Source of the DNA: a virus
IMG/VR virus record: IMGVR_UViG_3300036772_000367
Span: 91,227 to 155,226 of that record
Direction: 5' to 3' (one strand)
DNA: 64,000 bases
Shown here: positions 1 to 64,000 of the stretch, piece after piece
How the letters are laid out: each line of letters begins with the position of its first letter
Position numbering within the stretch: position 1 is the first letter of the stretch
Position numbers and translations under genes: made by a program
The notes under the pieces: model-generated
What the model was told of the DNA's origin: nothing
The model's input: only the letters and a program-made list of their open reading frames with translations
Database searches by the model: none

Positions 1-2
1 TG

Positions 3-1910
3 ACGTCCCATGACGCCGCGCTGGGCATCGGTTGTGCCATGCAGGAGTCCTCGCTGGTGAACCTCCACAGCGGTTCGGCTGACTCGGTGGGTCTGTTCCA
101 ACAACGGCCGTCTCAGGGCTGGGGCACCGTTGCGCAGATCGAGGACCCGCAGTACTCGGCCGGGAAATTCTTCGACGCCTTGATCAAGGTCCCTAATTAC
201 GAGACACTGCCGTTCACAGTAGTGATCCAGGATGTCCAGCGTTCAGGGAATCCGAATGCTTATGCGCAGTGGGAGAATCTTGCCAACGCGTGCGTACAGG
301 TCTTGCAGAAGAACAACACGAGCAGTACCAACGCAGGCATTCTGACACAGGGTTCGACGACCATCGGCTCCGGCGGTGCGACGGGAGAGAACATCGCTTC
401 AGTGTCCTACAATCTTATCAAAAGCCATCCTCCCGGTTACATTCGTTATCGAGAAGGTGGCGACTCCGCCTACAACGATCCGGATCCTCGGATTCTGGAT
501 TGCTCTAGTTTTGTAGATTGGGTCTTTTATCACACCACGGGTCGACCGTTGAATCCTTCCGGGCAACGCTCGGTGGCCGCATCTATCGGGCCGCAGTGCA
601 TCAACATCGACCAGGCCGCTGCCAAGAACATCAAGGGCGCCCTGCTGTTCCTCGGCGGTGTCGGTGCCGAGACGCATGTGGAAGTGTCCTTGGGCAATGG
701 CTACACAGCCGCCGCGCACACCGACCAGGTCCCGCTCGCTCAACAGGTAGATGTTGGTCAGGCGGGGAACTTCACCCACGGTGGTCTGCTGCCAGGTATC
801 AACTACTCGAACTCGGCGACCACGGCAGTCGCCGCAAATCTCATCCAGGCCGTGGAGCACTATAAGGCCAGTACGTCCGACCCCAACCAGTTCGGACCTA
901 ACGCTCCAGCCAGTTCCGTCAACCCCACCAACCAGACCGGAGCCAACACGGGAGACCCCTTCAACGCACTGATCAATGTCTACACGTGGGGCTTCAACCC
1001 CAGCAACGACGCGGATATTTTCGCTGGCCCACGCGCGATGATGAACGACGAGCCGATCCTGCCCTATATCTCGAACCTATTGGGCGCGTCGATGCGTTCC
1101 TGGTGCTCGGCCCCCAACGGAGACTTCATGGCCTGGTTCCCGGACTATTTCAACATCTGGGGCATCAGTGCGGTCATGAATGTGCGGGCGATCGAGCTGA
1201 TGGACTTCACGGTCGACTGGTCGGATCAGCAGATCGTTACTCATCAGTATGTTGTCGGTGTCCCCCAAGGAATGTTCGACACGGCATCAGGCTCTGTGTC
1301 GGCCTACGACCCAACCGGCGGCCAGGGACAACTCTACTGGGAGCTGACCACCCAGGGCGTTGCTACGATGGACTTCCCGCAGATCTTCCGAGCTATCTTC
1401 GGTCAGGATGCCACGACCGACTTCGTGAACAATTACTTGTCGCGCTTCGGTGGCCGTCCGAACATGGTCACCATCCCGACCATCTCTCAGGGACGACCAG
1501 AGTTTTTCATGGCGCTGTATCTGTTCATGCAGCGGTGGGCCAATCAGTTCCAGGCTAATGTGCCCATGACCTTCATGCCCGAGTTGTGGCCCGGCATGAT
1601 TCTTCGCTTGCCGGAATTTAACTTCCAGGCGTATATCAGCGAGGTGCAACACAACTTTCAGTTCGGGCCAGACGGTGGTTTTTCCACCACGGCATCCATC
1701 AGTGCCCCAGCTCGTATCAACGATCAAGCCAGCATGTTCGGTCTGCTGCCACTGGGTGGTCAGGTCTACGCTCAGCCCATCACACCCAACGCACCCCAGA
1801 CGCCGCCCTCCAATACCACCGGAGCACCACCGTTGCCGTTGCCGACCGCGACGGCCCCTCCGACGAGCTTGCCTGGCCTATTGAACACCCTGACGGGAGG
1901 TAACCCGTGA
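3..1910 (+). CDS. Baseplate hub / tail-associated lysin (5'-partial), with lysozyme-like and NlpC/P60 domains
   Basis: Frame is open back to the window start. QESS..DSVGLFQQRPSQGWG is a lysozyme-like motif, DCSSFV...HVEVSLG is an NlpC/P60 motif, and the C-terminus (PELWPGM...YISEVQH) is hub-like. Lies just before baseplate genes. Confidence 0.75.
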   Translation, partial: TSHDAALGIGCAMQESSLVNLHSGSADSVGLFQQRPSQGWGTVAQIEDPQYSAGKFFDALIKVPNYETLPFTVVIQDVQRSGNPNAYAQWENLANACVQVLQKNNTSSTNAGILTQGSTTIGSGGATGENIASVSYNLIKSHPPGYIRYREGGDSAYNDPDPRILDCSSFVDWVFYHTTGRPLNPSGQRSVAASIGPQCINIDQAAAKNIKGALLFLGGVGAETHVEVSLGNGYTAAAHTDQVPLAQQVDVGQAGNFTHGGLLPGINYSNSATTAVAANLIQAVEHYKASTSDPNQFGPNAPASSVNPTNQTGANTGDPFNALINVYTWGFNPSNDADIFAGPRAMMNDEPILPYISNLLGASMRSWCSAPNGDFMAWFPDYFNIWGISAVMNVRAIELMDFTVDWSDQQIVTHQYVVGVPQGMFDTASGSVSAYDPTGGQGQLYWELTTQGVATMDFPQIFRAIFGQDATTDFVNNYLSRFGGRPNMVTIPTISQGRPEFFMALYLFMQRWANQFQANVPMTFMPELWPGMILRLPEFNFQAYISEVQHNFQFGPDGGFSTTASISAPARINDQASMFGLLPLGGQVYAQPITPNAPQTPPSNTTGAPPLPLPTATAPPTSLPGLLNTLTGGNP

Positions 1911-2695
1911 TGAATACCAACGGGTTGTCTCAGCCAACCTATCCAGGGAGCGCTAGCCGGGGCTTCGCGTGGAAGCAGGTGTTGGTGCAGGGGGTCGACG
2001 GCAATGTAGCTGTCGTGCAGGACTCGGTCACCAAGAAGACTTTCAACGTCTCCATCACTAACATGCCTGCCAAGGGCGTCCCACCCGCACCAGGCGAAAT
2101 GTGGTTGGTGAGTCGTCAGTATGCGGTGTGGGCCTTCGTATTGTGTCTCAATGCTCCCACGGCGTTGCAAATATCCAATATCCAGAATCTGACGTCGGAT
2201 TTGGCTACGCTCACTACGGCTACTCAACGTCCTCAGCTATTGTCTACTTTGTACAGTACGGCTAGCGTGCAGTATATGGAGCAGGGCGCAGCCATTGCTT
2301 CAATCACCAATCAGACGTCGTACAGCACCATGCTGACTACTGGCTCGCCGGGCGCCCCCAACGGCTTAGTGTTCATCGCACCACCTAGCGGTATTGTGCG
2401 ATTGAGTTGGGGCGGGAATTTTCGCGTCGACACAGCCGCCATTGTGGTATATATCGGGTTGCTCGTCGCAAGTGGCGCCGTAATTGGATCAGGAACCCCT
2501 CTCTTGGGTATCGCGGACTTCGAGGCTATTCAAACGACTGCGACCAACATTGTTGTCCCTGGTGCACGCACGCGTTACATTAACGGACTGGTCTCAGGTG
2601 GCTTCTACAATGCCTATATTCAATGGCGTACGAGTGGCAACGGGACAGGTGAGGCGAATGGAGTGTGGGCCGACGCGGTGCCCTCACCGCAATGA
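1907..2695 (+). CDS. Putative baseplate spike / minor tail protein
   Basis: Lies between the hub and gp25-like genes. N-terminus is OB-fold-like (PAPGEMWLV). Overlaps the upstream stop. Confidence 0.5.
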   Translation: MMNTNGLSQPTYPGSASRGFAWKQVLVQGVDGNVAVVQDSVTKKTFNVSITNMPAKGVPPAPGEMWLVSRQYAVWAFVLCLNAPTALQISNIQNLTSDLATLTTATQRPQLLSTLYSTASVQYMEQGAAIASITNQTSYSTMLTTGSPGAPNGLVFIAPPSGIVRLSWGGNFRVDTAAIVVYIGLLVASGAVIGSGTPLLGIADFEAIQTTATNIVVPGARTRYINGLVSGGFYNAYIQWRTSGNGTGEANGVWADAVPSPQ

Positions 2696-2737
2696 TCCTG
2701 TCCTGAGCATTCCAGTTAATGCTAAGGGCTGAAGGAG

Positions 2738-3178
2738 GTGGACGTGGAGACTTTTGCTCTGGTGCACGGAGATCTGATGGTGGACAGTTCCGGTCAACTG
2801 TTGACTTACTCGGGTCCTAATCGTATTCGCCAGGATCTTCAATTGGCGCTCTCAGAGGAGTACGGAGCAGACCATTTCCACCCGAAGTGGGGATCTATCG
2901 TCAAGAGCTACATCGGCAATCCCATCACACCCAGCCTTGAGCTGCTTGTTCAAGCCGAAGTAAATCGGGTAGTGCAGAACTACATAACTCTTCAACAATC
3001 CTCGGTACTGCGTAGCACTACTTTTGATATTGCCGGAGTATTTGATACCTCGGATGTCGTACAAAGTGTAGGGCCACTGCGCGTGTCGACCGCTTACGAC
3101 ACGATTTACATCTCTGCCACTTTGACTACCGTGGATCGTCAGACAATCACCATTACCCAGCAGGTGAGCAATGCCTAG
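2738..3178 (+). CDS. Baseplate wedge protein, gp25/GPW-like
   Basis: 146 aa with a QDL..AL....G...FHPKWGS motif, an AAGGAG RBS, and baseplate J directly downstream. Confidence 0.75.
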   Translation: MDVETFALVHGDLMVDSSGQLLTYSGPNRIRQDLQLALSEEYGADHFHPKWGSIVKSYIGNPITPSLELLVQAEVNRVVQNYITLQQSSVLRSTTFDIAGVFDTSDVVQSVGPLRVSTAYDTIYISATLTTVDRQTITITQQVSNA

Positions 3179-5012
3179 TGCTGCGGATATTGCTAGCAAC
3201 ATGATTGCGGCACTCCAGGTGTCTATTCCAAACTTGGACACCTCGATCGGCACACCGTTGCGTCATGTACTGGACTCGCTCAGCGAACAGATCGCTGAGG
3301 CGTACACAGATGGTTATCTGATCAACTACCAGTACGACATCGACTCCAAGGTCGGTGGTGACCTGGATGACTTCTGTTCGCTGTTCGGGATTACACGTAT
3401 TCCCGCGCAGCGGGCCACGGGCGTCGTGACCTTCAGCCGACCGAGTGACGCGAACACACTGGCCACGATCGTGACGATCCCGCCGGGCTCGCAAGAGATC
3501 GCGATGACCAACCCGATCGTCTACTGCCAGACCACGGTGTCGGCCATCATGAACGTCAATGACTCCACGGCGAATGTGCCTGTGCAAGCCGTGGTAGCGG
3601 GTTCTCAGGGTAATGTGCCGGCTGGGCTGCTCAACACGATCGCCTCGGCGCTCAGTGGTATCACCTCCTGCACCAACACCAGCGCTCTCACCGGAGGTCA
3701 GGACCGGGAGTCCGACACAGACCTGCGGACGCGCTTCAAGCAGACTGTGTTTCGTTCCCTGGCGGGCACCTCGGCCATGTATCAGGCCATTGCACAGTCC
3801 GTTCCGCAGAACCCCACTACGGCTTCGACGTTCGCGGTGAAATTCACCAACATCATTGGCTCCTCGAAGCGTTGGCAAGAACAACTTCAGGTTGTCAGTG
3901 GCACAGCCACCAGTACGGTGACGAATGCGGCCTACATCTTTCCCGACAACGTCTTCTGCGCGGTAGATCTATCCTCGGGCGTTTTCCTCAACCAAGAAAC
4001 AGATTTCAGCTTTGCCCCCACCAATCCCACGGATGGGATCAGCAACGCTAGTGCGGTGCTGACATCCTTGAGTTCCACCACGATGCCAGATGGACTATAC
4101 GATCTGGACTTCGAGTATGTACCGCAGGCATCACGCAATGATCCCGGCAATACAAGGTTCGGCCAGGGTGGTATTAATAATCGCATTGACGTCTGGTGCA
4201 ACGGTAGTATTCCACAGTCGGCGACGCAGAATGTGGTCTTCTCGACGGCACTGACGTTCTCGACGTTGTCGACGAGTCCGTACTACAACGTCAAGTACAG
4301 CATCGGTAAGACGGGATCACAGACGCCGACGGCTGGGCAAATCTTCGTTCCCCTGAGTTATGGGCCCATTCTCAATGTCCCTTTGACACTAACGATAGGC
4401 GGCACTGTCTACAATTATCTTACAGATTACTTCGCGGTGCATCGCACTGACTGTTTCGGCTACACCATGAACAGCACCTTCGGTCTTGCGTGGACCACTA
4501 CCTCCGGCCGCATCCCGGCCAACGGCTCCATCATCACGCTGACCTACACCTACAACCAGGTGCCGTCTTTGGTTCAGCAATCGATGGAACAGTGGCGGCT
4601 GGTGGGCACCGATGCCAAGGCGCACGCGGGCAAAACCATCCCTCTGTTGTTCAATTTCGCCATCGTGTTCGATCAACGTTTCGACTCGACAGCGGTGACG
4701 ACGAGCATCAACGATGCCCTAGCTGCTTATCTCAGTACCATTGGGTTCGATGCGACCCTCAGGGTGGCTGGAGTTCTCAACGTCGTCAGCAATGTGGCGG
4801 GAGTACTCAATGCACGATTTCTGACCAGTACCGACAACAGTGGGCAGTATGCTATCTGTCGGATGTCCAACTGGGTGCCGAACACTATCGTCAGCATTTA
4901 CAATCAAGGTGGCCGAGCCACAGACATTGCATTCGCCGATGATCAATACCCCGTTTTTTCAGCGACGAACATTGTGACCAAGGCGCAAAACACTTTCACT
5001 ATCGGAGCATAA
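3171..5012 (+). CDS. Baseplate J-like protein
   Basis: LDDFCSLFGITRIPAQRATGVVTF, GSQGNVPAG and GGQDRESDTDLRTR are hallmark baseplate J motifs. Confidence 0.9.
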   Translation: MPSAADIASNMIAALQVSIPNLDTSIGTPLRHVLDSLSEQIAEAYTDGYLINYQYDIDSKVGGDLDDFCSLFGITRIPAQRATGVVTFSRPSDANTLATIVTIPPGSQEIAMTNPIVYCQTTVSAIMNVNDSTANVPVQAVVAGSQGNVPAGLLNTIASALSGITSCTNTSALTGGQDRESDTDLRTRFKQTVFRSLAGTSAMYQAIAQSVPQNPTTASTFAVKFTNIIGSSKRWQEQLQVVSGTATSTVTNAAYIFPDNVFCAVDLSSGVFLNQETDFSFAPTNPTDGISNASAVLTSLSSTTMPDGLYDLDFEYVPQASRNDPGNTRFGQGGINNRIDVWCNGSIPQSATQNVVFSTALTFSTLSTSPYYNVKYSIGKTGSQTPTAGQIFVPLSYGPILNVPLTLTIGGTVYNYLTDYFAVHRTDCFGYTMNSTFGLAWTTTSGRIPANGSIITLTYTYNQVPSLVQQSMEQWRLVGTDAKAHAGKTIPLLFNFAIVFDQRFDSTAVTTSINDALAAYLSTIGFDATLRVAGVLNVVSNVAGVLNARFLTSTDNSGQYAICRMSNWVPNTIVSIYNQGGRATDIAFADDQYPVFSATNIVTKAQNTFTIGA

Positions 5013-6323
5013 ATGACAACTCCGGTGAACGGTTCCATCTTCAACTCGAACCTACCCAGTTTCTTCGACAAGTTCTCGTCAGCGGCAGCCCAGGACTTGA
5101 TGACGCTTCAGCTCGTTGCTGGGCAGCTGGAGCCCTCCGGTGGCATCGTCACGGTGACCAATCCGATCATTCCCGATCGGACCGTCGCACAACGCATGAA
5201 TAACTTCGACCCGACGATCTACGATCTCCGAGACCAGTCCACCTTGATGAAGATCATGAAGGTGCTCCTGGGAGGTGCTGGGGCCGGTGGGCTCCGCAAG
5301 CAGTCAGCGATCGCTCGGCTACAGAACACCTTCTCGGGGATGCACTTCCTGGACCTGGATCGTTTTTACGGCGCACTGTTCGGGATCTCCCGGACTGCTC
5401 AAGAGGGTGCGCCGGATATCGACTTCGATCCCTACCACGATGCCACCGATCCAGCATCCTGGGATGACCTTCAGGCACGCGATGCCAGCTACCGCGATCG
5501 ATTGATCAAATTCGCCAAGAGCATCTACTTCGGAGGATCGGTCGCCGGCATCACTGCAATGGCCGAATCCTTGATCGGCGCGCAGGTGGATGTGTACGAG
5601 TCCTGGGAATGGGTGGACGAGGAAAACGCCGATGTCCTCGTGAACTCCACCTTGATCTATACGTACACGTTCTTGAACCGCAGTGTCGGAACATGGGCTG
5701 GATTGACGGGTCATACCTGGGCAGACTGGGGTGGTGGTACGTTGCCCTTCGTCGGGAGAACAGGTCAGCGCAACCGCAGCGAGTTCATCCTTCAGCCGCA
5801 TATCGCCCTCACGATCGACGAGCGATACGAGATCTTGCGGGTCATCAACACCTTCAAGCCTGCCGGAACCCAGTTCACCATCAATCCCGCTGGTCTGACT
5901 ACACAGACTCCGATCAGTTTGCGAGCAGTCGCCGCCGATTCAGAATACTGGGCTATCATTCCCGTGACGGTACCCAACCCACAACTGGGTACGAATGTAT
6001 ATATTCCTAGTGGTGATATCACTGTTCGATCGGTTATTCAACAGAGGCCGGCATTCTCTCAGTTTCAAGGAGATGACTGGTCGTATAACAATGACATTCT
6101 CGGTGTTACGTCATATACGATCGATAACGGCGTCACGAGTACGACAACGGATGATCAAACAGTGGTGTATTCCGATAGCACTACCCGTACCTACGTAGCG
6201 GCAGCGGCCCCCATGACCGGCGCGCAGGCCATCTCGGCACGCATCGTGTCCGACGGCGTACTCACCGCGACCCCCTATGCTCCAACGAGAGGTTCCATCA
6301 ACACCGCATTGGTGACCACATGA
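5013..6323 (+). CDS. Baseplate wedge / tail protein (gpI-like)
   Basis: Follows baseplate J. Contains DLDRFYG...DASYRDRL...GGSVAGI and INTFKPAGT. Confidence 0.65.
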   Translation: MTTPVNGSIFNSNLPSFFDKFSSAAAQDLMTLQLVAGQLEPSGGIVTVTNPIIPDRTVAQRMNNFDPTIYDLRDQSTLMKIMKVLLGGAGAGGLRKQSAIARLQNTFSGMHFLDLDRFYGALFGISRTAQEGAPDIDFDPYHDATDPASWDDLQARDASYRDRLIKFAKSIYFGGSVAGITAMAESLIGAQVDVYESWEWVDEENADVLVNSTLIYTYTFLNRSVGTWAGLTGHTWADWGGGTLPFVGRTGQRNRSEFILQPHIALTIDERYEILRVINTFKPAGTQFTINPAGLTTQTPISLRAVAADSEYWAIIPVTVPNPQLGTNVYIPSGDITVRSVIQQRPAFSQFQGDDWSYNNDILGVTSYTIDNGVTSTTTDDQTVVYSDSTTRTYVAAAAPMTGAQAISARIVSDGVLTATPYAPTRGSINTALVTT

Positions 6324-9300
6324 CGACTCCGGCGAACACCCCCACCGGCTCGACGGTCGCAGTGCCGTGGGCGGACACCATGTCGTTGGACACCCTCAAC
6401 ACGTCTCTGTCGGTGGACTCCACCACCGCCGTGGCGTTGCAGCAAGCCGTTGACACACAACGTTTTTGGGCTACACCACTACGTGCCGCCAGCGATTCGA
6501 CCTACGACGTCATGCAGGTCACCCTGACCAGCCCTCGACTGGTCAATCAGTTGATCTTTGATGTCGCGATCTTCCCGCAGACCATCACTGTCGAGTACTA
6601 CAACGACGCTGCCGCCGCCTGGCAGCCGCTCCTGCAACAGGGGTCGACCTCGGCGGTGTCCGTGACGCAAACGATCAGTACGTCTTATCCGCTGGTGCTG
6701 CCACCGATCACCAACGTGACTGGCCATGTTCATCCGCAACACAGCTTCTCCGGTCACTGGCAGACCATCGAGTTCAACACCCAACCGGTCACTGCGCGGC
6801 TGTTTCGTGTGCTGCTGATTCGTAGCACCAATGGTGTCGCCCCTACCGATGTCTTCGGAAATCCGGTTCCCTATTCATTGGCTATTCGACACTTTTACCT
6901 CGGTTATGTGGTTCAGGCGCTGACGGATGTCCCGCTATCGTCGCCGGTCAATAGCGCATTGACCGGCGACGGATCCTTCGCCTCTACGATTGATCTGCTG
7001 GGTTCCACCGTGAACTTCACCATGCAGACCAACGCGGCTGAGAACGTGCTCCGTAACCAGGCCACGCAGTCCAATGTGGTGTGGAAGTGTGCCCCACAAC
7101 CCTTTCCGTGGGCCGTGGTGGGTTTCTATGTTGACGCGCGTGACGTGAATGGTAACGCCCAGGTCATCGACCGATTTTATCTAGAGCCGCTCTATACAGG
7201 ACCAAGTGTCCACATCTACTACTCCAACGACACAGTGACCTCGGCCTACGCCGGAACTATCGAACCTCTCATTTATCCCGAGGCCCAGACATTCGATCCG
7301 AACGGTGTCGGTGGCGATGTGCTGCATTCGGGCAGTGCAGGGACCGGAGCTACCGCGTTTGTCAAGGTCGATAACCAAGTCTTGAGTTTCGATCCCAGTC
7401 GATCCTGGTGGGTAGGCGCCAGGGTCAACGACAAGACTGGACACCACACCGAGAACTATGACTCTCCTCTGTTCGATTGCGGTGCCTTCCGGATCTTCCT
7501 GACTCCGTTCGGTATGGCGTGCCGGACCGTCTACGGAGACACGCTGGCCATCGATCTGGACCCGTTTGATCCCGCCACCACCTTGACGTGGATGGTGGCC
7601 TACGACGGCGTGGACACCCTGTCGATCAATGCCCAGGCGGGACCGGTCACCTACACCGGCTCGATGCCGCTGCCCGTTCCGTTGAGTGGCGCCACGGTGA
7701 CGATGCTGAGCATCGGGGCCTTCCTCGGTGCTGTGCCGGGAGTCAACAATTTCGACTTCCAGGACTTCGTACTCAAGACCGATGATGTGCCCAACGCGGC
7801 TACCATCCAGGACTTCCTGACCCATCCGGACGCCTACGTTCAGGTGGCCGCGTTCGCCTCTCAGACCGACCCTCGCACACAGAATGCTCTGCTGCGGTAT
7901 CACCCGGGCTGGGTCACCAACGACGTCCCCAGCGGCTTCATCGGCGGTGAACCCAACCAGTACGATGAACTGGTCTGGTCTCCCATCGCGCGGGACTACA
8001 CCCTCACCAAGGGTAACTTCGACGTCCCGGCAACCAAGGCGAAGTACTGGAAGTTCGAGTTCAGCAGCCTGATCCCGGAGCCCTACGAGGTGTACAAGCC
8101 GATCACCTCCGTTGTGCGCACCTTCAGCAGCACGATGACCGGGGTCAGCAGCACCACCAACAATTTCCCGATCACCCCACAGACACCCCAAGGTGTACAG
8201 CTCCAGGCGACCTATCAAGTAAACAATGCTTTGACGTCCGGTTTCGATCGCGTCTTCACACAGACCGGAACTGGTGCGGCAGCCTTGGGGTTGACGCCGA
8301 CGCAGGCGCGCGTGCTGGTGGACAACAATTCTCGTGTCCTCGTGGGGAAAGCCTACTGGGCCTGGAACTTTTTGCCGGTACACTCATCACCTGTCGTGAC
8401 GTCGTTCGTGGGCACCACGAAGCATGTTTACGAGACGATCAACGTCACACAGACCTCGAAGATCGCTTATTTTGTGGGACTGGTATCGATCGCTGCGTAT
8501 CGATTGGATGCGCTCGCCACCGACGACACCATCCGATATGTTGACAACTTCTACGATCTGGCGAACATCGCGCAAGACACGAACTGGACGTTGGTGGCCG
8601 ATCACCAGCTCACCTCGGGTGCATCCCAGTATGCGGTGTTGCAGTCGCAACCGTTGAACTCCACACGCATTGTCACGGCTGTGCAGTTCGCTGCCCAGCA
8701 GTCGGATCCGATCCAGTATCTGCCTGACTCCGATTTCAGCGATCCTACGCATGTTAACTGGGCTGCTGTGGGAGATGCCAATCTGGCACCCGGCATCACC
8801 GTGGACACCACGGTTGGCAATACTATTCAGATCAGTCGAGCGTCGGTGCCGAATAACTGGTCGATCATTGAGACCGGCTATCCAGCGTGGCACAATATCA
8901 CTGATCTTAATCTGAGCTGGTCGCGATTGGCCACCAGTGCACAGAACACCGCATTGGAAGGTGGCATCACTTCCGGCGCTATCACATTGCCTGCTGGAGG
9001 TCGTATCACGGCCGCTGCACGAGTGATTACCGCAACCGATCTGACGAGTCCGCTGGTCGTTCAGATCGTGAATGACCAGAACAATCAGGTGGTGTCCGAG
9101 AGTCAGGCTGATGTCACAGCGCATCAGGTCACGGAGTGGTATACCAGTTTCACTCTAGGTGATGTTGCTGTAGCTCCGTGGCGGTGGTCGGACTTTGTGT
9201 CGGCGCCCGTGGCACAGCTGTTCGTTGATGGCTTCCACCACCCTAGTGGTCGACCGCTGCCGGCCATGGATAGCGGTCAGGCGTGGTCCTCCGACTTGGG

Positions 9301-11983
9301 TAACCAAGGACAGTCTCTGTCTCTGTCCATTGTGAACAACGCTGCCCAGGTCACCACGGATGGTCAGTACAACTACGTAGACGTGCGGCAACCGTGGGGA
9401 ACCCTGGAGTTCCAGGCCGGCACCATTGGCAACAGCGAGACGTTGCTGAACTTGATCGTCAACCCGATCTTCTTCAGCACCACTACGGGTTGGACGGCCA
9501 CGGACAACCCGACTCTTACACTGGGGCAAAACGCTGGTCTGGATGGACAGACCTCGTATCTTCAGATCACGTCGACCGACGCCACAGTGCACACCACGAT
9601 CGCCCAGACGGCGATGATTCTTAATATCACGCCGAACTTCACTTACCGGTGGGCCGTCGACCTGACTGGTTCCATCCCAGGTAACGTCGTCACGATGTCG
9701 GTGCAGTGGTATAACTCCAGTAATACATTGATCTCCACATCTTCTTCCAACATCACGATTACATCGGGATGGAATCATTTCGATGTATTTCTCACCGCAC
9801 CCACTGGGGCGGTGAAAGCGATCCCTTTGTTGGATTTTGGTGTGATGGCTATCGGCAGTACCGTTAGTTTCACGAATGCCTACTTCCAAGTGGGCTCTAC
9901 CAGTAGCTCGATCGATCTCATTCCTAACTCTTCCTTCGAAGTCAATACCACCGGCTGGGTAGGCATCGGGAGTCCGACCATCACGCGAGTCTCGGGTGGT
10001 AGCCCACAGGGAGGCTCTTTCTCGGCACAGGTGAAATCTACCCAAGCCACGACACCCACCTTCTTCCTCCTATCTACGAATATACCCAGTATTCAGCCTG
10101 GAATTACTTATGATTTCGCAGTTGATGTGAACCCTTCAGGGATCACCGCGATCAGTCTTCAGGTCAACTGGTACGATTCGTCTGGCACTAATTTGTTGTC
10201 CCAGGTAGCTAGTACCTTCAGTGGTCTGGTGACTGGCTGGCAGACCCTGACTGTGCACTTCCTGGCACCTACCAACGCTGCCTACGCATTGGCCATTGTG
10301 GGTGGAGGAGTGATGCCGATTAATTCCACCTTTAATGTGGACAATGTTTTCTTTGGTGTTCCCACGCACAATGCGCTGGTGATATTCGATCCTTTTATGA
10401 TCGACGAGCTGGGTGTGCTTGATGATAATGGAGGAACACCACTACCAGCGGCATACGACACGAATGTCTTGACGTCGAGCAATACATCACGGTTCGTGCA
10501 ACCCAACGACGACATCCGGGTAGATATCCTACCGACTTATCTAGTACCTGGTAACAGGCAGGATATTGCTCATTCGTCCAATCCCGACCCGGTGGTGTGG
10601 CCCTACAGCTTGATGTTCTTTCTCAACGGCACCTGGATGCGCACCGTCTCCCACGACCTAGGGGCGCGATCGCTACGAGAGATCAAGGGGCGCTTGGGCC
10701 AGCGGTTCCTCAGCTGGTCGTGGACACCCTTCAAGTACAGCCAGCTGCTCAGCAATGTGATTATGTACCTGCCCCGACTGGATAAGGGGCAGTGGATCGA
10801 CTCGATCTCTCAAACCACCTTCCAGAGCGTCACCGGCACGACGTGGAAGGCCACCGGGAGCTGGGATCTCGCTACTCCTGCCGAACGGATCTATGCCGAC
10901 AACTACGGGCCGCCGCTGACCGTGGTGACGTCCGGTTCAACCCTGACGACGGACGTGGGTGTCTGGTACGGCGCGATGACCGCATACGTACGCAATATCG
11001 CCACCGGAGTGACTGGTGGCCCCCATGGTGACGTCTTGGTGTTGGATGCGGACAACGGTGTGACGCTGAACTACGCGGGCAACATCATGCGATCGGGCAC
11101 CAGTTACGGCAACCTCATCCCCGGAGGGGTGCCGACCAACGCCATGGTCACCGTGCAGTGGGTTCGGACGTCGGTGGTCACCGCCGCGACGAGGGGCACC
11201 ATCAACGCCACCACCTTCCCGGACATGATTATCGGCAAGGTCAACGGTCAGATCGTGGGCACCTTCGCCTCAGCCCAACTGGCGACCTGGCGTGGGACCA
11301 AGCGCGGAGTCAGCGGGGACATCTACAACCCCGGTGGCGGCTCGCGGCCGACGAACCTGCCCAACTACCTGTTGGATACGTCCTTCCGGTCGTTCCACTG
11401 GGCACCCGATGCCTCTCTGGTGTCCCAGGATCCGACGAAACCCACCTGGAACGACATCACGAACTACAACTCGATCACCTACACCCAGGTCATCCGAGGA
11501 CGCGTCCTGACCTTCCCGGCCCTCCGTGCTCAGGTAGTGCAGTACGGACAGAGCCATGACGTGTGGGATCTGGACAATCTGTCCTTGTTTGTCGATCCCG
11601 TTGTATGGAGCTTCTCCAATGATGGTGGTACGACATTCTTTCCCGCCTACGACATTCGCAATAATCCTTCGGGTGTGTTGTCATTCCCTACCTCCACCGT
11701 GGTGACGTCCCTGGGTCGCACCCCTGGCACCACGCTGACGTGGCGAGCTACTTCCTACGCGCCGGATCGGATCATCTCCAGCATCGTGATCCGGCCTTGG
11801 TATGCCGGGCTGATCTCCGGAGCGACACATCGAGTGGGCGTGGGTACGACCGGGCCGAACCTGTCGGTCAATGATCAAACTCCGCCCTTGAGCCAAGACC
11901 CGGCATTCCAGGTATGGGACTCTCCCGTGCCTCAGAGCTGGTGGTATCAGTTCAAACTGGTCCAGCGCGCCAAGACGTCGTAG
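6320..11983 (+). CDS. Large tail/baseplate protein with carbohydrate-binding modules (candidate receptor-binding protein)
   Basis: 1887 aa, beta-rich. Two CBM4/9-like repeats start NLIVNPIF..TTGW and DLIPNSSFE.NTTGW. Confidence 0.65.
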   Translation: MTTPANTPTGSTVAVPWADTMSLDTLNTSLSVDSTTAVALQQAVDTQRFWATPLRAASDSTYDVMQVTLTSPRLVNQLIFDVAIFPQTITVEYYNDAAAAWQPLLQQGSTSAVSVTQTISTSYPLVLPPITNVTGHVHPQHSFSGHWQTIEFNTQPVTARLFRVLLIRSTNGVAPTDVFGNPVPYSLAIRHFYLGYVVQALTDVPLSSPVNSALTGDGSFASTIDLLGSTVNFTMQTNAAENVLRNQATQSNVVWKCAPQPFPWAVVGFYVDARDVNGNAQVIDRFYLEPLYTGPSVHIYYSNDTVTSAYAGTIEPLIYPEAQTFDPNGVGGDVLHSGSAGTGATAFVKVDNQVLSFDPSRSWWVGARVNDKTGHHTENYDSPLFDCGAFRIFLTPFGMACRTVYGDTLAIDLDPFDPATTLTWMVAYDGVDTLSINAQAGPVTYTGSMPLPVPLSGATVTMLSIGAFLGAVPGVNNFDFQDFVLKTDDVPNAATIQDFLTHPDAYVQVAAFASQTDPRTQNALLRYHPGWVTNDVPSGFIGGEPNQYDELVWSPIARDYTLTKGNFDVPATKAKYWKFEFSSLIPEPYEVYKPITSVVRTFSSTMTGVSSTTNNFPITPQTPQGVQLQATYQVNNALTSGFDRVFTQTGTGAAALGLTPTQARVLVDNNSRVLVGKAYWAWNFLPVHSSPVVTSFVGTTKHVYETINVTQTSKIAYFVGLVSIAAYRLDALATDDTIRYVDNFYDLANIAQDTNWTLVADHQLTSGASQYAVLQSQPLNSTRIVTAVQFAAQQSDPIQYLPDSDFSDPTHVNWAAVGDANLAPGITVDTTVGNTIQISRASVPNNWSIIETGYPAWHNITDLNLSWSRLATSAQNTALEGGITSGAITLPAGGRITAAARVITATDLTSPLVVQIVNDQNNQVVSESQADVTAHQVTEWYTSFTLGDVAVAPWRWSDFVSAPVAQLFVDGFHHPSGRPLPAMDSGQAWSSDLGNQGQSLSLSIVNNAAQVTTDGQYNYVDVRQPWGTLEFQAGTIGNSETLLNLIVNPIFFSTTTGWTATDNPTLTLGQNAGLDGQTSYLQITSTDATVHTTIAQTAMILNITPNFTYRWAVDLTGSIPGNVVTMSVQWYNSSNTLISTSSSNITITSGWNHFDVFLTAPTGAVKAIPLLDFGVMAIGSTVSFTNAYFQVGSTSSSIDLIPNSSFEVNTTGWVGIGSPTITRVSGGSPQGGSFSAQVKSTQATTPTFFLLSTNIPSIQPGITYDFAVDVNPSGITAISLQVNWYDSSGTNLLSQVASTFSGLVTGWQTLTVHFLAPTNAAYALAIVGGGVMPINSTFNVDNVFFGVPTHNALVIFDPFMIDELGVLDDNGGTPLPAAYDTNVLTSSNTSRFVQPNDDIRVDILPTYLVPGNRQDIAHSSNPDPVVWPYSLMFFLNGTWMRTVSHDLGARSLREIKGRLGQRFLSWSWTPFKYSQLLSNVIMYLPRLDKGQWIDSISQTTFQSVTGTTWKATGSWDLATPAERIYADNYGPPLTVVTSGSTLTTDVGVWYGAMTAYVRNIATGVTGGPHGDVLVLDADNGVTLNYAGNIMRSGTSYGNLIPGGVPTNAMVTVQWVRTSVVTAATRGTINATTFPDMIIGKVNGQIVGTFASAQLATWRGTKRGVSGDIYNPGGGSRPTNLPNYLLDTSFRSFHWAPDASLVSQDPTKPTWNDITNYNSITYTQVIRGRVLTFPALRAQVVQYGQSHDVWDLDNLSLFVDPVVWSFSNDGGTTFFPAYDIRNNPSGVLSFPTSTVVTSLGRTPGTTLTWRATSYAPDRIISSIVIRPWYAGLISGATHRVGVGTTGPNLSVNDQTPPLSQDPAFQVWDSPVPQSWWYQFKLVQRAKTS

Positions 11984-12117
11984 CACCCACACAAGGAGGA
12001 AACCTCCGAGCAACTGCACGTTGTGGCCAACCTGAAGGTTGAAGTTGTTTGCCTTCGGGTATCTTGTCCTGTCATACTGCGGATACCATACCGACGAACC
12101 TGGAGAAAGGGGGCCGC

Positions 12118-12435
12118 GTGTCTCTCGACCTTGCGGTCTCCCAGGCGCTGATGCGAGCACGCGCGTTGGAGCGTGCCCTACACGACGCGGGCCCATGGAC
12201 CATCTGCGTAGATTCACCGAAGAATCGTTGCAAGTTGGCCGTTACCGCAACTCGTCATATCACTCATGATGCAGTCACCTTCTCCATTCCTTACCTCCTA
12301 TGTGATGGTGGAGAACGTCAAGTCACACTTGCTTGTCGTGGAGATGAAATTCTCGTACGGGTGATGCGATTGGATGGATACGGCATCATCAACCTGGATT
12401 GGGAACTACGGCTGTCCGACCCTGTCGCGGCATGA
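12118..12435 (+). CDS. Hypothetical protein
   Basis: GTG start after a purine-rich RBS. Stop overlaps the next ATG. Confidence 0.5.
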   Translation: MSLDLAVSQALMRARALERALHDAGPWTICVDSPKNRCKLAVTATRHITHDAVTFSIPYLLCDGGERQVTLACRGDEILVRVMRLDGYGIINLDWELRLSDPVAA

Positions 12436-14078
12436 TTACTGTGGAGGACCGCGCTCGGATCACTCCGGCGCGGTCCTTGCCCAATGGTGAGTTCTTTTAT
12501 TCACCACTAGGACTTTTTGGGTTCCAGGCGGACGGAGTCGCCCAGGCATACCTGGAGACCGAACCAGGTACTGCCGGGGGTGTGGTGGTCGTCTTCGACG
12601 CCGGTTTGGGCAAGACGGTGCTGGGCATCGGTGTGGCGGCCTACCTGTTTGATGATGAGAAGATCGACCTGTGCATCGTCGTGTGTGAGCGCAACAAGAT
12701 CCGAGACTGGCACACCGAATTTGAGAACTTCTCGGCACTGAGTGTCCACACGTATTACGGCCCTGGTCGCCAGAAGCGACTGGAAAAGGTCCTAGCTCAG
12801 GGTGAAGTTCACGTATTGGTGACCACCTACGAGACCGGCCGCAACGAGCTGATGAGTCGCATGACCAACGGTCGGCGAGGCAAGGGCACGAAAATGGACG
12901 GCCCGCTGTTCGAGGCTCTGCAATTGCATACTCGGCGGAGCTTGTGGCTGTTCGACGAGGGTACCCGGCTGGGTGGTCGCGCTACTCAGTTGCATCAGTC
13001 CTACGACTACGCGCTACGAGAACTGCGCAAAGGTCCACATCACCAGCGTGCCCTATCTCTGACGGCTACGCCGTTGGAGCGGGACATGGAAAGCTCTTAC
13101 AACATGGGCCGCATCATCACGCCGACGACGATGCCAACTGTGGCTCGGTTCGAGGCCGACTACACCCGAGGAAAGGACGACTTCGGCCGGTATCAGTTCC
13201 GTCATGATCGCAAGGCTGATTTCGGTGCGATCTTCCGGCAGACCATGATCCGCAAGCGCAAGACCGACCTGGACGTCATTGACCAGTTCCCCGCGCAGGT
13301 CGAGAAGTCCATCAAGGTAGACCTCTCTCCGCACCACCGAGAGCTGTACAGCCTCGTGCGGTCGTTGCTGGATCCGCCCGAAGGGCAGCCCGATGACCGG
13401 ACGCCGGAGCAGTACGCGGCCGACGAACGAGCCTTGTTTCTCGCTCTTCGACTCACCGCCGGTCATCCGGCGGCTCATCTGCGGGCCCAGAATCGTCTCT
13501 CCCGCATCATCGCGGCGGAGATGGGGGAAACACTGCGGGCCATCAGTTCGTCCAAGAGCGACGAGCTGGTGGCCCGGCTTAGGCCGGTCATCAAGGGTCA
13601 AGGTGCGCAGGCGGTGGTGTTCACGTTCTTCGCCAACACGGTACTGCCGGACCTCGCCACCGACCTACGGCACGCTGGGTACACTGTGAGTACTTACTCG
13701 GGTGCTCAGAGTCACGACACCAACCTGGCGGCCGAGGACGAGTTCAAGGCCGGCAAGACCGAGATCTTGTTGACGTCGGACTCCGGCTGCCGTGGGCTGA
13801 ACCTGCCCAACGCCGAGTACGTGGTGGAGTATGAATCGGCCCTCACGCACGCCAAGCGCATCCAGCGGATCAACCGCATCCACCGCATCACCAGCACGAA
13901 GCAACTGGTAACCTGCTACACGATGGTGGCACTGGATACCGTCGAAGAGGGCCTCGTCAACCTTATGCTCCGGCGCAACGAAGATCACGACATCCTGGTC
14001 GGGGACGAGGAAGACGGTACCCAGTTCGTCAGCGCGGCCGAACGCCGCGTGCTGTTGGACATCGCGCGCAAGCGCTAA
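12432..14078 (+). CDS. SNF2-family (SF2) helicase/translocase
   Basis: DAGLGKT (motif I), TTYE, FDEG (II), LTATP (III), GLNL..A and QRINRIHR (V/VI). Confidence 0.88.
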   Translation: MITVEDRARITPARSLPNGEFFYSPLGLFGFQADGVAQAYLETEPGTAGGVVVVFDAGLGKTVLGIGVAAYLFDDEKIDLCIVVCERNKIRDWHTEFENFSALSVHTYYGPGRQKRLEKVLAQGEVHVLVTTYETGRNELMSRMTNGRRGKGTKMDGPLFEALQLHTRRSLWLFDEGTRLGGRATQLHQSYDYALRELRKGPHHQRALSLTATPLERDMESSYNMGRIITPTTMPTVARFEADYTRGKDDFGRYQFRHDRKADFGAIFRQTMIRKRKTDLDVIDQFPAQVEKSIKVDLSPHHRELYSLVRSLLDPPEGQPDDRTPEQYAADERALFLALRLTAGHPAAHLRAQNRLSRIIAAEMGETLRAISSSKSDELVARLRPVIKGQGAQAVVFTFFANTVLPDLATDLRHAGYTVSTYSGAQSHDTNLAAEDEFKAGKTEILLTSDSGCRGLNLPNAEYVVEYESALTHAKRIQRINRIHRITSTKQLVTCYTMVALDTVEEGLVNLMLRRNEDHDILVGDEEDGTQFVSAAERRVLLDIARKR

Positions 14079-14091
14079 CCCGCACCAGAGG

Positions 14092-14397
14092 GTGCAACCA
14101 CATATGAAGATCACTCGCGCCCATCTCGGTCACATCTACAACATCACCGAGCAACGCATTACCAGCTACCACGTAGAGGTCACGCGGACACCGCTGCACG
14201 TCGAGCTGGTGGATCAGTTTCATACACTGGCGCACCGGTTCACTCGACCGTTCCCACCGCTGTTCCGGGTCGTGTGTTGGTTGCTGTGTCAGCACACCGA
14301 CGCAGGCATCGAGTCCTGGGTCTGGCGCAAGACGCAGCGCTGGGATTTCCCCCTCACCGACGAGCAACGAGACGAATTTCGGAGGCAGCTTCAGTGA
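14092..14397 (+). CDS. Hypothetical protein
   Basis: Fills the operon gap. GTGA overlap with the next gene. Confidence 0.5.
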   Translation: MQPHMKITRAHLGHIYNITEQRITSYHVEVTRTPLHVELVDQFHTLAHRFTRPFPPLFRVVCWLLCQHTDAGIESWVWRKTQRWDFPLTDEQRDEFRRQLQ

Positions 14398-14768
14398 CCA
14401 CTAAGCCGTGGGATAGCAGCAAGTACATCACTCCGGAAAACAAAGACCGCATCGAGGAGCACAAGGATCAGATGCGGTCCGAAATCAAGCCCCACCGGGT
14501 AGCTGTGGTGATCTTCACCGAGGTCGAGGCTGTGGACGAGGGAGACGCCGTGTTCATCGCCGAACGTGCGGTCAAGGAAGCTATCCGCATAGCCAGCATC
14601 GGTAATGAGCCTCTCACCAGTATCACTGCGCCTCGACTGGAGTTCACCTCACGAGGTAATAATTTCACTGTGGGTGTGCATTCCGTCAAGGAAATCGGTT
14701 GCGCGGCGCGCATGGGACTTCTTTGGTTGAACCCCACATCATCCGCTTACAAAAAGCATGAGAACTGA
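14394..14768 (+). CDS. Hypothetical protein
   Basis: GTG start coupled to the upstream stop. Confidence 0.55.
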   Translation: MTTKPWDSSKYITPENKDRIEEHKDQMRSEIKPHRVAVVIFTEVEAVDEGDAVFIAERAVKEAIRIASIGNEPLTSITAPRLEFTSRGNNFTVGVHSVKEIGCAARMGLLWLNPTSSAYKKHEN

Positions 14769-14783
14769 TGTTATTGTCCGACT

Positions 14784-15176
14784 TTGACTAACTACGGAGA
14801 CAGTACGTTGATTACTAACTTGAACGAGGAGCTGGCACCTGCGGTGGCAGCGGCCATCGAGCGCTACGCGGGCGGCGAAGACGTCCGCTGGGACACGGCC
14901 TTTACCGCGTTCCCCAACCCTGCTCAGCCGGGTGCCATGGTCGGTGTGGTGCTGGTGTACATCCAGATCAAGGGCGCCGTGCTGGGTACACACCTGACCA
15001 TGACGTCGCTGCTGTCCCCGAACATCGCGGCCGAGGATGTCGACAAGCAGGTCCGCGAGATCATGTCCAGCATCTTCGAGCAGCGCTCCGAGCAGCTCGG
15101 CTCCATGTCAGAGCAGCAGGAGGGGGCTCACGCCAACGGGCAGTCGCCGCCGGTCGGTGGGTTGATCCTGCCATGA
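14784..15176 (+). CDS. Hypothetical protein
   Basis: Strong GC3 codon bias. ATGA overlap downstream. Confidence 0.6.
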   Translation: MTNYGDSTLITNLNEELAPAVAAAIERYAGGEDVRWDTAFTAFPNPAQPGAMVGVVLVYIQIKGAVLGTHLTMTSLLSPNIAAEDVDKQVREIMSSIFEQRSEQLGSMSEQQEGAHANGQSPPVGGLILP

Positions 15177-15379
15177 CGGATCTTTCTTGTTCCGAGATCC
15201 TCTGGGCGGCAGCAGCGAAACTGCGGGATGGTTCGCCGCTCGTGTCTCCCACTGTGGTCGAACCGCTCGCTAAGTGGTTGGAGGACAACGCCGACGACAT
15301 GGACCAGGAGGACCGCGCCGAGCCCGAGACGAGCCAAGAGAGCTATTCCGTGGCTTTCGCCCGCTCCATCCTCCGATGA
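15173..15379 (+). CDS. Hypothetical protein
   Basis: ATGA coupling on both sides. AAAKLR...EPLAKWLE is a common actinophage small-ORF pattern. Confidence 0.55.
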   Translation: MTDLSCSEILWAAAAKLRDGSPLVSPTVVEPLAKWLEDNADDMDQEDRAEPETSQESYSVAFARSILR

Positions 15380-15573
15380 CGACCCCACTGAATCGCCCCG
15401 TACCTGGTCATACTCCGATCAGGTACGGGGCGGGAGACTGGCGGTGTCGTTGTGGCCGGTTACTGGGCGGTGGCCCCTACGGTAATGGCCGACGAGGTGC
15501 CCGTGACGTCATGCACTTCCATCGGATGGATTTGAACTTCGCCGTGCTCGCGATTCTTCGTTCAGCCGCTTGA
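15376..15573 (+). CDS. Small putative zinc-finger protein
   Basis: GH...WRCRCG...H.H pattern. ATGA coupling. Confidence 0.45.
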   Translation: MTTPLNRPVPGHTPIRYGAGDWRCRCGRLLGGGPYGNGRRGARDVMHFHRMDLNFAVLAILRSAA

Positions 15574-15889
15574 GTTCAGCCAGACTCGGGTAGATCCCGA
15601 GTAGCCGACGGTGCAACACGAAGGCCACGATCCGAGTGACCTGATCAAGCCGAGAGTCACCGGGCACACCATCCGTCATCGTCTCGCTGTTCCAGGTGTC
15701 GTCGGTATCCCAGGCAGCACCCAGTGTGCCTGCGACCTCAGCGGCGATGTCACATGCGGCACAATCACGTTCGTGAATATCCTCGATTTTCCAATTGACA
15801 TCGAGGATATTGTGCAGGAACTTGTCGTTCTTGCCGGTCATGGCATCAGCGAGTTTCTGGATCATTCGATCCCAGCTTAGTTCAGTCAT
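15509..15889 (-). CDS. Hypothetical protein
   Basis: Last gene of the minus-strand block. Contains HxxxCxxC. Confidence 0.5.
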   Translation of the reverse strand: MTELSWDRMIQKLADAMTGKNDKFLHNILDVNWKIEDIHERDCAACDIAAEVAGTLGAAWDTDDTWNSETMTDGVPGDSRLDQVTRIVAFVLHRRLLGIYPSLAELKRLNEESRARRSSNPSDGSA

Positions 15890-16175
15890 CGGCTGAGTTG
15901 TCTCGGTAGGGACGTGCATCGACCGGCAGCTCCCGCGTTGTCACCTGACGGACCGGGAAGCCCTGGTTGATGTAGACCCTCAGGTAAGTACTTGATCTGT
16001 CCCAGTAGCCTCGGCTATCGGGCGGATAGCAGTACCAGGTGTGTTGGATGTCAGGATGAGCACGGTCGATTCGAAGGAAGACACCGCCGGGGCGCATACC
16101 ATCCACGAGCCAATAACTGAATTCCGGCGCGTTGGTGTAGTTCTCGGTGACTTCGTCGTGACATTCAGTATCCAT
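15882..16175 (-). CDS. Hypothetical protein
   Basis: Preceded by the recurrent GCACCGGAGG start motif. Confidence 0.55.
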   Translation of the reverse strand: MDTECHDEVTENYTNAPEFSYWLVDGMRPGGVFLRIDRAHPDIQHTWYCYPPDSRGYWDRSSTYLRVYINQGFPVRQVTTRELPVDARPYRDNSADD

Positions 16176-16259
16176 TCGGTGACCTCCGGTGCAGTCGTGG
16201 GCTCGGTGTCGGTGTCCCGAGCCTCGTTGAGGTAACGACCGAGGCTCGGGACATATTCC

Positions 16260-17414
16260 TTACCTCCCGATCGACAGCGCACCGGTCTGTGCACACCGCG
16301 CATGACCTGTGGTGGGAGAGATCGTCTCGCGTACCCACGACACGATGTCCCGGTTGGCGGTAGCCGCACCCTCCTCGGTGGTGAGGTCGTGGCCCGAGCG
16401 CGGCACTACGCCTGCCGTGAAGCAGGCTGCCAGGTAGTTCGGCTTCTCCGCCGTGTACAAAGCCGCACCGCTGGAGCAGTCATCTAGGTTCGTCTCGTTC
16501 GGTGCCGGTGCCTGGGAGTTGTCACAGTAGTGCGCGTCGTGCTGCCCGTCCAAGAGCAACACTGGCACCCGGATGGTGGCCGTCAACGCGTTCAGTGTGG
16601 CCGGGCGGGATGTGATCTCACCCAACGTCAGGGTGTCCTCGGTAGTCCAATCGAACTGCACCATGCCGGGCGAGGCGAAGCCGGGCGTGTAGACAGTCAG
16701 CAGCCTGCCGGCGGCCGTGGTGTTGGTCAGGTAGCCGGGATCCAGTGGACTGAACCGCCGGGGCCACACTGTCGCGGCGGCTGAGAAGGCCGTGTGCGTG
16801 GCGGCCGTGGTCGCGGCACTCACCTTGCTACCCGAGCCGGTGACGACGAGCGCAGCGTAGTCCTGGGGGTAGGTCGCGGCCTGATTCACCAGTTGTGCCG
16901 AACCGAAGCTGTGTCCCACTCCGACCACGCTGGTGTACCGGACCTTCAGCTGGGCGACCACCTGATGCAGTGTCCATCCCTGCTGGGTGAAGGTGTTCAA
17001 GCCGGAGAGCGGGTGGCTGGAGATGCCGTAGCCGAGCCGGTCGATCGCGGTGACCGCGTAGCCGGCAGCCAGCGCGGACCAGACGGTGCTGCGGACGGCA
17101 GGATCGTCTGGCCAGGACCAGTAGCTGCTGTTGTAGGTCCCGCCGTGCAGGAGGAGCAGGTCGGTCCGTGGTGGTAGTCGAAGGGTGGGAATGCATTGGA
17201 ATCCACGCAAATCAGCATGTGTGTTGTCTGTCAAAGTGACCGGAAAAGTCACCTCATGACAAATGCCGATCCAGAACGGCGGAAGGGCGAACATCGGCTC
17301 GCGCGCCATGGAGGATTGCTGTGTCGACGTATCGGCCGAAGCGGCACTGGACAAAAACAGCGAACTGACTACAAGAGCCATTATTACAGTACACACTTTT
17401 TGAAGTAAGCGCAT
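16260..17414 (-). CDS. Secreted alpha/beta-hydrolase
   Basis: Signal peptide (..SAASA-DT), LLLHGG oxyanion motif, GHSFG nucleophile, GQHD Asp and SGHD His. Confidence 0.85.
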   Translation of the reverse strand: MRLLQKVCTVIMALVVSSLFLSSAASADTSTQQSSMAREPMFALPPFWIGICHEVTFPVTLTDNTHADLRGFQCIPTLRLPPRTDLLLLHGGTYNSSYWSWPDDPAVRSTVWSALAAGYAVTAIDRLGYGISSHPLSGLNTFTQQGWTLHQVVAQLKVRYTSVVGVGHSFGSAQLVNQAATYPQDYAALVVTGSGSKVSAATTAATHTAFSAAATVWPRRFSPLDPGYLTNTTAAGRLLTVYTPGFASPGMVQFDWTTEDTLTLGEITSRPATLNALTATIRVPVLLLDGQHDAHYCDNSQAPAPNETNLDDCSSGAALYTAEKPNYLAACFTAGVVPRSGHDLTTEEGAATANRDIVSWVRETISPTTGHARCAQTGALSIGR

Positions 17415-17947
17415 TATTGTGGACCTCCTAGGATTGGGTATAACGCCAGCGGCGTCACGTAACCGGCCCAACGGCCGTCGTTGAACACGTTTTTCACGGT
17501 CTTGGACGCCTCAACCAGTCCTCTGGTGATCCCCTCGTCCACGAGTTCGCTACAGATCATGTGGCCGGTGTTGGCGATGAACTCCCGCAGGCCCGGCGGG
17601 TTGATGCCGAACCTATGCAATGCGATCGCGCCATAGTCCAGCGCCGAGTAGCCGACGCCCTCCAGCGCGCGGCCGTGCTTGGCGATACTGTCCCGGACGG
17701 CCGAGGTCAGGATCTCGTCCGACCAGTGGCTCCAGACGATGTTGGTGCCGTCGTACGTAGACACGGGCACGATCGTGGCGCCGCCCGGCTCTGCCTGAAC
17801 CACTTCGTCATCGCCCACGCACAGAACGGCGTGCTGGTAGTCCCGCCAGCCGTTCTTATTGATGCCCTGGCCGAACCAGATAGCCCGGCCGGGGAAGCCC
17901 TTGATCGCGACCAGGCCGAAGTCGCCCGCCTGTGGTTTCGCGATCAT
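17414..17947 (-). CDS. Permuted papain-like NlpC/P60 (YiiX-type) amidase/peptidase
   Basis: PQAGDFGL...YQHA...QAEPGG...G..Y...MICSELVD, with the His before the Cys as in permuted forms. Confidence 0.75.
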   Translation of the reverse strand: MIAKPQAGDFGLVAIKGFPGRAIWFGQGINKNGWRDYQHAVLCVGDDEVVQAEPGGATIVPVSTYDGTNIVWSHWSDEILTSAVRDSIAKHGRALEGVGYSALDYGAIALHRFGINPPGLREFIANTGHMICSELVDEGITRGLVEASKTVKNVFNDGRWAGYVTPLALYPILGGPQ

Positions 17948-18402
17948 GCCGGCCGCACGATGTTGCGGAAGTCGGTCCGCCGCGCCTCATCGGTCGTCAG
18001 ATCGTGCACGATATAGGGATCCTCGCCATGGCCGTGGTTCGGTGCATAGGGCTTCACTCCGTCGTCCGTGAAGAACTCCATGCACTCATGCTTCTCGACT
18101 TCGAGTAGACGTTCGAACAGCCAGCGCTGCCATGAGGCCCTGTTGTAGGCGGCGGCCGGCACGGGGAACAAATGCCGCACGCGGATCTCTTCGTGCGGTG
18201 GGTAGCTATTCGGGCCTACCACGAGCACCGTCAACGTCAGACCGGAACAACCTTGTCCCCGGTCCTCGTCGGATAGCCACAGTTGCCAGCCGGGCCGGTA
18301 CGCGCATTGTTCCACCAACTCGACTAAGGTGTATGGATATGGCCCCACTTGATCATTTCGTTCGCTCGTTGTCACGCTGCCTCCATCGTCGCTATTAATC
18401 AC
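17944..18402 (-). CDS. Hypothetical protein (paralog of 57346 and 58174)
   Basis: YRPGW...VEKHECMEFF..DG...PNH motif. Confidence 0.65.
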   Translation of the reverse strand: MINSDDGGSVTTSERNDQVGPYPYTLVELVEQCAYRPGWQLWLSDEDRGQGCSGLTLTVLVVGPNSYPPHEEIRVRHLFPVPAAAYNRASWQRWLFERLLEVEKHECMEFFTDDGVKPYAPNHGHGEDPYIVHDLTTDEARRTDFRNIVRPA

Positions 18403-18581
18403 CGCATATCCTCCGGCTTCATCTCTACTTCGTACATGGGTCCGTCCCAGCCGGTCGTGTTGTGAAGCCACGCCGCGAAGGCCGCTGGTGCCTCTTCGGG
18501 CTGGAGGCCGTGCTCATCCATGTAGTGATCGAAGTCGGCGAAATCACCTTCGTGACATCCCTGATCACAATAGCTACTCAC
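18399..18581 (-). CDS. Small hypothetical protein
   Basis: GGAGGAGG RBS before a GTG start. GTGA overlap. Confidence 0.5.
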   Translation of the reverse strand: MSSYCDQGCHEGDFADFDHYMDEHGLQPEEAPAAFAAWLHNTTGWDGPMYEVEMKPEDMR

Positions 18582-18605
18582 GGTATTCCTCCTCCACAAC
18601 GCAGC

Positions 18606-18636
18606 GACCCCCGGAGCATATCCGACTCCGGGGGTC
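18606..18636. terminator. Hairpin at the 3' end of the ncRNA region
   Basis: 11-bp perfect stem GACCCCCGGAG/CTCCGGGGGTC. Confidence 0.6.
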
Positions 18637-18685
18637 TATCTACACGTAATAACCTGCACGGTTAATTGTAGTGCTGCGCATCAGT

Positions 18686-18948
18686 GCGAGAAATCCAGCA
18701 AGCATTTAAGCATCTACATGAGCTTCAGCGATGCCGTGTAATTCCTTTATACTATCGAGCCGTGCGGGGGACCATCCAAAACCAGCGGGCGTAGATGGTC
18801 CCCCTGTATCCCACCCGGACCCCTCCCAGTGGGGCCTGGCGGCCCTCCCCCGAACTGGGAGACTCCGAGGAGGGCCAGAGGCTCGAAGGGGAATTGAACC
18901 CCCATCTCGGCAATTCAGTTGTGTAGGTGCGGTCGATCTGGATTTCGC
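18686..18948 (-). ncRNA. Circularly permuted tRNA-like (YrlA/Y-RNA-like) RNA, domain 2
   Basis: Minus strand: TGCCG, T-arm GGGGGTTCAATTCCCCT, TCGAGCC, then hairpins, then GGCTCGA, TA, D-arm GTATAAAGGAATTAC, A, CGGCA. Closed by the long stems GCGAAATCCAG/CTGGATTTCTCGC and GCACCTACA/TGTAGATGC. Confidence 0.75.
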
Positions 18949-18963
18949 AGCGGGTTTCAGCTT

Positions 18964-19151
18964 GGGGCAAGAACTTGAGTCTGATGAGAAACGGTGCCTC
19001 TGCCAATTGGGCTACCGGAGCGTTGGGGAGAAGAGAACGCGTGCACGTTCTCTTCTCCGATCCCTGACTAGAGGGTAGAGCTCCGGGAGGGATTCGAACC
19101 CTCACTGTCCCGTTGTTCTCTGAGCCTCAGCTTTACCTTGAGCTTATGCCC
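18964..19151 (-). ncRNA. Circularly permuted tRNA-like (YrlA/Y-RNA-like) RNA, domain 1
   Basis: Minus strand: AACGG, T-arm GAGGGTTCGAATCCCTC, CCGGAGC, then hairpins, then GCTCCGG, TAGCCCAATTGGCAGAGGC, A, CCGTT. The ends can pair (GGGCATAAG/CTTGCCC). Confidence 0.8.
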
Positions 19152-19183
19152 ACCCGACCTCAAGGAGGTCGGGAGTCTGTGTG

Positions 19184-19954
19184 TTACCGGAGGTCGGTCA
19201 ACGGGTCGAACAGGTAGCCGAAGATCCTGCGGCCGAGGGTACGCTCCTGCTCCACGACGAGAGTATTGCCCTCGGAGCGAGCGGCTTTGACCGCGCGACG
19301 CAGGGTGTCGATGCGCTGGATCAACTCCACCTTCACCGAAGCGCGGATGGCGCCGGACGTCTTCACCGTCGCCCAGTAGCCGACGATCACGTCCTCGTAG
19401 AACATCTCGACCTGCGCCGGGTGCTTGTCGGTGGCCGGAGCCTTCTCGTGGTTGCGCGGGACCTTCTTGGTGCGGGTGGTTTCCGTGGGCACCGTCGCGA
19501 AGGCCACGGCGTCGTTGTTGTAGGACCACGTCTCGGCCGGGTCCAAGGTGGGCACCAGGCTGACCACCTTGCGCAGGTCGGTGAGCTGCTTCTCCAAGAA
19601 GATCAGGTAGGTCACCGGCACGTCGACCAGAATCGCGTCCGGCTGGCCGTCCAGCTTGACCGTGGCGACGGCACTGGTGTTGGCCTTCACCGAGGTGAAC
19701 TCCAGGTTCAACAGGTCCGCCAGGCTCTCCTGGAGGCCGTCGAGCAGCTCCGGTACGCGAAGCTGGACCTGGGTCTGCTCGGCCGGCAGCTTGTCGCCCT
19801 CGTCGTCCTTGGGCTTGTAGGTGCGCTGGATGCCGGCCATACGGCTGGTCTGAGTGCTGTTGAAGGTGTGCAGGACGCCTTCCAGCGACTTCTTGGCGCG
19901 GTTCTTGGCGTCGGGCAGTACGGCGAGGATCTGGCTGAGGCGAGTGGTCGCCAC
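19184..19954 (-). CDS. Conserved actinobacterial hypothetical protein, ncRNA-associated
   Basis: LSQILAV...GIQRTYKPKDDEGDKLP...VPVTYLIFLEKQL...APATDKHPAQV matches a conserved hypothetical family I recall from Streptomyces (possibly DUF7873; unverified). Strong codon bias and GGAGG RBS. Confidence 0.8.
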   Translation of the reverse strand: MATTRLSQILAVLPDAKNRAKKSLEGVLHTFNSTQTSRMAGIQRTYKPKDDEGDKLPAEQTQVQLRVPELLDGLQESLADLLNLEFTSVKANTSAVATVKLDGQPDAILVDVPVTYLIFLEKQLTDLRKVVSLVPTLDPAETWSYNNDAVAFATVPTETTRTKKVPRNHEKAPATDKHPAQVEMFYEDVIVGYWATVKTSGAIRASVKVELIQRIDTLRRAVKAARSEGNTLVVEQERTLGRRIFGYLFDPLTDLR

Positions 19955-20324
19955 GTAGTGCCTCCGGGGTCCTGTGAGCTGAGCTTGAGGTAGTGCCGCT
20001 TCGCGTTCAGTGTCGTCCAGCGGCGGGTACGGACGGAAGTTAACAGGATCCCCACGTCTTCGTCAACTCCGTTCACTCAGTGTGATGTTGACCAAGGGGA
20101 GGTTGACAGACCAGGTGGCGACCACTATCACGCGTGTCCGGGCGCATTGTTTTGTGTGTCGACGATCGATTTGACATCGTCATTACCATTGAGGGTGGAG
20201 TTGGGTGGGTACGATACAGTCCATCCCGATATCCAGGATTTGACATGGTGGATAGGATCGGTTCTGGCTTCTGTTCTCCAACAAGCTCGCTCATATCCGC
20301 TCGCGAAATACATAAGGGCAACTC

Positions 20325-20372
20325 ACGCGCACGCGCTACGCGCCTGCGCGCTCGCTGCGCGCTACGCGCGCG
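20325..20372. repeat. CG-rich alternating low-complexity tract
   Basis: CACGCGCACGCGCTACGCGCCTGCGCGCTCGCTGCGCGCTACGCGCGCG, inside an ~800-bp divergent intergenic region. Confidence 0.6.
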
Positions 20373-20534
20373 AGGTATGCCAGGGACCTAACAACGGTAT
20401 TCAACCGTACCCAGTAATATCGCGCGAGTACCCGACCGCCGCCCCCAGCGCAAGCCCTCGACGGAGATTCTTAGAATGACTTTCGATACGCCTGACAAGA
20501 CCGAGTACTGCCGGGAGAGTGTGTCTCTGTGGGA

Positions 20535-20675
20535 ATGACACATAGCCATCGCTGGGGTGAATGGGTATACGATCCGTACACCAACAAATCTATTCGGACA
20601 TGTAAGGATCTTGAGTGTCAGGATCAGCAGACAGCCTCCGGAGATAAATCTCCTGGCAAAGACAAGAAGAAATAA
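20535..20675 (+). CDS. Small putative Zn-binding protein (46 aa)
   Basis: Manual translation: MTHSHRWGEWVYDPYTNKSIRTCKDLECQDQQ...KKK*. Confidence 0.4.
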   Translation: MTHSHRWGEWVYDPYTNKSIRTCKDLECQDQQTASGDKSPGKDKKK

Positions 20676-20772
20676 ATAGTCGGTCTTCCTGTGTACGGAG
20701 CGATGTTTCCATTAAAGGGTTGTTCCTGACACTCTGCTCGGCGGCTGCCGGGCTCATCTACCAGGAGACCGA

Positions 20773-21372
20773 ATGCCCCATCAGGTCAAGACCCTCGTCG
20801 GGAATGTGACTCTACCGTCCGACGATGAGGGCCCGCCGATTTCCGTCCAGGCCGCGCAACAGACCATCACGTTGACGGACGCGCAGTATGCGAAGATCCC
20901 GCCCGCCGCTTTCGCCAGCATGTCGTTCTACCAGGAACTGACGCCCGACCAGATCTCTAACGCCAACGCGCCGTACCAGGGCCTGTACTACTCCCTCACC
21001 GGCACGCACAGCGCCTACCTCCAGGACCTGGGGGCGACTGCCGGCGGCAGTATTCTGGTCACGGCTCAGGGCACGCACGTCGCTGCGATGGGTGCTCTGA
21101 CCTCGTCGGCCCCAGCGGCCGTGACGTCCAGTCAGAACGCCACGACCATCGCGGTGACGCCCGCCAACGCGTCCTACACCCAGGCTGACCAGACCACGAT
21201 CGCCAACCTGGCGAACGCCCTGAAGATCAGCTACAACGCCGCGCAGGTCGACATCGCAGCCCTGCGCACCACGTTGGCCGCAGTGCAGACCGACTTGGCG
21301 ACACTGCGCACGTTGGTGAACACTGAGCTGGCCGCCCTCCAGATCACAGGTGGTCCGCAGGCAGCGAGCTGA
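20773..21372 (+). CDS. Hypothetical, possibly structural (Ala/Thr-rich, C-terminal coiled coil)
   Basis: AGGAG RBS, strong codon bias, followed by a hairpin. Confidence 0.65.
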   Translation: MPHQVKTLVGNVTLPSDDEGPPISVQAAQQTITLTDAQYAKIPPAAFASMSFYQELTPDQISNANAPYQGLYYSLTGTHSAYLQDLGATAGGSILVTAQGTHVAAMGALTSSAPAAVTSSQNATTIAVTPANASYTQADQTTIANLANALKISYNAAQVDIAALRTTLAAVQTDLATLRTLVNTELAALQITGGPQAAS

Positions 21373-21385
21373 CCTGTAGAAGCAC

Positions 21386-21421
21386 CTCGACCCCGCACCT
21401 CCTCCAGGGTGCGGGGTCGAG
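21386..21421. terminator. Probable bidirectional terminator hairpin
   Basis: 14-bp stem CTCGACCCCGCACC/GGTGCGGGGTCGAG, between the convergent gene and the array. Confidence 0.7.
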
Positions 21422-21462
21422 TCTGTCTAGAAATATGGAAAGCGACGACGCACTCCTGGACT

Positions 21463-22464
21463 GGAACACCCATCGATGGCTTGGCGAATGAATCACCCCA
21501 ATGAAACACTCTGGATCGCGGTGTGTGGAATACCCATATAAGATGTCGCGAACGGAACACTCCAGATAGTGGCGAGAAGTCGTCGGGCGTGGAACACCCG
21601 TAACTGCCAACACGCCAAGGAGGAACACCCTCAAATCGGCGCGTACCTGTGCTATGGAACATCCCCGTAGAACAAAAGACCCGCTCGGCTACCGCTGTCG
21701 GAACACCCCGTGTACGTGGGACAGATAGGTGGACCGACGATCTACGCCGAGGCCGGGAGGGAACACCCTCAGGAATCAAGGTCATCGCCCTGGGACGGGA
21801 GGGAACACCGGACCCTGCTACATCGGCAGCGGCAAGTGGAACACACAGGCAGTGGTGAGGAACGTCGGGGGAACACCCTGTTCGGATTGCTTCCCCCGTA
21901 GGAATACTCTCACAGGTACCGGTAGACGTGCCGAGAACACCCTGTACGGCATGATCGACTGATCGTCGCGGAACAAACCCTCAGATCTTTCGGATGACCA
22001 GGTAGCCCAGAACACTCTCGTGAGAACACTCTTGTACAGCGGGAGTTATACAAGTTCGCTGGAGCAGCCTCGCATACACGGGACAGATCTGGAGCCGCGC
22101 GGGAGGGGAGAACACCCCTGTGTACGTGGGATAGACCTTACGTGTGTCGGCGTAAGCCCGTACAGCAGAAGAACACCCTCGCGTACACAGGAAAGACGGC
22201 CCGCCGTCGCTGTCCGCCTTGAGTGGAACAACCCTGAGTACGTGGGACAGACGGACCCTTCTTGCCGAGCCACAGTCTGTCACTCGGAACACTTCTGCGT
22301 ACGTGGGACAGACCGCTCGAAGCGATCCTTGAATGCCTGACGAGCCGGAATACCCCTGTGTACGTGGGCAGACCTTGGCGGTATTCGCGGCCCGGAACAC
22401 ACCCGCGTACGCGAGACAGACGGCGGCCCTGTAACCACGGATGGATGAGCCAACGGAACATCCC
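21463..22464 (-). CRISPR. Degenerate type I-E-derived CRISPR array (~25 units; 8 near-full repeats, ~17 truncated to 9 nt)
   Basis: Full 27-28-nt repeats (+ strand consensus GGAACACCCCTGTGTACGTGGGACAGAC) at 21700, 22061, 22109, 22170, 22225, 22286, 22347 and 22394, with five exact 33-nt spacers. Short RGAACACYC units at 21463, 21503, 21527, 21554, 21591, 21622, 21656, 21760, 21802, 21838, 21870, 21901, 21934, 21970, 22009, 22023 and 22455. Confidence 0.85.
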
Positions 22465-22499
22465 GTCAGGGCACCGATTTCCCGTGTCCATATCACTAT

Positions 22500-22640
22500 G
22501 TAGATATAGGGGTGTGTCAGGAATTACTTCCTGGCGGTGGCCATCTGACGATGGTCTTCTCGTTTCACCGAGGACTGCTCACCATTGCTGGTGAGACTGA
22601 CATTCTCTCCACGAGCGTTTAATGTCTCCCCTGCTCCAGA
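22500..22640 (-). ncRNA. Putative TnpB omega-RNA (reRNA) overlapping the tnpB 3' end
   Basis: TnpB omega-RNAs are known to overlap the gene's 3' end. Hairpins GACCATC..GATGGCC and CAGGAA-GTAA-TTCCTG are present. Boundaries are approximate. Confidence 0.5.
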
Positions 22641-23966
22641 GGCGACAGATCGATCAGGGGCCCATTCCACCAGATTTCTGGCGGCATTCACGTCCCGATT
22701 GAGGACGAGACCGCAATGATCACAAACATATACTCTGTCCTGGAGGTTCAGCGTGGCTTTAACTGAACCGCATCGAGAACATACTTTACTGGAAGGAAAA
22801 AATCTGTCTACCACGGTCAGGGCAGATCCGTACCACTGGGTCTTGTAGTCCAGTTGGCGGCGGAACTCACCGAACGCGGCATCCAGAATCGAGCGCGAAA
22901 GACCTGATTTCGCTCGAACATTCTTGCCGGGCTTCTCGACGGTGCCTCGGGCTGAGGCTGTCATGCCGAGTACGTTCAGATCTTCGATGGCCACGCGCTC
23001 GTACTGCGTAGCCAAGTTCTTGGTCAGCCCGTGCAGGAACGATGCTCGTTGCTCGGCGACCTGGTGGTGAATGCGGCCGACCCGAACTGCCGCACGATGA
23101 CGTCGTGCAGAGCCCCGTTCGGTCCGACTCAGTCGCCGCTGTGCTGTGCGCAGTCGTGCGGCAGCAGCGCGGACGAACCGAGGATTGTTGATCAGGGTGC
23201 CGTCCGAGTAGGCGGCCAGGTGCAACAAGCCCACATCGACACCGACGGCACCACGGACACGCTGGGCACGCGTGGTGGGCCGGAGAACGTGCTCTGCCGG
23301 CTCCTTCACCAACACGGCCGCGTACCACTGCGAAGCGCCCCGAGATAGCGCCACGGACTGAATCCGGGCACCCCTACTCAGGGCACGCACCAGACGCTTC
23401 GCCGAGGAGTGCAAGCGAAGCGACCCGAGTCGGGGAACGAGTAGGTGCCGGTATCCATCCGGGCGGATGGTAGGCGACTTGACATCGTGGTAGATCCGGA
23501 ATGAGTCGCGCGAGCGACCCTTCTTCTTGAACTTCGGGTAGCCCATCTTCCGGCCTTTGCGTTTGCCGGTGAGGGAATTCATCCAGTTCTTGAAGGCAGC
23601 ATCGGCATCGGAGAAGGCCGAGGAGAAGGTGTAGGAGGACACGGTGCGCCACCAGGGGCTGGCACCGTCCTCGCCGGTCTTCTCGTCGCCTCGGATCTTG
23701 ATCCACGCACTCTTCATCGTGAAGGCCGTCGGGATCTTGATCGACACCTGCTTGCGGGCGACCTGCTCGTCTAGGCCCTCGTCCACCAGCGCCTGGACCT
23801 GGTCACGCCAGGTCTGATGCACGCCGATCTTCACCGCCAGGGCGTGATTGAATGCCCATCGAGCGGTGCCGGCGTGCTGTGCCAACGCGGACAGCTGGTT
23901 CTGGTTGGGGTCCAGGTTGAAGCGGTACGCGCGGAGGATCGTCGCCGACTCATCGGACTCGGTCAT
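22524..23966 (-). CDS. tnpB: RNA-guided endonuclease TnpB (IS200/IS605/IS607 OrfB family), no tnpA nearby
   Basis: N-terminal HTH (RAYRFNLDPN...AGTARWAFN), RuvC-I GVDVG, RuvC-II IEDL, Zn finger CSRC/CDHC, RuvC-III RDVNAARN. AAGGAGG RBS before ATG 23966. Confidence 0.93.
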   Translation of the reverse strand: MTESDESATILRAYRFNLDPNQNQLSALAQHAGTARWAFNHALAVKIGVHQTWRDQVQALVDEGLDEQVARKQVSIKIPTAFTMKSAWIKIRGDEKTGEDGASPWWRTVSSYTFSSAFSDADAAFKNWMNSLTGKRKGRKMGYPKFKKKGRSRDSFRIYHDVKSPTIRPDGYRHLLVPRLGSLRLHSSAKRLVRALSRGARIQSVALSRGASQWYAAVLVKEPAEHVLRPTTRAQRVRGAVGVDVGLLHLAAYSDGTLINNPRFVRAAAARLRTAQRRLSRTERGSARRHRAAVRVGRIHHQVAEQRASFLHGLTKNLATQYERVAIEDLNVLGMTASARGTVEKPGKNVRAKSGLSRSILDAAFGEFRRQLDYKTQWYGSALTVVDRFFPSSKVCSRCGSVKATLNLQDRVYVCDHCGLVLNRDVNAARNLVEWAPDRSVASGAGETLNARGENVSLTSNGEQSSVKREDHRQMATARK

Positions 23967-24115
23967 CTCACGCACCTCCTTCAGTCGCTGGAACCGGTAA
24001 CACGTAATCTACGCATGTCTTCCGCAGAAGTCAAACTACTACGGAGGTAGTTTTCTCTTCCCTCGGAGGTCACTGGGCTGCTACACTTCCTAAAGACGCC
24101 AACCGCACCGGAGGA

Positions 24116-26110
24116 ATGAGCGCCATGAGCTGGAAGTCCGCACAGGCCGCATTGTCCGCAAGCCTGCCCCGCTACGAAGACCGCCCCGAGCAGACCCGCC
24201 TGGCGACCACTATCGAGCAGACCTTCGCCACGGGCACGCACGAGCTGGCCCAGGCCGGTACGGGCACCGGTAAGTCCCTCGCCCTGCTGATCCCGGCCAT
24301 TCAGTACTCCCTGGAGACCGGCGGCCCGGTGGTTGTGGCCACCGCGACCAAGGCCCTTCAGGACCAGTACGCCGGCAAGGACCTGCCGTTCCTGCGCGAG
24401 CACCTGGGTGTCGAGTTCGACTACGCGGTGGTCAAGGGTCGCAGCAACTACATCTGCCTGGCGAAGGCCAACGCTCTGGCCCCCAACGTGGTGCAGAACC
24501 AGGTCGCGCTGCTGGAGGAGTTGATCACCCACAAGACCGGCGACTTCGACGAGCTGGCCACCGTCATGGACCCGCGTGACAAGCCGCAGCTGACCACCGG
24601 TTCGGACGAATGTCCCGGCAAGCGGGACTGCCCCTTTGGTGAGATGTGCTTCGCCGAACAAGCCAAGCAGCGGGCGCGCGAGGCCAACATCATCGTGGCC
24701 AACCACTCGGTGCTGGTGACCGATCTGGCCGTGAAGCAGGCAACGGCGGGACGCGGTTCCCTCCTGCCCGACTACGACGCGGTGGCCATCGACGAGGCCC
24801 ACGAGCTGGAGGACTACACCACCAACGCCATCGGCGGGGAGTTCACCCAGCGCAGCTTCACCGCGTACTCCACCGAGGTCGCCAGCTTCCTGCACGACCC
24901 GAAGATCACCCAGCAGGTCAACGGTGCCGCCCAGCGGCTGTTCACCACGCTGGAGCGGTTCCAGGGCAACGAGAAGACCCGGAACCTGACCGACATGGCC
25001 GTGTTGGACCACGAGTCTGAGTTCATCGCCGCGATCGACGCGCTGCGCACGCTGCGTACGCACGTGGAAGCCGAAAAGATCGTCGGCAACGACGACGCGG
25101 CCGGTCGGCGCAAGCGGTTGCTCAAGCGGGGCAAAAGCCTGATCGACCGGCTGGTGGCCGTGGTGCTGTCGGACTCCGAGGACTTGGTTCGCTGGGTGGA
25201 GCGCGACGACAAGCGTGGCGTCATCCTGAAGTACGCCCCCCTCTCGGTCGCGAGTTTCCTGCGGGAGAACCTGTGGCAGCAGGTCAGTTTCCCGGACTCC
25301 GACCTGGGCGACAGGCTGCCGGAGGTCACCAACCGGACCGTGATCCTGCTGTCGGCCACCCTGGCGCTGTCCGGAGACTTCGGCTACATCGCCTCCCGGT
25401 TGGGTCTGGACGAGTACAACTCGTTCGACGCCGGCACGCCGTTCAACTACCCGCAGCAGTCGGCCCTCTACGTTCCGCAGACCGACTTCGATCCCTCGCA
25501 GGGTTTCACCTGGCAGGCCAAGATGTCCGCGTCCATCGGTGAGATGGTCAAGGCAGCCGGTGGCCGGGCGCTGCTGCTGTTCACCTCGCGCACCGCGATG
25601 AACGCCGCCTACGACACCACGGCCAACCAGATGGCCGCTGCCGGCCTGACGGTACTGCGCCAGGGTGACAGGCCCAACCGGCAGCTCGTGGACGAGTTCA
25701 AGGCCGATGAGACCTCGGTTCTGTTCGCGCTGAAGTCCTTCATGACCGGTGTGGACGTGCAGGGCGATGCCCTCCGGCTGGTCGTGATCGACAAGCTGCC
25801 CTTCCCGGTGCCCACCGACGTCATCGTCAAGGCCCGTGCCGACGCCGTTGACGCCAAGGCGAGGAACAAGTGGGTGGATGGTGCCTTCCCCACCCTGACG
25901 GTGCCCGCCATGGCGCTGACCCTGATGCAGGCGTTCGGTCGGCTGATCCGGACCCGGGACGACGAGGGTCTCGTTGCGATCATGGACTCGCGGTTGTACT
26001 CCAAGAAGTACGGCAAGAAGATCCTCGCCGCACTGCCGTCGGCCCAGCGGTTGACTACGCTGACCGAGGCGACCGACTACCTGGCGGAGCTGACCAAGCG
26101 TCGGGGCTGA
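24116..26110 (+). CDS. dinG: DinG/YoaA-family Fe-S helicase
   Basis: Q motif RPEQ, AGTGTGKS, KGRSNYIC plus C..CP..C Fe-S cysteines, DEAH, SATL, GVDVQG, QAFGRLIR. Confidence 0.93.
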   Translation: MSAMSWKSAQAALSASLPRYEDRPEQTRLATTIEQTFATGTHELAQAGTGTGKSLALLIPAIQYSLETGGPVVVATATKALQDQYAGKDLPFLREHLGVEFDYAVVKGRSNYICLAKANALAPNVVQNQVALLEELITHKTGDFDELATVMDPRDKPQLTTGSDECPGKRDCPFGEMCFAEQAKQRAREANIIVANHSVLVTDLAVKQATAGRGSLLPDYDAVAIDEAHELEDYTTNAIGGEFTQRSFTAYSTEVASFLHDPKITQQVNGAAQRLFTTLERFQGNEKTRNLTDMAVLDHESEFIAAIDALRTLRTHVEAEKIVGNDDAAGRRKRLLKRGKSLIDRLVAVVLSDSEDLVRWVERDDKRGVILKYAPLSVASFLRENLWQQVSFPDSDLGDRLPEVTNRTVILLSATLALSGDFGYIASRLGLDEYNSFDAGTPFNYPQQSALYVPQTDFDPSQGFTWQAKMSASIGEMVKAAGGRALLLFTSRTAMNAAYDTTANQMAAAGLTVLRQGDRPNRQLVDEFKADETSVLFALKSFMTGVDVQGDALRLVVIDKLPFPVPTDVIVKARADAVDAKARNKWVDGAFPTLTVPAMALTLMQAFGRLIRTRDDEGLVAIMDSRLYSKKYGKKILAALPSAQRLTTLTEATDYLAELTKRRG

Positions 26111-26136
26111 CACACACACGATCTTCCTTTACACTC

Positions 26137-26167
26137 GGCGACAGGAGAAATCCTGTCGCCTTTCTTT
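26137..26167 (+). terminator. Intrinsic terminator
   Basis: GGCGACAGGA/TCCTGTCGCC stem followed by TTTCTTT. Confidence 0.75.
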
Positions 26168-26210
26168 GTCTTCCCTTCGAGGAATGACACTGCTCCTGTA
26201 AAGGAATACG

Positions 26211-27140
26211 ATGATTGCTACGTGGGTTGATGCCGACAATACTTTGTCTGGAACAACGTTGGTGGCGGCGAAGATTTATGGTGCACTGCGCTACGTCGGC
26301 ATCGGTACCGGTCCGAAACGCATGACGGTTGCTGAACGAAATGACTTGACCGCACATAGCATTACGGTATTCGGTATTGCCGAATCCACCGTCACGGAGG
26401 CGGATAACGGTTACAACGCTGGTGTTCGCGATGCCCAGGCGGTGCTTGCGGATCCGGCTAGTGTTGGATTGCAATACATCTTCGCCGTTAATGATAAACC
26501 CACTTATATTCAAAGCGACGTGGACTACGTGCGTGGCTTCGCGTCTGTGCTTGGTACCAGGGCCAGTGCATATGGATTCGCCTCCTTTCTGGTCGCTGTG
26601 CGGACCCAGACGCCTGTATCTTTGTACTGGCAGGCGGGTCTCCCTCCGAATATGACTGGTACCCAGTCTTTTGTGCATTTCTGGCAACGACAAGGCACCA
26701 GCGGTAACGGTTCGGACGGACCGGCCAACCCGACGACTGCGGTCATTGGTGGCGTGACCTGCGATCTGAACAATCAACTTCTGGAGGTAGTCGTGACCCA
26801 ACCCGCAGATATCTGGAGCTACGCGATTCCCAATCCGTTGTTCGACTCGACTGTCACCGACTCGGCTGACGTCCGTAGCCACAAGGCATATACGGCCGCG
26901 CAATTCTTGGTGGGTGACTGGCGTAACGATCTTCAGACCCAGCAGACCGTGAGTGCCAACCAGGTGGCGTTGCTGTCGGCTCTCAAGACGTTGCCTACGG
27001 GTGGCCAGGTGGACGTCCCGACGTTGGTAGCGGCATTGGCAGCCCCGCTGGAGGCTGCGCTGGCCCCCCTCCTTCCGCAAGGCGTTACGGCAGCTCAAAT
27101 GGCGCACGAGCTGGGCGCGGCGTTGGACGCGGCGAAGTAG
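26211..27140 (+). CDS. Endolysin, DUF1906/GH25-like glycoside hydrolase
   Basis: GALRYV...KRMT..E...G..DA...IFAVND...YVRG...YG...WQ...CDLN is an Rv2525c-like pattern. Next to a holin-like gene. Confidence 0.75.
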   Translation: MIATWVDADNTLSGTTLVAAKIYGALRYVGIGTGPKRMTVAERNDLTAHSITVFGIAESTVTEADNGYNAGVRDAQAVLADPASVGLQYIFAVNDKPTYIQSDVDYVRGFASVLGTRASAYGFASFLVAVRTQTPVSLYWQAGLPPNMTGTQSFVHFWQRQGTSGNGSDGPANPTTAVIGGVTCDLNNQLLEVVVTQPADIWSYAIPNPLFDSTVTDSADVRSHKAYTAAQFLVGDWRNDLQTQQTVSANQVALLSALKTLPTGGQVDVPTLVAALAAPLEAALAPLLPQGVTAAQMAHELGAALDAAK

Positions 27141-27285
27141 CACATTACTGTCTACTTCGTACTGAGAACTCTCAGGATGAGGTAGTTGACGGAGACGGGG
27201 CACGGAGCACTACGATGTCGTCATACCGATCGTGGTACGAGTACCCCTACTTCGACTGAGATCGCCACTACATCAAAGGGGAATA

Positions 27286-27576
27286 ATGAGTACGCCTACT
27301 AGCGGTTCCACGCCTGCCCAGGAAGTCGAGAAGCAAGCTCTTTCCAAGGTTCATCAATTCTTCGACGAGATCGAATCCAAGGCGAAGAATGCTCTGGGAA
27401 TATTGTCCAGCGACGCACAGGCTCTGCTCGCGAAGCTGCGCAATCAAGTCCACCAGGACGTCCAGCTGGGTACCGATCAGGTCAAGCAGGACATCACGCA
27501 GGGCAGCACTGACGTCCAGCAGGCTGTTGCCCCGGCCGCTACCGACAACGCTCCCACGGCCACTCCTCAGTCCTGA
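27286..27576 (+). CDS. Hypothetical protein (lysis cassette)
   Basis: AAAGGGG RBS. Stop overlaps the next start. Confidence 0.55.
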   Translation: MSTPTSGSTPAQEVEKQALSKVHQFFDEIESKAKNALGILSSDAQALLAKLRNQVHQDVQLGTDQVKQDITQGSTDVQQAVAPAATDNAPTATPQS

Positions 27577-27911
27577 TGACCAGCGGTTTTCAGCAGTTGC
27601 CCGCGAAGGGTCTCATGGCGAGTGAACCGGCGCTCACCACGAGCGGCGGCGTCATGTTCTGCACGTTGATCATCAACGCGCTGGTGTCCTACGGGCTGCC
27701 CGTCACGTTGGACTTGAAGATCCTTTTGGTGTCAGTGGTGGGCATCCTGGGGCCGATGGTGAGCGGAGTGATCACTCGCAGCCGGGTGTTCAGCCCTACG
27801 GCGATCAACGAACTGCAAAAAGGCTGGTCACAGGTGGTGGACAGTACCTCTAAGGCTGATCCGACCACCTCGGTCGTCCAACCAAGCACACCGCAGAGGC
27901 CAGCAACGTAA
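27576..27911 (+). CDS. Putative holin
   Basis: Two hydrophobic helices, EPAL...TRSRVFSP pattern, close to the endolysin. Confidence 0.65.
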   Translation: MTSGFQQLPAKGLMASEPALTTSGGVMFCTLIINALVSYGLPVTLDLKILLVSVVGILGPMVSGVITRSRVFSPTAINELQKGWSQVVDSTSKADPTTSVVQPSTPQRPAT

Positions 27912-27924
27912 CACGGAGTCACGA

Positions 27925-27950
27925 AGCCGCCACTCTCCTGGGTGGCGGCT
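27925..27950 (+). terminator. Hairpin after lysis genes
   Basis: AGCCGCCAC/GTGGCGGCT stem. Confidence 0.5.
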
Positions 27951-27962
27951 CTCTCCATGTCT

Positions 27963-28004
27963 GTAGCAAGAAATCTTGATACGATGTCCTCAGTCAGCTA
28001 CCCT
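27963..28004 (+). promoter_or_regulatory. Palindromic operator plus sigma70-type promoter
   Basis: GTAGCAAG-aaat-CTTGATAC; TTGATA-17-TACCCT. Confidence 0.6.
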
Positions 28005-28048
28005 TGGGGTGACCGACTACGACGATCGAATCCGCACAGGAGGAAGCA

Positions 28049-28753
28049 ATGACGACGGCAGTAGAAATCGCTGCGAGCAAGGTGACCACGCTACTGGCTA
28101 CGCCCGGTACGAAGTGGAGCGACCTGGTCAAGGCCCTGGTCACGGTCGCCGAGGAGCAGGCGGTGGAGACCGTCGAGTCCGAGGTGAGGTTGCCGGAGCC
28201 AGTCTTCCTCTCCGAGCGGGAGAAGGAGGCTCTGGCCATCCTGGAGGCCCGCGTGGATGCCACAGGTTGGCCGAAGGCCCGCAAGGAACTGACCAGCTTC
28301 CAGCGCACCTCGATGATCAAGCTGTTGTCCTCCACGAAGGTCCTCAAGGACCTGGTGGAACGGATCGAAGCGCAGACCAAGATCGCCGCTTGGAACCACC
28401 TGGACGTCGAACTGGAGAAGTCCGACGAGTTCGACGAGGAGAACACCCAGCGTGACAAGTGGGGTTACTACGCGGTCAGAGGCTCGATCGAGGACCCACA
28501 GACCGGTCTGCGTATCGACAGGGACGTCCGTGCGGCCAGCGCCAAGCTCACCGCTGAAGATCTGGCCACGTTGGAGACCGACGGCGTCATCACGCACGCC
28601 GAGTTCTTGGACTTGACCGCGCCGGCACGGGTCATCGAGCCCACGAAGTTCATGCACGCGTTGAGCAAGGATCGCACTCTCGTCACCCGGATCGCCTCGG
28701 CTACGCAGGCGGGCACCCCGAGCAACGCGATGGTGCTCCGAGGAAAGGACTGA
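28049..28753 (+). CDS. Hypothetical protein
   Basis: AGGAGG RBS, strong codon bias, first gene of the replication operon. Confidence 0.7.
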   Translation: MTTAVEIAASKVTTLLATPGTKWSDLVKALVTVAEEQAVETVESEVRLPEPVFLSEREKEALAILEARVDATGWPKARKELTSFQRTSMIKLLSSTKVLKDLVERIEAQTKIAAWNHLDVELEKSDEFDEENTQRDKWGYYAVRGSIEDPQTGLRIDRDVRAASAKLTAEDLATLETDGVITHAEFLDLTAPARVIEPTKFMHALSKDRTLVTRIASATQAGTPSNAMVLRGKD

Positions 28754-28758
28754 TCCAT

Positions 28759-29133
28759 ATGGTGACATCGCAACCGCTGATCATGGCGGATCCCGAATTG
28801 CTGACTCCGCCGAATCAGCAACTGTGGACCACTCCCCGGATGTTGGACGAGCGCCGGATGTGGCCTACCTATTCGCCGCACGAGGTGGCCCACTGTTTCT
28901 TCGGTTTCACGACCGCGTGGCTTCGTAAGCATTTGCAGTCGGGCAAACACATCACGCAGCAGTGGGGCGAGATCGAGCCGCCCCGTACGGAGTCGGGTCG
29001 GATGCAGTTCCGCTTGTACGACGTCGAGCGGCTGGCGTACTCCTTCTTCGAGAATAATGTGATCACTGGCCAGCGTCTGGGTCAGGTCGTGCACCTCGTG
29101 AAGATCCACGCCCAGATGCACCGATTCATGTGA
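28759..29133 (+). CDS. MerR-like HTH DNA-binding protein
   Basis: YSPHEVA..FFG....WLR...RTESGRMQFRLYDVE. Confidence 0.65.
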   Translation: MVTSQPLIMADPELLTPPNQQLWTTPRMLDERRMWPTYSPHEVAHCFFGFTTAWLRKHLQSGKHITQQWGEIEPPRTESGRMQFRLYDVERLAYSFFENNVITGQRLGQVVHLVKIHAQMHRFM

Positions 29134-29143
29134 GGGATCGAGG

Positions 29144-29365
29144 ATGAAGGAGCTGCGCGTGCTCCTCGATGACGAGGAGCACAAGGTCATGATGCTGCTG
29201 CTGGCGCTACGCGAGCAGGAGCAGGCCGATGAAGAAGACACCATCAGTCCGGCTTTGATCGAGCTAGGCGACCGAGACCCCTTCTTGATCAAGACGTTGG
29301 AGGCAGTCTCGGCTCTATTGGACTACGTCAAGGAAAAGATCCATGCCGACACCACTGATGGATAA
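29144..29365 (+). CDS. Hypothetical protein
   Basis: In operon, with an RBS. Confidence 0.55.
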   Translation: MKELRVLLDDEEHKVMMLLLALREQEQADEEDTISPALIELGDRDPFLIKTLEAVSALLDYVKEKIHADTTDG

Positions 29366-29813
29366 GCCCGAGGGCCAGATCCAGATCTGTGGTTACCGAC
29401 TGGCGACCGGTCCGCTGTGTCACGCCGACACGGTGGACCGGTGGTGTGCTCACCACTCACAGGAGCAGTTCCTGACGTGTTGCTCCTGCGGGGAGCCCGC
29501 GCTCCAGGAATGCCCTGCGTTCACGACGGCGGCCCAGATTCGCTGTGGGATGCCGCTGTGTGAGCGCTGCGAGCACAAGCTCGGCGTAGGGCATGTACGG
29601 CGCCGCTCGGCCGTGGAGGTAGCCCGAGATGAGCTGGCTGCCGCCCTGCTCCTCGCGCTACGCGAGGCCGCACACCGGCAGCTCGTGAGTTTCACCGAGG
29701 CCAACGGCCACCAACTGGCGACCTGGCTGATTGATCAATTGACGACGAGCATCACACTGAAGATGTTGAGCGGATTGGCGACACCCCCTGATGCAGAACG
29801 ACAAACCCATTAG
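29343..29813 (+). CDS. Cys-rich putative Zn-binding protein
   Basis: Multiple C/H motifs (CCSCG, CERCEH). Confidence 0.55.
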   Translation: MPTPLMDKPEGQIQICGYRLATGPLCHADTVDRWCAHHSQEQFLTCCSCGEPALQECPAFTTAAQIRCGMPLCERCEHKLGVGHVRRRSAVEVARDELAAALLLALREAAHRQLVSFTEANGHQLATWLIDQLTTSITLKMLSGLATPPDAERQTH

Positions 29814-30783
29814 TTATCTTTTGGTTGACGGTAATAATTTGCTGATGCGTGCCATCTACGCCACGCTTCAGTCCGGCATGGAAGTGGGAGGAATCAATAC
29901 TGGCGGCCTACTGGTCTTCATCAATACGCTGACCAAACACATTCGTGAGACCAAAGCGACGCATGTCGGTGTCGCGTGGGACATGGTTGGTGGCTCGCAT
30001 CGCCGCAGTATTGACTCTCAGTATAAGGTCAATCGACAGCTCGGGCCGACTGCGCAGCAGAAGAAGCTCATCTTTCCATTGGTGAAGGAATTTTGCACGC
30101 TGGCGGGAATCACCCAGTACGAACTGGAAGGTTGGGAGGCTGACGATATCGTCGCCGGTTGGTGGGCCGATACCTGGCACGAACTTACCGACAATAAGGC
30201 GACTGATCCGGTCATTATCATCTTGTCCTCGGACAAGGATTTCTTGCAACTGCTGGGTGACAACCCGCATGGTCTGCGCACCGTCCAGCTTCGACTGTCC
30301 TCGTTTCAGACCGACACGGACATGTGGACGGCCACGCGGGTCCAGGAGATCTATGGCTGCCAGCCTCGGCAGTTGCCAATGATGATGGCCTTCATGGGAG
30401 ACTTGGCCGATAATGTCACCGGCATTCGTGGGATCGGCCCCAAGAAGGCCAAGAAGCTGCTGGAGACCCATAACTGGGACTTCCATCGAACGGTGGATTC
30501 TCTGCTGGTGGCCGACGATCAGGATCGTGTGCGGCGCAATCTGTCTCTGGTGAATCTGCGCGAGGTCCGGTTTGAGCAAACGCCGTCGGAGACTCTGCAT
30601 TTCATTCCGCCCAACGAGGGTACTCCTCGATACCAGCGACTGATGTCCTTCTGCACGGCGTGGCAGCTGGAGTCGGTAGTGCATCGACTCCCTACCGCGC
30701 TGTGGGAGAACTCGGAGCCCACCAAGTCGTTGCCGGGCAAGCACTTTGAGGTCCCCACCACGTCCGCGTCACCCTTGCCCTAA
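29791..30783 (+). CDS. 5'-3' exonuclease / flap endonuclease
   Basis: LVDGNN, YKVNR, EADD, SSDKDFLQL, GDLADNVTGIRGIGPKKA. Confidence 0.92.
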   Translation: MQNDKPISYLLVDGNNLLMRAIYATLQSGMEVGGINTGGLLVFINTLTKHIRETKATHVGVAWDMVGGSHRRSIDSQYKVNRQLGPTAQQKKLIFPLVKEFCTLAGITQYELEGWEADDIVAGWWADTWHELTDNKATDPVIIILSSDKDFLQLLGDNPHGLRTVQLRLSSFQTDTDMWTATRVQEIYGCQPRQLPMMMAFMGDLADNVTGIRGIGPKKAKKLLETHNWDFHRTVDSLLVADDQDRVRRNLSLVNLREVRFEQTPSETLHFIPPNEGTPRYQRLMSFCTAWQLESVVHRLPTALWENSEPTKSLPGKHFEVPTTSASPLP

Positions 30784-30872
30784 GCTGCGTGATCAGCTAC
30801 CGTCGAGCGGTCCTATCTACTGGACCTACTCGGTATCGGCATGACCGAGCCGTTACAGTGATCAACTGCATG

Positions 30873-30914
30873 ACGGCTTCGCCCGGTCTCTCTGGCCGAG
30901 CCGGGCGGAGCCGT
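30873..30914 (+). terminator. Intergenic hairpin
   Basis: ACGGCTTCGCCCGG/CCGGGCGGAGCCGT stem. Confidence 0.5.
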
Positions 30915-30944
30915 TGCATCTGTTAGGGGAGGGTCGCGCGAGTA

Positions 30945-31325
30945 GTGATGGATCTACAGCGACCGCTCGATGTCGACCAGCAGCCTCGACGTGAGGCGCT
31001 CCCCATGACGCGACGCCAACTGTTCCAAACAGTCAAAAGTGGACAGAGAATTACTTTCTCTGTCTTCGATGCAGATCCAGTGACCGGCTACCTTGCTGGC
31101 ATTGACGATGACCATTTCTTTGTGTTGGAGCCAGAACACAATAGTGGATTCCATAAAAAGGTCATTCGCGAGGGATGTTGCCCTGTCTTCCTGATTCATC
31201 CGGAGCCATCTTTTGATGATGAGCCGGACAAAGAAGAAATGGAAAGAATCATCAGCCCCTTTCGGTCGTGGGTATTGTCACAGATATATGGTCAGAAATC
31301 ACGGTCTGAAAGGGATGTCGCATGA
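30945..31325 (+). CDS. Hypothetical protein
   Basis: ATGA coupling to the next gene. Confidence 0.6.
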   Translation: MMDLQRPLDVDQQPRREALPMTRRQLFQTVKSGQRITFSVFDADPVTGYLAGIDDDHFFVLEPEHNSGFHKKVIREGCCPVFLIHPEPSFDDEPDKEEMERIISPFRSWVLSQIYGQKSRSERDVA

Positions 31326-31720
31326 TCAATTTTGACACTGAACTGGATCAGGCCGGAGTCTCCCGACTCATTCGCGAGACAGTGCCCGTTGTTACCGACA
31401 CCATCAGGATCACTCCCCGCCGAGAGACGCGTACGACGCATGTGCAACGGCCGTCAGCGCAGTGGACATGGGAGGATCTACGCAGCTATGTAGTTAGTCA
31501 ACTCGAACAGCATTTCGGTGCCTTCCCTCGGGACCCCTTGAAGGAGAAGGCTATCTTCACCGGATTCCTGAGTCGGTGGGGTGAGAAGGCCGGTCCCATC
31601 GCGGAGTTCGTTTTCGAGTTGCAAGACGGCATGTGGAAGGGTGCGCCCATGTCCGTCTATCGATTCTGCCGCAATTCTGATCCTTACTTTGCTCAACCCA
31701 TCGCCGATCGTCTCAGCTAA
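31322..31720 (+). CDS. Hypothetical protein (possible replication initiator partner)
   Basis: Directly upstream of the DnaC-like gene. Confidence 0.55.
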   Translation: MINFDTELDQAGVSRLIRETVPVVTDTIRITPRRETRTTHVQRPSAQWTWEDLRSYVVSQLEQHFGAFPRDPLKEKAIFTGFLSRWGEKAGPIAEFVFELQDGMWKGAPMSVYRFCRNSDPYFAQPIADRLS

Positions 31721-31761
31721 ACGGACCCCTTTTCATATGCCTCGTCACAGAGGGGCTACCC

Positions 31762-32589
31762 ATGTTGACTTTGTCTCCGAATCCCCCTGCTATTCGGAAT
31801 CTTTTGAACGCTGATCTCGATCGACTAGAGTCTTTGTACGGACCGAAGGTGTTGCCGCGCGGACCTCGGGGCTGTCCGACCTGTAAGGGAACAGGGCACT
31901 TCCGATGGAAAACCATTGGTGGTGAACCAGCTGAATGGCAATGCAACTGTTCCGAGCAGTACCAATTACACCTGTTCTTGCTGAATGCGGGCATAGATCT
32001 GCGGTACCAACGGCTGTCCTGGGCGGATATCGAGGGAGTGGAGCCCGAAGCGCTGGCCATGGTGGTGGACTACATCGACCATGATCGCGCCTATGTCAAC
32101 CAGGGGCTTGGTCTGGTACTGCACGGGGTCAACGGCACCGGGAAGACCCTGCTGGCGACACTGTTGCTCAAACGGCTGCTGAAGAAGAGCTACGACGGCT
32201 ACTTCACCACCTTCCAGACCTTGATCTCCAACTTCACCGAGGGCTGGTACAACCAGGATCAACGCAAGTGGTTTGCCAAGCGCATCTACAACGCGGGCCT
32301 ATTGGTAATCGATGATATCGGTCACGAGGATCGCCGTCGCCTTGAGACCGTTGTACCCATGTTGGATGAGATGGTGCGTGCTCGGGTCGCCGGAGCGCGG
32401 CCTACGTTCCTCACGACGAACTTGTCCTTGAAGGATGTGAAAGATCTATATCTCAACAATGTCATGTCCTTGTTGATGGGCTCCTCCATCATGCATGAGT
32501 TCACGGGTGATGATTACCGATCACGCGAAGCGGAAGAGACGAGGAAGATGGCTCGGGATGGTTTGTGTCGACCCATTGTTTTGGAGTGA
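31762..32589 (+). CDS. DnaC/IstB-like AAA+ helicase loader
   Basis: CPTCKG..C.C Zn motif, GVNGTGKT, LVIDDIG, TTNL. Confidence 0.85.
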   Translation: MLTLSPNPPAIRNLLNADLDRLESLYGPKVLPRGPRGCPTCKGTGHFRWKTIGGEPAEWQCNCSEQYQLHLFLLNAGIDLRYQRLSWADIEGVEPEALAMVVDYIDHDRAYVNQGLGLVLHGVNGTGKTLLATLLLKRLLKKSYDGYFTTFQTLISNFTEGWYNQDQRKWFAKRIYNAGLLVIDDIGHEDRRRLETVVPMLDEMVRARVAGARPTFLTTNLSLKDVKDLYLNNVMSLLMGSSIMHEFTGDDYRSREAEETRKMARDGLCRPIVLE

Positions 32590-32592
32590 TAC

Positions 32593-33915
32593 ATGAATCA
32601 TGCTGAGAAGGTGCTCTATCAACATCTTTCCGATGTGGATTCTCTCGATGTCCTGGCAAGAGAGCGCTTCTCTGTTGAAGAGGTAAGAGAGGTCATTCCC
32701 ACCGAGGCTGGTCGTTATATTGTCGCGTGGTCGTTGAACTACTACTTCGCCAACGGTCGGAAGGTCGCTCCCACTCCTGAAGCCATCACCGAGACCTGGG
32801 TGGTGGAGATGGAGCGTGCGGATATTTCATTGGGGGACGGCACCGAAACCGACTCCATTGAGTGGGCCATCGAGCAGCTTCGTGCCCATCATGCGGTGTG
32901 GAAGTCCCAGGAGTTCGTGAAGGGCTTCGCCAGTGCCATCGCCAAGGCCGCCCCCACGGAGAAGGTCGTCGTGGTCCAGCAGGCCGCTTACGACCTCTAT
33001 CAGCTCTCCCAGCGCTTGATCAGCCGTCGGGAGGAGTCACAGCTCGCCCCCGGTGTTCAGACGGCCCTGGAGCATTACAGGGAGCGTGCGGACACCGAGC
33101 AGTCCACGGATGGTCTGACGTTCGGGCTGCCCCTCGTGGACCTGCATACCCATGGTGTGCACGGCGGTGAGATCTCGGTGTTCGCGGCCGGGTCGGGTGT
33201 AGGCAAGTCCTGGTGGGCCGTGAAGACATTGCTGGCCGAGTGGCGGGCCGGACGTCAGGCGGTGCTGTTCACGCTGGAGCTGTCCATGCTGACGTGTTTC
33301 GATCGGATCGCGTGCATGGGTGCCGGCGTGTCCTACCAGCGCTGGCAAGAGGGTCGTGCCACCGAGGACGAAGTCGACCGAGTGACCCTTCTGATCAAGA
33401 ACCTGGAGGACAGCCCGATCAAGCCTCTCATTGTCCTACCGCCCTCCGGGGAACGTTCCATGATGGCCATGGTGCGTCAAGCACAAAGTCATGATGCACA
33501 GTCCATCATTATTGACCAGCTCACTTTTGTGGACGTGGTGGAAGGTTCCCGGGCACGACAGCGATGGGAGTCGGTCGGTGAGAAGATGCACCAGCTGCAC
33601 GAGCTGATCACGGGAGGCGCCTACCGGCCCTCCGTGTTGCTGATGCACCAGATCAACCGCGATGGTGTCCAGGCCGCGCAGAAGACTGGGCGGTACGAGA
33701 TGTGGCACATGGCGGAGGCTGCGGAGGTCGAGCGCACAGCAACCTTCGTGTTCGCTGTCTTCCAGTCACGTATGGATCAGGTCATGCATCAGGCCAGATT
33801 GCAGATCCTGAAGAATCGACGTGGTGCTCTCAAGACGTGGATGATGCTGTGGGAGCTGGAGTTTGGTGCCATCAAGGCCGACCATGAGCTGGTAGAGGAA
33901 GACGATGACGACTGA
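32593..33915 (+). CDS. dnaB: DnaB-like replicative helicase
   Basis: AGSGVGKS, FTLEL, IIIDQL, HQINR, ILKNRRG. Confidence 0.85.
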   Translation: MNHAEKVLYQHLSDVDSLDVLARERFSVEEVREVIPTEAGRYIVAWSLNYYFANGRKVAPTPEAITETWVVEMERADISLGDGTETDSIEWAIEQLRAHHAVWKSQEFVKGFASAIAKAAPTEKVVVVQQAAYDLYQLSQRLISRREESQLAPGVQTALEHYRERADTEQSTDGLTFGLPLVDLHTHGVHGGEISVFAAGSGVGKSWWAVKTLLAEWRAGRQAVLFTLELSMLTCFDRIACMGAGVSYQRWQEGRATEDEVDRVTLLIKNLEDSPIKPLIVLPPSGERSMMAMVRQAQSHDAQSIIIDQLTFVDVVEGSRARQRWESVGEKMHQLHELITGGAYRPSVLLMHQINRDGVQAAQKTGRYEMWHMAEAAEVERTATFVFAVFQSRMDQVMHQARLQILKNRRGALKTWMMLWELEFGAIKADHELVEEDDDD

Positions 33916-34984
33916 CTTCTTCGAAGCTGTGTTGCTGGATGACGATGCCAAGGAATCCATCTGTCGCCAGCTCCTGAGTGAGTTCGGTGTCACCCACATC
34001 AATCGCACCGCCAAGGGTGAACTGATCCACTCCTGCTGTCTACCTTTCGGCTCTCATAAGAATGGCGACCGCAATCCTTCGGCTTCTCTCAATTTTCGTA
34101 AGCTGACTTACAACTGCCTAGGGTGTGGATCACACGGTGGCTTGTTGTGGTTCATCGCCTCGTGCCGGGGTGAGGACTCCGCGCAGGCCCGAGAGTGGCT
34201 GGAGCAGCAGACTGGTCTGGGACAGACCGTCATGGAGCTGCCGACACTGCTGAAGATGATCGATGAGATGTACAAGCCCCAGGTACACCGACTGCCCCCG
34301 ATTCCGCGCTACGACGAGGCAGTGTTGCGTCCTTGGACGCACGAGGTGTTCCATCCCTACCTCACCGATGGCCTACCCGAGTATGGTGTGCAGGGCCGGC
34401 ACATCCCGGAACAGACGCTACGTCGCTTCGGGATCGGTTATACCGATCATTATACGGATGGCTCCGAACGCATCATCATTCCACAGTGGTGGGATGGTCA
34501 CTTGGTAGGCTGGCAAGCTCGCCACGTGGATGCTGCCGGCAAGTCTGACAAGTACAAGAACTCGCCTGACTTTCCTCGGGAACAGACGATTTACAATTAC
34601 GATCCCCACCAGATCACTGCCCTAGTGGTAGAAAGCCCTATGTCAGTGTTGCGTCATGTCCACCACATGCCGGAAATAATGGCGACGTTCGGCGCCAAGG
34701 TGACTGATGAGCAAATTCGTTTGCTCCAGGTCTTCCCGGATGTCGTGCTGTGGTACGACAATGACACGGCCGGGTGGCACGCCACCCACCACATCGCGCA
34801 GGCATTGGCGCCGTACACCACCGTCTGGGTGGTCTGCTCTCCGTACGCAGCGGATCCCGCCGACCTCCCGGACGATGAGGTATGCAGACTGCTCAACGCC
34901 ATGGAGCCCTACGTGGTGTGGAGTCCACCGACAACGTTGATCCCTTGGAGGGACGATGACACTGCGCAAGACAGCCCACGGTGA
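33905..34984 (+). CDS. dnaG: DNA primase (Zn finger + TOPRIM)
   Basis: C.LP..H..GDRNPS...YNCLGC, RIIIP, KYKNSP, VVES, YDNDTAG, DPAD. Confidence 0.88.
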   Translation: MTTDFFEAVLLDDDAKESICRQLLSEFGVTHINRTAKGELIHSCCLPFGSHKNGDRNPSASLNFRKLTYNCLGCGSHGGLLWFIASCRGEDSAQAREWLEQQTGLGQTVMELPTLLKMIDEMYKPQVHRLPPIPRYDEAVLRPWTHEVFHPYLTDGLPEYGVQGRHIPEQTLRRFGIGYTDHYTDGSERIIIPQWWDGHLVGWQARHVDAAGKSDKYKNSPDFPREQTIYNYDPHQITALVVESPMSVLRHVHHMPEIMATFGAKVTDEQIRLLQVFPDVVLWYDNDTAGWHATHHIAQALAPYTTVWVVCSPYAADPADLPDDEVCRLLNAMEPYVVWSPPTTLIPWRDDDTAQDSPR

Positions 34985-35123
34985 AGTACTGGGCACCTCA
35001 TCGCAGGTCCGCGAGGCATTGATGCAGAGCACCCCATCTTGGTCGCCGGATGACGAAGCTGCCCTCATCGACGAGAACATGCTGCCTGGTCCCACCGACG
35101 ACGTCAGTGTGCATACCGAATAG
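34956..35123 (+). CDS. Small hypothetical protein (55 aa)
   Basis: GGAGGG RBS; manual translation MTLRKTAHGEVLG...; fills the gap. Confidence 0.4.
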   Translation: MTLRKTAHGEVLGTSSQVREALMQSTPSWSPDDEAALIDENMLPGPTDDVSVHTE

Positions 35124-35137
35124 TCAGGAGCAACCCC

Positions 35138-36100
35138 ATGCGTAACGAGTGGGGCGACATCGATATCACCGAGTACCTGGCTCGGCTGCCGGATCGAGGA
35201 GAATGTCTGACGCATCCCCATCATGGTGTGAGCTATGTTGGCATCGATGGGGACAAGGATGATTGGTCGGTCTTCGATCGGTACAGTCCTTATCCATTCT
35301 TGTCAGAACAACCGCATCTGGTGGGAACAGGACCGGTAGAATGTAGTACGAGTACCGATGTCGCCCTGCTCAACGACGTCATCTGGGACACTAATCAGTA
35401 CTACCGCAAGCTCGGTTTCACCTTTCCTTATCATCCTACCAAGAAGGAACTACGCGTAGCTTTCGTCGAGCACGGTGGTCCCGACGATGCGTGGTTGATG
35501 ATGGTGTTCAAGAACCTCATCGACGATAAGATTAGGCGTCTCTATGACGGCACGCCGCTGGGGCAGTTCTTTTTGGATGCTGATTGGCAGCAACGGTTGA
35601 AGCAGCGGGCGTTGCGTGAGGCCCTGCGTCGTGTCCAGGAGTATGGCGAGGGTCTGGCGGACTTCGAGACCGAGGAGGTCCTGAAGGAGTGGGGGCTCAC
35701 GGTTGACCCGCCCCAGGGCGACGGCTACGGTGAGGACTCGTCCACATCGGAGGACGCGAAACCGTCAGAGACTCGTCGTAAGATCCCGTGGCAGTACTCC
35801 TACTACCTCTGGCGGTCGACGGAGTACGACACAGAACGACTGGGTCGCTGGCAACAGCTCCTTGTTTCTGCTTTTGCGCAAAAGAAAGTGCGAAGAACGT
35901 TCAGTGTGGGCTACTTCGGGAAACAACCACATCGTTGTCTTGTGTCCGTGGTGGACGGACGACAGGTTCTTTTCCTCAACGAAGACCAATGGCCCGACGA
36001 AGAACTTGCCGCGCACATGGTGATGCAGGTGCTTCTCGATGAGAAGCGAGCACAGATCGGAGCACAACGTGACTACCCCCAACTTCAATCGCGGTGGTAA
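35138..36100 (+). CDS. Protein with a degenerate DnaJ-like J domain
   Basis: YYRKLG...TKKELRVAF...LIDDKIRRLYD, lacking the canonical HPD. Confidence 0.55.
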   Translation: MRNEWGDIDITEYLARLPDRGECLTHPHHGVSYVGIDGDKDDWSVFDRYSPYPFLSEQPHLVGTGPVECSTSTDVALLNDVIWDTNQYYRKLGFTFPYHPTKKELRVAFVEHGGPDDAWLMMVFKNLIDDKIRRLYDGTPLGQFFLDADWQQRLKQRALREALRRVQEYGEGLADFETEEVLKEWGLTVDPPQGDGYGEDSSTSEDAKPSETRRKIPWQYSYYLWRSTEYDTERLGRWQQLLVSAFAQKKVRRTFSVGYFGKQPHRCLVSVVDGRQVLFLNEDQWPDEELAAHMVMQVLLDEKRAQIGAQRDYPQLQSRW

Positions 36101-37085
36101 ACGCGCGGAAGAGGAAGCGAAGAAGCGTAATACCGGCTTCGCGAAAACTCCGTGGTTGCGCCTGGAGGATGGCGACCAGGTCTATCTGCGCCTGATCGAT
36201 GATTCCGAAGACTGGATCTGGGTCAACCAGCACGAGTTCATCTCCACTAAGGGCGCTCCGCCAGACTTCAAGGCCGAGGGCAACAAGAAGTGGCCCACCA
36301 CCATGGGCGCTGTGTGTCGTCGCGACGAGGCATTCCAGGGCATCTACAACGACTGCTACATCTGTGACCACGTCACTAAAGATGGCAAAAAGGCTCGTCC
36401 AGCCCTGCGGCTCTATGCTCGTGCGGTGGAGCGGGAGCAGGTCCTGGGTACGCAGGAAATGCTGGAGGCAGGCAAGCTTGATCAGTACCCAGATCCGTCC
36501 AAAATGGTTGATCGTCGAGTAGGTTTCAAGGATGCCCAGGTGGAAGAGCCTATCCTGGATAAGGAAGGGAAGCCCACCGGCAAAACCGAGATGCGGCGCA
36601 AGATTGTTGTGCTGCGGTTCGGCATGAAGAACTTCTTCGGTGCCCTGCAAGGTCTATATGACGTGTACGGCAAACTCACCGACAAAGATCTATCGGTGAC
36701 CCGCAAGGGCTCTGACACCGACACGGTGTACTCCATCGTTCCTCTAGAGCCCACCCCAGGTCACGACTTGGCTGACCCGGTGCTGAAGGCGCGCTACGAG
36801 GAAGCAGCTCTGGCTGCTGGAGCCGACCTGACGAAAATCATTTCCGATCAAGCCAGCGACGATTACTATGCAAGGTTTTTCGACAAGACCAAGGACTTCC
36901 CGTCCAGTGGCAAGGGCAAGGACGACACCGAGTCCGAAGGCGCTCCCGTCGATCAGCAGGCCAAGCCAGAAGCTCGTGCAGCGGACCCGGAAGCCCTGCG
37001 TCGGATGCGTGAGAAGGTTCTGAACGCCAACCGCCCAGTTCAGACCGAGGAGCCTGCGGCGGCCAGCTCGGTGAACTTCGAGTAG
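36069..37085 (+). CDS. Single-stranded DNA-binding protein (gp32-like)
   Basis: LRLEDG..Y.R, H..., C...C.IC, TRKG..TDTVY pattern, acidic/low-complexity tail, just upstream of the polymerase. Confidence 0.7.
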   Translation: MTTPNFNRGGKRAEEEAKKRNTGFAKTPWLRLEDGDQVYLRLIDDSEDWIWVNQHEFISTKGAPPDFKAEGNKKWPTTMGAVCRRDEAFQGIYNDCYICDHVTKDGKKARPALRLYARAVEREQVLGTQEMLEAGKLDQYPDPSKMVDRRVGFKDAQVEEPILDKEGKPTGKTEMRRKIVVLRFGMKNFFGALQGLYDVYGKLTDKDLSVTRKGSDTDTVYSIVPLEPTPGHDLADPVLKARYEEAALAAGADLTKIISDQASDDYYARFFDKTKDFPSSGKGKDDTESEGAPVDQQAKPEARAADPEALRRMREKVLNANRPVQTEEPAAASSVNFE

Positions 37086-37159
37086 TTCACCGTTGCCGAC
37101 CGGCGGCCCTGCCCCCGTGAATGGGCTGGGCCGTCGGTCACCCGACTGTGGGAGCGGCC

Positions 37160-40100
37160 ATGCATGTGGTTCATGCCTATGCCTCGGGTATCATCGACAT
37201 TGATGACATCAAGCTTCCTCGGCATAGTTTGATTGAAGATGTCGATGGCATTCGTTTGTTGTTCATCGATAGTGCCTACATTCCTCAGGCAGAATGGATC
37301 GACGCAGCGAACCGAGGAGCCCAAGCAATTCTATGGCTAGGTGCTGATCTTCGTATTCGCTATATTTCGGTAGAACGTTATGCCGAGGAGAAGATCTCTT
37401 CGGAGCGCAATGCTATGTTGTGCTTCACGGTGCCAAAGACATCTTGGAATCGATGCGATCGACTGCTGTCCTACGTCGAGATGGACTTCCAGGCCCGGGA
37501 CGTCCAGGGCTTCGTGCACCTACATACCCACAGTGAACACTCGGCGCTGGACGGCATCTCTACCATCGAGGAGATCATCGACGCGGCGCTGGCGGACGAC
37601 CAGCAGGCCGTCGCCATCACCGACCATGGAGTCTGTGCCGGGCACCCGGTCCTGGCACTGGCGGCCGAGAAGAAGGGCATCAAGCCCATCTTCGGCATGG
37701 AGGCATACCTCGTTGATGACCGCCATGCCCGTGATGGTAAATCCAACGACTACTGGCATCTGGTGCTGTGGGCCATGGACGACGAGGGGCTGCATAACCT
37801 CTGGGCCATGTCCACGGAATCTTACCGCGAGGGTTTCTACTACAAGCCCCGATTGGACTGGGATACCCTCCGGCGGCTGAATAAGGGTGTCATGGCATCC
37901 ACCGCGTGTCTCGGTGGTCCACTGCTGGATCCCTGGCAGTCCGGTGATATTGACAAGGCGATCACCAATCTCGCTCAGCTCAAAGACATCTTCGATGATC
38001 GCCTCTACATCGAACTTCACGTCAACCATCTGGAACAACAGATCGCGGGTAACCACTGGCTCGTCGGTATCGCCGAGCAGTACTCGGTGCCGATGGTGGC
38101 CGTCGTGGACTCCCACTACGCCACCCAGGACGACGCTCACGCCCATCGGGTCTGGCTGGGCATCCAGACCAACACCGACGTCCAGGACGACGACACCACG
38201 CTGTTTGCCGGAGATCAGGACTACCACCTGATGACCGAGGCCGAGGTGCGTGAGGCACTGTCCTATCTGCCCGTCGAGATAGTGGATGAGGCCGTACGCA
38301 ACACCGCACGGGTGGCGGCACGATGCACCGCGAGCATGACCGGCAAGGGCCACAACCCGGTCTACACCCGCAAGCTCAGTACTTCCCACGAGGAGCGTGC
38401 CCAACTCGATGCCGAACGGCTGCTGGACATTTGCCTGGAGCGCTGGGAGCTGCGCACCGGAGGCAAACAGCAGCCGCAGGATGAGTACCTGGCCCGATTT
38501 GAACGCGAAATCGAGCTGATCATCAAGAAGGGTTTCGCAGGCTACTTTTTGATGAACTGGGATCTCGTGAGCTATGCCAAGTCACATGGTGTGCTGGTGG
38601 GTCCGGGTCGAGGCTCTGGTGGTGGTTCTCTGGTGGCCTACGTTCTCGGCATCACCGAGATCGATCCGGTAGAAAACGATCTGCTGTTCGAGCGGTTCAT
38701 GACCGAGGGCCGAGTCGAGTTGCCGGACTTCGACATTGATTTCCCCAGTTCCCGCAAGGGGTTCATGCTCGACTACGTTCAGCAGCGCTGGGGAGCGGCC
38801 CACATCGCCATCGTCGGGACGCATCTGCGGCTGAAGAACAAGGGCGCCATCAACGACACGGCCCGCGCCATGCGGTCTCAGTTGCCCGACACGACGCTCG
38901 CTGACCTACAGCTGGTGTCCAAGCTCATCGACGCGGCCGAGGCCAGCACAGCCGGTCTGGGGCTGTCGTGGGATGACCTCTGGGCTGAGCACGGAGAGGT
39001 GCTGGAGCCCTTTCGGGAGCGCTACCCCGAGCTATTCGCTATGGCAGCCAAGCTCCGGGGTCGGTTGAAGACCTACAGCAAGCACGCGGCAGGCGTCATC
39101 ATCGATCCCGACGATGAGTTGACGGACTCCCTACCGCTGTGGTCGGGTACCGACCAGCCCTACATGACCACCCAGTTCGACAAGAACGTCTTGGAGAAGC
39201 TGGGATATGTCAAATTCGACATGCTGAATCTACGTAACCTCGACACTATTCAGGACTGCGTGGATCTCATTCATGAAAAGACTGGCCGGTGGATCAGTCC
39301 CTACGATTGGCGCGACGAGTACGCGGATCCCTATGTTTGGGACGAGATCTCCGACGGCTGGACACTGGGCATCTTCCAGGTCGAGACGACAGCTGGAACC
39401 CGGTTGACCAGACGGTACCGCCCCCAGAACGTGGCAGATCTGGCGAACATCATCACGCTGGTACGACCCGGTCCCACGCGCTCCGGACTGACCGAGACCT
39501 ACTTTCGACGCCGTACGGGTGAGGAAGAAACCACCTTCGTTGACCCTCGTCTGAAGATGGTGTTGGCGAAGACCTACGGCACGTTGCTGTATCAGGAAAA
39601 TATCATGGCTACCACGATGGCGTTGGCTGGCTACGGTGGTGACGAGGCTGATGAAGTACGCAAAATTCTAGGTAAGAAGCTTGTAGAAAAAGTAGCTGGA
39701 GCTGGACGGAAGTTTAAGCAGCGAGCTATTGAGAATGGTACCCACGAGGATGTCGCAGAACTTCTCTGGGACCAGATGGCTGAGTTCGCGAAGTATACCT
39801 TCAATGAAGCACATGCTTACGCCTACGCTATCATTGGCTACTGGACAGCGTGGTTGAAGTTCCACTATCCGGTGCAGTACCTGTGCGCCTCTCTATCCAC
39901 GATCAAACAGGAGCGCATTCCTGAATTCGTGGAAGAAGCCCGGCGCATGGGCTACCAGGTTTTGCCGCCAGACGTCAATGAGTCCAAGATCGGCTTCACG
40001 GCCCAACAGATGTCCGTCCGCTATGGACTGATGTCGATCAAGGGGATCGGGGAGATCGCCGCACAGGCCATCATCGCGAACCAGCCCTACAAGTCCTGGG

Positions 40101-40807
40101 AGGACTTCCTGGAACGACGGGACACCAAGTGCAATGCCGGTCACATCAAGACTCTGATCCGCATCGGCACGTTCGATTCCCTGGTGCCCAACCGTCGAGG
40201 GCTGGAGACGCTCGTTGCTGAAGGAGAACTACCGGCGGCCGAGCGATGTGTCTACCGAGGTCCTACGTCTCTGGTGACGATGTTGCCGTGTGTGTTCGAC
40301 TGGCCGTCCGAACCGATTGAGGTGGGCCGTACCGGCAAGCCGAAGAAGCCGAAGCCGCCACCGAAAAAGTGCACGCGGGCGTGTCGGCACTTCACCGAAC
40401 GAGACCCGCTGGATCCGCTGACCGTGGCGCCGTACACCGATGAGGACATCCGCCGAGTGGAGATGGAGTTCCTCGGTGTATTCCTCTCCTCCACGCCCTT
40501 TGATCGACTGCCGGACGAAGACCGTCAGTCGGTGTCCACCGCGATGGACGTGCTGACCGGACCGCAGGGCAGTTACCTCATCGCAGGTCTGGTGAAAGCC
40601 TTCCGACTCAAGCCCGGAGGAGATCGGTATGGGCGCCCGATGGGCTGGATCACCTTCACCACCGAACGCGGGGAGCTGGACGCGGTGGTGTTCAGCAAGA
40701 CCTATGAACGTTTCGGGGTCTACCTGAAATCCGGAATGCTCGCCTACGCCACGGTGGACAAGAACAGTCGTGGACAACAACTCGACCTTTTCCAACCTCT
40801 GGATTGA
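37160..40807 (+). CDS. dnaE: DNA polymerase III alpha subunit
   Basis: PHP domain HLHTHSEHS, TDHG, GPGRGS, PDFDID, HAAG, KFDML, FNEAHA, C-terminal OB fold. Confidence 0.96.
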   Translation: MHVVHAYASGIIDIDDIKLPRHSLIEDVDGIRLLFIDSAYIPQAEWIDAANRGAQAILWLGADLRIRYISVERYAEEKISSERNAMLCFTVPKTSWNRCDRLLSYVEMDFQARDVQGFVHLHTHSEHSALDGISTIEEIIDAALADDQQAVAITDHGVCAGHPVLALAAEKKGIKPIFGMEAYLVDDRHARDGKSNDYWHLVLWAMDDEGLHNLWAMSTESYREGFYYKPRLDWDTLRRLNKGVMASTACLGGPLLDPWQSGDIDKAITNLAQLKDIFDDRLYIELHVNHLEQQIAGNHWLVGIAEQYSVPMVAVVDSHYATQDDAHAHRVWLGIQTNTDVQDDDTTLFAGDQDYHLMTEAEVREALSYLPVEIVDEAVRNTARVAARCTASMTGKGHNPVYTRKLSTSHEERAQLDAERLLDICLERWELRTGGKQQPQDEYLARFEREIELIIKKGFAGYFLMNWDLVSYAKSHGVLVGPGRGSGGGSLVAYVLGITEIDPVENDLLFERFMTEGRVELPDFDIDFPSSRKGFMLDYVQQRWGAAHIAIVGTHLRLKNKGAINDTARAMRSQLPDTTLADLQLVSKLIDAAEASTAGLGLSWDDLWAEHGEVLEPFRERYPELFAMAAKLRGRLKTYSKHAAGVIIDPDDELTDSLPLWSGTDQPYMTTQFDKNVLEKLGYVKFDMLNLRNLDTIQDCVDLIHEKTGRWISPYDWRDEYADPYVWDEISDGWTLGIFQVETTAGTRLTRRYRPQNVADLANIITLVRPGPTRSGLTETYFRRRTGEEETTFVDPRLKMVLAKTYGTLLYQENIMATTMALAGYGGDEADEVRKILGKKLVEKVAGAGRKFKQRAIENGTHEDVAELLWDQMAEFAKYTFNEAHAYAYAIIGYWTAWLKFHYPVQYLCASLSTIKQERIPEFVEEARRMGYQVLPPDVNESKIGFTAQQMSVRYGLMSIKGIGEIAAQAIIANQPYKSWEDFLERRDTKCNAGHIKTLIRIGTFDSLVPNRRGLETLVAEGELPAAERCVYRGPTSLVTMLPCVFDWPSEPIEVGRTGKPKKPKPPPKKCTRACRHFTERDPLDPLTVAPYTDEDIRRVEMEFLGVFLSSTPFDRLPDEDRQSVSTAMDVLTGPQGSYLIAGLVKAFRLKPGGDRYGRPMGWITFTTERGELDAVVFSKTYERFGVYLKSGMLAYATVDKNSRGQQLDLFQPLD

Positions 40808-40815
40808 GAGACACG

Positions 40816-41880
40816 ATGGCTGTAGAGCAACTGGGACCGAGCGCGGCGGCACTCGCGCAGTTCGAGAAGACCTTCGCCAAGAGCTTCGGTGATGCCGTAC
40901 TGCGGCGCGTGGATGACACGGTGCGCTACGACGTGATCCCGACTGGTTCCTTGGAGTTGGATCTGGCGATGGGTGCCGGCGGCTACGTCCGGGGGCGGTT
41001 GACGGAGCTGTACGGACCGACCGGTTCGGGCAAGACGACCATGACCCTGTTGGCCGCTGCCGAGGCACAACATGCTTACCCAGAGGAGATGGTGGGCTTC
41101 ATCGACATGGAGCACACCTTCGATGCCGACTGGGCTGAGTGCCACGGTGTGGACCTGCAACGGTTGTATCTGGTGCAGCCTCAGGATTCCGAGGAAGTCG
41201 CTGACGTTCTGAAGCAGATGACCGAGGCTGGTTTCTTCTCCGTCATCATCCTGGACTCTATTGGTGCGATGATTCCCAAGGAGGAAATGGAGAAGAACGC
41301 CGGGGACGTCTCGGTGGGGACCGCCGCGAAGATCATCACCAGGATGGTCAAGATCAGCACGGTGCAGGCGCACAAGTTCAACGTCGCCATCCTGCTGATC
41401 AATCAGATCCGAGCAGTCATCGGAGGCCCTCCCATGGGAGCCAAGACTGGTCGGGGTGGTGGCTTCGCACTGACACACGTGACCACACACGTGCTGAAGT
41501 TCCGCAAGTCCGATGCAGCCATCACGGTTGGCACTGACGATGCCAAGACCGAGATCGGTCAGGAGATCGCGGTACAGGTGGAGAAGAACAAGATCGCTCC
41601 CGCGAAGAAGACCGCGCGGATCACGTTGATGCATCGGGAGACAAGCAAGTTCGGGCCGATCGGTGTGGATCGTGCCAGAGAAGCCGCGATCCTGGCGAAG
41701 AAGCTTGCTCTGGTGCCTATTTCTGGTTCTTATTACCAATTCCGCGATGAGAGGGTCAGTTCGAAGGAGGCTGCTATCGACTATCTGCGGAAGCATCCTG
41801 GTGAGGTTGCCAGCATTCGTCAGGCGGTGTTGGCCACGGTCGCCGATACTCTCGTGCAGGACGACCTGGATGAAGGCTGA
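40816..41880 (+). CDS. recA: RecA recombinase
   Basis: IPTGSLELDLAMG.GG, GPTGSGKTT, FIDMEH, LDSIGA, INQIR, KNKIAP. Confidence 0.95.
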   Translation: MAVEQLGPSAAALAQFEKTFAKSFGDAVLRRVDDTVRYDVIPTGSLELDLAMGAGGYVRGRLTELYGPTGSGKTTMTLLAAAEAQHAYPEEMVGFIDMEHTFDADWAECHGVDLQRLYLVQPQDSEEVADVLKQMTEAGFFSVIILDSIGAMIPKEEMEKNAGDVSVGTAAKIITRMVKISTVQAHKFNVAILLINQIRAVIGGPPMGAKTGRGGGFALTHVTTHVLKFRKSDAAITVGTDDAKTEIGQEIAVQVEKNKIAPAKKTARITLMHRETSKFGPIGVDRAREAAILAKKLALVPISGSYYQFRDERVSSKEAAIDYLRKHPGEVASIRQAVLATVADTLVQDDLDEG

Positions 41881-42259
41881 CATGGATTCCATCGCCTTGT
41901 CCCTGGCGATCATCGCCCTGGTGATAGCCCTCTTTGCTTTCATCTGGCTGCTCTTGAAGCGCGGCGATCCACCCGTCTCTCTACCGGAACTCGACGCTTC
42001 CCCGGCCCCTCTACCGCAACGGCCTCTGGTACTGTCCGTCACGCCGGGCGCACCGAAGCACGGCCCCTACATCCTCCCGTCTTTGGGTGCCTTCGCTATT
42101 ACTGACTATCACGTGCAGGACTATGATGAGCCCCTGCGTTGTTGTACATGCGGACGCGAGTTTGTCGAAGACGAATCGTTCTGGTCCATCGATATTCCTG
42201 ACTATCCTGATGGACTCCTGGGCGTCTGCACCCTCTGTTATGGAAAGGCCATTGCGTGA
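41870..42259 (+). CDS. Membrane-anchored protein with CxxC pair
   Basis: N-terminal TM helix, CCTC...CTLC. Confidence 0.55.
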   Translation: MKADMDSIALSLAIIALVIALFAFIWLLLKRGDPPVSLPELDASPAPLPQRPLVLSVTPGAPKHGPYILPSLGAFAITDYHVQDYDEPLRCCTCGREFVEDESFWSIDIPDYPDGLLGVCTLCYGKAIA

Positions 42260-42786
42260 TCGCGCAACCCAAGCCGCATCTTTTGCATATCTTTGTCAGT
42301 GATGAAGGATTTTATGAGTATTCCCTTGATTGTCCCCATGACGACGAGGCTGATCGGTCGTGTGCTGTGTACGAAGAGTGCACCGAGCATTCGATGCCAC
42401 CAGAGCCCGACAGCGAATGTCCGCCCTACCGGTGGACCGATGACGCCAAGCTCGCACGAGATGAACAAGACCACTGGCTCTATGCGGAGGACGCTGACCC
42501 GGTGGCCGTGGTGCAGTGGAGCGAGTACGACCGTGCGCTGGAAGCCTGGGAGGACGGCCACGACATGGTCAGCGGAAGCGTCGGATTTCATCGGGACGAC
42601 AGCCGCTGCTGGGTAGTCGAATGGGTACACAACGACATTATCACTGAAGGCTGGGATCTCGTTGATTTCACTCGTGTTGAAGTGACCTCTCCGCTGCTGG
42701 TGCGGTGGTCCAATCGAGGCGGCGTCGATGACTCCTATCTGGAACTCTCTCCCTGGGAGAATGATGAAAAAACTCACGACGCATGA
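42256..42786 (+). CDS. Acidic hypothetical protein
   Basis: GTGA coupling, in operon. Confidence 0.55.
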   Translation: MIAQPKPHLLHIFVSDEGFYEYSLDCPHDDEADRSCAVYEECTEHSMPPEPDSECPPYRWTDDAKLARDEQDHWLYAEDADPVAVVQWSEYDRALEAWEDGHDMVSGSVGFHRDDSRCWVVEWVHNDIITEGWDLVDFTRVEVTSPLLVRWSNRGGVDDSYLELSPWENDEKTHDA

Positions 42787-43189
42787 TATGGGCGATGCCC
42801 ATGAAGAATTCCTGGCGCGGCTCCTCCAGGGGCGTCGCTCACGAGGCTCGGGAAATCAATTCAACGACCAGATGGATGGCCGCAACGACGTCCACACGCC
42901 CTACCGGTTGGCGTGGGACGGCAAGTCCACCCTCGGTAAGTCCATCGGCGTGACGCTGGAGATGTGGGCCAAGGCCGCCCAGCAGGCCGGTGGCGAGATC
43001 CCGCTGCTCGCCCTGCGGTACTACTCCAACGAGCGCCTGACGGCGGTAGGGGCCGATCTGGTGGCTCTGTCCATCCATGACTTCGTGGAGATCCTTCACG
43101 CGGCCCGGCAGTGGCAGGCCAGCCAGACGCCGAAGGACCCTACCGATGCTGAAGTGAATCTCCAGGATTTCCTGGATGACTTTGAATGA
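42761..43189 (+). CDS. Hjc-like PD-(D/E)xK nuclease (Holliday junction resolvase-like)
   Basis: G..HEE.LA..L.G.R.RGSG...DG......WDGKST. Confidence 0.6.
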   Translation: MMKKLTTHDMGDAHEEFLARLLQGRRSRGSGNQFNDQMDGRNDVHTPYRLAWDGKSTLGKSIGVTLEMWAKAAQQAGGEIPLLALRYYSNERLTAVGADLVALSIHDFVEILHAARQWQASQTPKDPTDAEVNLQDFLDDFE

Positions 43190-43935
43190 CCGTCACGCCG
43201 AATTTCCGCAAGATGGTCACCGAGATGAATCAGGGCAATATCCTGATTCCTCTCATTCGAGCGGCATTGTATTCCCCTGACTTCAAAGGATTCCCTCTCA
43301 TGGTGGAGGGATGGCAAGAGCGGCCGTATGACGGTTGGTTCCATCCCTCCACACACGCGACGTGGACAGCACGACAACTGACCTATTATCTGGTTCATGG
43401 AGACAAGGTCACGCCGGAGCCACCGGAACTGAGCTTCGTCTTCGCCGTGACACAGGGGAAGTTTTGGCACGACTTCATTCAAGAACTCTTGCTGGAACGC
43501 AAGGCGATGGTTCAGAAGGAACGGCCACTGGAGGATCTGGAGCATCATCGACGCGGACACATCGATGGGGCGCTGTCCAACGGCGAGCTGTTCGAGTTCA
43601 AGACGGCGAATGAAAACGCTATTCGTTGGATGAGTTCCGTAGAGGACCTGAAAAAATACAAGCCGGATTACTATGCCCAGACGCAGGACTATCTAGACAT
43701 GGCTGGTGTAGATCGGATGCGCTACCTGGTCTTCACGCCCGCGTTCCCCTTCACCATGAAGGAGTACGTGGTGCACGCCGACAAGCCCTTCCAGGCAGCG
43801 CAGCGAGCCAAGTACGCCCGTGCCCTGGAGGCTGCGCGTATCGGAGTGCTGCCGGATCCCTGTTGCGCCGTCCGCTCGAAGGAGGCCAAGCAATGCCCCA
43901 TGCGATGGATATGCCCGGTCGGCCAGGCGAGCTGA
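43186..43935 (+). CDS. Cas4/RecB-like PD-(D/E)xK exonuclease
   Basis: HPS, G..WH, GHIDG...EFKT, YYAQ.Q.Y, C-terminal C..CP...C. Confidence 0.75.
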   Translation: MTVTPNFRKMVTEMNQGNILIPLIRAALYSPDFKGFPLMVEGWQERPYDGWFHPSTHATWTARQLTYYLVHGDKVTPEPPELSFVFAVTQGKFWHDFIQELLLERKAMVQKERPLEDLEHHRRGHIDGALSNGELFEFKTANENAIRWMSSVEDLKKYKPDYYAQTQDYLDMAGVDRMRYLVFTPAFPFTMKEYVVHADKPFQAAQRAKYARALEAARIGVLPDPCCAVRSKEAKQCPMRWICPVGQAS

Positions 43936-44282
43936 ATCATCCTATTCTTGGGGATGGTCGGATTATCCTCAATGGTGTTCGATACTACATTGTCGATGCT
44001 GAGATGAACTATAACTTCAATCAATTTACTGGAAGTCTGCGAGATCAGTTCGTTGGTGGTGCGCCGACTCCCGACATTACCTTGACGATTCGACCGGAGA
44101 TCATCTATGGCGTTACGCGACCTCAAACAGAAACTCGACAGCCAGAGCGAGCTCCAGAACCAGAGGCTCCAGTCGAAGAAATGGAGCATTCCATCTACGA
44201 CATCCTTCGGTCTGGGCCGGGTGATAGCGCTGGATCCGAGTCTACGGGCGACGGGGGCAGTAGCCCTGACCTCTACTGGTAG
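43911..44282 (+). CDS. Possible hypothetical protein overlapping both neighbours
   Basis: Only ORF covering the 43936-44106 gap. Start is uncertain. Confidence 0.3.
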   Translation: MPGRPGELNHPILGDGRIILNGVRYYIVDAEMNYNFNQFTGSLRDQFVGGAPTPDITLTIRPEIIYGVTRPQTETRQPERAPEPEAPVEEMEHSIYDILRSGPGDSAGSESTGDGGSSPDLYW

Positions 44283-44772
44283 TCAGCTCATCGCGGGGTT
44301 CGCACATGTCTTCACGACCCCCGCTGACCTGTCTGAAGTCGGTCACGAGAGCAACATGGTGCGCGCCCAGATGATCGCGGAGCAGTTCCGGATCTGGTTG
44401 CAGTACCGGTCCGACGTCTTCCTCGCCGAGGAACCGTGGACCGTGGTGGTCGAGGCGCCTCCGGTGGCGGTGGGTACCATCCGGCGACCGGAGTCTTCCC
44501 TGTTGGCGTGTCTGGCGCTGCGGCTGGTGGCGACGGAGAACAAGCTGCCCATCGCACCGATGATCAGTGCCCAGGAGCACCACTGGTTGTGCGGCGGCGT
44601 ACGTAACGACAAGGTGAAGGCCCACGCCGAGCTGAAGTTCTGGGCACCGCATGTCATCGCGGGCTTTCACGACATCACCAATGAGGCCCTGCGCGACGCC
44701 CTGGGTGTCGGACTGGCTCATCTGAAGCGAGTACGCGATGACACAGTTTCAGCAGCGCAACCGCATCGGTGA
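44107..44772 (+). CDS. RuvC-like Holliday junction resolvase
   Basis: VIALDPSLRATG, VVEAP, K...NEALRDALG. Confidence 0.75.
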   Translation: MALRDLKQKLDSQSELQNQRLQSKKWSIPSTTSFGLGRVIALDPSLRATGAVALTSTGSQLIAGFAHVFTTPADLSEVGHESNMVRAQMIAEQFRIWLQYRSDVFLAEEPWTVVVEAPPVAVGTIRRPESSLLACLALRLVATENKLPIAPMISAQEHHWLCGGVRNDKVKAHAELKFWAPHVIAGFHDITNEALRDALGVGLAHLKRVRDDTVSAAQPHR

Positions 44773-45184
44773 GCGTTGGTGGTTCCCTCGGAATGCTTTC
44801 CGCACCAGTTCTAATCTTCCTGAGCCATGTTTAGATGAGATGAATCAGGCACGGCGGTATGACCTTCAGGTGCTCTACGTGGAATATGGAATGTCAATCT
44901 GGCAGATCGCTGAGTACTATGATCGGTTGGAATCCGATGTGCGCGGCTGGTTGGATGCCTATGAGTTGCACCGTCCCTTGAAGAACTATCGTCGGTCTAC
45001 TCCGGATGATTACCGCCGGGATCGTGTGTGCATTGTGGATGTCCCCATCGGATCGACCAGGTGGGGTGTGCAATTAATGTCAATGTCTTTGTTGGAATGT
45101 GGTCACCGCTCACCCAGTCTGGCAGCACCGCAACACGGTCAACTGGTTTGTGCTGTCTGTAGGAGAATTGATGAAGGATCCTGA
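44738..45184 (+). CDS. HTH plus Zn-ribbon hypothetical protein
   Basis: LYVEYGMSIWQIAE...VRGWL helix-turn-helix; LECGH...CAVC. Confidence 0.5.
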   Translation: MTQFQQRNRIGERWWFPRNAFRTSSNLPEPCLDEMNQARRYDLQVLYVEYGMSIWQIAEYYDRLESDVRGWLDAYELHRPLKNYRRSTPDDYRRDRVCIVDVPIGSTRWGVQLMSMSLLECGHRSPSLAAPQHGQLVCAVCRRIDEGS

Positions 45185-45866
45185 CGAGGACAAGGTGCGG
45201 GCTAGTGGTCTAACCCCGGCGCAGGAAGAGACCCGTGAGGTCGCGAAGGAAGCCGACCAGGAGATCCACCCGGAGTTGCCGGACGAGCGCGAGCGGCGCT
45301 TCCAGACGCACGGTTTCAGCCGGATGCGTACCGACTGGCGTGGACCGGACGCGGTCATGATGTCCTCGGTGCACACCATCGTGAGTCATCGCATCGCGGA
45401 GCGGTTCTCCGATGCGTTCGAGATCATGTACGAGCTGTACGACGTGGTACGCGAGCCGGTGATTGTTGACGGAGTGCCCAAGGTCGACGAGTACGGCATG
45501 ACCGAGTGGAAGATCGGACCGAGCGGAAAGTACATCGAGGACTGGTCCAAGCTCACCTTGCGTCAGCGAGAACGCTTCCTCTACCTGATTACTACCAGAT
45601 TGTTCGACTGGACCCAGAAGTCAGCCGAGCTGTGGGGAGAGTCCATGATGGCCAAGGCTCTATGGGAGGAAGCCTTCGCCATCGGGTTCGAGTCGACTCC
45701 GGGCGGCAAGGCCACGATCGATGACCGCCGTGCGCGAGGAACCCGAGAGTCCGCCCCAGATCGTTATTTTGCCATTCTCACCGCCTACTACAGCCGCAAG
45801 GCTGACGCCATTGTTCGCACGATGGAGCTGCTGTCGCAAAGATTGAAGGACGTGCATACCGCATGA
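45171..45866 (+). CDS. Hypothetical helical protein
   Basis: AGGAG RBS, strong codon bias. Confidence 0.65.
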   Translation: MKDPDEDKVRASGLTPAQEETREVAKEADQEIHPELPDERERRFQTHGFSRMRTDWRGPDAVMMSSVHTIVSHRIAERFSDAFEIMYELYDVVREPVIVDGVPKVDEYGMTEWKIGPSGKYIEDWSKLTLRQRERFLYLITTRLFDWTQKSAELWGESMMAKALWEEAFAIGFESTPGGKATIDDRRARGTRESAPDRYFAILTAYYSRKADAIVRTMELLSQRLKDVHTA

Positions 45867-46177
45867 GTCAAGTGCAACGCGATGTATTGTGCGAGCTTCT
45901 CGAAGCTATTGAGGAAAATGATCTCAACTACGAGAAGCGATATCGATTTATCTTTCATGCATTGGTAGACGCCCTGTATCTGGGTTACCCGGGTGGAGTG
46001 CGTGTCGATCCGAATGACCCGGAGTGGTCAGTGGTCTACATTGAGCTACCGACCGGTCAGGTCTCGTGGCGCGTGCCACAACACGTGAAGCCATGGGACT
46101 ACCACTCCACCGAGGAGAAGTACGAGCGCATCCATCGGTACCGAGAGTATGCCCAGGAGCTTCCTCGGGAGCGGTAG
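45863..46177 (+). CDS. Conserved phage hypothetical protein
   Basis: W.VVYIELPTGQVSW..P.....WD.HS..EKYERI motif. Confidence 0.65.
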   Translation: MSQVQRDVLCELLEAIEENDLNYEKRYRFIFHALVDALYLGYPGGVRVDPNDPEWSVVYIELPTGQVSWRVPQHVKPWDYHSTEEKYERIHRYREYAQELPRER

Positions 46178-46317
46178 TTGCTCTTTTGGTGATCCTGAGT
46201 AATCATGGGCGCCATACGGGTGGTCTGCCTGTCGCTCCGCCTACAGGGGCGCCCTACGTCCCGGCCAGAGAGAGGGTCAGACTGGTCACACGTGCTGTCT
46301 GGAGATGATCAACCTGC

Positions 46318-47199
46318 GTGGGGGACTCGGTGACCGCCGTGCCGAAGGACCCTGCCATCTCAGAGTTGCGCGAATTGTTCCGCAACCTCTCTGAGCTACG
46401 CATTGCTTACGAGACATCCGGGGTAGAGGAAATTATTTCTCCGCTCGGTAATCGTTGGTCCCTATGGGACATTGACTATCTCTACAAGAAAAGTCAAGAG
46501 CTTCTGACTCCACGGCAGCGGCAAGCCATCAGCTTGTGCCTTGTGCATAACATGCGTGAACGGCAGGCAGCCGAGATTATGGGAGTGTCATCCACTAATC
46601 CCGTGATGATGTATGCCACTCTGGGTATTCGGCGACTGTTGGATATGATCGAGGAAGGCCGCTTCGAACGCTTTCATCGACAAGATTCTCACGTCTACCG
46701 ACAGCAGTTGCAGACGCAGACCATGTTGCGACTCGCCGAGCGAGTTCAGACCTGCCTCCGGATCGAGAAATATACCGATTGCTGGCTGTTTCCCATTCTG
46801 CCGGGACAGCAACCCCGTATCCGGGTGAAGACCCCCACCACGTCCTCAGGCTTCTTGTACGTCGATGTGGTCCGGTTGGTCTACGAGATTGATCAGGGCA
46901 GACTGCCGCAGGACTGCTATCTGGTGCATGTCGCCGAACCACCGAGGCTGGCCTGTGTGCGTCCTGACCACATGGAGGTTCGTCTCAGCGAGAGGCGCAA
47001 GCTCACCAACTCGATGTTGCTCAACTACTACCGCCGATCCGAAAAGGAGAATCATGGGACAACTGCGCAACGGAGTCTTTTTGCCTCTGGAGAAGATCGC
47101 GGACGAGCTGATCTTCGGCAGCTTGCGCGGAATTACCAGTCAGAGCGAGAAGAAGGATATTCTCACGCCATGGAAGGAAATGGATCGGAGGTCGCGTGA
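46318..47199 (+). CDS. Sigma-70 region-4-like regulator fused to a degenerate HNH domain
   Basis: LTPRQRQAI.L.....MRERQAAEIMGVS; C-terminal DCWLF...RLVYE...G.LP....H......CVRPDH. Confidence 0.65.
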   Translation: MGDSVTAVPKDPAISELRELFRNLSELRIAYETSGVEEIISPLGNRWSLWDIDYLYKKSQELLTPRQRQAISLCLVHNMRERQAAEIMGVSSTNPVMMYATLGIRRLLDMIEEGRFERFHRQDSHVYRQQLQTQTMLRLAERVQTCLRIEKYTDCWLFPILPGQQPRIRVKTPTTSSGFLYVDVVRLVYEIDQGRLPQDCYLVHVAEPPRLACVRPDHMEVRLSERRKLTNSMLLNYYRRSEKENHGTTAQRSLFASGEDRGRADLRQLARNYQSEREEGYSHAMEGNGSEVA

Positions 47200-47392
47200 G
47201 GTCATGGCGCGTTCCGGGAGTGTCGATCCAGCTATCCGTAAGGGAATGTTTCATCGCTCAGCCAATCTAGCGAAGCCTTATCTCAACTCCCGTGACGGAG
47301 TCGCTCCGGCGTATCGTCTGATGAACGGTACCGCTGCTCTGGTGGTTTCGGATGAAGGATGGACGCATGACGATGAGGGAGGATGGGACTGA
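47054..47392 (+). CDS. Hypothetical protein
   Basis: AAGGAG RBS. Overlaps the upstream gene by 146 nt. Confidence 0.55.
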   Translation: MGQLRNGVFLPLEKIADELIFGSLRGITSQSEKKDILTPWKEMDRRSREVMARSGSVDPAIRKGMFHRSANLAKPYLNSRDGVAPAYRLMNGTAALVVSDEGWTHDDEGGWD

Positions 47393-48069
47393 TGCCTGCG
47401 GAATTCATTGATGTCGATCCTAGTCTTCGTGCAAACTCATTGGTGCGCATTCGAATCGGCAATCGTGAATACGACGCCAAGTTCTCCAAGACGTGCAAGG
47501 TATGCAATAACCCCGCTCGCATGGAGATCGAGACGTGCTTGATCAAGGGGGATACCTACCGAAGCATCGCTCAGCATTTCTCTGAAGCGCAGTGGACAGG
47601 GCGCGATGGTGGGTTGATAGCGCTGCCAGAGTTGGGCTGGCAACCTATCCGTAATCACTATCTATCCGGCCACATGCCCATGAGTGCGGCGGCTCTGCGA
47701 CACATCGCTGAGGAACGCGCCCAACAGATCGGTGCACAGTACGAGGAAAACACCGCGCGGCTGGTGGATCATTACACCGTAGCCAAGGCCATCGTGCAGC
47801 GTGGCTACGAACGCATGGTGGTCGGTGAGATCGAGCCGGAGATCAAGGACACGATCGCGGCGGCCAAGCTGCTCAAGGAGATCGAGGATACCCAGATCGG
47901 CTCGGTTGACGCCGAGGTCTGGAGCGAGGCCATGATGATCTACTTTGAGACTGCCCAGGAGCTGATGCCGCCACAGATGTGGACGGAGTTCACGCGCAAG
48001 CTGGGAGCCAACCCAGTCCTGCGTGGACTGGCACAGAAGATGCAGCAGCACGCTGCGATCGAGGGATGA
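47383..48069 (+). CDS. Putative terminase small subunit / DNA-binding protein
   Basis: CKVC plus HTH-like YRSIA..., IRNH; upstream of the large terminase. Confidence 0.5.
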   Translation: MGLMPAEFIDVDPSLRANSLVRIRIGNREYDAKFSKTCKVCNNPARMEIETCLIKGDTYRSIAQHFSEAQWTGRDGGLIALPELGWQPIRNHYLSGHMPMSAAALRHIAEERAQQIGAQYEENTARLVDHYTVAKAIVQRGYERMVVGEIEPEIKDTIAAAKLLKEIEDTQIGSVDAEVWSEAMMIYFETAQELMPPQMWTEFTRKLGANPVLRGLAQKMQQHAAIEG

Positions 48070-48070
48070 C

Positions 48071-48445
48071 GTGGAACTGGAACTGAATGACTCGGAGATC
48101 CTGGCGATCGAACGAGGGCCCCTGGCTTATGCCCAGAAGCACCAGGGGTCGCACCGAGACCTGGAAAACTTCCGGCGCGCCATCGTCGCTCAGTTCGGTG
48201 AGATCGGCTTCCAGGCCAACGTGTTGTGCTTCGAGACCGACCAGCCTGGTTGCTACGCCTTCGAGTTCGAGATCATCGGCCGTACGCCGGGTAGCCGATC
48301 CTTCGATCCAGACCGGCAGGTGCACGAAGTAGTCAACAACGTCTTGGAACTACCCGACCAGGATGGCGGCTGGGTCAAGACAGACAAGGCTATGCTGGAT
48401 GATCTGGCGTCTGGCAACACGCGAGGTCGAGGACACCAGCATTGA
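48071..48445 (+). CDS. Hypothetical protein
   Basis: RBS and codon bias. Confidence 0.6.
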   Translation: MELELNDSEILAIERGPLAYAQKHQGSHRDLENFRRAIVAQFGEIGFQANVLCFETDQPGCYAFEFEIIGRTPGSRSFDPDRQVHEVVNNVLELPDQDGGWVKTDKAMLDDLASGNTRGRGHQH

Positions 48446-48648
48446 AATTCGATCCGGTAACAGATCACTATGTCACGGGGTGGTTCGTTGAACTCCCACA
48501 TCTAGAGTCTGTGCAGACGCTGAAGGTGAACGGCAGACTGCTGCGAGAGATGATCGTGGCAGCCTGGTGGACCGATGAACCTCGTCGAGATCCGGCCATC
48601 GGCGGCAGACGTCACGCCGCCCTGATCACCCGAACCATCGAGGTCTGA
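48442..48648 (+). CDS. Hypothetical protein
   Basis: Overlaps both neighbours. Confidence 0.45.
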   Translation: MKFDPVTDHYVTGWFVELPHLESVQTLKVNGRLLREMIVAAWWTDEPRRDPAIGGRRHAALITRTIEV

Positions 48649-50669
48649 TGCCTGCGCGCCGGAACGGCCCTCCTCCCACGTTCCTCGGTCCTACGGACTT
48701 CGACGTGCTGTGTGGGTTGCCGGTGCCTGATCCGATCACCTTTGTGGTCAGTCCATTGTGGTTGAACCGTTCCAACTTGTATCCCCGCCAGGCCACCCTG
48801 CTCAAGGTGGTCTTCCTGCGGGAAGACCTGTTCACCGAGTATGACTATGACGTCGTTCAGGAATGGGAAGTCTCCTTCCGGCAGTCCGGCGAAAACGGCA
48901 TCACTCCTAATATCCTGGAGCGAATGCGGTACCTGAAAGCAGAGGGTTATTCACACTTCCGCGAAGTATTGCTCATCATGGGTCGTCGTGGCAGCAAGGG
49001 CTACGTCTCGGCGTTGTGTATGGTCTATGTGTTGTGGCAGTACATGGCTAAAGGTGATCCCCAGGGTTTTTATGGTGTCGACCGGGACAAGCAGCTTGCT
49101 TGCTACGTCTATGCCGGCAAGAAGGAGCAAGCCCGCGAGAACCTGTGGAAAGACCTCGTCAACGTCATCATGGGGGCACCCTGCTTCGAGAAGTACATCT
49201 CCCGGCCGATGGGCGAGTCGCTGTCTGTCTATGCTCCGCACGACTTCGTCCGGAAGATGAAGCAGGAACAGCGTGGCGTCCGGACGGCGATGGATACGGC
49301 GACCTTCACGATCCAGCCAAAAGAATCAACGTTGATGTCCGGTCGTGGACCTACTTCCTATTGTCAAGCCTACGACGAGATGGCGCACCTTGTCTCCGCG
49401 ACGGGTGCGTCACGTTCCGCCGAAGAGGTCTACGAAGCCGCCACCCCGGCCCTCGACCAGTTCAAGCAGGATGCTTTCATCATCGAGCCATCCAGCCCCT
49501 GGCAGATGACAGGTCAGTTCTACCAGAACTGGGTCAACTCACTGTTGATCGAGGACGGCAAGCCGGTCTACCCCGAGATGATGATGCTCCAGCTCACCTC
49601 GTGGGAGATTTACCTGGACTGGCAAGAAGCACATCTGTTGCCACTGTTCCCCGAGGACTTCCAGGGAGACCTGAAGGAGTACGTCGATGCTCCGCTACCG
49701 ATGCTGCCCAAGTTGAAGCTGGCCATCCAGGAGTACGACGAGGCTATGCAGCGGCTGGAGCGCTCCAACCCCGAAACCTTCAGTGTGGAGCGCCGATCCA
49801 GGTGGCAGGCGGTGGTGGACGCCTACCTCAACAAGGCCAAGGTCGCGGAGATGTTCGCACCCTGGAACGGCAAGACCCTCACCATGCAGACGACCGGCCT
49901 TCTGACGAACTTCTACAAGGGACACGCCGACCCCTCCTTGGTCAACGCCAACTTCGGTATCGCCATCGCGCACCCGGAGAAGGACGACCAGGGCATCACA
50001 CACTGCGTGTTCGACTACATCCACCACTACGAGCCCTCGAACTGGGAAGACGGCATTGTCGACTACATCGAGGTCGGCGATGATATCTGGCGATTGATCG
50101 AGGGATTCAAACCCGATGAGTTCACCTACGACCAGTGGAATTCTGCCGAGGCTATTCAACGGATCAACAAGAAGATCCGCGAAGCTAATTTCCCCAAGCG
50201 CGTCATGGTGTACGAGAAGACCGCCTCGGTGAAGCACAACTGGGAACGGGCGGAATGCTTCAAGGTCGGGCTGAACTTGGGCTGGATCCACGCACCGCTG
50301 TACGAGCAGGCCGAGCTGGAGCTGCGGTATCTTCAGCTCAAGAACGGCAAAGTGGAAAAACAGGACACTGGCCCTATTCAGACCAAAGACGTCGCGGACT
50401 GCCTGATGGAGACCGTCTGGACCATCCTCGGTGAACAGGTTCACCAGTGGACCCACGGAGCCCTGTCCCAGCTCTCTCCCTCCGGTTCGGTGTCGGGTGG
50501 CTTCGACCCGCATACCCGTGAGTACGAGGCACCTGTGCTGGGACAGGAGCTATCCAACCTCGGCCGCCGCAACGTCGGCAAGACTTCTACCATTCGAGGT
50601 GGAGGACTCAACCCCGCACGAAACCCGCTAGCTGGGACCACTCGGCGTGGCTTGTCCCGACGTCGCTGA
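48648..50669 (+). CDS. terL: Terminase large subunit
   Basis: LYPRQ, Walker A GRRGSKG, Walker B YDEMAH, SSP coupling motif, nuclease HADPS...YDQWNS...KDVAD. Confidence 0.88.
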   Translation: MPARRNGPPPTFLGPTDFDVLCGLPVPDPITFVVSPLWLNRSNLYPRQATLLKVVFLREDLFTEYDYDVVQEWEVSFRQSGENGITPNILERMRYLKAEGYSHFREVLLIMGRRGSKGYVSALCMVYVLWQYMAKGDPQGFYGVDRDKQLACYVYAGKKEQARENLWKDLVNVIMGAPCFEKYISRPMGESLSVYAPHDFVRKMKQEQRGVRTAMDTATFTIQPKESTLMSGRGPTSYCQAYDEMAHLVSATGASRSAEEVYEAATPALDQFKQDAFIIEPSSPWQMTGQFYQNWVNSLLIEDGKPVYPEMMMLQLTSWEIYLDWQEAHLLPLFPEDFQGDLKEYVDAPLPMLPKLKLAIQEYDEAMQRLERSNPETFSVERRSRWQAVVDAYLNKAKVAEMFAPWNGKTLTMQTTGLLTNFYKGHADPSLVNANFGIAIAHPEKDDQGITHCVFDYIHHYEPSNWEDGIVDYIEVGDDIWRLIEGFKPDEFTYDQWNSAEAIQRINKKIREANFPKRVMVYEKTASVKHNWERAECFKVGLNLGWIHAPLYEQAELELRYLQLKNGKVEKQDTGPIQTKDVADCLMETVWTILGEQVHQWTHGALSQLSPSGSVSGGFDPHTREYEAPVLGQELSNLGRRNVGKTSTIRGGGLNPARNPLAGTTRRGLSRRR

Positions 50670-50764
50670 AACGATCAAGAGATGGTGGGGAGAGTCACTC
50701 GTTTTCTGCGGACAGAGTAGCTATACTGATCGTAGAAGCCCACCTGATCGCACCGGAGGTCATC

Positions 50765-51145
50765 ATGAGCAACTGGCTCACCCGTCACACGCCCGCCGCG
50801 CCCGGCGTCGGCCCGCGCCAGCCCAGTCGGTACAACCGCACTTTCAAGGTCTTCAACGGCATCGTGACGGCCATCATGTCGTTCCTGCTGCTCGCGGCAT
50901 TGCCGGCGGCGCACACACCGCCGTGGTTCCTGGCGCTGGCGTGGCCGGTCGTCATCATCGGCTGGGTCGTGATCATCGTGGATTCCATCCACGTGCACCC
51001 GGCCGAGTGGCGTCTGGTCACGGACAGCGTGCTGGGGACGATGATCTTCTTCCTGGTTCGCGCGGTCTTCCGGCACGTCGAGAAGGAGCACAACGAGCAC
51101 CTGGCCGACGCCATCGTGGGTGCCCAGAAGCGCGCGGGGATGTGA
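50765..51145 (+). CDS. Membrane protein (3 TM)
   Basis: Hydrophobic helices; GCACCGGAGG start motif. Confidence 0.65.
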   Translation: MSNWLTRHTPAAPGVGPRQPSRYNRTFKVFNGIVTAIMSFLLLAALPAAHTPPWFLALAWPVVIIGWVVIIVDSIHVHPAEWRLVTDSVLGTMIFFLVRAVFRHVEKEHNEHLADAIVGAQKRAGM

Positions 51146-51150
51146 TCGAC

Positions 51151-51327
51151 ATGGCATTCGTTCAGAAATACTCAGTCGTGCCAGACGGTGTAGATGACAA
51201 CGGTAAGACCACCTACTCCGTCAGGAAGACCAGAGGCGGTTTCGTCGGAGAGCGAAGAGTGACTAGGAGCAAGGCCAATGCCGCCGCGCGTGCCCTGGAG
51301 ATGGCAGCCCTTCCCAAGAAGAAGTGA
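51151..51327 (+). CDS. Small basic protein
   Basis: MAFVQKYSVV...PKKK; fills the gap. Confidence 0.45.
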   Translation: MAFVQKYSVVPDGVDDNGKTTYSVRKTRGGFVGERRVTRSKANAAARALEMAALPKKK

Positions 51328-51413
51328 CCTGAACTGCCTGTGCTTTCCTGGCAGCGACCCCTTCAAGTGATGAAGGGGTCGCTGCCGTATCGGTACCGAG
51401 GGAGCATTATCGA

Positions 51414-53477
51414 ATGACTCGGTTTAAGGTCGAACGGTTCCCTCGCGGCTCCGAGACGGAGAAGCTGCATATTCTGCACCCGCAGGAAGGTTCGATCGGC
51501 TCTCTTCAGTACGTCCGGCATCCTGATCACCTCCAGGTCGAGATGCTGAGCGTGAAGCGCGAGCACCAGGGCCATGGGTACGCCAGCCAGCTCATGGATG
51601 AACTTCAGCGGCGCAATCCGGGTGTTCCCCTCGATCATGGTGAGCGCACCGACCCCGGTCAGGACTGGTGGGATTCCTACTCGCAGGGCAAGGACGTCGC
51701 CCACGGCCGTACGATGGCAGCCCTCGGTGCTGCGGTGAACATCTCGTGGGATCACCAAGACGAGGATCCTGCGACATGGAGTGAGGATTACCAGCGTACC
51801 GCGCGAGACCGTCCCCACGGGCTTGCTGTCAACCAAGCCCAAGAGGCTGCTCGGCGCCAGGTCCCCACCATGAACATGAACCTGGGGTCACCCAACGATG
51901 CGACTCACGCTGTCCAGCACATGATGCGGCGAGGTGGTCATCCAGATGCCGACGAAGCCTTCGTCATGAAGCACCCTCATCTTGAATGGGGACAGTCGCA
52001 GGCGTTCGTCAGTGACGGACAACCGGGTATCGCTCTACACCCGAGCCGGTGGGACTACGGCACCGCCGCGCACGAGGTGGCGCATCATTTGCACGAACAC
52101 GAACTCGGTCATCATCCGACCAGTGATGAAGAGGCACACGGGCCCGACTTCGTCCGGCACTATCAGAATGTTCTAGGCGACTTTGGACGCGATGCTGCCC
52201 AGATACTGGGAGATACTTACCACGACTCTCTTCGGCGACTTCAGCACGAAGGTATACTTCGTGCTGCTGGTTATTCGGATTACATAAAAGATGCGTGGAA
52301 TCGACGTGCTGAGCAGTATCCAGATGATGCTGATTCCTATCGAGAGCGCGCTCAGCGTGAGCACGATTATGAGAGCAGTTTGCCTGGACACCATGTTGGT
52401 GATTCTTGGGAACGGCCGGAAATCGGTTGGGTACGCACTGAGGAAATGGGCCGGTTTCGGGAACATGCTGGAACTCAGCATAGTCAGAGTCGCGCGGCTG
52501 TCGATGCTTTGGCTGATGACTTTCGTGATGGCGTCGGTTGGCACGCTCCATTGCATTTGTACTATAATGCCGGCACACAACGAGCTTCCCTAGGAGAAGG
52601 TAATCATCGCCTGAAGGCTGCTGAAGAAGCCGGAGTGTCGCATGTGCCGGTCATCATGCACCCGCACACTCGGTATGGCGGGGATATGCCCTCAGGTGGA
52701 TTTATGCCTCTAGCAGAGCGCAAACCACCCCCTCCTTCAACGGATGCCTACCATCCCTCTCACGTGGTGCCGGCACGGTGGATGCACGGTTATGATCCAA
52801 GCGCCACATATGCCTTCCTGCGTCAGGCGAGTAAGTGGACTTTTGAGCATTTTCAACCGGGATCCATGAGCCACCGAATGTTCGGCGGCCCGTCAGAGGA
52901 TCCACGTCGGCACATGGTCGAGTACGACGTGCGTCCGGAGCAGAAGATCAAGTTTGGTGCTCCGGATAGCTTCGGTGGCTTCGGCCGTGTTGAACGCAAG
53001 GGCGGTCCTGAAGTCGTTCAGCGGATGCGAGAGGCTATCTTCGCCCAACACCCCGGACACACCGAATGGACTCCGCAGGACGAGCCTCAGACCCGAGCAC
53101 CACGCAAGCCTCGGGTGTACTACCACGGCACCACCGTCCCGGACGTGACGCACGTGCTGCCGGCCAACGAACATGGTCAGGGTGTGGTTTTTCCCCATGT
53201 GACCGACCCCGACTACGCCTACGCTACGAGTGACCACGGCGATGCGTGGAACTACGCCGAGAAGGCATGGAGCGCTTCGGCCCACGGTCGACCTCGGGTC
53301 TACCAAGTCAAGCCCATCGGCGGGACTCGACACGTAGAGACCGATCCGCATGATGATCAGTATGGTCAATCGCGGGGCAACTACGAGAACGATTATCGTT
53401 CTCCGCATGGTTGGCAAGTCGTGAAGGAAATGCCCTTCCCGAAGCACATGGGTGACCCGAAGGACTGGGAAAACTAA
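51414..53477 (+). CDS. Polyvalent protein: GNAT + zincin (HExxH) + ParB-like + Arr-type ADP-ribosyltransferase
   Basis: VKREHQGHGYAS (GNAT motif A); HEVAHH...HGPDF; GEGNHRL.AA...VPV; YYHGT...YAT...RPRVYQVKP.G..E.DP. Confidence 0.75.
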   Translation: MTRFKVERFPRGSETEKLHILHPQEGSIGSLQYVRHPDHLQVEMLSVKREHQGHGYASQLMDELQRRNPGVPLDHGERTDPGQDWWDSYSQGKDVAHGRTMAALGAAVNISWDHQDEDPATWSEDYQRTARDRPHGLAVNQAQEAARRQVPTMNMNLGSPNDATHAVQHMMRRGGHPDADEAFVMKHPHLEWGQSQAFVSDGQPGIALHPSRWDYGTAAHEVAHHLHEHELGHHPTSDEEAHGPDFVRHYQNVLGDFGRDAAQILGDTYHDSLRRLQHEGILRAAGYSDYIKDAWNRRAEQYPDDADSYRERAQREHDYESSLPGHHVGDSWERPEIGWVRTEEMGRFREHAGTQHSQSRAAVDALADDFRDGVGWHAPLHLYYNAGTQRASLGEGNHRLKAAEEAGVSHVPVIMHPHTRYGGDMPSGGFMPLAERKPPPPSTDAYHPSHVVPARWMHGYDPSATYAFLRQASKWTFEHFQPGSMSHRMFGGPSEDPRRHMVEYDVRPEQKIKFGAPDSFGGFGRVERKGGPEVVQRMREAIFAQHPGHTEWTPQDEPQTRAPRKPRVYYHGTTVPDVTHVLPANEHGQGVVFPHVTDPDYAYATSDHGDAWNYAEKAWSASAHGRPRVYQVKPIGGTRHVETDPHDDQYGQSRGNYENDYRSPHGWQVVKEMPFPKHMGDPKDWEN

Positions 53478-56400
53478 TGAACAACATCGCCGAGGGTCAC
53501 GGTGTCCCCCATCTTTATGTGCAGGGCGATCCCTACCAGTTTGACTACGCTCGCAACACAGAGAAGGCTCCGCGTACTCAGGGATTTGGTCAAGATATCG
53601 AACCGCATGGTCGGTATCTCACTGCCCACCATCCTCACGGCAATTACGGTGATCGATGGGAATTTGGTACCCATACCTTCAGCCAACCTTTGCACATGTC
53701 TTTCGGTGGTAACTATGGAACCGAGAGCAACTGGAAGAATCGACTTTCAGCTCAGTACGATGGCAAGAAGGGGAAGCCGCTATCTCGTGCGCTGTTGAAG
53801 GACGGTTATGACGGTATCGTCACTCACGACGAAGACGGTCCGCGTGAGATCGTGGACTTGAGTCCGCTGCGGAAACAAGCAGATCTATCGCCGTTCACGT
53901 TTTCACATGAGGAAACGCAGACCGGTGGGATGAAGCATCCGAGGCAAGTAGATCTGCACGCACATCATCCGGACTCGGCCGAGCCAGTGGGAACGTTGCG
54001 ATACTTCCCACCCAAGCGGCGCGGTGGTGTCATGGATGTCGACAACATCACTACCCACCACCCTGGGGCTGGTTCGGCCCTGCTCAACGAGATGGAAACG
54101 CGCCATCCCGGTTCGCGCACCAACTTCCTGTGGAGCGTCAAGCGCAACAACAACAATCCCGATGTCACCGGGCATGGTGCAGGTAATGCTGGTAAGCCCA
54201 CCGACTGGGACGCCATCCATCCCACTCTCGCGCCGGAGGTCCATCGGGGGCTTACCTTGACACTGCCCTCGCACTCGGCGCGCGTCGTGAACTCGGCGGC
54301 ACCGAAGCACGAGCATCTCGCCGAGCTGAACTCCGCCCTGGCTCATTCTTCGCTAGGTACCCACTGGACTGAGAATGAGCGATCCGCTCGGCAGTTCGCG
54401 CAGAATGCCGTTTCTGACTACCGCACCGACGTTCCGGTAGTGGTGCACGCCAAGACACCTGCTATCAAGGATCTGGAGACCCGCCAGAACGAGTTGTACC
54501 GAGGTGGCGTCTTTCCCTACGGAGATAGCCATAGCCCAGAGAACGAGGTTCCGATCCGGAAGAATCGCACTGTCGCCGTCACCGGCATCTCCTGGCGCCC
54601 GGACGCGGTCCACCCTGATGCCGACGAGAACGGCTGGGTTCATCACGCCTACGACGAGCCGATGCAGCACAGGGCCAAGCGATTTGCTCCGACGCAACGG
54701 CTGTTCGGTCCCACGCAGGGATTGGATCATCGACTATTTGATGGTGATCACTTGAAGTCGGACGTGCGGGACTACATCCTGACCACGCTCGGAGGCTTCT
54801 GGAATCCGTTGTATGGCGACGGCTGGGTGGGTTGGTCCAAGGTCTACTTCGCCGGGTCCGAGGCGTCGGAGTGGACGAGCCCAGAACTGGAGGGCAACAA
54901 CGACTTCGACGTGCTGATCGGAGTCAACTACGACGAGGCCCGCAAGGACGTGCCGGGGTTCCGCACGATGAGTGATCAGGAGATCACCGACCTGTTGAAC
55001 AAGCAGCTCCGTGTCCTGGATGAGCAGACGGCGTTTGTCTGGATTCCAGTCAGCAATGAGACTGTAAACTATGATTCATGGGAAAACCCGGACGTAAACG
55101 ATCAAGACCTGACGAAGTCTATGACGAACTCGTCCGTCTCTATGTCGAAGAGGACTGGACAGCGACTGCCATCGCAAAATATCTTGGATTCGAAACAAGC
55201 AATGTCTGCTACCACTTGGAACGAGCAGGAATCTCTCGAAGTCAATCCCGTGGGAAAGACACGCCTCGGAAGCCTCCCAGAACGAAATGCAAGAATTGTG
55301 GAGAGGCGGTCAACTTCTCCAGTTCATATGAGTCATCAGCAGCAAAATCCGGGCGATGTCCAGCATGTCAGGCGTTCTATCTACGAGACCGTCATTTACG
55401 AGTCAACTACGGGATCACGACACAGCAGTTTGACTCCATCCTTGCCGAGCAAGGTGGAGGATGTGGGATATGCGGACGGAATGACATTCGATTCGCAATC
55501 GACCATGACCACCGCTGCTGTCCAGGGAAACGAACGTGCGGAAAATGCCTCAGAGGGATTCTTTGCACTCGCTGCAACCAAGCGATCGCCTATCTCGGTG
55601 AAACCAATCTTCATGCCGCAAGCGGCTGGGTGGACCGTCGAATCACCGCCTCCAGCGCCTGATGGTTGGAACTATATTGGTCCGTTCAATGGGACTTTCT
55701 ACGTCAACCACGACTCCTGGGACATCCGCCGGATCAAGCCGTACGCGGCCTACGACGTCACCGATGACCAGTGGGCTGTGAAGCCCCCTCATCTGCCCGC
55801 CTGGGGTCTGAAGGACTTCCCCGAGGGCAAAGCTCTGGAGCAGGAAGCGCGAGCCGTCTCCGCCTATGTCAGGGCTGTTCTCGCTCTACCGGAGCCCTAT
55901 CGGTCTCAGCAGGGTTACGCGCTGTGGAACCACTTGCACTCCGACCGGTCGCGTGCCTTCAGCGACCAGGGCGAGGGCTGGTGGGATCCCGGGAACGTCC
56001 TGGAGAAGTGGTTGGACCAGGAAGGTCTATGGGACCAGCTGGTCAAGGTCATGGTGGACGTCCGTGCTCACCCGGAGAAGTTGAACTCCCCCTCGGATTG
56101 GTCGAATCTGCCCAAGACCGCCATGCCGTGGCATTTTCAGCATGGCGAAACGGCTCGCGATCACCCAGAGATTAAGTCTGTGCGGCATGCGGGTTTCGCA
56201 GGTTATGTCGGAGAAAGTCCTGAGCGTCAGGAAGACTACGGCTACGAGAAGCCCGAGCATGAGTTCGACGAGGATGCCTGGAACGATGTCTCTCCTGAAC
56301 CGACGCACGAGGAGCGACAGCACTACGACGAGCACGACGACTATCCGGAGTCCTATCACGATCGACACGATCGTGCCTACCAGGAACACGTTGATCGCAA

Positions 56401-56785
56401 GACAGCCGAAGACAAGCCCGACCACGAAGATGATGCTCTTCATGATTTCATTGGCGAGCACGGCACGAACTACCATTTTTGGCAGAACAGGGCGAATCTG
56501 GGAATGGTCAATATCAAGGATCGTCCCGTGTATGCCACGCAGAGCCATGTGAGCCAACGGCACATCGACAAGTATCACCATGACCCGACTGCCGCTCCAC
56601 ACGCACCGGGATACGGGGACTACGTGGGCAACGAAGCACCCATGTTCGTGACGCACGAGGGGCGCCTGCACGCCATCGAAGGCCATCACCGTGTCGCCGC
56701 AGCTCTCCAGCGGGGTGACGACAAGATCCACGCGTGGCACTACGATGCGGATCGTCACGGCCTGCCGACCGAGGACGACGAGTAA
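53477..56785 (+). CDS. Polyvalent protein: ART-like, GNAT-like, nucleotidyltransferase (Pol-beta fold) and ParB-like domains
   Basis: GYDGIV; GAGSALL; VHRGL..GTHWT...ENEV (ART-like); AGSEAS...DFDVL (NTase); IEGHHRVAAA (ParB). Confidence 0.7.
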   Translation: MNNIAEGHGVPHLYVQGDPYQFDYARNTEKAPRTQGFGQDIEPHGRYLTAHHPHGNYGDRWEFGTHTFSQPLHMSFGGNYGTESNWKNRLSAQYDGKKGKPLSRALLKDGYDGIVTHDEDGPREIVDLSPLRKQADLSPFTFSHEETQTGGMKHPRQVDLHAHHPDSAEPVGTLRYFPPKRRGGVMDVDNITTHHPGAGSALLNEMETRHPGSRTNFLWSVKRNNNNPDVTGHGAGNAGKPTDWDAIHPTLAPEVHRGLTLTLPSHSARVVNSAAPKHEHLAELNSALAHSSLGTHWTENERSARQFAQNAVSDYRTDVPVVVHAKTPAIKDLETRQNELYRGGVFPYGDSHSPENEVPIRKNRTVAVTGISWRPDAVHPDADENGWVHHAYDEPMQHRAKRFAPTQRLFGPTQGLDHRLFDGDHLKSDVRDYILTTLGGFWNPLYGDGWVGWSKVYFAGSEASEWTSPELEGNNDFDVLIGVNYDEARKDVPGFRTMSDQEITDLLNKQLRVLDEQTAFVWIPVSNETVNYDSWENPDVNDQDLTKSMTNSSVSMSKRTGQRLPSQNILDSKQAMSATTWNEQESLEVNPVGKTRLGSLPERNARIVERRSTSPVHMSHQQQNPGDVQHVRRSIYETVIYESTTGSRHSSLTPSLPSKVEDVGYADGMTFDSQSTMTTAAVQGNERAENASEGFFALAATKRSPISVKPIFMPQAAGWTVESPPPAPDGWNYIGPFNGTFYVNHDSWDIRRIKPYAAYDVTDDQWAVKPPHLPAWGLKDFPEGKALEQEARAVSAYVRAVLALPEPYRSQQGYALWNHLHSDRSRAFSDQGEGWWDPGNVLEKWLDQEGLWDQLVKVMVDVRAHPEKLNSPSDWSNLPKTAMPWHFQHGETARDHPEIKSVRHAGFAGYVGESPERQEDYGYEKPEHEFDEDAWNDVSPEPTHEERQHYDEHDDYPESYHDRHDRAYQEHVDRKTAEDKPDHEDDALHDFIGEHGTNYHFWQNRANLGMVNIKDRPVYATQSHVSQRHIDKYHHDPTAAPHAPGYGDYVGNEAPMFVTHEGRLHAIEGHHRVAAALQRGDDKIHAWHYDADRHGLPTEDDE
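55078..55662 (+). CDS. Endonuclease VII-family HNH homing endonuclease nested in an alternate frame
   Basis: N-terminal HTH; CKNC/CPAC; YGIT...QGGGCGICG...IDHDH.CC....CGKC.RGILC..CN. TAAACT lies 7 nt before the ATG (leaderless-type -10). Confidence 0.85.
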   Translation: MGKPGRKRSRPDEVYDELVRLYVEEDWTATAIAKYLGFETSNVCYHLERAGISRSQSRGKDTPRKPPRTKCKNCGEAVNFSSSYESSAAKSGRCPACQAFYLRDRHLRVNYGITTQQFDSILAEQGGGCGICGRNDIRFAIDHDHRCCPGKRTCGKCLRGILCTRCNQAIAYLGETNLHAASGWVDRRITASSA

Positions 56786-56939
56786 CACTGCACACGTTGT
56801 CTGACGAGGGCCGATTCTGGGGTCGAGCTGTATCCTAAGGACGAACGACCGAGTTCACCGACGGATCGGAGGGAAGCTCCGACTGTATCGATACACTCAG
56901 ACATCTGATACTGATGTCATCCGCACCGGAGGAAGGGAA

Positions 56940-57215
56940 ATGACGATGTCGCGTGCCACTAGAAGTGAGCATCGACGAGGAGGGGTGCCCTCCCCACGAC
57001 GAGCGTATGTCGTGCCGGACACCCAGGACGCCCGCGATCACGCGGCTGAGGCCGAACAGATCGAGCAGGATCTGCTCGGCTACCGCGTACCTGTCGAGAA
57101 GATCGCGCCGACGTTGGATGGATCCGGACATATCCGACTGAACTTCGATGCGGCAGTACTGATTTTGGACATGCTCGACCACGCCTACCAGGGCATTCCG
57201 CCGCAGCTCGACTGA
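56940..57215 (+). CDS. Hypothetical protein
   Basis: CCGCACCGGAGG start motif. Confidence 0.55.
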   Translation: MTMSRATRSEHRRGGVPSPRRAYVVPDTQDARDHAAEAEQIEQDLLGYRVPVEKIAPTLDGSGHIRLNFDAAVLILDMLDHAYQGIPPQLD

Positions 57216-57238
57216 AGAAGTGACAAAAACAGGTCAGC

Positions 57239-57281
57239 GTAGTTAGATCTCTTGCTACAACAGACAGGATCTGGGTAGAGT
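57239..57281 (+). promoter_or_regulatory. Palindromic operator plus promoter
   Basis: GTAGTTAG-atct-CTTGCTAC; TTGCTA-18-TAGAGT. Confidence 0.65.
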
Positions 57282-57345
57282 CTCTCTTGTTCGGCGGTCA
57301 CCCGGACCGCATGGGAACACCGAAGCCCTCGAACAAGGAGCGATC

Positions 57346-57729
57346 ATGGACGTCCCAACCGCCCTGCACTACATCAGCAAGGTGTCCTACAAGCCGCAGT
57401 GGCGCCTCTACGCGATGCCCATCGGGGAGGGCAATGACGTAATGCTGACCGTGGACTACGTCGCGTGGAACTCGAACTCCGAATTGGCCCCGGATTACTT
57501 CGAGAAGGCGCGCAACATGCTGCGCTTCGACTTCTCGGTGGCTGACCTGGACACGCCCGAGCAGGTCTATCGCGTCGTGTTGAACTGCCTGCTGGAGTGC
57601 GAGAGGCACGAGACCACCGAGTTCTTCAAGGTGGGCCGTTTCTACGCGAGCCCGTTCCACCCGCACACGGAGGACGGCCGAGCCCTCCTGGCCCGCACCG
57701 AAGGTGTCGCCAAGCCCCTCCCCAGCTAA
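57346..57729 (+). CDS. Hypothetical protein (paralog family)
   Basis: YKPQW...CERHETTEFF..G...PFHPH. Confidence 0.7.
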   Translation: MDVPTALHYISKVSYKPQWRLYAMPIGEGNDVMLTVDYVAWNSNSELAPDYFEKARNMLRFDFSVADLDTPEQVYRVVLNCLLECERHETTEFFKVGRFYASPFHPHTEDGRALLARTEGVAKPLPS

Positions 57730-57773
57730 TCCTCACGGCAACAGCCGGATCCCCAATTCGAAATGGAGTCGCC

Positions 57774-58076
57774 ATGCTTTTCGCCATCCTTCTCGCTCAT
57801 TGGGACAGCGTCCTGGGCACCTCCACCAACGTCATGCTGGTGCGTCTGACCTACATCCTGCTGCCGGACGGTCAGAAGGGTCACGTGCGTCGGGGCGCAC
57901 GTGTGGTCGCGTCCGTCCGGGTCACAGTGTCCCGCTCGGAGCGGCGCTTCGTCCGGGTCTACCGGGTCGAGCGCCAGGTGGTTCGCGACGTCGAGCACGA
58001 GATCGGGCACGAGGTGGACCGTGTCGAGGACCATCACCGGGAGGCGCATGTCGAGCGTCCCCTGGAGGTGGAGTAA
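57774..58076 (+). CDS. Hypothetical protein
   Basis: GGAG RBS, followed by a hairpin. Confidence 0.5.
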   Translation: MLFAILLAHWDSVLGTSTNVMLVRLTYILLPDGQKGHVRRGARVVASVRVTVSRSERRFVRVYRVERQVVRDVEHEIGHEVDRVEDHHREAHVERPLEVE

Positions 58077-58082
58077 CCGAGG

Positions 58083-58121
58083 AGAACACCCTGGAGGCAA
58101 CGGTAGCCTCCAGGGTGTTCT
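58083..58121 (+). terminator. Hairpin terminator
   Basis: 16-bp stem AGAACACCCTGGAGGC/GCCTCCAGGGTGTTCT. Confidence 0.65.
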
Positions 58122-58173
58122 GCTATGTTGTCGTCAGAACTCTTACTACGTAGAGGCCGCACTGGAGGTCATC

Positions 58174-58575
58174 ATGGACTGGAAGACTGCTGAAGTTGCC
58201 CTCAGGGCAGTGCGCTACAAGCCGGATTGGACTCTTGAAGCAGAACCCCTTCAGGAGCCAGGTTGGGAGCCATCAGGGCTCAAGCTCATGATTTCGATGG
58301 TGGTGCCCGATAGCCGGATTAAGAATGATCCATTTCTTACCATGGTGAAAGTGAATGGCAGCTGCATGTTATCCGGTTACTTGATGGAACGCATGTGTGT
58401 TGCCGATTTTCATGCCTGGCTGTTGGGTTGCTTGTTGGCGATGGAGGCACACGAAACCCGCGAATACTTCAAGATCGATGAAGAGCTGTTGTTCGATCCA
58501 CACTCGGAAAGAGGCCAGGATGAGTGGAAGCAACAGGCCATCTTCATCAACATGGGTCGAAGCGCCATCACCTGA
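58174..58575 (+). CDS. Hypothetical protein (paralog family)
   Basis: YKPDW...MEAHETREYF..D...FDPH. Confidence 0.7.
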   Translation: MDWKTAEVALRAVRYKPDWTLEAEPLQEPGWEPSGLKLMISMVVPDSRIKNDPFLTMVKVNGSCMLSGYLMERMCVADFHAWLLGCLLAMEAHETREYFKIDEELLFDPHSERGQDEWKQQAIFINMGRSAIT

Positions 58576-58590
58576 CAGTTTGGAACTTGC

Positions 58591-58632
58591 GTAGTAGAAA
58601 CTCTTGCTACGAAGACGCATCTAGGGCATGAT
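58591..58632 (+). promoter_or_regulatory. Palindromic operator plus promoter
   Basis: GTAGTAGA-aact-CTTGCTAC; TTGCTA-17-CATGAT. Confidence 0.65.
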
Positions 58633-58668
58633 GGCTCTTGTCAAGGTACGACTGCACCGGAGGTCACC

Positions 58669-59733
58669 GTGAACGCCAAGGTCCAAGCCCCCACACGACG
58701 CAAGAAGGTGTTGGAACCCACCCCGGAGAAGGCCCCGACCAAGCGTCGGAGCCTCTCGCCGGAGGAGCGCGAACAGCGTATCCAGGACCTGAAGGAGGAG
58801 CTGAACACCGCTGTCCTCGGGATCATGGAGTACCCCGCGCAGTGGGTCGAGTTCCTGGAGACGGTCAGCGACTTCGCCGCGAGCTACTCGTGGACCAACC
58901 AGCTCCTCATCTGGCGCGAGTGCCGCAAGCGTGGTTTCTTCCCCACGATGGTCAAGGCGGCTGGCGATCTCGGTGTCCAGCGATGGGGACGCACTCCTCA
59001 GTATGGTTGGGCCGGATTGGGCCGTGCCCCCAAGAAGGGTGAGAAGGGCCTGCGCATCTGGCGTCCTGCGTTCAAACGCTTCACCGAGGCGGAGTACCAG
59101 GCATTGCCCACGAAGCCGCCACGGGACGCTCAGGGTCGACCGCCGACGCGTCTGGTCGGCTTCGTCATCGAACATGTGTTTGACATCAGTCAGACTCAGG
59201 GTGCCGATGTCGAGTTGCCTCGCACCTACACCACCCGGCGCCAAGTCTTGGTTCAGGGCACTCTGCCGGTCTTGCTGACTGGCGAGGACGTCACCGGTTC
59301 CCTCCAGATGGTTATCGGTCTGATCGAGGAGCAGGGCTACTCGTTCTCCCGGGTGCCGCCCACTACGTTGGGATCCGCCAACGGCAGGACCATCAAGAGG
59401 TCGGACGGCACCCAGCTCGTGCAGGTGCGTGACGATGTGGACGACGCACAAGCGATGAAGACCTCCGTCCACGAGCTGGCGCACATTCTGTGTGGGCACC
59501 TGGACGACGACGATTACGTCGAACACAAGGGTCGGTGCGAGACCGAGGCCGAGTCGGTGGCCTACATCGTCTGTGGCGCCCTCGGGATGGACACCGGTCA
59601 GTACAGCGCCCCCTACGTGGCTTCGTGGGCCGACGGCAAGCCCGAGGTCGTGGAGGCCGCCGCCAAGAAGATCACCGAAGTCAGCAAGTACCTGCTCGGC
59701 CTGCTGATCCCGGCCGAGGAGGAGGCGGCATGA
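58669..59733 (+). CDS. ArdC-like antirestriction protein (ssDNA-binding domain + zincin)
   Basis: YSWTNQLLI...W..LGR..KKGEKG..IW.P...VFDISQT.G; HELAH...ETEAESVAYIV...Y.ASW. Confidence 0.85.
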   Translation: MNAKVQAPTRRKKVLEPTPEKAPTKRRSLSPEEREQRIQDLKEELNTAVLGIMEYPAQWVEFLETVSDFAASYSWTNQLLIWRECRKRGFFPTMVKAAGDLGVQRWGRTPQYGWAGLGRAPKKGEKGLRIWRPAFKRFTEAEYQALPTKPPRDAQGRPPTRLVGFVIEHVFDISQTQGADVELPRTYTTRRQVLVQGTLPVLLTGEDVTGSLQMVIGLIEEQGYSFSRVPPTTLGSANGRTIKRSDGTQLVQVRDDVDDAQAMKTSVHELAHILCGHLDDDDYVEHKGRCETEAESVAYIVCGALGMDTGQYSAPYVASWADGKPEVVEAAAKKITEVSKYLLGLLIPAEEEAA

Positions 59734-59909
59734 AGATCGTCATGACGGTGACGTTGGAACTGGAAGTGGGGGACTGGGCTCGGGCATTCCGCACCAACGC
59801 CACCGAGAGAGACGTCGACCCGAGTGTGCGGGGATATGTGCAGACCCTGCTGTTCGACGGGGGTGTTTTCGGGGAGGGTGAAGTACCGGTCAGGGCCACC
59901 GTGACCTGA
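59730..59909 (+). CDS. Small hypothetical protein
   Basis: ATGA coupling, GGAGG RBS. Confidence 0.5.
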   Translation: MKIVMTVTLELEVGDWARAFRTNATERDVDPSVRGYVQTLLFDGGVFGEGEVPVRATVT

Positions 59910-60041
59910 ATGATCTTCCGCTATGCTGTCCGCCGACCGCACTGGAGGTCTTCGACAGCCCTTGACGTCCCACAGGACAATTCCTGGGGGTAACGCGATC
60001 GGTTACAGATCGCATCCATCACTACACAGAAAGTGAACCTC

Positions 60042-61073
60042 ATGCGCAAGCGTTCCCTTGTTGCCTTCGCGGTTACCGCGCTGGCAGCCTTGGCTGTGGG
60101 ACTTTCCGTGCCCGCCTCGGCGGCATCACCCACGCCCACGGCGGTCGCGGTGAACAACTTCACCGCGCTCACCCCGTCGGTACGAGTGTTGGACACCCGT
60201 ACTACGAACAACACTCTCGGTCACGCCCAGACTCTGGCGCTGGCGCTGGCCAATCACAACGGTGTCCCGACGAATGCCACGGCAGTCACGCTCAACGTCA
60301 CGGTGACCAACCAGACGGCCAATTCCTACCTGTCCCTGGTCCCCGGCGGCCAGCAGCACGGCCCCTCGCAGGTTTCCTTCAACCAGAATGGCGGCAACGT
60401 CACCGACGAGGTCACGGTGGCCCTGGGTTCCGGCGCGGTGAGCATCTTCAACTTCGCCGGTTCGGTGGACGTCGTAGTGGACCTGGCGGGCTACTACAGC
60501 CCCATCAGTGTCTCCGCGCCCCTGAGCGGGCCGGTGACGGCCACGGCGAGCACGGCGGTGTCCAACCGCAGTGACAGCGGCGCGCACGGCACGTGGGCCA
60601 AGGACGCCTTCACCCGCGCGGTCACCATCACCCGGCACGATCCGGTCTCGGTGTCCAACTGCGGTGGCAACGCCACCAACGGCGTGACGTCCTGCTTCTA
60701 CTACACCGGCTCGATCACCGACGGCGGTTCGTTCATCACGATCTCCGGAGCCAACTCCCCCAACGCCGGCACGCCGATCAACGGTGTCGTGGCCGGCACC
60801 CTGACCGGCGGCAGCGCGGTGGAGTTCTACGCCAGCTCCGGTACGCCGGACGCCTCCCTGGTGCCGGCGACCTTCTCGGGTGACGGCGTCAGCTCCACCG
60901 ACTGGGTGAAGCAGTTCTTCGTCAACGGCACCTCGTTCAACACGCCCAACGAGATCAACTGGGCATATCACTACTCGGCCAGCGCGACCTGCGAGACGTG
61001 GGACGACAACTACAACAACGGCGCCGGCAACCAGCCCGCCGACGGTGACATCGTCGGTGTGAACCACTGCTGA
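60042..61073 (+). CDS. Secreted protein with an actinobacterial beta-sandwich cell-surface domain
   Basis: Signal peptide (..PASA-AS); P.RVLDTR...VP..ATAVTLNVTV...VVVDLAGYY module. Confidence 0.7.
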   Translation: MRKRSLVAFAVTALAALAVGLSVPASAASPTPTAVAVNNFTALTPSVRVLDTRTTNNTLGHAQTLALALANHNGVPTNATAVTLNVTVTNQTANSYLSLVPGGQQHGPSQVSFNQNGGNVTDEVTVALGSGAVSIFNFAGSVDVVVDLAGYYSPISVSAPLSGPVTATASTAVSNRSDSGAHGTWAKDAFTRAVTITRHDPVSVSNCGGNATNGVTSCFYYTGSITDGGSFITISGANSPNAGTPINGVVAGTLTGGSAVEFYASSGTPDASLVPATFSGDGVSSTDWVKQFFVNGTSFNTPNEINWAYHYSASATCETWDDNYNNGAGNQPADGDIVGVNHC

Positions 61074-61078
61074 TGTTC

Positions 61079-61118
61079 TGAACCGGTGCGGATGGCTACC
61101 GTCATCCGCACCGGTTCA
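61079..61118 (+). terminator. Hairpin terminator
   Basis: 16-bp stem TGAACCGGTGCGGATG/CATCCGCACCGGTTCA. Confidence 0.7.
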
Positions 61119-61139
61119 CCCCGAGGGGAAGGACATGTC

Positions 61140-61439
61140 ATGTCCCTCAAGCGTCGTCTGATGCGCAAGGTGTGGATCCAGTAGTTTGCGTTCCAGGGGC
61201 CCCTTCAATGGCTCGGTGTCATCGGCCTAGGGGTATCGCTGTTTCTACCCGTACGCGGTGCCTGGTTCTGGGTGGGCGTCGGACTCCTGTTGTTTTTCGT
61301 GAGCACCTTTGCCATCTCGGTGTTCTGCGATATCACTCTGGTCCTGGGGCGGTCTTATCGAGCGGCTCGATTTCGACGAGATCTCTTTGAACGAGAAGGT
61401 AGCGAAAAGACCACACCCGATGATGAGGAAGAACGATGA
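61140..61439 (+). pseudogene. Membrane-protein gene interrupted by one in-frame TAG (61182-61184)
   Basis: MSLKRRLMRKVWIQ*FAFQGPLQWLGVIGLGVSLF...DEEER*. RBS upstream and ATGA overlap with the next gene. Confidence 0.55.
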
Positions 61440-61834
61440 ATGTTTTCCTGGCAGACCTCGGTAAATTCATTGATAGCTGGGGCTGGTTGCTGATCCTCTG
61501 CGGAGGTAGTGCGATCGCGAATGGCATCGCGCGGGTACTGGATGGTCGTCGCAAGCGCGCCGTGCTCCAGGTCCAGCTTGAGGCTGAGCAGAAATGGGTG
61601 GGGCGGCTAGAAGATCAGTTGGAATCCGCACTAGAAAGCAGTGGAGGGAAATCCACTAAGTTCACCAAGAACATGGTGAAAAACAACAGCGTGATGTTCT
61701 ACCTGCTCAGTCGAGTACAGGCCACTGACCAGGCATACCCGCAGCTTCCACAGGAGCTGCGTGATGAGTTGGATCGGATTCTGCTGCGGTACCGCGTGAC
61801 CACCACGGACTTGGAAGATCACTCTTCGGTGTAG
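61436..61834 (+). CDS. Membrane-anchored hypothetical protein
   Basis: N-terminal TM helix plus coiled coil. Confidence 0.6.
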   Translation: MNVFLADLGKFIDSWGWLLILCGGSAIANGIARVLDGRRKRAVLQVQLEAEQKWVGRLEDQLESALESSGGKSTKFTKNMVKNNSVMFYLLSRVQATDQAYPQLPQELRDELDRILLRYRVTTTDLEDHSSV

Positions 61835-61931
61835 CTGGAATACTCGCTATACCTCTCGTGTTTTGGTAGTGTGAGAGTGTCTCGCTCGAAGCCGCACAGG
61901 AGGCTTGCGGGGACACGAGAAGGAGGTCAGG

Positions 61932-62075
61932 ATGGCTGGGCTATTTGTGAATATTGCCTTGATTGGGGTTCCAATCGCGGTGGTCGGGTCACTCTGGGTG
62001 ATTGGCTGGTATCACCAGCCGGACCGAGTCCAGCGCCGGCAACAGCGCCGTAGCGTCAGGAGGAGTCATGCCTAA
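61932..62075 (+). CDS. Small membrane protein (47 aa)
   Basis: AAGGAGGT RBS; MAGLFVNIALIGVPIAVVGSLWVIGW followed by a basic tail. Confidence 0.55.
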   Translation: MAGLFVNIALIGVPIAVVGSLWVIGWYHQPDRVQRRQQRRSVRRSHA

Positions 62076-62283
62076 GCGGCGCATACGGCAGGGTGACACC
62101 AAGATCTTTCGCATCCTGATCGACGTCGATCCCGATCTGAGCCCGGCCGCCGTACAGGCGTTGGCCATCTCGATGAAGAGTCGCTACCGCGAGTGGATCA
62201 CCTCGGTGAAGGTGGATGATCCCAGAGACCTGATTCCACTGGGAGATCGCATGGCAGCCCTGCTGTTGACGGGAAGGACGTGA
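62068..62283 (+). CDS. Hypothetical protein
   Basis: AGGAGGAG RBS. Confidence 0.5.
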   Translation: MPKRRIRQGDTKIFRILIDVDPDLSPAAVQALAISMKSRYREWITSVKVDDPRDLIPLGDRMAALLLTGRT

Positions 62284-62286
62284 GCC

Positions 62287-62511
62287 GTGCGGGTGCGAGC
62301 CGGGGTCCTGTCGGCCGGAGATTATGTCCGTTTACAGGGCCGCAGGGTCATGCTCACGGATTTCGAGGAATGCTCCGATCGGCCCGGTTACGTTCTGGTC
62401 AGGGGGAACTACTTCCGACCACCAGACTTTGTCAACCGTGTTCACATCAGTGCGATCATGCGGGATACTGCGATGATCACTCGATACGAGCAACTGGGAT
62501 ACTCGCGATGA
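62287..62511 (+). CDS. Hypothetical protein
   Basis: ATGA overlap with the next gene. Confidence 0.45.
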   Translation: MRVRAGVLSAGDYVRLQGRRVMLTDFEECSDRPGYVLVRGNYFRPPDFVNRVHISAIMRDTAMITRYEQLGYSR

Positions 62512-62963
62512 GCACACGGGGCGCGGCAGTTCCGCTGGGTGACATCCTCTCGATCACCACAGGTTGGATCCTGGCGGAGCATTTTCCGGATTCCATGGTG
62601 CAGCTCGTTCAGCACATCGTGGGTCATGACGTGACGCCCTTGACCTTCCCCGCTGCCGTGGAGGCCGCCAAGCAACACCTGTTGGACACAGTGCCCTGGC
62701 TGCTGGGTCTGCGAGTGCCGGCGTGGCTTCAGACAGAGTCAAGCAACGTGAGGCTCTGGTGCTGGCTGGATACCCAGGAGATGCGCCACGGCCGCCTGCA
62801 CGTCGTCGAGTCGATGCAGGAGGGAAGTTGGACTCCACCGGAGTTGATCATCGAGGAGTTCTCTTACATTGGGCCCGAGGGCAACCGGGTCAAGTGCGCC
62901 TGGGAAGACCTCCCCGAGGTCCTCCAGGCGTTCCTGCGGACACAGGGATACGATCCGGATTGA
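62508..62963 (+). CDS. Conserved phage hypothetical protein
   Basis: LGDILSITTG......V.H..G.......P....HLL...PWL motif. Confidence 0.6.
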   Translation: MSTRGAAVPLGDILSITTGWILAEHFPDSMVQLVQHIVGHDVTPLTFPAAVEAAKQHLLDTVPWLLGLRVPAWLQTESSNVRLWCWLDTQEMRHGRLHVVESMQEGSWTPPELIIEEFSYIGPEGNRVKCAWEDLPEVLQAFLRTQGYDPD

Positions 62964-62982
62964 TAACGGAAGTGTCACGATC

Positions 62983-63024
62983 GTAGTAGGAAAACTTGCT
63001 ACGGTCGTACCGGTCTGGCAAGAT
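62983..63024 (+). promoter_or_regulatory. Palindromic operator plus promoter
   Basis: GTAGTAGG-aaaa-CTTGCTAC; TTGCTA-17-CAAGAT. Confidence 0.65.
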
Positions 63025-63063
63025 GAGTTCTGTCAGGCCAGAGAGACCGCACCGGAGGTCATC

Positions 63064-63690
63064 GTGAACGCCATCACCGCCATCCCCGCCATCACCGCCC
63101 CCTCGCAGCTCGGCGAGTACCCGCTGAACATCTCGGCCGACACGCTGGCCACTCTCGACAGCCGCACGGCCACGCTGGACCAGGTCAAGCTGCTGGCCGA
63201 GCTCCTGGGTGAGCTGAAGGAGTTCGAGCTGGGTCGCGCCAGGTGCCTGTGGCGCGCGTTGGCGCAGATCAGCCACCAGGGTGAGTTGACGATCGGTGTG
63301 GCCGGCGTGCTCATCACGCGGCTGATCTCCCAGTTGCGCACCCACCGCGAGGTCAAGGCATCGTTTGACAGCGATGCTCAGAAGCGCATCACCGTCCCGG
63401 ACGGCCGGTACGCGGTACGCGGAGATGACAACGTGGTGCGGTTCTACCGGCTGGCCACCAGCAAGGGTCGCAAGGGTTACCAGAACGTCTTCGTGTACGC
63501 CTCCGACGAGCAGCACCTGGTGCCGCTGAAGGTCCACAACGGCATCCGCCAGCAGATCGTGGCCGCCGGGATCGATGGCTCCGCCACGCTGTTCGGCATC
63601 GAGTCGGCGAAGTGCTACAAGTGCGGTCGTCGGCTCACCGACGAGAACAGCCGGGCGCTGGGAGTTGGGCCCGAATGTATCAAGAAGTGA
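63064..63690 (+). CDS. DUF6011-type Zn-finger protein
   Basis: VPDGRYAV...FY...; C-terminal CYKCGRRLTDENSRALGVGPEC. Confidence 0.75.
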   Translation: MNAITAIPAITAPSQLGEYPLNISADTLATLDSRTATLDQVKLLAELLGELKEFELGRARCLWRALAQISHQGELTIGVAGVLITRLISQLRTHREVKASFDSDAQKRITVPDGRYAVRGDDNVVRFYRLATSKGRKGYQNVFVYASDEQHLVPLKVHNGIRQQIVAAGIDGSATLFGIESAKCYKCGRRLTDENSRALGVGPECIKK

Positions 63691-63701
63691 TGTTGATCGT
63701 C

Positions 63702-63736
63702 TCCCCCGAGCGGATCTCCCCCGCTCGGGGGATTTC
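63702..63736 (+). terminator. Intrinsic terminator
   Basis: TCCCCCGAGCGG/CCGCTCGGGGGA stem followed by TTT. Confidence 0.7.
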
Positions 63737-63754
63737 TCGTTGCTGGAGGTGATC

Positions 63755-64000
63755 ATGCCTCGACGTGTCGGAGTGCTGTCCGCGCACGGTGCCTTCGTGT
63801 GTCCTAGATGTACCGCACGGTGGTCTGCTCTCGGTCTGGCGCACTGTGCTGCCGAAGGCTGTCACCGCACCTTTGCCGATACCACTCTGTTCGATCTTCA
63901 CCGAAGGTCACGAGGAAAGCACGGGATGTGTTGTGATCCCTCTCGATTGCGGCAGTCCACAGGCGATCCCGTCATGGCGTTGTCGAGAGGGATCACAACA
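63755..64000 (+). CDS. Phage FDxHR zinc-binding protein (3'-partial)
   Basis: GGAGGT RBS; CPRC...HC...CHRTF....FDLHR...C.DP; frame open to the window end. Confidence 0.65.
   Translation, partial: MPRRVGVLSAHGAFVCPRCTARWSALGLAHCAAEGCHRTFADTTLFDLHRRSRGKHGMCCDPSRLRQSTGDPVMALSRGITT

Follow-up and report, generated by a model that had tools for sequence, protein, structure and literature searches.

A TnpB-like nuclease gene which lies directly upstream of a CRISPR-like array on a phage genome raises the question of whether the two work together and, if they do, as what kind of system. The 64,000 nt stretch analysed here (hereafter the window) was originally predicted to hold a solo TnpB coupled to a remodelled type I-E array, together forming a new TnpB-CRISPR system, with a chance IS insertion beside an array served by host Cascade as the alternative. 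Our analysis makes it highly probable that the locus is a phage-borne type V-N (Cas12n) CRISPR module belonging to the AcCas12n-like clade. The family is known; what is unusual is the array, in which all that is left of most repeats is an 11-base segment pairing with the helper RNA.

The nuclease open-reading frame (22524–23975, minus strand, with an alternative GTG start at 23975) encodes a protein with Pfam matches to HTH_OrfB_IS605, OrfB_IS605 and Cas12f1-like_TNB. A 16-sequence alignment shows no variation at its RuvC residues D247, E331 and D428 or at its zinc-finger cysteines C399, C402, C418 and C421, and these positions align to their counterparts in Rothia Cas12n (RdCas12n), bearing out the earlier claim of an intact triad and zinc finger. 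RdCas12n (9J09) was also the top PDB match (E 3.3e-94), whilst ISDra2 TnpB matched at E 1.6e-46 and LaTranC at E 1.7e-18, in the latter case over residues 299–439 only (the RuvC/TNB part). Over 474 residues the protein shares 54% identity with a 505 aa protein from Actinomadura craniellae, which on organism and length only is probably AcCas12n (reported as 506 aa; PMC11641405). In alignment its FRIYHDVK segment falls opposite PAPEK, the PAM loop of RdCas12n, and the YHDVK within it matches the HHDV(K)-like PAM-loop motif of AcCas12n-like proteins (PMC12216341). A first-pass, single-protein scan of IMG/VR returned zero relatives.

In a quick IQ-TREE tree, the window protein (P0001) and the A. 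craniellae protein (P0078) fall within an array-linked clade of 55 rows, which is split from array-less TnpBs with an SH-aLRT of 100; the phage subclade of the window protein has five members. Homologues of the nuclease also flank arrays: nearly all relatives of at least 50% identity with enough downstream DNA carry them (L003, L004, L005–L010, L085, L086, L097, L186, L187), as 61-nt arrays, as mini-arrays of two to three repeats or, in L167 and L185, as one lone repeat unit. An array is present too in L011, at 38% identity, and at ≤43% identity arrays were found in only 2 of ~140 TnpBs. As in the window, the array of close relatives lies on the same strand as the nuclease gene, and throughout the related loci repeat units always accompany an intact nuclease gene. 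The layout of L003 (array, hairpin, homologue of the 199-aa gene) is the same as that of the window. On PDB match, tree and identity, the supposedly new system falls inside Cas12n/type V-N (ex V-U4, C2c9), a family already described (PMC12216341); virus-encoded V-U4 nucleases have also been predicted previously (PMC12607003).

The phage record is 155,226 bp long, with a CheckV completeness of 100%, and the carrier is a lytic-type phage. Its DnaE polymerase is just ~31% identical to those of known phages (e.g. cluster-C mycobacteriophages), and a megablast search of the region against GenBank phages found no match. The window had been described as free of tnpA and cas genes, which holds for the whole phage: no resolvase-type (serine) TnpA or Y1 TnpA (Y1_Tnp) was found across the entire genome, nor any Cas1, I-E Cas2, CasE, Cas7e or Cas3-HD (0 present for the six cas families searched), and cas12n is present in one copy. 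With no TnpA, a multi-unit array and co-varying handles, the reading of the gene as a solo IS TnpB with a classical omega-RNA guide was not borne out. A 712-aa minus-strand ORF (23981–26119) was dropped as the upstream gene, the plus-strand helicase gene being the real one, and the promoter candidate sits in the 150-nt divergent gap between this gene and cas12n. Two ORFs within the array (21231–21785 and 21981–22496) were likewise dropped as genes, with zero family hits.

Table 1 Features of the cas12n locus, in window coordinates.
Feature	Position	Strand	Basis or remark
199-aa gene, convergent to array	20773–21372	+	
Perfect 14-bp inverted repeat, likely bidirectional terminator	21386..21421	.	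Between array (-) and 199-aa gene (+)
Distal compacted array, ~18 units reduced to the 3' handle GGGGTGTTCCG, with a single full repeat among them	21462..22059	-	
Proximal array of seven complete 28/29-nt repeats (I-E-derived; consensus GTCTGTCCCACGTACACGGGGTGTTCCG)	22060..22421	-	Mostly 61-nt period
First handle-only unit GGGATGTTCCG, without repeat 5' half	22454..22463	-	61–70 nt past stop
Anti-repeat ACACACCCC, complementary to GGGGTGT of repeat handle	22509..22517	-	Cognate duplex -13.8 kcal/mol
Conserved GUAA-loop hairpin CCAGGAAGTAATTCCTG, across stop codon	22518..22534	-	
tracrRNA-like scaffold (predicted)	22503..22647	-	RNAalifold, 10 loci; consensus pairs placed at 22503–22659
cas12n, TnpB-like effector, 480 aa from ATG at 23966	22524..23966	-	Pfam, PDB, tree
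Candidate sigma-70-like promoter, TTGACT-17-TAGATT	24006..24034	-	Consensus scan only
DinG-like helicase gene	24116–26110	+	True upstream neighbour of cas12n

The predicted scaffold overlaps the ORF over its final ~120 nt and extends ~20 nt past the stop codon. Its in-silico consensus across the ten loci comprises 38 pairs, 23 of them with compensatory changes, and the nucleotide block is still conserved in L002 and L004, whose ORF stops earlier. The GUAA hairpin keeps all eight of its pairs in the ten loci, six with changes on both sides. Pairing of the anti-repeat averaged -13.1 kcal/mol with cognate repeats in the ten loci versus -7.8 kcal/mol with non-cognate repeats, a difference matched by none of 20,000 permutations (p < 5e-5), and across the protein tree changes in the repeat go along with changes in the tracr. 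The predicted duplex is only 7–9 bp, much shorter than the native stem 5 of RdCas12n, whose sgRNA retains targeting activity after truncation of this repeat:anti-repeat stem (PMC12216341). Neither IMG/VR nor the JGI metagenomes contained a match to patterns built on the scaffold block. The conserved association, together with the covariation of the anti-repeat with the repeat 3' end, upholds the earlier claim that nuclease and array are coupled, and supports reading them as a functional pair, not a chance juxtaposition. This joint change of repeat and tracr makes recent capture of a host I-E array, as the original prediction had it, look unlikely; the window repeat is also closer to the weak-hairpin repeats of mycobacterial Cas12n arrays than to a Cas6e-type hairpin repeat.

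Within the array, 26 minus-strand sites lie no more than two mismatches from GGGTGTTCC, running from 22463 to 21462. This agrees with the ~25 same-strand units first described, which were said to begin ~60 nt past the stop (here 61–70 nt) and to end at a strong hairpin (21386–21421; the segment 21380–21430 folds at -32.4 kcal/mol). The motif GGAACAC has 20 plus-strand copies genome-wide, 11 of which fall in the 1.1-kb array region. The claimed I-E architecture of 28-nt repeats stands for only eight units with full 28/29-nt repeats (seven proximal and one at 21699–21726), and fails for the others, which are short, handle-only units that keep the tracr-pairing GGGGTGTTCCG and are spaced 27–64 nt apart. 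In an unbiased 7-mer count of the distal array, repeat positions 18–28 scored 11–18 hits versus ~1 expected, and positions 1–17 scored 1–7. The hairpin half of the repeat is missing from most window units, and the sense-strand hairpins of the window repeats fold at a weak -2.4 to -6.0 kcal/mol, compared with about -14 in L003. Two related phage contigs exhibit the same retention of handles, each with its own co-varying sequence: in L004, GGATGGTTC occurs nine times in 370 nt versus 0 in 18.5 kb (anti-repeat CCATCCC), whilst the tail of the L003 array retains repeat positions 18–22. Judged by their sequences, three related phage loci independently show selection that appears confined to the tracr-pairing 11 nt, with the I-E hairpin half and the regular spacing lost. 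Distal gaps to the next handle are mostly 17–34 nt; several, of 3, 4 or 14 nt, leave no room for a guide, and for this reason part of the array may be dead. Neither Tandem Repeats Finder nor Rfam reported anything in the array region, and the full window repeat had no exact match among JGI metagenome contigs. A triple-handle pattern in IMG/VR recovered 16 contigs, all lacking a Cas12n gene; the hits lay in short coding tandem repeats or, for L173, in an unrelated iteron-like region.

From these features we infer how the module would be expressed, its RNAs processed and its targets found and cut. Transcription of cas12n would start in the divergent intergenic region, and the 3' end of the transcript would form the tracrRNA-like scaffold, leaving the anti-repeat single-stranded just past the GUAA hairpin. 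The downstream array would be the source of crRNAs, the final ~11 nt of a unit pairing with the anti-repeat, the UCC of the handle perhaps also pairing with a pseudoknot strand, as in RdCas12n, and the ~20 nt after the handle acting as guide. The nuclease, as a monomer with its RuvC triad intact, would cleave matching double-stranded DNA beside a 5'-AAN-type PAM, to which the YHDVK motif at the PAM-loop position is the sole, indirect pointer, the likely targets being competing phages, plasmids or host loci. With adaptation genes absent from the phage and only the repeat 3' end needed by Cas12n, repeat 5' halves and spacer 3' ends would have decayed or been deleted, compacting most of the array to handle-plus-guide units. 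We tentatively propose, as something that could well be so, that in phage Cas12n arrays without adaptation genes selection streamlines the array to handle-only cassettes, in which the 11-nt remnant and a ~20–30-nt guide would make a working crRNA.

The array might instead be a decaying remnant, in which cas12n and a few proximal units perhaps work, the distal ~600 nt are dead and handles persist for reasons other than guiding. Repeat divergence and irregular spacing do grow with distance from the gene, certain gaps are too short for a guide as noted above, and an array on a phage without adaptation genes is not renewable. The search for targets fits this reading too, and counts against our preferred one. 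Searched by blastn, the window and L003 arrays had chance-level hits only among phages and plasmids in GenBank (E ≥ 1 for the window). With blastn-short the guides had no significant match in the phage's own genome or in any locus retrieved, and two guide 20-mers had no exact match in IMG/VR. A spacer of the relative L007 matched Streptomyces phage Ponzi at a borderline 31/33 with an indel (E 0.07; 5' flank AGG or GAG). Neutral decay, however, would hit all repeat positions equally, whereas only the tracr-pairing 11 nt are retained above expectation, and this bias recurs in L004 and the L003 tail with a different, co-varying handle. In ordinary arrays, moreover, terminal repeats tend to degenerate at the 3' end, which is opposite to the pattern here. 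We consider decay of this kind unlikely, though it keeps appreciable weight. Selfish homing, with guides cutting cassette-free alleles of co-infecting related phages and recombination repair copying the cassette in, is improbable. It would suit the five related phage contigs, among which the cassette has at least three different surroundings and, in L002, runs in the opposite orientation to that in the window, and TnpB-guided cleavage is known to promote transposon retention (cited in PMC11656645), but no guide matched the phage's own genome or the available DNA of relatives (~30 kb checked), and a 26-unit array exceeds what homing needs.

Two further readings assign the repeats to a host type I-E system. 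The repeat is of a common actinobacterial I-E type, as 68 of 401 sampled Actinomycetes genomes hold repeats no more than one mismatch from CCCCGC-N4-GCGGGGRTGTTCC, mostly in 61-nt arrays, which are similar, not identical, to the window repeat. Phage-encoded single repeat units able to inhibit host CRISPR are documented (reviewed in PMC11656645), and the kept motif contains the equivalent of the 8-nt I-E 5' handle (TGTTCCG), so that the fragments might serve as an RNA anti-CRISPR decoy (Racr-like), mimicking host I-E crRNA handles and sequestering Cas proteins. The retained block nevertheless reaches into the GGGG, whose sole partner is the tracr anti-repeat in trans, the motif co-varies with the scaffold of its own locus and not with a host repeat, and an intact nuclease gene always travels with the units; a decoy is therefore very improbable. 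Least credible of all is the chance insertion of a TnpB insertion sequence beside a phage mini-array served by host Cascade. Phage mini-arrays which exploit host CRISPR systems are known (PMC11656645), but the same-strand pairing of gene and array is conserved in nearly all close relatives, the anti-repeat co-varies with the repeat, the hairpins that Cas6e needs are weak or, in most units, lost, and the gene is single-copy with no tnpA. Scaffold, anti-repeat covariation and array linkage in relatives thus lead us to reject insertion by chance next to a captured I-E array from a host; the alternative offered originally is strongly disfavoured.

The preferred reading of a phage-borne Cas12n (type V-N) member, in place of a new TnpB-CRISPR hybrid, changes what the locus can tell us. 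Cas12n is considered to mark the first stage on the way from TnpB to Cas12, and the few virus-encoded V-U4/V-N systems predicted so far gain with this locus a clear phage lineage of actinobacteria type. Should the short units be active, the array would be a natural read-out of the minimal Cas12n crRNA handle and a picture of array evolution once cut off from Cas1-Cas2 and Cas6e, and would suggest very compact multiplex guide cassettes for a miniature editor. If streamlining is the correct explanation, the locus would be a natural step back from CRISPR array to omega-RNA-like multi-guide locus, and would define the minimal repeat required by Cas12n, which is useful for compact multiplex guide arrays.

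Compared with known systems, the effector shares its fold and domain set with IS607/IS605 TnpBs (ISDra2, PDB 8H1J/8EXA), as well as a scaffold encoded over the ORF 3' end with the guide 3' of it. The window locus differs from these in having no TnpA and a single genomic copy, in a guide split off onto a 1-kb multi-unit array with co-varying handles, and in weaker similarity (1.6e-46 vs 3.3e-94 for RdCas12n), with the SH-aLRT-100 branch separating array-less TnpBs. TranC (LaTranC, PDB 9JFO) is likewise a TnpB-like nuclease using a crRNA and a tracr-like RNA from a split omega-RNA, but belongs to a different lineage and is a distant, partial match. Type I-E arrays share the 28/29-nt repeat, ~32-nt spacers, 61-nt period and CCC...GGG(G)-xTGTTCC layout (actinobacterial), yet the phage has no I-E cas genes, its hairpins are weak or absent, selection appears limited to the part pairing with the Cas12n scaffold, and the array has neither the stable hairpin that Cas6e calls for nor a regular 29/32 unit, just 8 of its 26 units being full length. 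The closest likeness is to Cas12n itself (AcCas12n, RdCas12n 9J09): a miniature effector of TnpB size in which RuvC triad and CCCC zinc finger are intact, a tracrRNA (here predicted) over the ORF 3' end, a same-strand array downstream, no adaptation genes (neither Cas1 nor I-E Cas2 in the whole phage), an actinobacterial lineage, and a repeat 3' part that pairs with an anti-repeat (here predicted, through GGGGTGT). Unlike described Cas12n systems, that of the window sits on a 155-kb lytic-type phage within a five-member phage subclade, its predicted anti-repeat duplex is short, and most of its units consist of an 11-nt handle with 17–34-nt gaps, not 29-nt repeats with 32-nt spacers.

The window's 480-aa TnpB-like protein (P0001) is encoded within a 155,226-bp IMG/VR virus record, of which the window is the final 64 kb; the record was rated 100% complete by CheckV and carries baseplate, tail, terminase and DnaE-type polymerase genes. 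Known phages are only distant relatives of this one: its polymerase is ~31% identical to those of cluster-C mycobacteriophages and others. All aligned relatives of P0001 keep residues D247, E331 and D428 together with four zinc-finger cysteines. Cas1, I-E Cas2, CasE, Cas7e, Cas3-HD, resolvase and Y1 transposase were searched for across the whole phage and none was encoded, hence the original prediction of an intact TnpB beside an array, lacking tnpA and cas genes, stands. A 712-aa ORF (23981-26119, minus strand) was rejected as probably spurious, as only the overlapping plus-strand helicase ORF has family matches; the two long opposite-strand ORFs overlap within a stretch of 65% GC.

Features of the cas12n locus, in window positions
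Feature	Position	Strand	Remarks
TnpB-like ORF (cas12n)	22524-23975, ATG at 23966	-	HTH_OrfB_IS605, OrfB_IS605 and Cas12f1-like_TNB matches
Promoter-like site (candidate)	24034-24006	-	Upstream of cas12n
DinG-like helicase	24116-26110	+	Divergent upstream neighbour; DEAD and Helicase_C_2 family matches, DinG/XPD-like
Array, 26 sites	Between 22463 and 21462	-	≤2 mismatches from GGGTGTTCC; downstream of cas12n
Distal full repeat	21699-21726	-	
Guides with shared start	21751-21809 and 22095-22107	-	Three guides
Perfect 14-bp inverted repeat	21386-21421		Array end; faces convergent 199-aa gene
Array-end hairpin region	21380-21430		Folds at -32.4 kcal/mol
DUF7873 protein	19184-19954	-	E 3.8e-83; conserved beside cassette in L002

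The array is present where it was predicted, and 11 of the 20 plus-strand copies of GGAACAC genome-wide fall within its 1.1 kb, but the 28/33 type I-E layout claimed for it holds in only about one-third of units. Of the units, eight are full-length 28/29-nt repeats (consensus GTCTGTCCCACGTACACGGGGTGTTCCG) and the others are short; seven of the eight are proximal, with a mostly 61-nt period. Three guides begin with (C)CCTCCCG directly after the 3' handle of the unit, which suggests unit duplication or a common target family.

Repeat units lie directly downstream of the gene in all three closest homologs from Logan assemblies (79%, 74% and 66% identical). Among Logan contigs of related phages, L003 contains eight 29-nt repeats that are nearly perfect (GTCTTCCCCGCTTACGCGGGGATGTTCCC) and then a degenerate tail, L002 ends within its array, and L004 carries GGATGGTTC nine times in 370 nt and not once in its remaining 18.5 kb. 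Relatives at 52-62% identity, on IMG/VR, Mycolicibacterium, Streptomyces, Kitasatospora and Mycobacterium contigs, possess 61-nt arrays, mini-arrays of 2-3 repeats or a single repeat unit (L167, L185), and at ≤43% identity only 2 of ~140 TnpB loci have an array-like repeat. A quick IQ-TREE tree groups the array-linked proteins in one clade of 55 rows, split from array-less TnpBs (SH-aLRT 100). P0001, P0003, P0004, P0005 and P0007 make up a supported subclade of it, and all five are encoded on contigs sharing genes with this phage. The contrary case, related phages with an array but no tnpB, was not seen in any related contig. The alternative of a chance IS insertion beside an array is contradicted by the conserved downstream repeats, and on this comparison of sequences the gene-array pairing is not a chance one. 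In L185 (1690-1880) the single full repeat unit directly precedes tRNA-gene-like sequences (T-arm motifs GGTTCGATCCCTGG and GGTTCGAATCCTCG). Three bacterial genomes have Cas12n arrays (Mycolicibacterium, L085; Streptomyces, L086; Kitasatospora, L097); two of them lack a Cas1 match, so an adaptation module does not accompany such arrays in every case.

The nucleotides across the ORF end stay conserved as a block even when the reading frame itself terminates sooner, as it does in L002 and L004. RNAalifold predicted a scaffold of 38 pairs from ten loci, 23 with compensatory changes, including a GUAA-loop hairpin spanning the stop codon. Immediately 3' of this hairpin, a short segment is complementary to the 3' part of the locus's own repeat: ACACCCC to GGGGTGT in the window, ACATCCCC to GGGGATGT in L003, CCATCCC to GGGATGG in L004, CCTTCCCC to GGGGAAGG in L010, CAGCCC(C) to (G)GGGCTG in L008 and L097, and TCACCC to GGGTGA in L085. 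Mean duplex energy was -13.1 kcal/mol for cognate and -7.8 for non-cognate combinations, and none of 20,000 permutations matched the cognate pairing.

In an unbiased tally over the distal 660 nt, covering all 7-mers of the repeat consensus with one mismatch allowed, repeat positions 18-28 (GGGGTGTTCCG, the 11-nt handle that pairs with the scaffold) had 11-18 matches against ~1 expected, and positions 1-17 had 1-7. This bias recurs in the L003 tail and across the entire L004 array, and each of them has a handle of its own. Such survival points to selection retaining exactly the scaffold-pairing part of the repeat, not the hairpin half needed by I-E Cas6e. Distal inter-handle gaps are mostly 17-34 nt, room for a ~20-nt guide, with a few too short for one (3, 4 and 14 nt). 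We know of no published description of a phage subclade in which array compaction to 11-nt handles is conserved. The original prediction also held that the phage captured a host I-E array, and I-E repeats similar, not identical, to the window's occur in 68 of 401 sampled Actinomycetes genomes. Sense-strand hairpins of the window's full repeats are weak, however (-2.4 to -6.0 kcal/mol vs. about -14 in L003), as in the regular repeats of mycobacterial Cas12n arrays (e.g. L187); this argues that the array arrived with the gene and was not freshly captured from a I-E locus of a host.

In L003 the order is as in the window, with cas12n, array and then a hairpin that faces a homolog of the 199-aa gene, whilst in L002 the cassette (cas12n, scaffold and array) is inverted and adjoins the same DUF7873 gene, and in L004 and L165 its neighbours are genes found elsewhere in the phage genome. 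Across five related phage contigs the cassette occupies at least three genomic contexts. Homology of related contigs to the window begins no more than ~15 nt before the start codon, a suggestion that the cassette moves or is exchanged as one unit.

No guide matches were found in GenBank phages, plasmids, the phage's own genome, the fetched loci or IMG/VR. A spacer of another relative (L007:4973-5005) matches Streptomyces phage Ponzi (38772-38805) at 31/33 positions with one indel (E 0.07), at the point where two minor tail protein genes meet and with a 5' flank of AGG or GAG, not AAN; this is possibly a diverged protospacer. In an unrelated low-GC phage, known from a 145-kb IMG/VR contig (L173:3400-5050), palindromic CAGGGGTGTTCCCCTG-type motifs cluster densely on the two strands and resemble an iteron or origin region; this phage lacks a Cas12n gene.

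The best solved relative of P0001 in the PDB search was 9J09 (E 3.3e-94), identified in PMC12216341 as Rothia dentocariosa Cas12n (RdCas12n), type V-N, formerly V-U4/C2c9; ISDra2 TnpB (E 1.6e-46) and LaTranC (1.7e-18) matched more weakly. P0001 is 54% identical across 474 residues to a 505-aa Actinomadura craniellae protein, probably, from species and length, the AcCas12n reported at 506 aa (PMC11641405). Its FRIYHDVK, aligned to the PAM-reading PAPEK loop of RdCas12n, matches the HHDV(K) motif of AcCas12n-like proteins (PMC12216341). All the defining features of type V-N testable in silico are present at the locus, which fits the definition of neither a TnpB transposon nor a Cascade-served I-E array; as virus-encoded V-U4 nucleases were predicted earlier (PMC12607003), the locus is not the new kind of TnpB-CRISPR system first proposed. 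The Cas12n traits described in PMC12216341 (monomeric, disordered C-terminus, tracrRNA overlapping the ORF) fit the window locus. The predicted anti-repeat:repeat duplex has the same geometry as stem 5 of the RdCas12n sgRNA, and a truncated stem 5 retained bacterial targeting activity (PMC12216341), which by analogy makes it plausible that a short duplex would suffice; the repeat's last bases are left free for pairing such as the RdCas12n sgRNA pseudoknot described there.

Follow-up and report, generated by a model that had tools for sequence, protein, structure and literature searches.

The 64-kb stretch analysed here (64,000 nucleotides, hereafter the window) is the final part of a 155,226-bp IMG/VR virus record rated complete by CheckV, and carries a CRISPR-like array in which most repeats have been cut to nine bases. 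A gene for a predicted Cas12n-like nuclease (22524–23975) is followed immediately, on its own strand, by a decayed type I-E-style array, and the compacted block forms the distal end of that array. We judge it reasonably probable that the shortened units are used as the minimal guide array of a phage Cas12n-type system, a reading for which we infer transcription, loading, selection and targets from sequence. The anatomy of the array, the family placement of the nuclease, two RNA pairings supported by covariation and the recurrence of compaction in two other phage contigs are well supported. A Cas12n-type array cut to 9-nt repeats appears to be new, no description having been found in the literature searched.

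The compacted array and its genomic setting

A single sequencing run contained the stretch, a soil metagenome that is its probable source. The backbone resembles that of a large actinophage; it encodes two helicases, one SNF2 and one DinG-like, and a 1,887-aa protein matching a PHROG family of minor tail proteins. The nuclease gene adjoins the DinG-like helicase on one side and the array on the other, with no transposase as neighbour, and the genome holds a single copy of the nuclease gene and a single array. At its far end the array meets a converging 199-aa gene (20773–21372), none of whose relatives was accompanied by a nuclease or array. A DUF7873 gene (19184–19954, minus strand, within window positions 18685–20066) is kept beside the locus in a related phage, L002 (comparison loci are cited by such numbers). 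Outside the window, at 73,500–74,000 of the genome (C1), a whole-genome repeat count located a cluster of short repeated 9-mers spaced 20–80 nt apart. The array and its far boundary comprise the following features.

21376–21420, no strand assigned: GC-rich hairpin, a candidate bidirectional terminator judging by its sequence, common to the array end and the converging 199-aa gene
21463–22061, minus strand: distal compacted block of 16 mini-units, each a 9-nt handle GGGUGUUCC with 5–33 nt of unique sequence; one full repeat at 21700–21726
22062–22454, minus strand: proximal array; seven full but decayed repeats (sense GUCUGUCCCACGUACACAGGGGUGUUCC), 20–33-nt spacers, period mostly 61
22455–22475, minus strand: first unit, shortened, read as GUGCCCUGACGGGAUGUUCC, about 45 nt after the anti-repeat

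A consensus terminator scan made no call on the GC-rich hairpin at 21376–21420. The first unit could act in cis in the manner of an omega-RNA end.

Against an expectation of 2.4, the window contains 16 copies of the motif RGAACACYC; 12 of the copies fall within 21463–22178, all on the plus strand. With up to one mismatch to GGAACACCC allowed, the whole 155-kb genome gave 60 matches, 18 of them within 21463–22455. Anchoring on the motif defined 25 units, eight full repeats and 17 mini-units. The full repeats (~28–29 nt) lie at 21700, 22062, 22109, 22170, 22225, 22286, 22347 and 22394; the 17th mini-unit sits at 22455 beside the gene and the other 16 within 21463–22060, in agreement with an earlier sequence-only reading that had counted about 16 distal units keeping only RGAACACYC. 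Each mini-unit retains only GGAACACCC (GGGUGUUCC when read as transcript), and its information is limited to nine columns, GGGTGTTCC in transcript sense. Mini-units carry 1.30 bit per column in an 11-column handle window, compared with 0.16 in the former 5' part of the repeat and 0.21 in the spacers. Handle conservation begins at repeat position −10, and the base after the handle (−1) is free.

Periods in transcript order are 61, 47, 61, 61, 55, 61, 47, 39, 14, 39, 36 and 33, continuing with 31, 32, 36, 42, 60, 44, 34, 31, 37, 27, 24 and 40 nt. Mini-unit periods range from 14 to 44 nt against the ancestral 61, the shortening that the sequence-only reading had described, and the largest distance between handles is no more than 61 nt. 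Several mini-units retain a few additional repeat bases, as in ..GTACA-GGGTGTTC (RNA ..GUACA-GGGUGUUC). Since these extra bases end at variable points, the mini-units are deletion derivatives of full units that lost the 5' half of the repeat and the end of the preceding spacer. The earlier account, in which units had lost the 5' part of the repeat and some spacer sequence while keeping the repeat 3' end and the spacer 5' part, holds on this minus-strand reading, and the full repeat at 21700 that it took as the ancestral form is present with its 33-nt spacer. Twelve of 15 mini-unit spacers are at least 22 nt long, enough for a 20-nt guide; three units leave less than 20 nt (5, 15 and 18 nt).

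Decay extends into the full copies. The proximal full repeats are only 74–89% alike, and the ancestral CCCCGCG/CGCGGGG stem, intact in the relative L003, is broken by transitions in most of them and absent from the mini-units. The type I-E array format (28–29-nt repeat, 32–33-nt spacer, 61-nt period) applies to the proximal repeats and to the full copy at 21700, and is otherwise absent from the 21463–22060 block. TRF reported nothing in the array region and a direct-repeat finder returned the full copies only, which supports the prediction that standard CRISPR finders would miss the block. Such arrays are invisible to finders of that kind, and phage-borne guide sets may consequently be under-counted.

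The nuclease gene and its scaffold RNA

The gene beside the array has the following assignment.

22524–23975, minus strand: Cas12n-like (TnpB-derived) RNA-guided nuclease gene, 480–483 aa, assigned by Pfam, solved relatives and motifs

Pfam domains in the protein are HTH_OrfB_IS605, OrfB_IS605 and Cas12f1-like_TNB. Its best solved relative in the PDB is RdCas12n (9J09/9UDI; E 3e-94, 320 bits), followed among other solved structures by ISDra2 TnpB (162 bits) and LaTranC (70 bits). The RuvC D/E/D catalytic residues and CxxC zinc-finger motifs align with those of RdCas12n. Identity to a 505-aa homologue from Actinomadura craniellae (AcCas12n locus / source species) is 54%, and IS607-annotated Streptomyces TnpBs score about equal to that homologue. 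As in Cas12n, the protein is a TnpB-like single effector within 400–700 aa carrying the RuvC D-E-D triad and a zinc finger; the array is adjacent, a Pfam search for Cas1 indicated that the adaptation module is absent, and a tracrRNA-like scaffold overlaps the 3' end of the ORF. These characters mark the gene as Cas12n-like (type V-N / V-U4), by its sequence, rather than a plain transposon TnpB. Protein, scaffold and locus arrangement together place the system, whose nuclease activity is predicted, among the Cas12n kind.

Type I machinery was searched for across the whole genome. No Pfam match to Cas1, Cas6e or Cas7e was obtained, with uncertain sensitivity for Cas6e and Cas7e, whose controls gave a match in just one genome out of 14. 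A Cas6e stem combined with type I-E cas genes, the signature of a type I-E system, was not found in the genome.

The last ~175 nt before the array were aligned across 13 loci and folded with RNAalifold, which yielded the following elements.

22506–22650, minus strand: tracrRNA-like scaffold, partly within the 3' end of the gene (RNAalifold, 13 loci)
22624–22646, minus strand: 5' hairpin of the scaffold (RNAalifold, 13 loci)
22635–22637, minus strand: GGA triplet of the 5' hairpin loop, forming the pseudoknot with UCC of the handle
22611–22615 with 22559–22563, minus strand: long-range helix (RNAalifold, 13 loci)
22570–22607 and 22541–22554, minus strand: two further hairpins (RNAalifold, 13 loci)
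22516–22535, minus strand: GNRA hairpin containing the stop codon (RNAalifold, 13 loci)
22509–22515, minus strand: anti-repeat ACACCCC, pairing with GGGGUGU of the repeat/handle

The fold comprises five helices with 33 predicted pairs, 25 of which show compensatory changes. In L002 and L004 the ORF stops ~60–70 nt earlier (at L002 7384–7447 and L004 3890–3960) and the scaffold, including the GNRA hairpin, is still conserved, so the constraint lies on the RNA and the protein tail is dispensable. Rfam held no family matching the array or scaffold. A promoter-like site lies within the nuclease gene (window 22783–22810, minus strand), ~140 nt upstream of the scaffold 5' hairpin, and could drive the tracrRNA and array apart from the mRNA.

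Two pairings connect the scaffold to the repeat. The loop triplet G-N-N covaries with repeat positions −4 to −2 in 12 of 13 loci, taking six forms (GGA:UCC, GAA:UUC, GGC:GCC, GAC:GUC, GGU:ACC and GAU:AUC), and the A. craniellae locus obeys the same rule. The anti-repeat begins zero to two bases past the stop-codon GNRA hairpin, and 13 of 14 loci have, at the equivalent position, a cognate helix of at least six Watson-Crick pairs with repeat positions −10 to −5. Examples are ACAUCCCC with GGGGAUGU in L003 and CAGCCC with GGGCUG in L007; L137 and L138 carry compensatory variants of the helix (UAC:GUA versus UGC:GCA). Within the array studied here the pseudoknot can form in 24 of 25 units. An anti-repeat helix of at least five contiguous pairs is available in 12 of 25, the other 13 falling short mostly by a single mismatch.

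The nine retained bases coincide with the predicted scaffold-pairing segments, six to seven of them facing the anti-repeat and three the loop. A free base at −1 fits this tracrRNA-pairing reading of the handle. In type I-E systems the palindromic repeat stem serves Cas6e, and the part of the repeat deleted here is the hairpin needed only by that enzyme. The gene, scaffold and array form one module on the minus strand. Structural work on RdCas12n describes a comparable arrangement: its crRNA has 20 repeat-derived nucleotides and a 20-nt guide, with positions −4 to −2 pairing with −168 to −170 (PMC12216341). In the structure only the lower part of stem 5 and the pseudoknot are ordered within the repeat portion, the upper part of stem 5 being disordered, and a shortened guide RNA whose stem 5 had been altered remained functional (PMC12216341). 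This architecture of anti-repeat helix plus pseudoknot matches the nine conserved bases. The suggestion that the units act as short TnpB-type guides is favoured in a narrower form, the nuclease being a Cas12n-like neighbour whose tracrRNA and pseudoknot would engage the 9 nt.

An improbable alternative casts the units as RNA anti-CRISPR decoys, many copies of a type I-E crRNA 5' handle that would soak up Cas5e/Cas7e or build aberrant Cascade complexes in the host. The conserved bases do overlap the 8-nt handle that a type I-E crRNA carries in the E. coli system, and repeat-derived RNA anti-CRISPRs are known from phages. The conservation however starts at −10, two bases upstream of that handle, and leaves −1 free. 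Known Racr RNAs reportedly retain the Cas6-binding hairpin; the mini-units have this hairpin deleted and hence do not mimic a whole repeat in the Racr manner. The units are also always found downstream of a Cas12n-like gene whose RNA pairs with them. The Cas5/Cas7-sequestering function that had been put forward from the sequence gained nothing specific in its favour.

Less probable still are sites acting at the DNA level, whether iterons, an array bound by a partition or replication protein, or mobile IS607 guides for transposon homing. Short direct repeats on one strand at an irregular 24–44-bp spacing would suit such sites, and the gene does belong to the TnpB superfamily. The motif however visibly derives from a CRISPR repeat, intermediates linking the full units with the truncated ones, and it covaries across loci with two RNA segments of the gene's scaffold. 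There is no transposase beside the gene and only one gene copy in the genome, and a homing omega-RNA has one guide compared with 25 here. A TnpA gene beside tnpB, defined element ends and a single right-end guide, as in IS607/IS605 transposons, were not found together. Two candidates were rejected in this connection: a plain IS607 element with omega-RNA, for its absent transposase and many guides, and the DNA-binding iteron named in the sequence-only reading, for the covariation of the motif with its RNA partners.

Relatives, targets and the question of selection or decay

The association of gene and array was examined in relatives. Among the seven closest homologues fetched with their DNA, five have an array directly downstream on the gene strand (L002, L003, L012/L013, L136 and L137); the other two are L004, with mini-units only, and L014/L015, with a single omega-RNA-like guide. 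L138 also has an array downstream of the nuclease gene, as do three of seven IMG/VR relatives (L007–L009) and most of ~40 homologues from actinobacteria, among them the A. craniellae locus (29-nt repeat, 61-nt period). Bacterial arrays stay regular at 61 nt, and compaction was not seen among the ~40 loci. In the single-guide relatives L005 and L014 the same anti-repeat pairing is made in cis.

Compaction recurs in two other phage contigs, with different handles that each match their own scaffold. L003, whose protein is 79% identical and whose synteny is the same as in the window, has clean proximal repeats and distal periods of 22–40 nt. L004 (protein 66% identical) contains only mini-units, GGAUGGUUC, at 25–48 nt, and its scaffold matches its own handle through the anti-repeat CCAUCCC and loop GAA. 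L002 (protein 74% identical), which with L003 makes up the two closest homologues, has a related phage backbone in opposite orientation and, like L003, a type I-E-format array downstream.

Several relatives show incomplete or unusual arrays. L136 has a one-spacer array at 1590–1850 followed directly by two apparent tRNA genes. Three degenerate units ending GGAG(C/T)GAT(C/T), with a period of ~62 nt, lie at L006 5030–5190 behind an otherwise single-guide-like homologue, and may represent an array being born or dying. The Logan contigs L012, L013, L137, L138 and L139 all run out at the first repeat, within ~60–135 nt of the end of the nuclease gene. Such arrays apparently interrupt assembly, leaving array-bearing relatives under-sampled. 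A scan of IMG/VR with the nuclease protein alone found no relatives, and a 17-nt scaffold pattern had no match in IMG/VR. The same pattern gave at least 120 metagenome matches; the 80 loci fetched lacked a homologue, which marks these as chance matches.

Target searches, for which the sequence-only reading had called, produced no convincing protospacer among GenBank phages, the phage's own genome, the fetched loci or IMG/VR seeds. Blastn of the whole array against 50,697 GenBank phages gave chance-level matches only, and the spacers matched neither the phage's own genome nor any fetched locus. Three exact 19-nt spacer seeds were searched in IMG/VR, two without a match. The third, from the spacer after the handle at 21760, matched 19 nt exactly at L197 1100–1118 (IMGVR_UViG_3300043313_001186). 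This match extends poorly, its flank is not the AAN expected of a Cas12n PAM and ~0.3–1 such matches are expected by chance, and it is probably a chance match. No spacer is shared with the L003 array. One spacer of L007 gave an imperfect match to tail genes of Streptomyces phage Ponzi (31/34, E 0.06) with AGG beside its handle-proximal end, which fits the transcript orientation used. The minus-strand orientation of the array was taken from the gene, the scaffold and this flank. Choosing the strand by G-U pairs in the repeat stem was tried and dropped, as transitions run in both directions.

The pattern of deletions bears on whether the handles were selected. A deletion removing a handle would leave a gap of more than 61 nt and none is present. 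The probability that 18 deletions would all spare the 9-nt handle is ~1e-6, assuming uniform placement and one deletion per 61-nt unit, an assumption that a mechanistic bias such as palindrome slippage would break. Under this assumption random decay is indeed the poor fit that had been supposed from the sequence. The eight full repeats behave differently, with 0.22 mismatches per site in the handle versus 0.26 in the rest of the repeat (p = 0.7). Since the handle shows no advantage over the remaining repeat bases, the whole array may be drifting.

A collapsed stump would account for this drift. The array would then be unused and its changes neutral, with handles surviving through deletion bias (e.g. 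palindrome slippage) or because little time has elapsed. We regard this as unlikely. Proximal full repeats that are merely 74–89% alike with broken stems, handles in them that are kept no better than other repeat bases, an imperfect anti-repeat helix in about half of the units and the lack of a convincing protospacer are all compatible with it. Yet neither the nuclease gene nor any scaffold helix is damaged, 18 deletions spare the handle (P ~1e-6) without any gap beyond 61 nt, and the flanking repeat bases have fallen to 0.16 bit while the handle stands at 1.30 bit per column. The same outcome was reached with other handle sequences in L003 and L004, and a phage is unlikely to retain ~600 nt of useless DNA.

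The preferred reading, a used guide array, suggests the following course. The block would be the old distal end of a CRISPR array belonging to a phage-borne Cas12n-type (type V-N, formerly V-U4) system. For its crRNA the terminal 3' bases of the repeat would suffice, roughly six for the anti-repeat ACACCC(C) and the three after them (UCC) for the loop GGA. With no Cas6e, Cascade or Cas1 in the phage, nothing would preserve the 5' hairpin of the repeat or the last third of the 33-nt spacer. Unit-by-unit deletions may have removed these hairpins and spacer ends, whereas those reaching into the 9-nt handle or the first 15–30 nt of guide were apparently purged by selection. What remained would be minimal handle-plus-guide units, fit for loading into the phage nuclease together with its tracrRNA. 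The mini-units would be out of reach of processing by a host type I-E system, which would make the guides private to the phage.

Significance and comparison with known systems

We put at about even chances the broader proposal that one lineage of Cas12n-type systems in actinophages took over a type I-E array and made it hairpin-less, with 9-nt repeats and ~30–40 nt per unit, so that it became multiplex and unreadable to host CRISPR. If the mini-units are used, the natural minimum crRNA handle for a Cas12n-type nuclease would be nine bases, a 6-bp helix plus a 3-bp pseudoknot, and would be a candidate design for compact multiplex guide arrays serving Cas12n editors. Use of the units would also show the fate of an array shared by type I-E and type V once severed from its type I partner, the Cas6e part being lost and the tracrRNA part staying. 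Even as a relic, the block would indicate the repeat bases that are important to Cas12n.

The closest known systems are the Cas12n enzymes RdCas12n and AcCas12n, which likewise have a small TnpB-like RuvC nuclease, a tracrRNA over the 3' end of the ORF and no adaptation genes. Cas12n is defined further by a 5'-AAN PAM and by dsDNA cleavage under RNA guidance. In both cases the crRNA uses only the 3' part of the repeat through stem 5 and a 3-bp pseudoknot, as predicted here. The A. craniellae locus further shares the stop-codon GNRA hairpin, the anti-repeat, the pseudoknot covariation and a 61-nt type I-E-format array. C2c9 (Cas12n) has been reported to lack an adaptation module and to use a PAM common to co-occurring type I systems (10.1101/2024.04.09.587696). 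The present system differs in residing on a 155-kb phage, in having an array mostly of 9-nt repeats at 24–44-nt periods and in missing a regular leader; the bacterial Cas12n members examined, unlike this phage, kept regular arrays.

Type V-K transposons offer the nearest functional precedent for the mini-units. Their truncated repeat-spacer unit keeps only the tracrRNA-pairing part, with a 17-bp guide (10.1101/2021.02.06.429022). They too are type V systems that have a tracrRNA and took their array format from type I, and their truncated unit can no longer serve the type I partner, being reserved for the type V effector. There a transposon carries one dedicated unit targeting its attachment site, whereas here a nuclease system has ~17 serial units. 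IS607/IS605 TnpB (ISDra2 TnpB, 8H1J) and TranC intermediates (LaTranC, 9JFO) belong to the same superfamily and also have the scaffold over the 3' end of the gene, but the present locus has no transposase or element ends, has many guides and encodes a protein nearer to RdCas12n.

Orphan phage type I-E mini-arrays and RNA anti-CRISPRs resemble the locus in carrying type I-E-format repeats on an actinophage without cas genes. One such array was found in Saccharomonospora phage PIS 136 (L141, JX006077.1, ~12,790–13,060), where four clean type I-E-format repeats, GTCCGCCCCGCGTATGCGGGGATGAACC, lie unannotated. It has a typical leader junction and no TnpB/Cas12n gene is annotated beside it. In contrast, the array described here is tied by covarying pairing to an effector of its own and has lost the hairpin bound by type I-E proteins.

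Follow-up and report, generated by a model that had tools for sequence, protein, structure and literature searches.

An Endonuclease VII-type gene nested out of frame in a phage polyvalent-protein gene: comparative evidence for a probable spliceless, overprinted homing element

Homing endonuclease genes located within other genes are thought to survive either by being spliced out, as introns or inteins, or by splitting the gene. How, then, can a host reading frame run without interruption through a stretch of DNA that encodes an endonuclease in another frame? This question is raised by a locus in the last 64 kb of a complete IMG/VR virus record of 155,226 bp; this 64-kb stretch, analysed as a whole, is referred to here as the window. 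An initial annotation, made from the sequence alone, had described a long ORF, a Ser/Thr-rich stretch within it and a second ORF nested there in a different frame, and had suggested that the arrangement represents a strategy of its own. The ORF list and the amino acid composition confirm both ORFs and the Ser/Thr-rich stretch (Table 1).

Table 1. Features of the locus in window coordinates.
Feature	Position	Strand	Remarks
Host gene: polyvalent-type multidomain phage protein, 1102 aa	53477..56785	+	From the ORF list; open across the insert
N-terminal half of the nucleotidyltransferase-like module	54674..55051	+	G-S ... D-x-D motif; last strand FVWIPV; mapped by tblastn and BLASTP
Mobile insert: 612 nt = 204 host codons	55052..55663	+	Junctions set against the insert-free homolog P0003/L004
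TAAACT, candidate -10 box (TANNNT) for a leaderless nuclease transcript	55065..55070	+	7 nt ahead of the nuclease start codon
Nested homing-endonuclease gene, 194 aa	55078..55662	+	In host frame 3 (offset +2)
C-terminal half of the nucleotidyltransferase-like module	55664..56119	+	Motifs GW..IGPF..YVN, IKPYAAYD, GEGW.D

The homologs of the host protein number in the hundreds and are multidomain proteins, with GNAT, ParB_N, Arr-ms, NUDIX or ART-PolyVal domains. A megablast search of the host gene against GenBank phages gave no match, and tblastn returned only short partial matches, in Gordonia and Streptomyces phages.

Alignment to insert-free homologs, which the initial annotation had proposed, was performed and the junctions of the insert were defined against L004. 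The closest host homolog (P0003), 84% identical downstream, has no insert, and its ...IPV runs directly to GG.EFGPF. The nuclease ORF fills the insert except for 26 nt before it and 1 nt after it, or 27 nt in all, and the GC content of the insert is ~0.49–0.51 versus ~0.6 in the flanks. Read in the host frame, it specifies a peptide with 13.7% Ser and 8.8% Thr, compared with 4.9% and 5.1%, respectively, in the rest of the host protein. Among 175 homologs with both halves of the module, 163 lack an insert, 10 carry one of 180–204 aa, one carries 80 aa and one 28 aa. The nuclease insert is thus confined to ~6% of the alleles.

The module that the insert interrupts had been read as a nucleotidyltransferase region. 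Its G, S and D-x-D residues are invariant (alignment A3), and the downstream half is highly conserved, with 56–86% identity. The module plus insert was modelled with AF2 from an alignment of 28 sequences; its two halves form a common fold with a pLDDT >90. The insert (model residues 136–309, pLDDT ~30) lies between the strand FVWIPV and the strand starting GPF..YVN, and its host-frame product, which is unconserved and Ser/Thr-rich, is predicted to be a disordered loop. No Pfam family matched the module. The structural matches that span the insert are weak (Z 4.4–5.1) and comprise 1no5, 1ylq, 2rff, the HEPN-MNT complex 8xeh and pol beta. Given the invariant G-S...D-x-D motif together with structural matches that reach only Z ~5, a nucleotidyltransferase of the Pol-beta-like, MNT type is plausible but weakly supported, and the original reading holds in the form "nucleotidyltransferase-like".

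The nested ORF starts at an ATG that lies inside the host codons TCA-TGG, and its TGA stop falls within the final 4 nt of the insert. Its product is laid out as an N-terminal HTH, a CxxC...CxxC zinc ribbon and an Endonuclease VII/HNH core with DHDH...N. It was recognized by Pfam Endonuclease_7 (PF02945; E 2e-12, 47.1 bits against a cut-off of 23.6) and by PHROG endonuclease VII families (E 6e-20), which bears out the complete Endo VII HNH protein that had been read from the sequence. The HTH at the N-terminus gave weak matches in nuclease orthologs. Against PDB sequences, the nuclease profile matched only an HTH-like designed repeat and not T4 Endo VII. Moreover, no close relative of the nuclease was found as a separately called protein (106–340 aa) among 5.8 billion protein clusters at E <= 1e-20, a strict cut-off that places more distant free-standing relatives outside that search. 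The other same-strand nested ORFs in the window contain no nuclease domains. In every related contig the gene callers reported the host ORF only, so that nested nucleases of this kind systematically escape annotation.

Seven diverged copies of the element at the same site, each from an independent assembly, were available as DNA (the window copy, L001, L002, L003, L085, L086 and L171), and further insert-bearing alleles (P0031, P0092, P0205 and P0137) at the protein level only. All of the seven except L171 were identified from host proteins annotated as a single ORF each, so that an open frame is presupposed for those six. L171, which is more distant and occupies the same site, is the only copy obtained from a frame-blind DNA scan, made on metagenomes with the nuclease profile. 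In 7/7 copies the Endo VII ORF (179–233 aa) is complete from ATG to stop and lies in frame +2 of the host. Host-frame stops in homologous inserts, which the initial annotation had named as counter-evidence to its reading, are absent from all seven, and the third frame contains 1–8 stops. A frameshift fusing the host N-terminus to the nuclease was also considered and was rejected, because in every copy the nuclease frame is closed by a stop ahead of the ATG; in the window this is a TGA one codon upstream, and in L085 it stands 73 codons upstream.

Which of the two overlapping frames is under selection for its protein product was addressed with a codon alignment of six copies. Differences between copies amount to 0.48–0.65 at third, 0.20–0.45 at first and 0.16–0.39 at second nuclease-frame positions. 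Residues D142, H143, D144 and N167 and the Cys columns are invariant across the nuclease copies. Pairwise identity between copies is 41–72% for the nuclease and 24–45% for the host-frame peptide. Given that third positions vary most and that the DHD, N and Cys columns are invariant, the pattern of substitution shows that the nuclease ORF is a genuine gene maintained by purifying selection, with the host-frame peptide as a by-product.

We then asked whether the open host frame exceeds what the nuclease sequence would give by chance. When the nuclease codons were shuffled synonymously, the probability of finding no host-frame stop was 0.07 (window), 0.04, 0.38 (L002), 0.14, 0.59 and 0.13 for six copies, and 0.24 for L171. 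Recoding the six copies with host codon usage gave 0.18 (window), 0.045, 0.80 (L002), 0.19, 0.0004 and 0.0034. The products over the six copies (~1e-5 and ~2e-9, respectively) overstate independence, since the copies share ancestry, although third positions are close to saturation. An open frame is only mildly unlikely for the window copy by itself (P 0.07–0.18), and for L002 it is expected (P 0.38–0.80). The codon-shuffling test for stop avoidance that had been proposed from the window sequence therefore gave a split answer: the window copy alone is not improbable, while the copies taken as a set are beyond chance.

The nuclease relatives found elsewhere give a measure of how often the equivalent frame is open. 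In 135 distinct relatives from IMG/VR and JGI metagenomes, this frame contains on average 3.3 stops per 100 codons (a median of 6 stops in relatives of at least 150 aa). It is open in only 2/135, namely in L171, which is nested likewise, and in a 142-aa ORF in 69%-GC DNA. Searched frame-blind with the nuclease profile, the IMG/VR and JGI metagenomes yielded only distant relatives besides L171, and no copy with a broken host frame. This result and the lack of a separately called close relative at E <= 1e-20 both speak against a bias from having reached six of the copies by way of open host ORFs. The open host frame of a single copy is thus not significant by itself, whereas that of the set of seven is far beyond chance. 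Comparison of the copies in this way shows what appears to be selection keeping the host frame stop-free.

If the insert is mobile, its distribution should bear traces of movement, and we examined this on trees of the host flanks and of the nuclease. When the flanking module was used to build a tree of 166 alleles, presence of the insert in 10 of them required 10 changes, versus 9.8 with shuffled labels, and several of these carriers have insert-free sisters with support of 96–99. The nuclease tree groups the window copy with L002 (99/99) and L001 with L085 (98/97); the host-flank tree conflicts with it, grouping the window copy with L001 (97/96). The scattering of the carriers and the conflict between the two trees indicate that the insert probably moves by homing between alleles. 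In L168 (P0038), only the last 85 codons of the nuclease are left, catalytic core included, and the host frame is still open; this 5'-truncated insert looks like a deletion derivative of the cassette.

The same loop has also received a different gene: the NUMOD4/HNH_3 endonuclease gene of L093 and L169, unrelated to the Endo VII gene, is found there and divides the host gene into two ORFs. Several database proteins start or stop at the insert junction of the module. With Endo VII genes that are apparently read through and NUMOD4/HNH_3 genes that split the host at the same site, the loop presents itself as a permissive hot spot used in two ways.

Could the insert be removed before, or as, the host protein is made? 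Phage group I introns commonly carry HNH ORFs, and an insert with a GC content below that of its flanks would suit a group I or II self-splicing intron, another form of removal at the RNA level, or a segment bypassed by the ribosome, the last two being the alternative (ribosomal bypass or cryptic splicing) that the initial annotation had left beside dual coding. Such an intron would have just 26 + 1 nt outside the nuclease ORF, little non-coding room, as had been pointed out for group I introns, and a cmscan of positions 54700–56000 with Rfam 15 (E <= 1) found nothing. Splicing and bypass are disfavoured, since under neither would selection hold the host frame open or the insert length to multiples of three; both are seen in 7/7 copies, and ten alleles agree at the protein level. 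We regard this whole group of explanations as highly improbable. An open host frame is needed by an intein too, and a non-canonical intein, removed by protein splicing and carrying the Endo VII gene out of frame, has precedents in actinophage terminase, polymerase, capsid and ThyX inteins, for which the same nuclease family in frame 3 was reported (bioRxiv 10.1101/2025.01.02.630785). The window insert, however, offers 9 host codons before the nuclease ORF and none after it, too few for a splicing domain of ~130 aa to fit. The junctions argue in the same direction: no particular residue opens the insert (S, R, K, R...), and its last residue and the +1 residue are D|G, E|G or N|G, in no case H-N ahead of C, S or T. 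In the host frame Pfam gave no match at all, Hint and intein domains included, in line with the early remark that intein motifs are missing, and the host-frame peptide is predicted to be disordered and is 24–45% identical between copies. Protein splicing is in our view exceedingly improbable.

The remaining alternatives accept that the nuclease gene lies in an open host frame and differ as to why. The frame might be open simply because a cassette that happened to be stop-free passed a filter on arrival, with shared ancestry doing the rest, no continuing selection, and a downstream region that may be dispensable. The chance of an open frame, calculated copy by copy from the protein sequence, is modest to high (0.04–0.59 with shuffling, up to 0.80 on recoding), which fits this account, as does the bias of the search towards open host ORFs. 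It has more difficulty with the absence of any stop in ~1,360 codons from seven lineages whose third positions differ by 48–65%, with the high conservation of the downstream half of the module (56–86% identity), with the failure of frame-blind DNA scans to recover a broken-host copy, and with the L168 remnant, in which even a truncated insert keeps the host frame open; we consider it unlikely, by a good distance. As for the nuclease itself, Endo VII homologs perform housekeeping functions in certain phages, and purifying selection on the nuclease frame would equally be expected of a domesticated enzyme that serves the phage (e.g., in recombination, packaging or against the host) and is inherited vertically, with no homing. 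A nuclease of this kind should not be restricted to ~6% of alleles, with its carriers scattered like random labels on the host tree, nor should its tree conflict with that of the host at high support or a 5'-truncated remnant (L168) exist. Domestication is therefore very unlikely.

A TANNNT box stands exactly 7 nt upstream of the ATG in 5/7 copies (TAAACT in two, TAGGAT, TACCAT and TAGAAT in one each) and is absent in the other two. The T, A and T positions are kept and the middle is variable, and the background frequency of TANNNT in host genes is 0–0.004 per position. No conserved Shine-Dalgarno sequence precedes the nuclease ATG among the copies. A scan with the E. coli-type sigma-70 consensus did not flag TAAACT and gave no -35 match, a result that we regard as uninformative for promoters of the actinobacterial type. 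The recurrence of the box at the same spacing strengthens the early suggestion that TAAACT marks a leaderless promoter, and the box is probably the promoter of a leaderless nuclease transcript.

Taken together, these data make it likely that the locus is a spliceless, overprinted homing-endonuclease element, in which both frames are coding and the host frame is read through. A mobile cassette, consisting almost wholly of an HTH/zinc-ribbon/Endo VII-type HNH gene and with a length divisible by three, would have entered the phage polyvalent-protein gene where the nucleotidyltransferase-like module has a loop joining two beta-strands. During translation of the host protein, ribosomes would stay in the host frame across the cassette, adding a disordered, unconstrained loop of ~200 residues, beyond which the module would continue and still fold. 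Since the host frame is kept stop-free, the host protein is apparently read straight through without splicing, and selection would remove copies that gain a host-frame stop. The nuclease would probably be made from its own leaderless transcript, started at the TANNNT box 7 nt upstream of the ATG, and would probably cut insert-free alleles in co-infecting relatives, whose repair would copy the cassette in. Read-through translation, the promoter, the specificity of cleavage and homing are steps that we infer. Full dual coding, with the insert tolerated as a disordered loop, was the first of the possibilities raised by the initial annotation, and both the comparative evidence and the low model confidence across the insert (pLDDT ~30) support it.

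Besides splicing and gene splitting, this amounts to a third route, translation straight through in another frame, which until now has been proposed, computationally, only for mycobacteriophage methylases. At the present locus this route is apparently taken in another gene, by a nuclease of another family and in large phages that are uncultivated, and the locus adds quantitative evidence for selection keeping the host frame open. It also provides handles for experiments, in the form of a conserved candidate internal promoter, natural empty alleles as possible cleavage targets, a truncated cassette remnant and a competing endonuclease that splits the same loop. A wider interpretation, to which we give less than even weight, is that read-through overprinting might be a general, selection-maintained route for homing endonucleases and not a peculiarity of methylases. 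The cassette would then bring its own intragenic leaderless promoter (TANNNT at -7), and one permissive loop would have been exploited by two unrelated endonuclease families with two solutions, read-through and gene splitting. Such elements could precede inteins with out-of-frame endonucleases and supply phage proteins with new disordered loops.

No description of the host gene or of the element at the window was found in the literature, and the locus is best placed by comparison with three known systems. In phage Aeh1, mobE is reported to be a free-standing homing endonuclease gene that splits nrdA (Gibb & Edgell 2007; review PMC2988022). Like mobE in nrdA, the gene studied here is a selfish HNH gene inside a coding gene, with no intron or intein; unlike it, it leaves the host gene as one undivided ORF of 1102 aa, without the splitting of the Aeh1 mobE type, and this ORF is apparently read through the nuclease in another frame. 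Splitting of the mobE type does occur at the same host loop, by the NUMOD4/HNH_3 gene of L093 and L169. A second comparison is with the actinophage inteins that carry an Endo VII-like endonuclease in frame 3, reported in a preprint (bioRxiv 10.1101/2025.01.02.630785). These share with our insert the nuclease family, the relative frame and a host frame that is open across the nuclease ORF. They differ in keeping flanking splicing domains and protein splicing, whereas the window insert has neither a splicing domain nor conserved junction residues.

The closest parallel is the ShiLan domain of mycobacteriophage DNA methylases, an insertion without host-frame stops (Arsenault, Gosselin & Gogarten, Genes 2025, PMC11855218). 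Its HNH gene of 195 aa lies in the third frame, starts 18 bp into the insert and stops in the last four bases; intein and intron features are missing, a loop structure is predicted, the distribution is homing-like, and leaderless initiation was proposed (PMC11855218). Pacc40 is a second out-of-frame HNH case from the same study (PMC11855218), a genome announcement mentions another methylase with an out-of-frame HNH (PMC12613952), and background on HNH insertions in mycobacteriophage methylases is given by Gosselin et al. 2023 (PMC9957025). The suggestion of a different strategy was thus right as regards dual coding, which is supported here, and not as regards novelty, because a spliceless out-of-frame HNH gene with an open host frame had already been published for ShiLan and Pacc40 in 2025 (PMC11855218).

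The layout at our locus resembles that of ShiLan and Pacc40 in the in-frame insertion without host-frame stops, the HNH ORF of ~195 aa in frame 3, its start ~20 nt into the insert and its stop within the last 4 nt. Intein and intron signatures and a Shine-Dalgarno sequence are likewise missing, an unstructured loop is predicted, the distribution is sporadic and homing-like, and leaderless initiation is proposed in both cases. Unlike in ShiLan, the host is the nucleotidyltransferase-like module of a polyvalent protein and not a methylase, the nuclease is of the Endo VII type (PF02945) with an N-terminal HTH and not an I-HmuI-like HNH, the start codon is ATG and not GTG, and the carriers are uncultivated viruses of ~150 kb. 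The stop-avoidance statistics, the conserved TANNNT box and the second nuclease family at the same loop go beyond the ShiLan reports. The strategy itself has already been described, and what is new here is the host gene, an Endo VII-type nuclease without an intein, and its carriage by uncultivated phages of ~150 kb.

At the site where the nucleotidyltransferase-like module of the host gene carries its insert in the window, homologous modules on other contigs also carry endonuclease genes, either whole or partial.

Endonuclease genes at the insert site in homologs of the host module
Feature	Contig: coordinates	Position
Nested Endo VII gene, ~230 aa	L171:1185-1877 (JGI metagenome contig Ga0193731_1002563)	same site as window insert
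80-codon insert with partial Endo VII gene	L168:2814-3071 (protein P0038)	same site as window insert
NUMOD4 + HNH_3 endonuclease gene	L093:1861-2496 (166-kb IMG/VR contig)	same loop of homologous host module
HNH_3 ORF	L169:1975-2319	same loop of homologous host module

L171 is a more distant allele of the host module, whose nested Endo VII is longer than that of the window and 36% identical to it. Its host frame runs for 785 codons without a stop, and TAGAAT lies 7 nt 5' of the nuclease ATG. In L168, the Endo VII gene is reduced to its C-terminal 85 codons, with the catalytic core intact and the HTH and zinc ribbon gone, and the host frame across the insert is still open; this insert probably arose from the Endo VII cassette by deletion. 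At the protein level, the homolog P0126 (2322 aa) has an additional 28-aa segment at the same junction, between residues 1104 and 1138, which could be the last remnant of an insert or mere loop variation.

In L093 and L169, the host gene consists of two ORFs, divided by a NUMOD4 + HNH_3 gene that is unrelated to the nested Endo VII and overlaps both of these host halves, the upstream one at its end and the downstream one at its start. Since the HNH_3 ORF called in L169 is short (114 aa) and the 'intergenic' DNA 5' of it contains NUMOD4-like sequence, this gene may be decaying or miscalled.

Gene callers returned the host ORF alone, and the nested nuclease in none of the related contigs. In the window, the host gene (53477-56785) is, like the gene directly upstream of it (51414-53477), of polyvalent type; the two share an ATGA overlap, suggesting that they are translationally coupled, and the upstream gene shows weak matches to GNAT and Arr-ms (ADP-ribosyltransferase). 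Elsewhere in the window, ORF 46865-47389 matches DUF7236 (E 3e-12). A longer ORF in a different frame (46318-47199), which begins with GTG, overlaps it with its 3' portion; this longer call is probably spurious or mis-started.

The tblastn matches of the nuclease in Pseudomonas phage ventosus (H24), T7-like phages (H9, H10 and H13) and Rhodococcus phages (H11 and H12) each fall on two annotated features, for example 'endonuclease VII' with 'DNA polymerase family A' or with 'internal virion protein'. These may be just adjacent genes, or further overlapping or nested arrangements.
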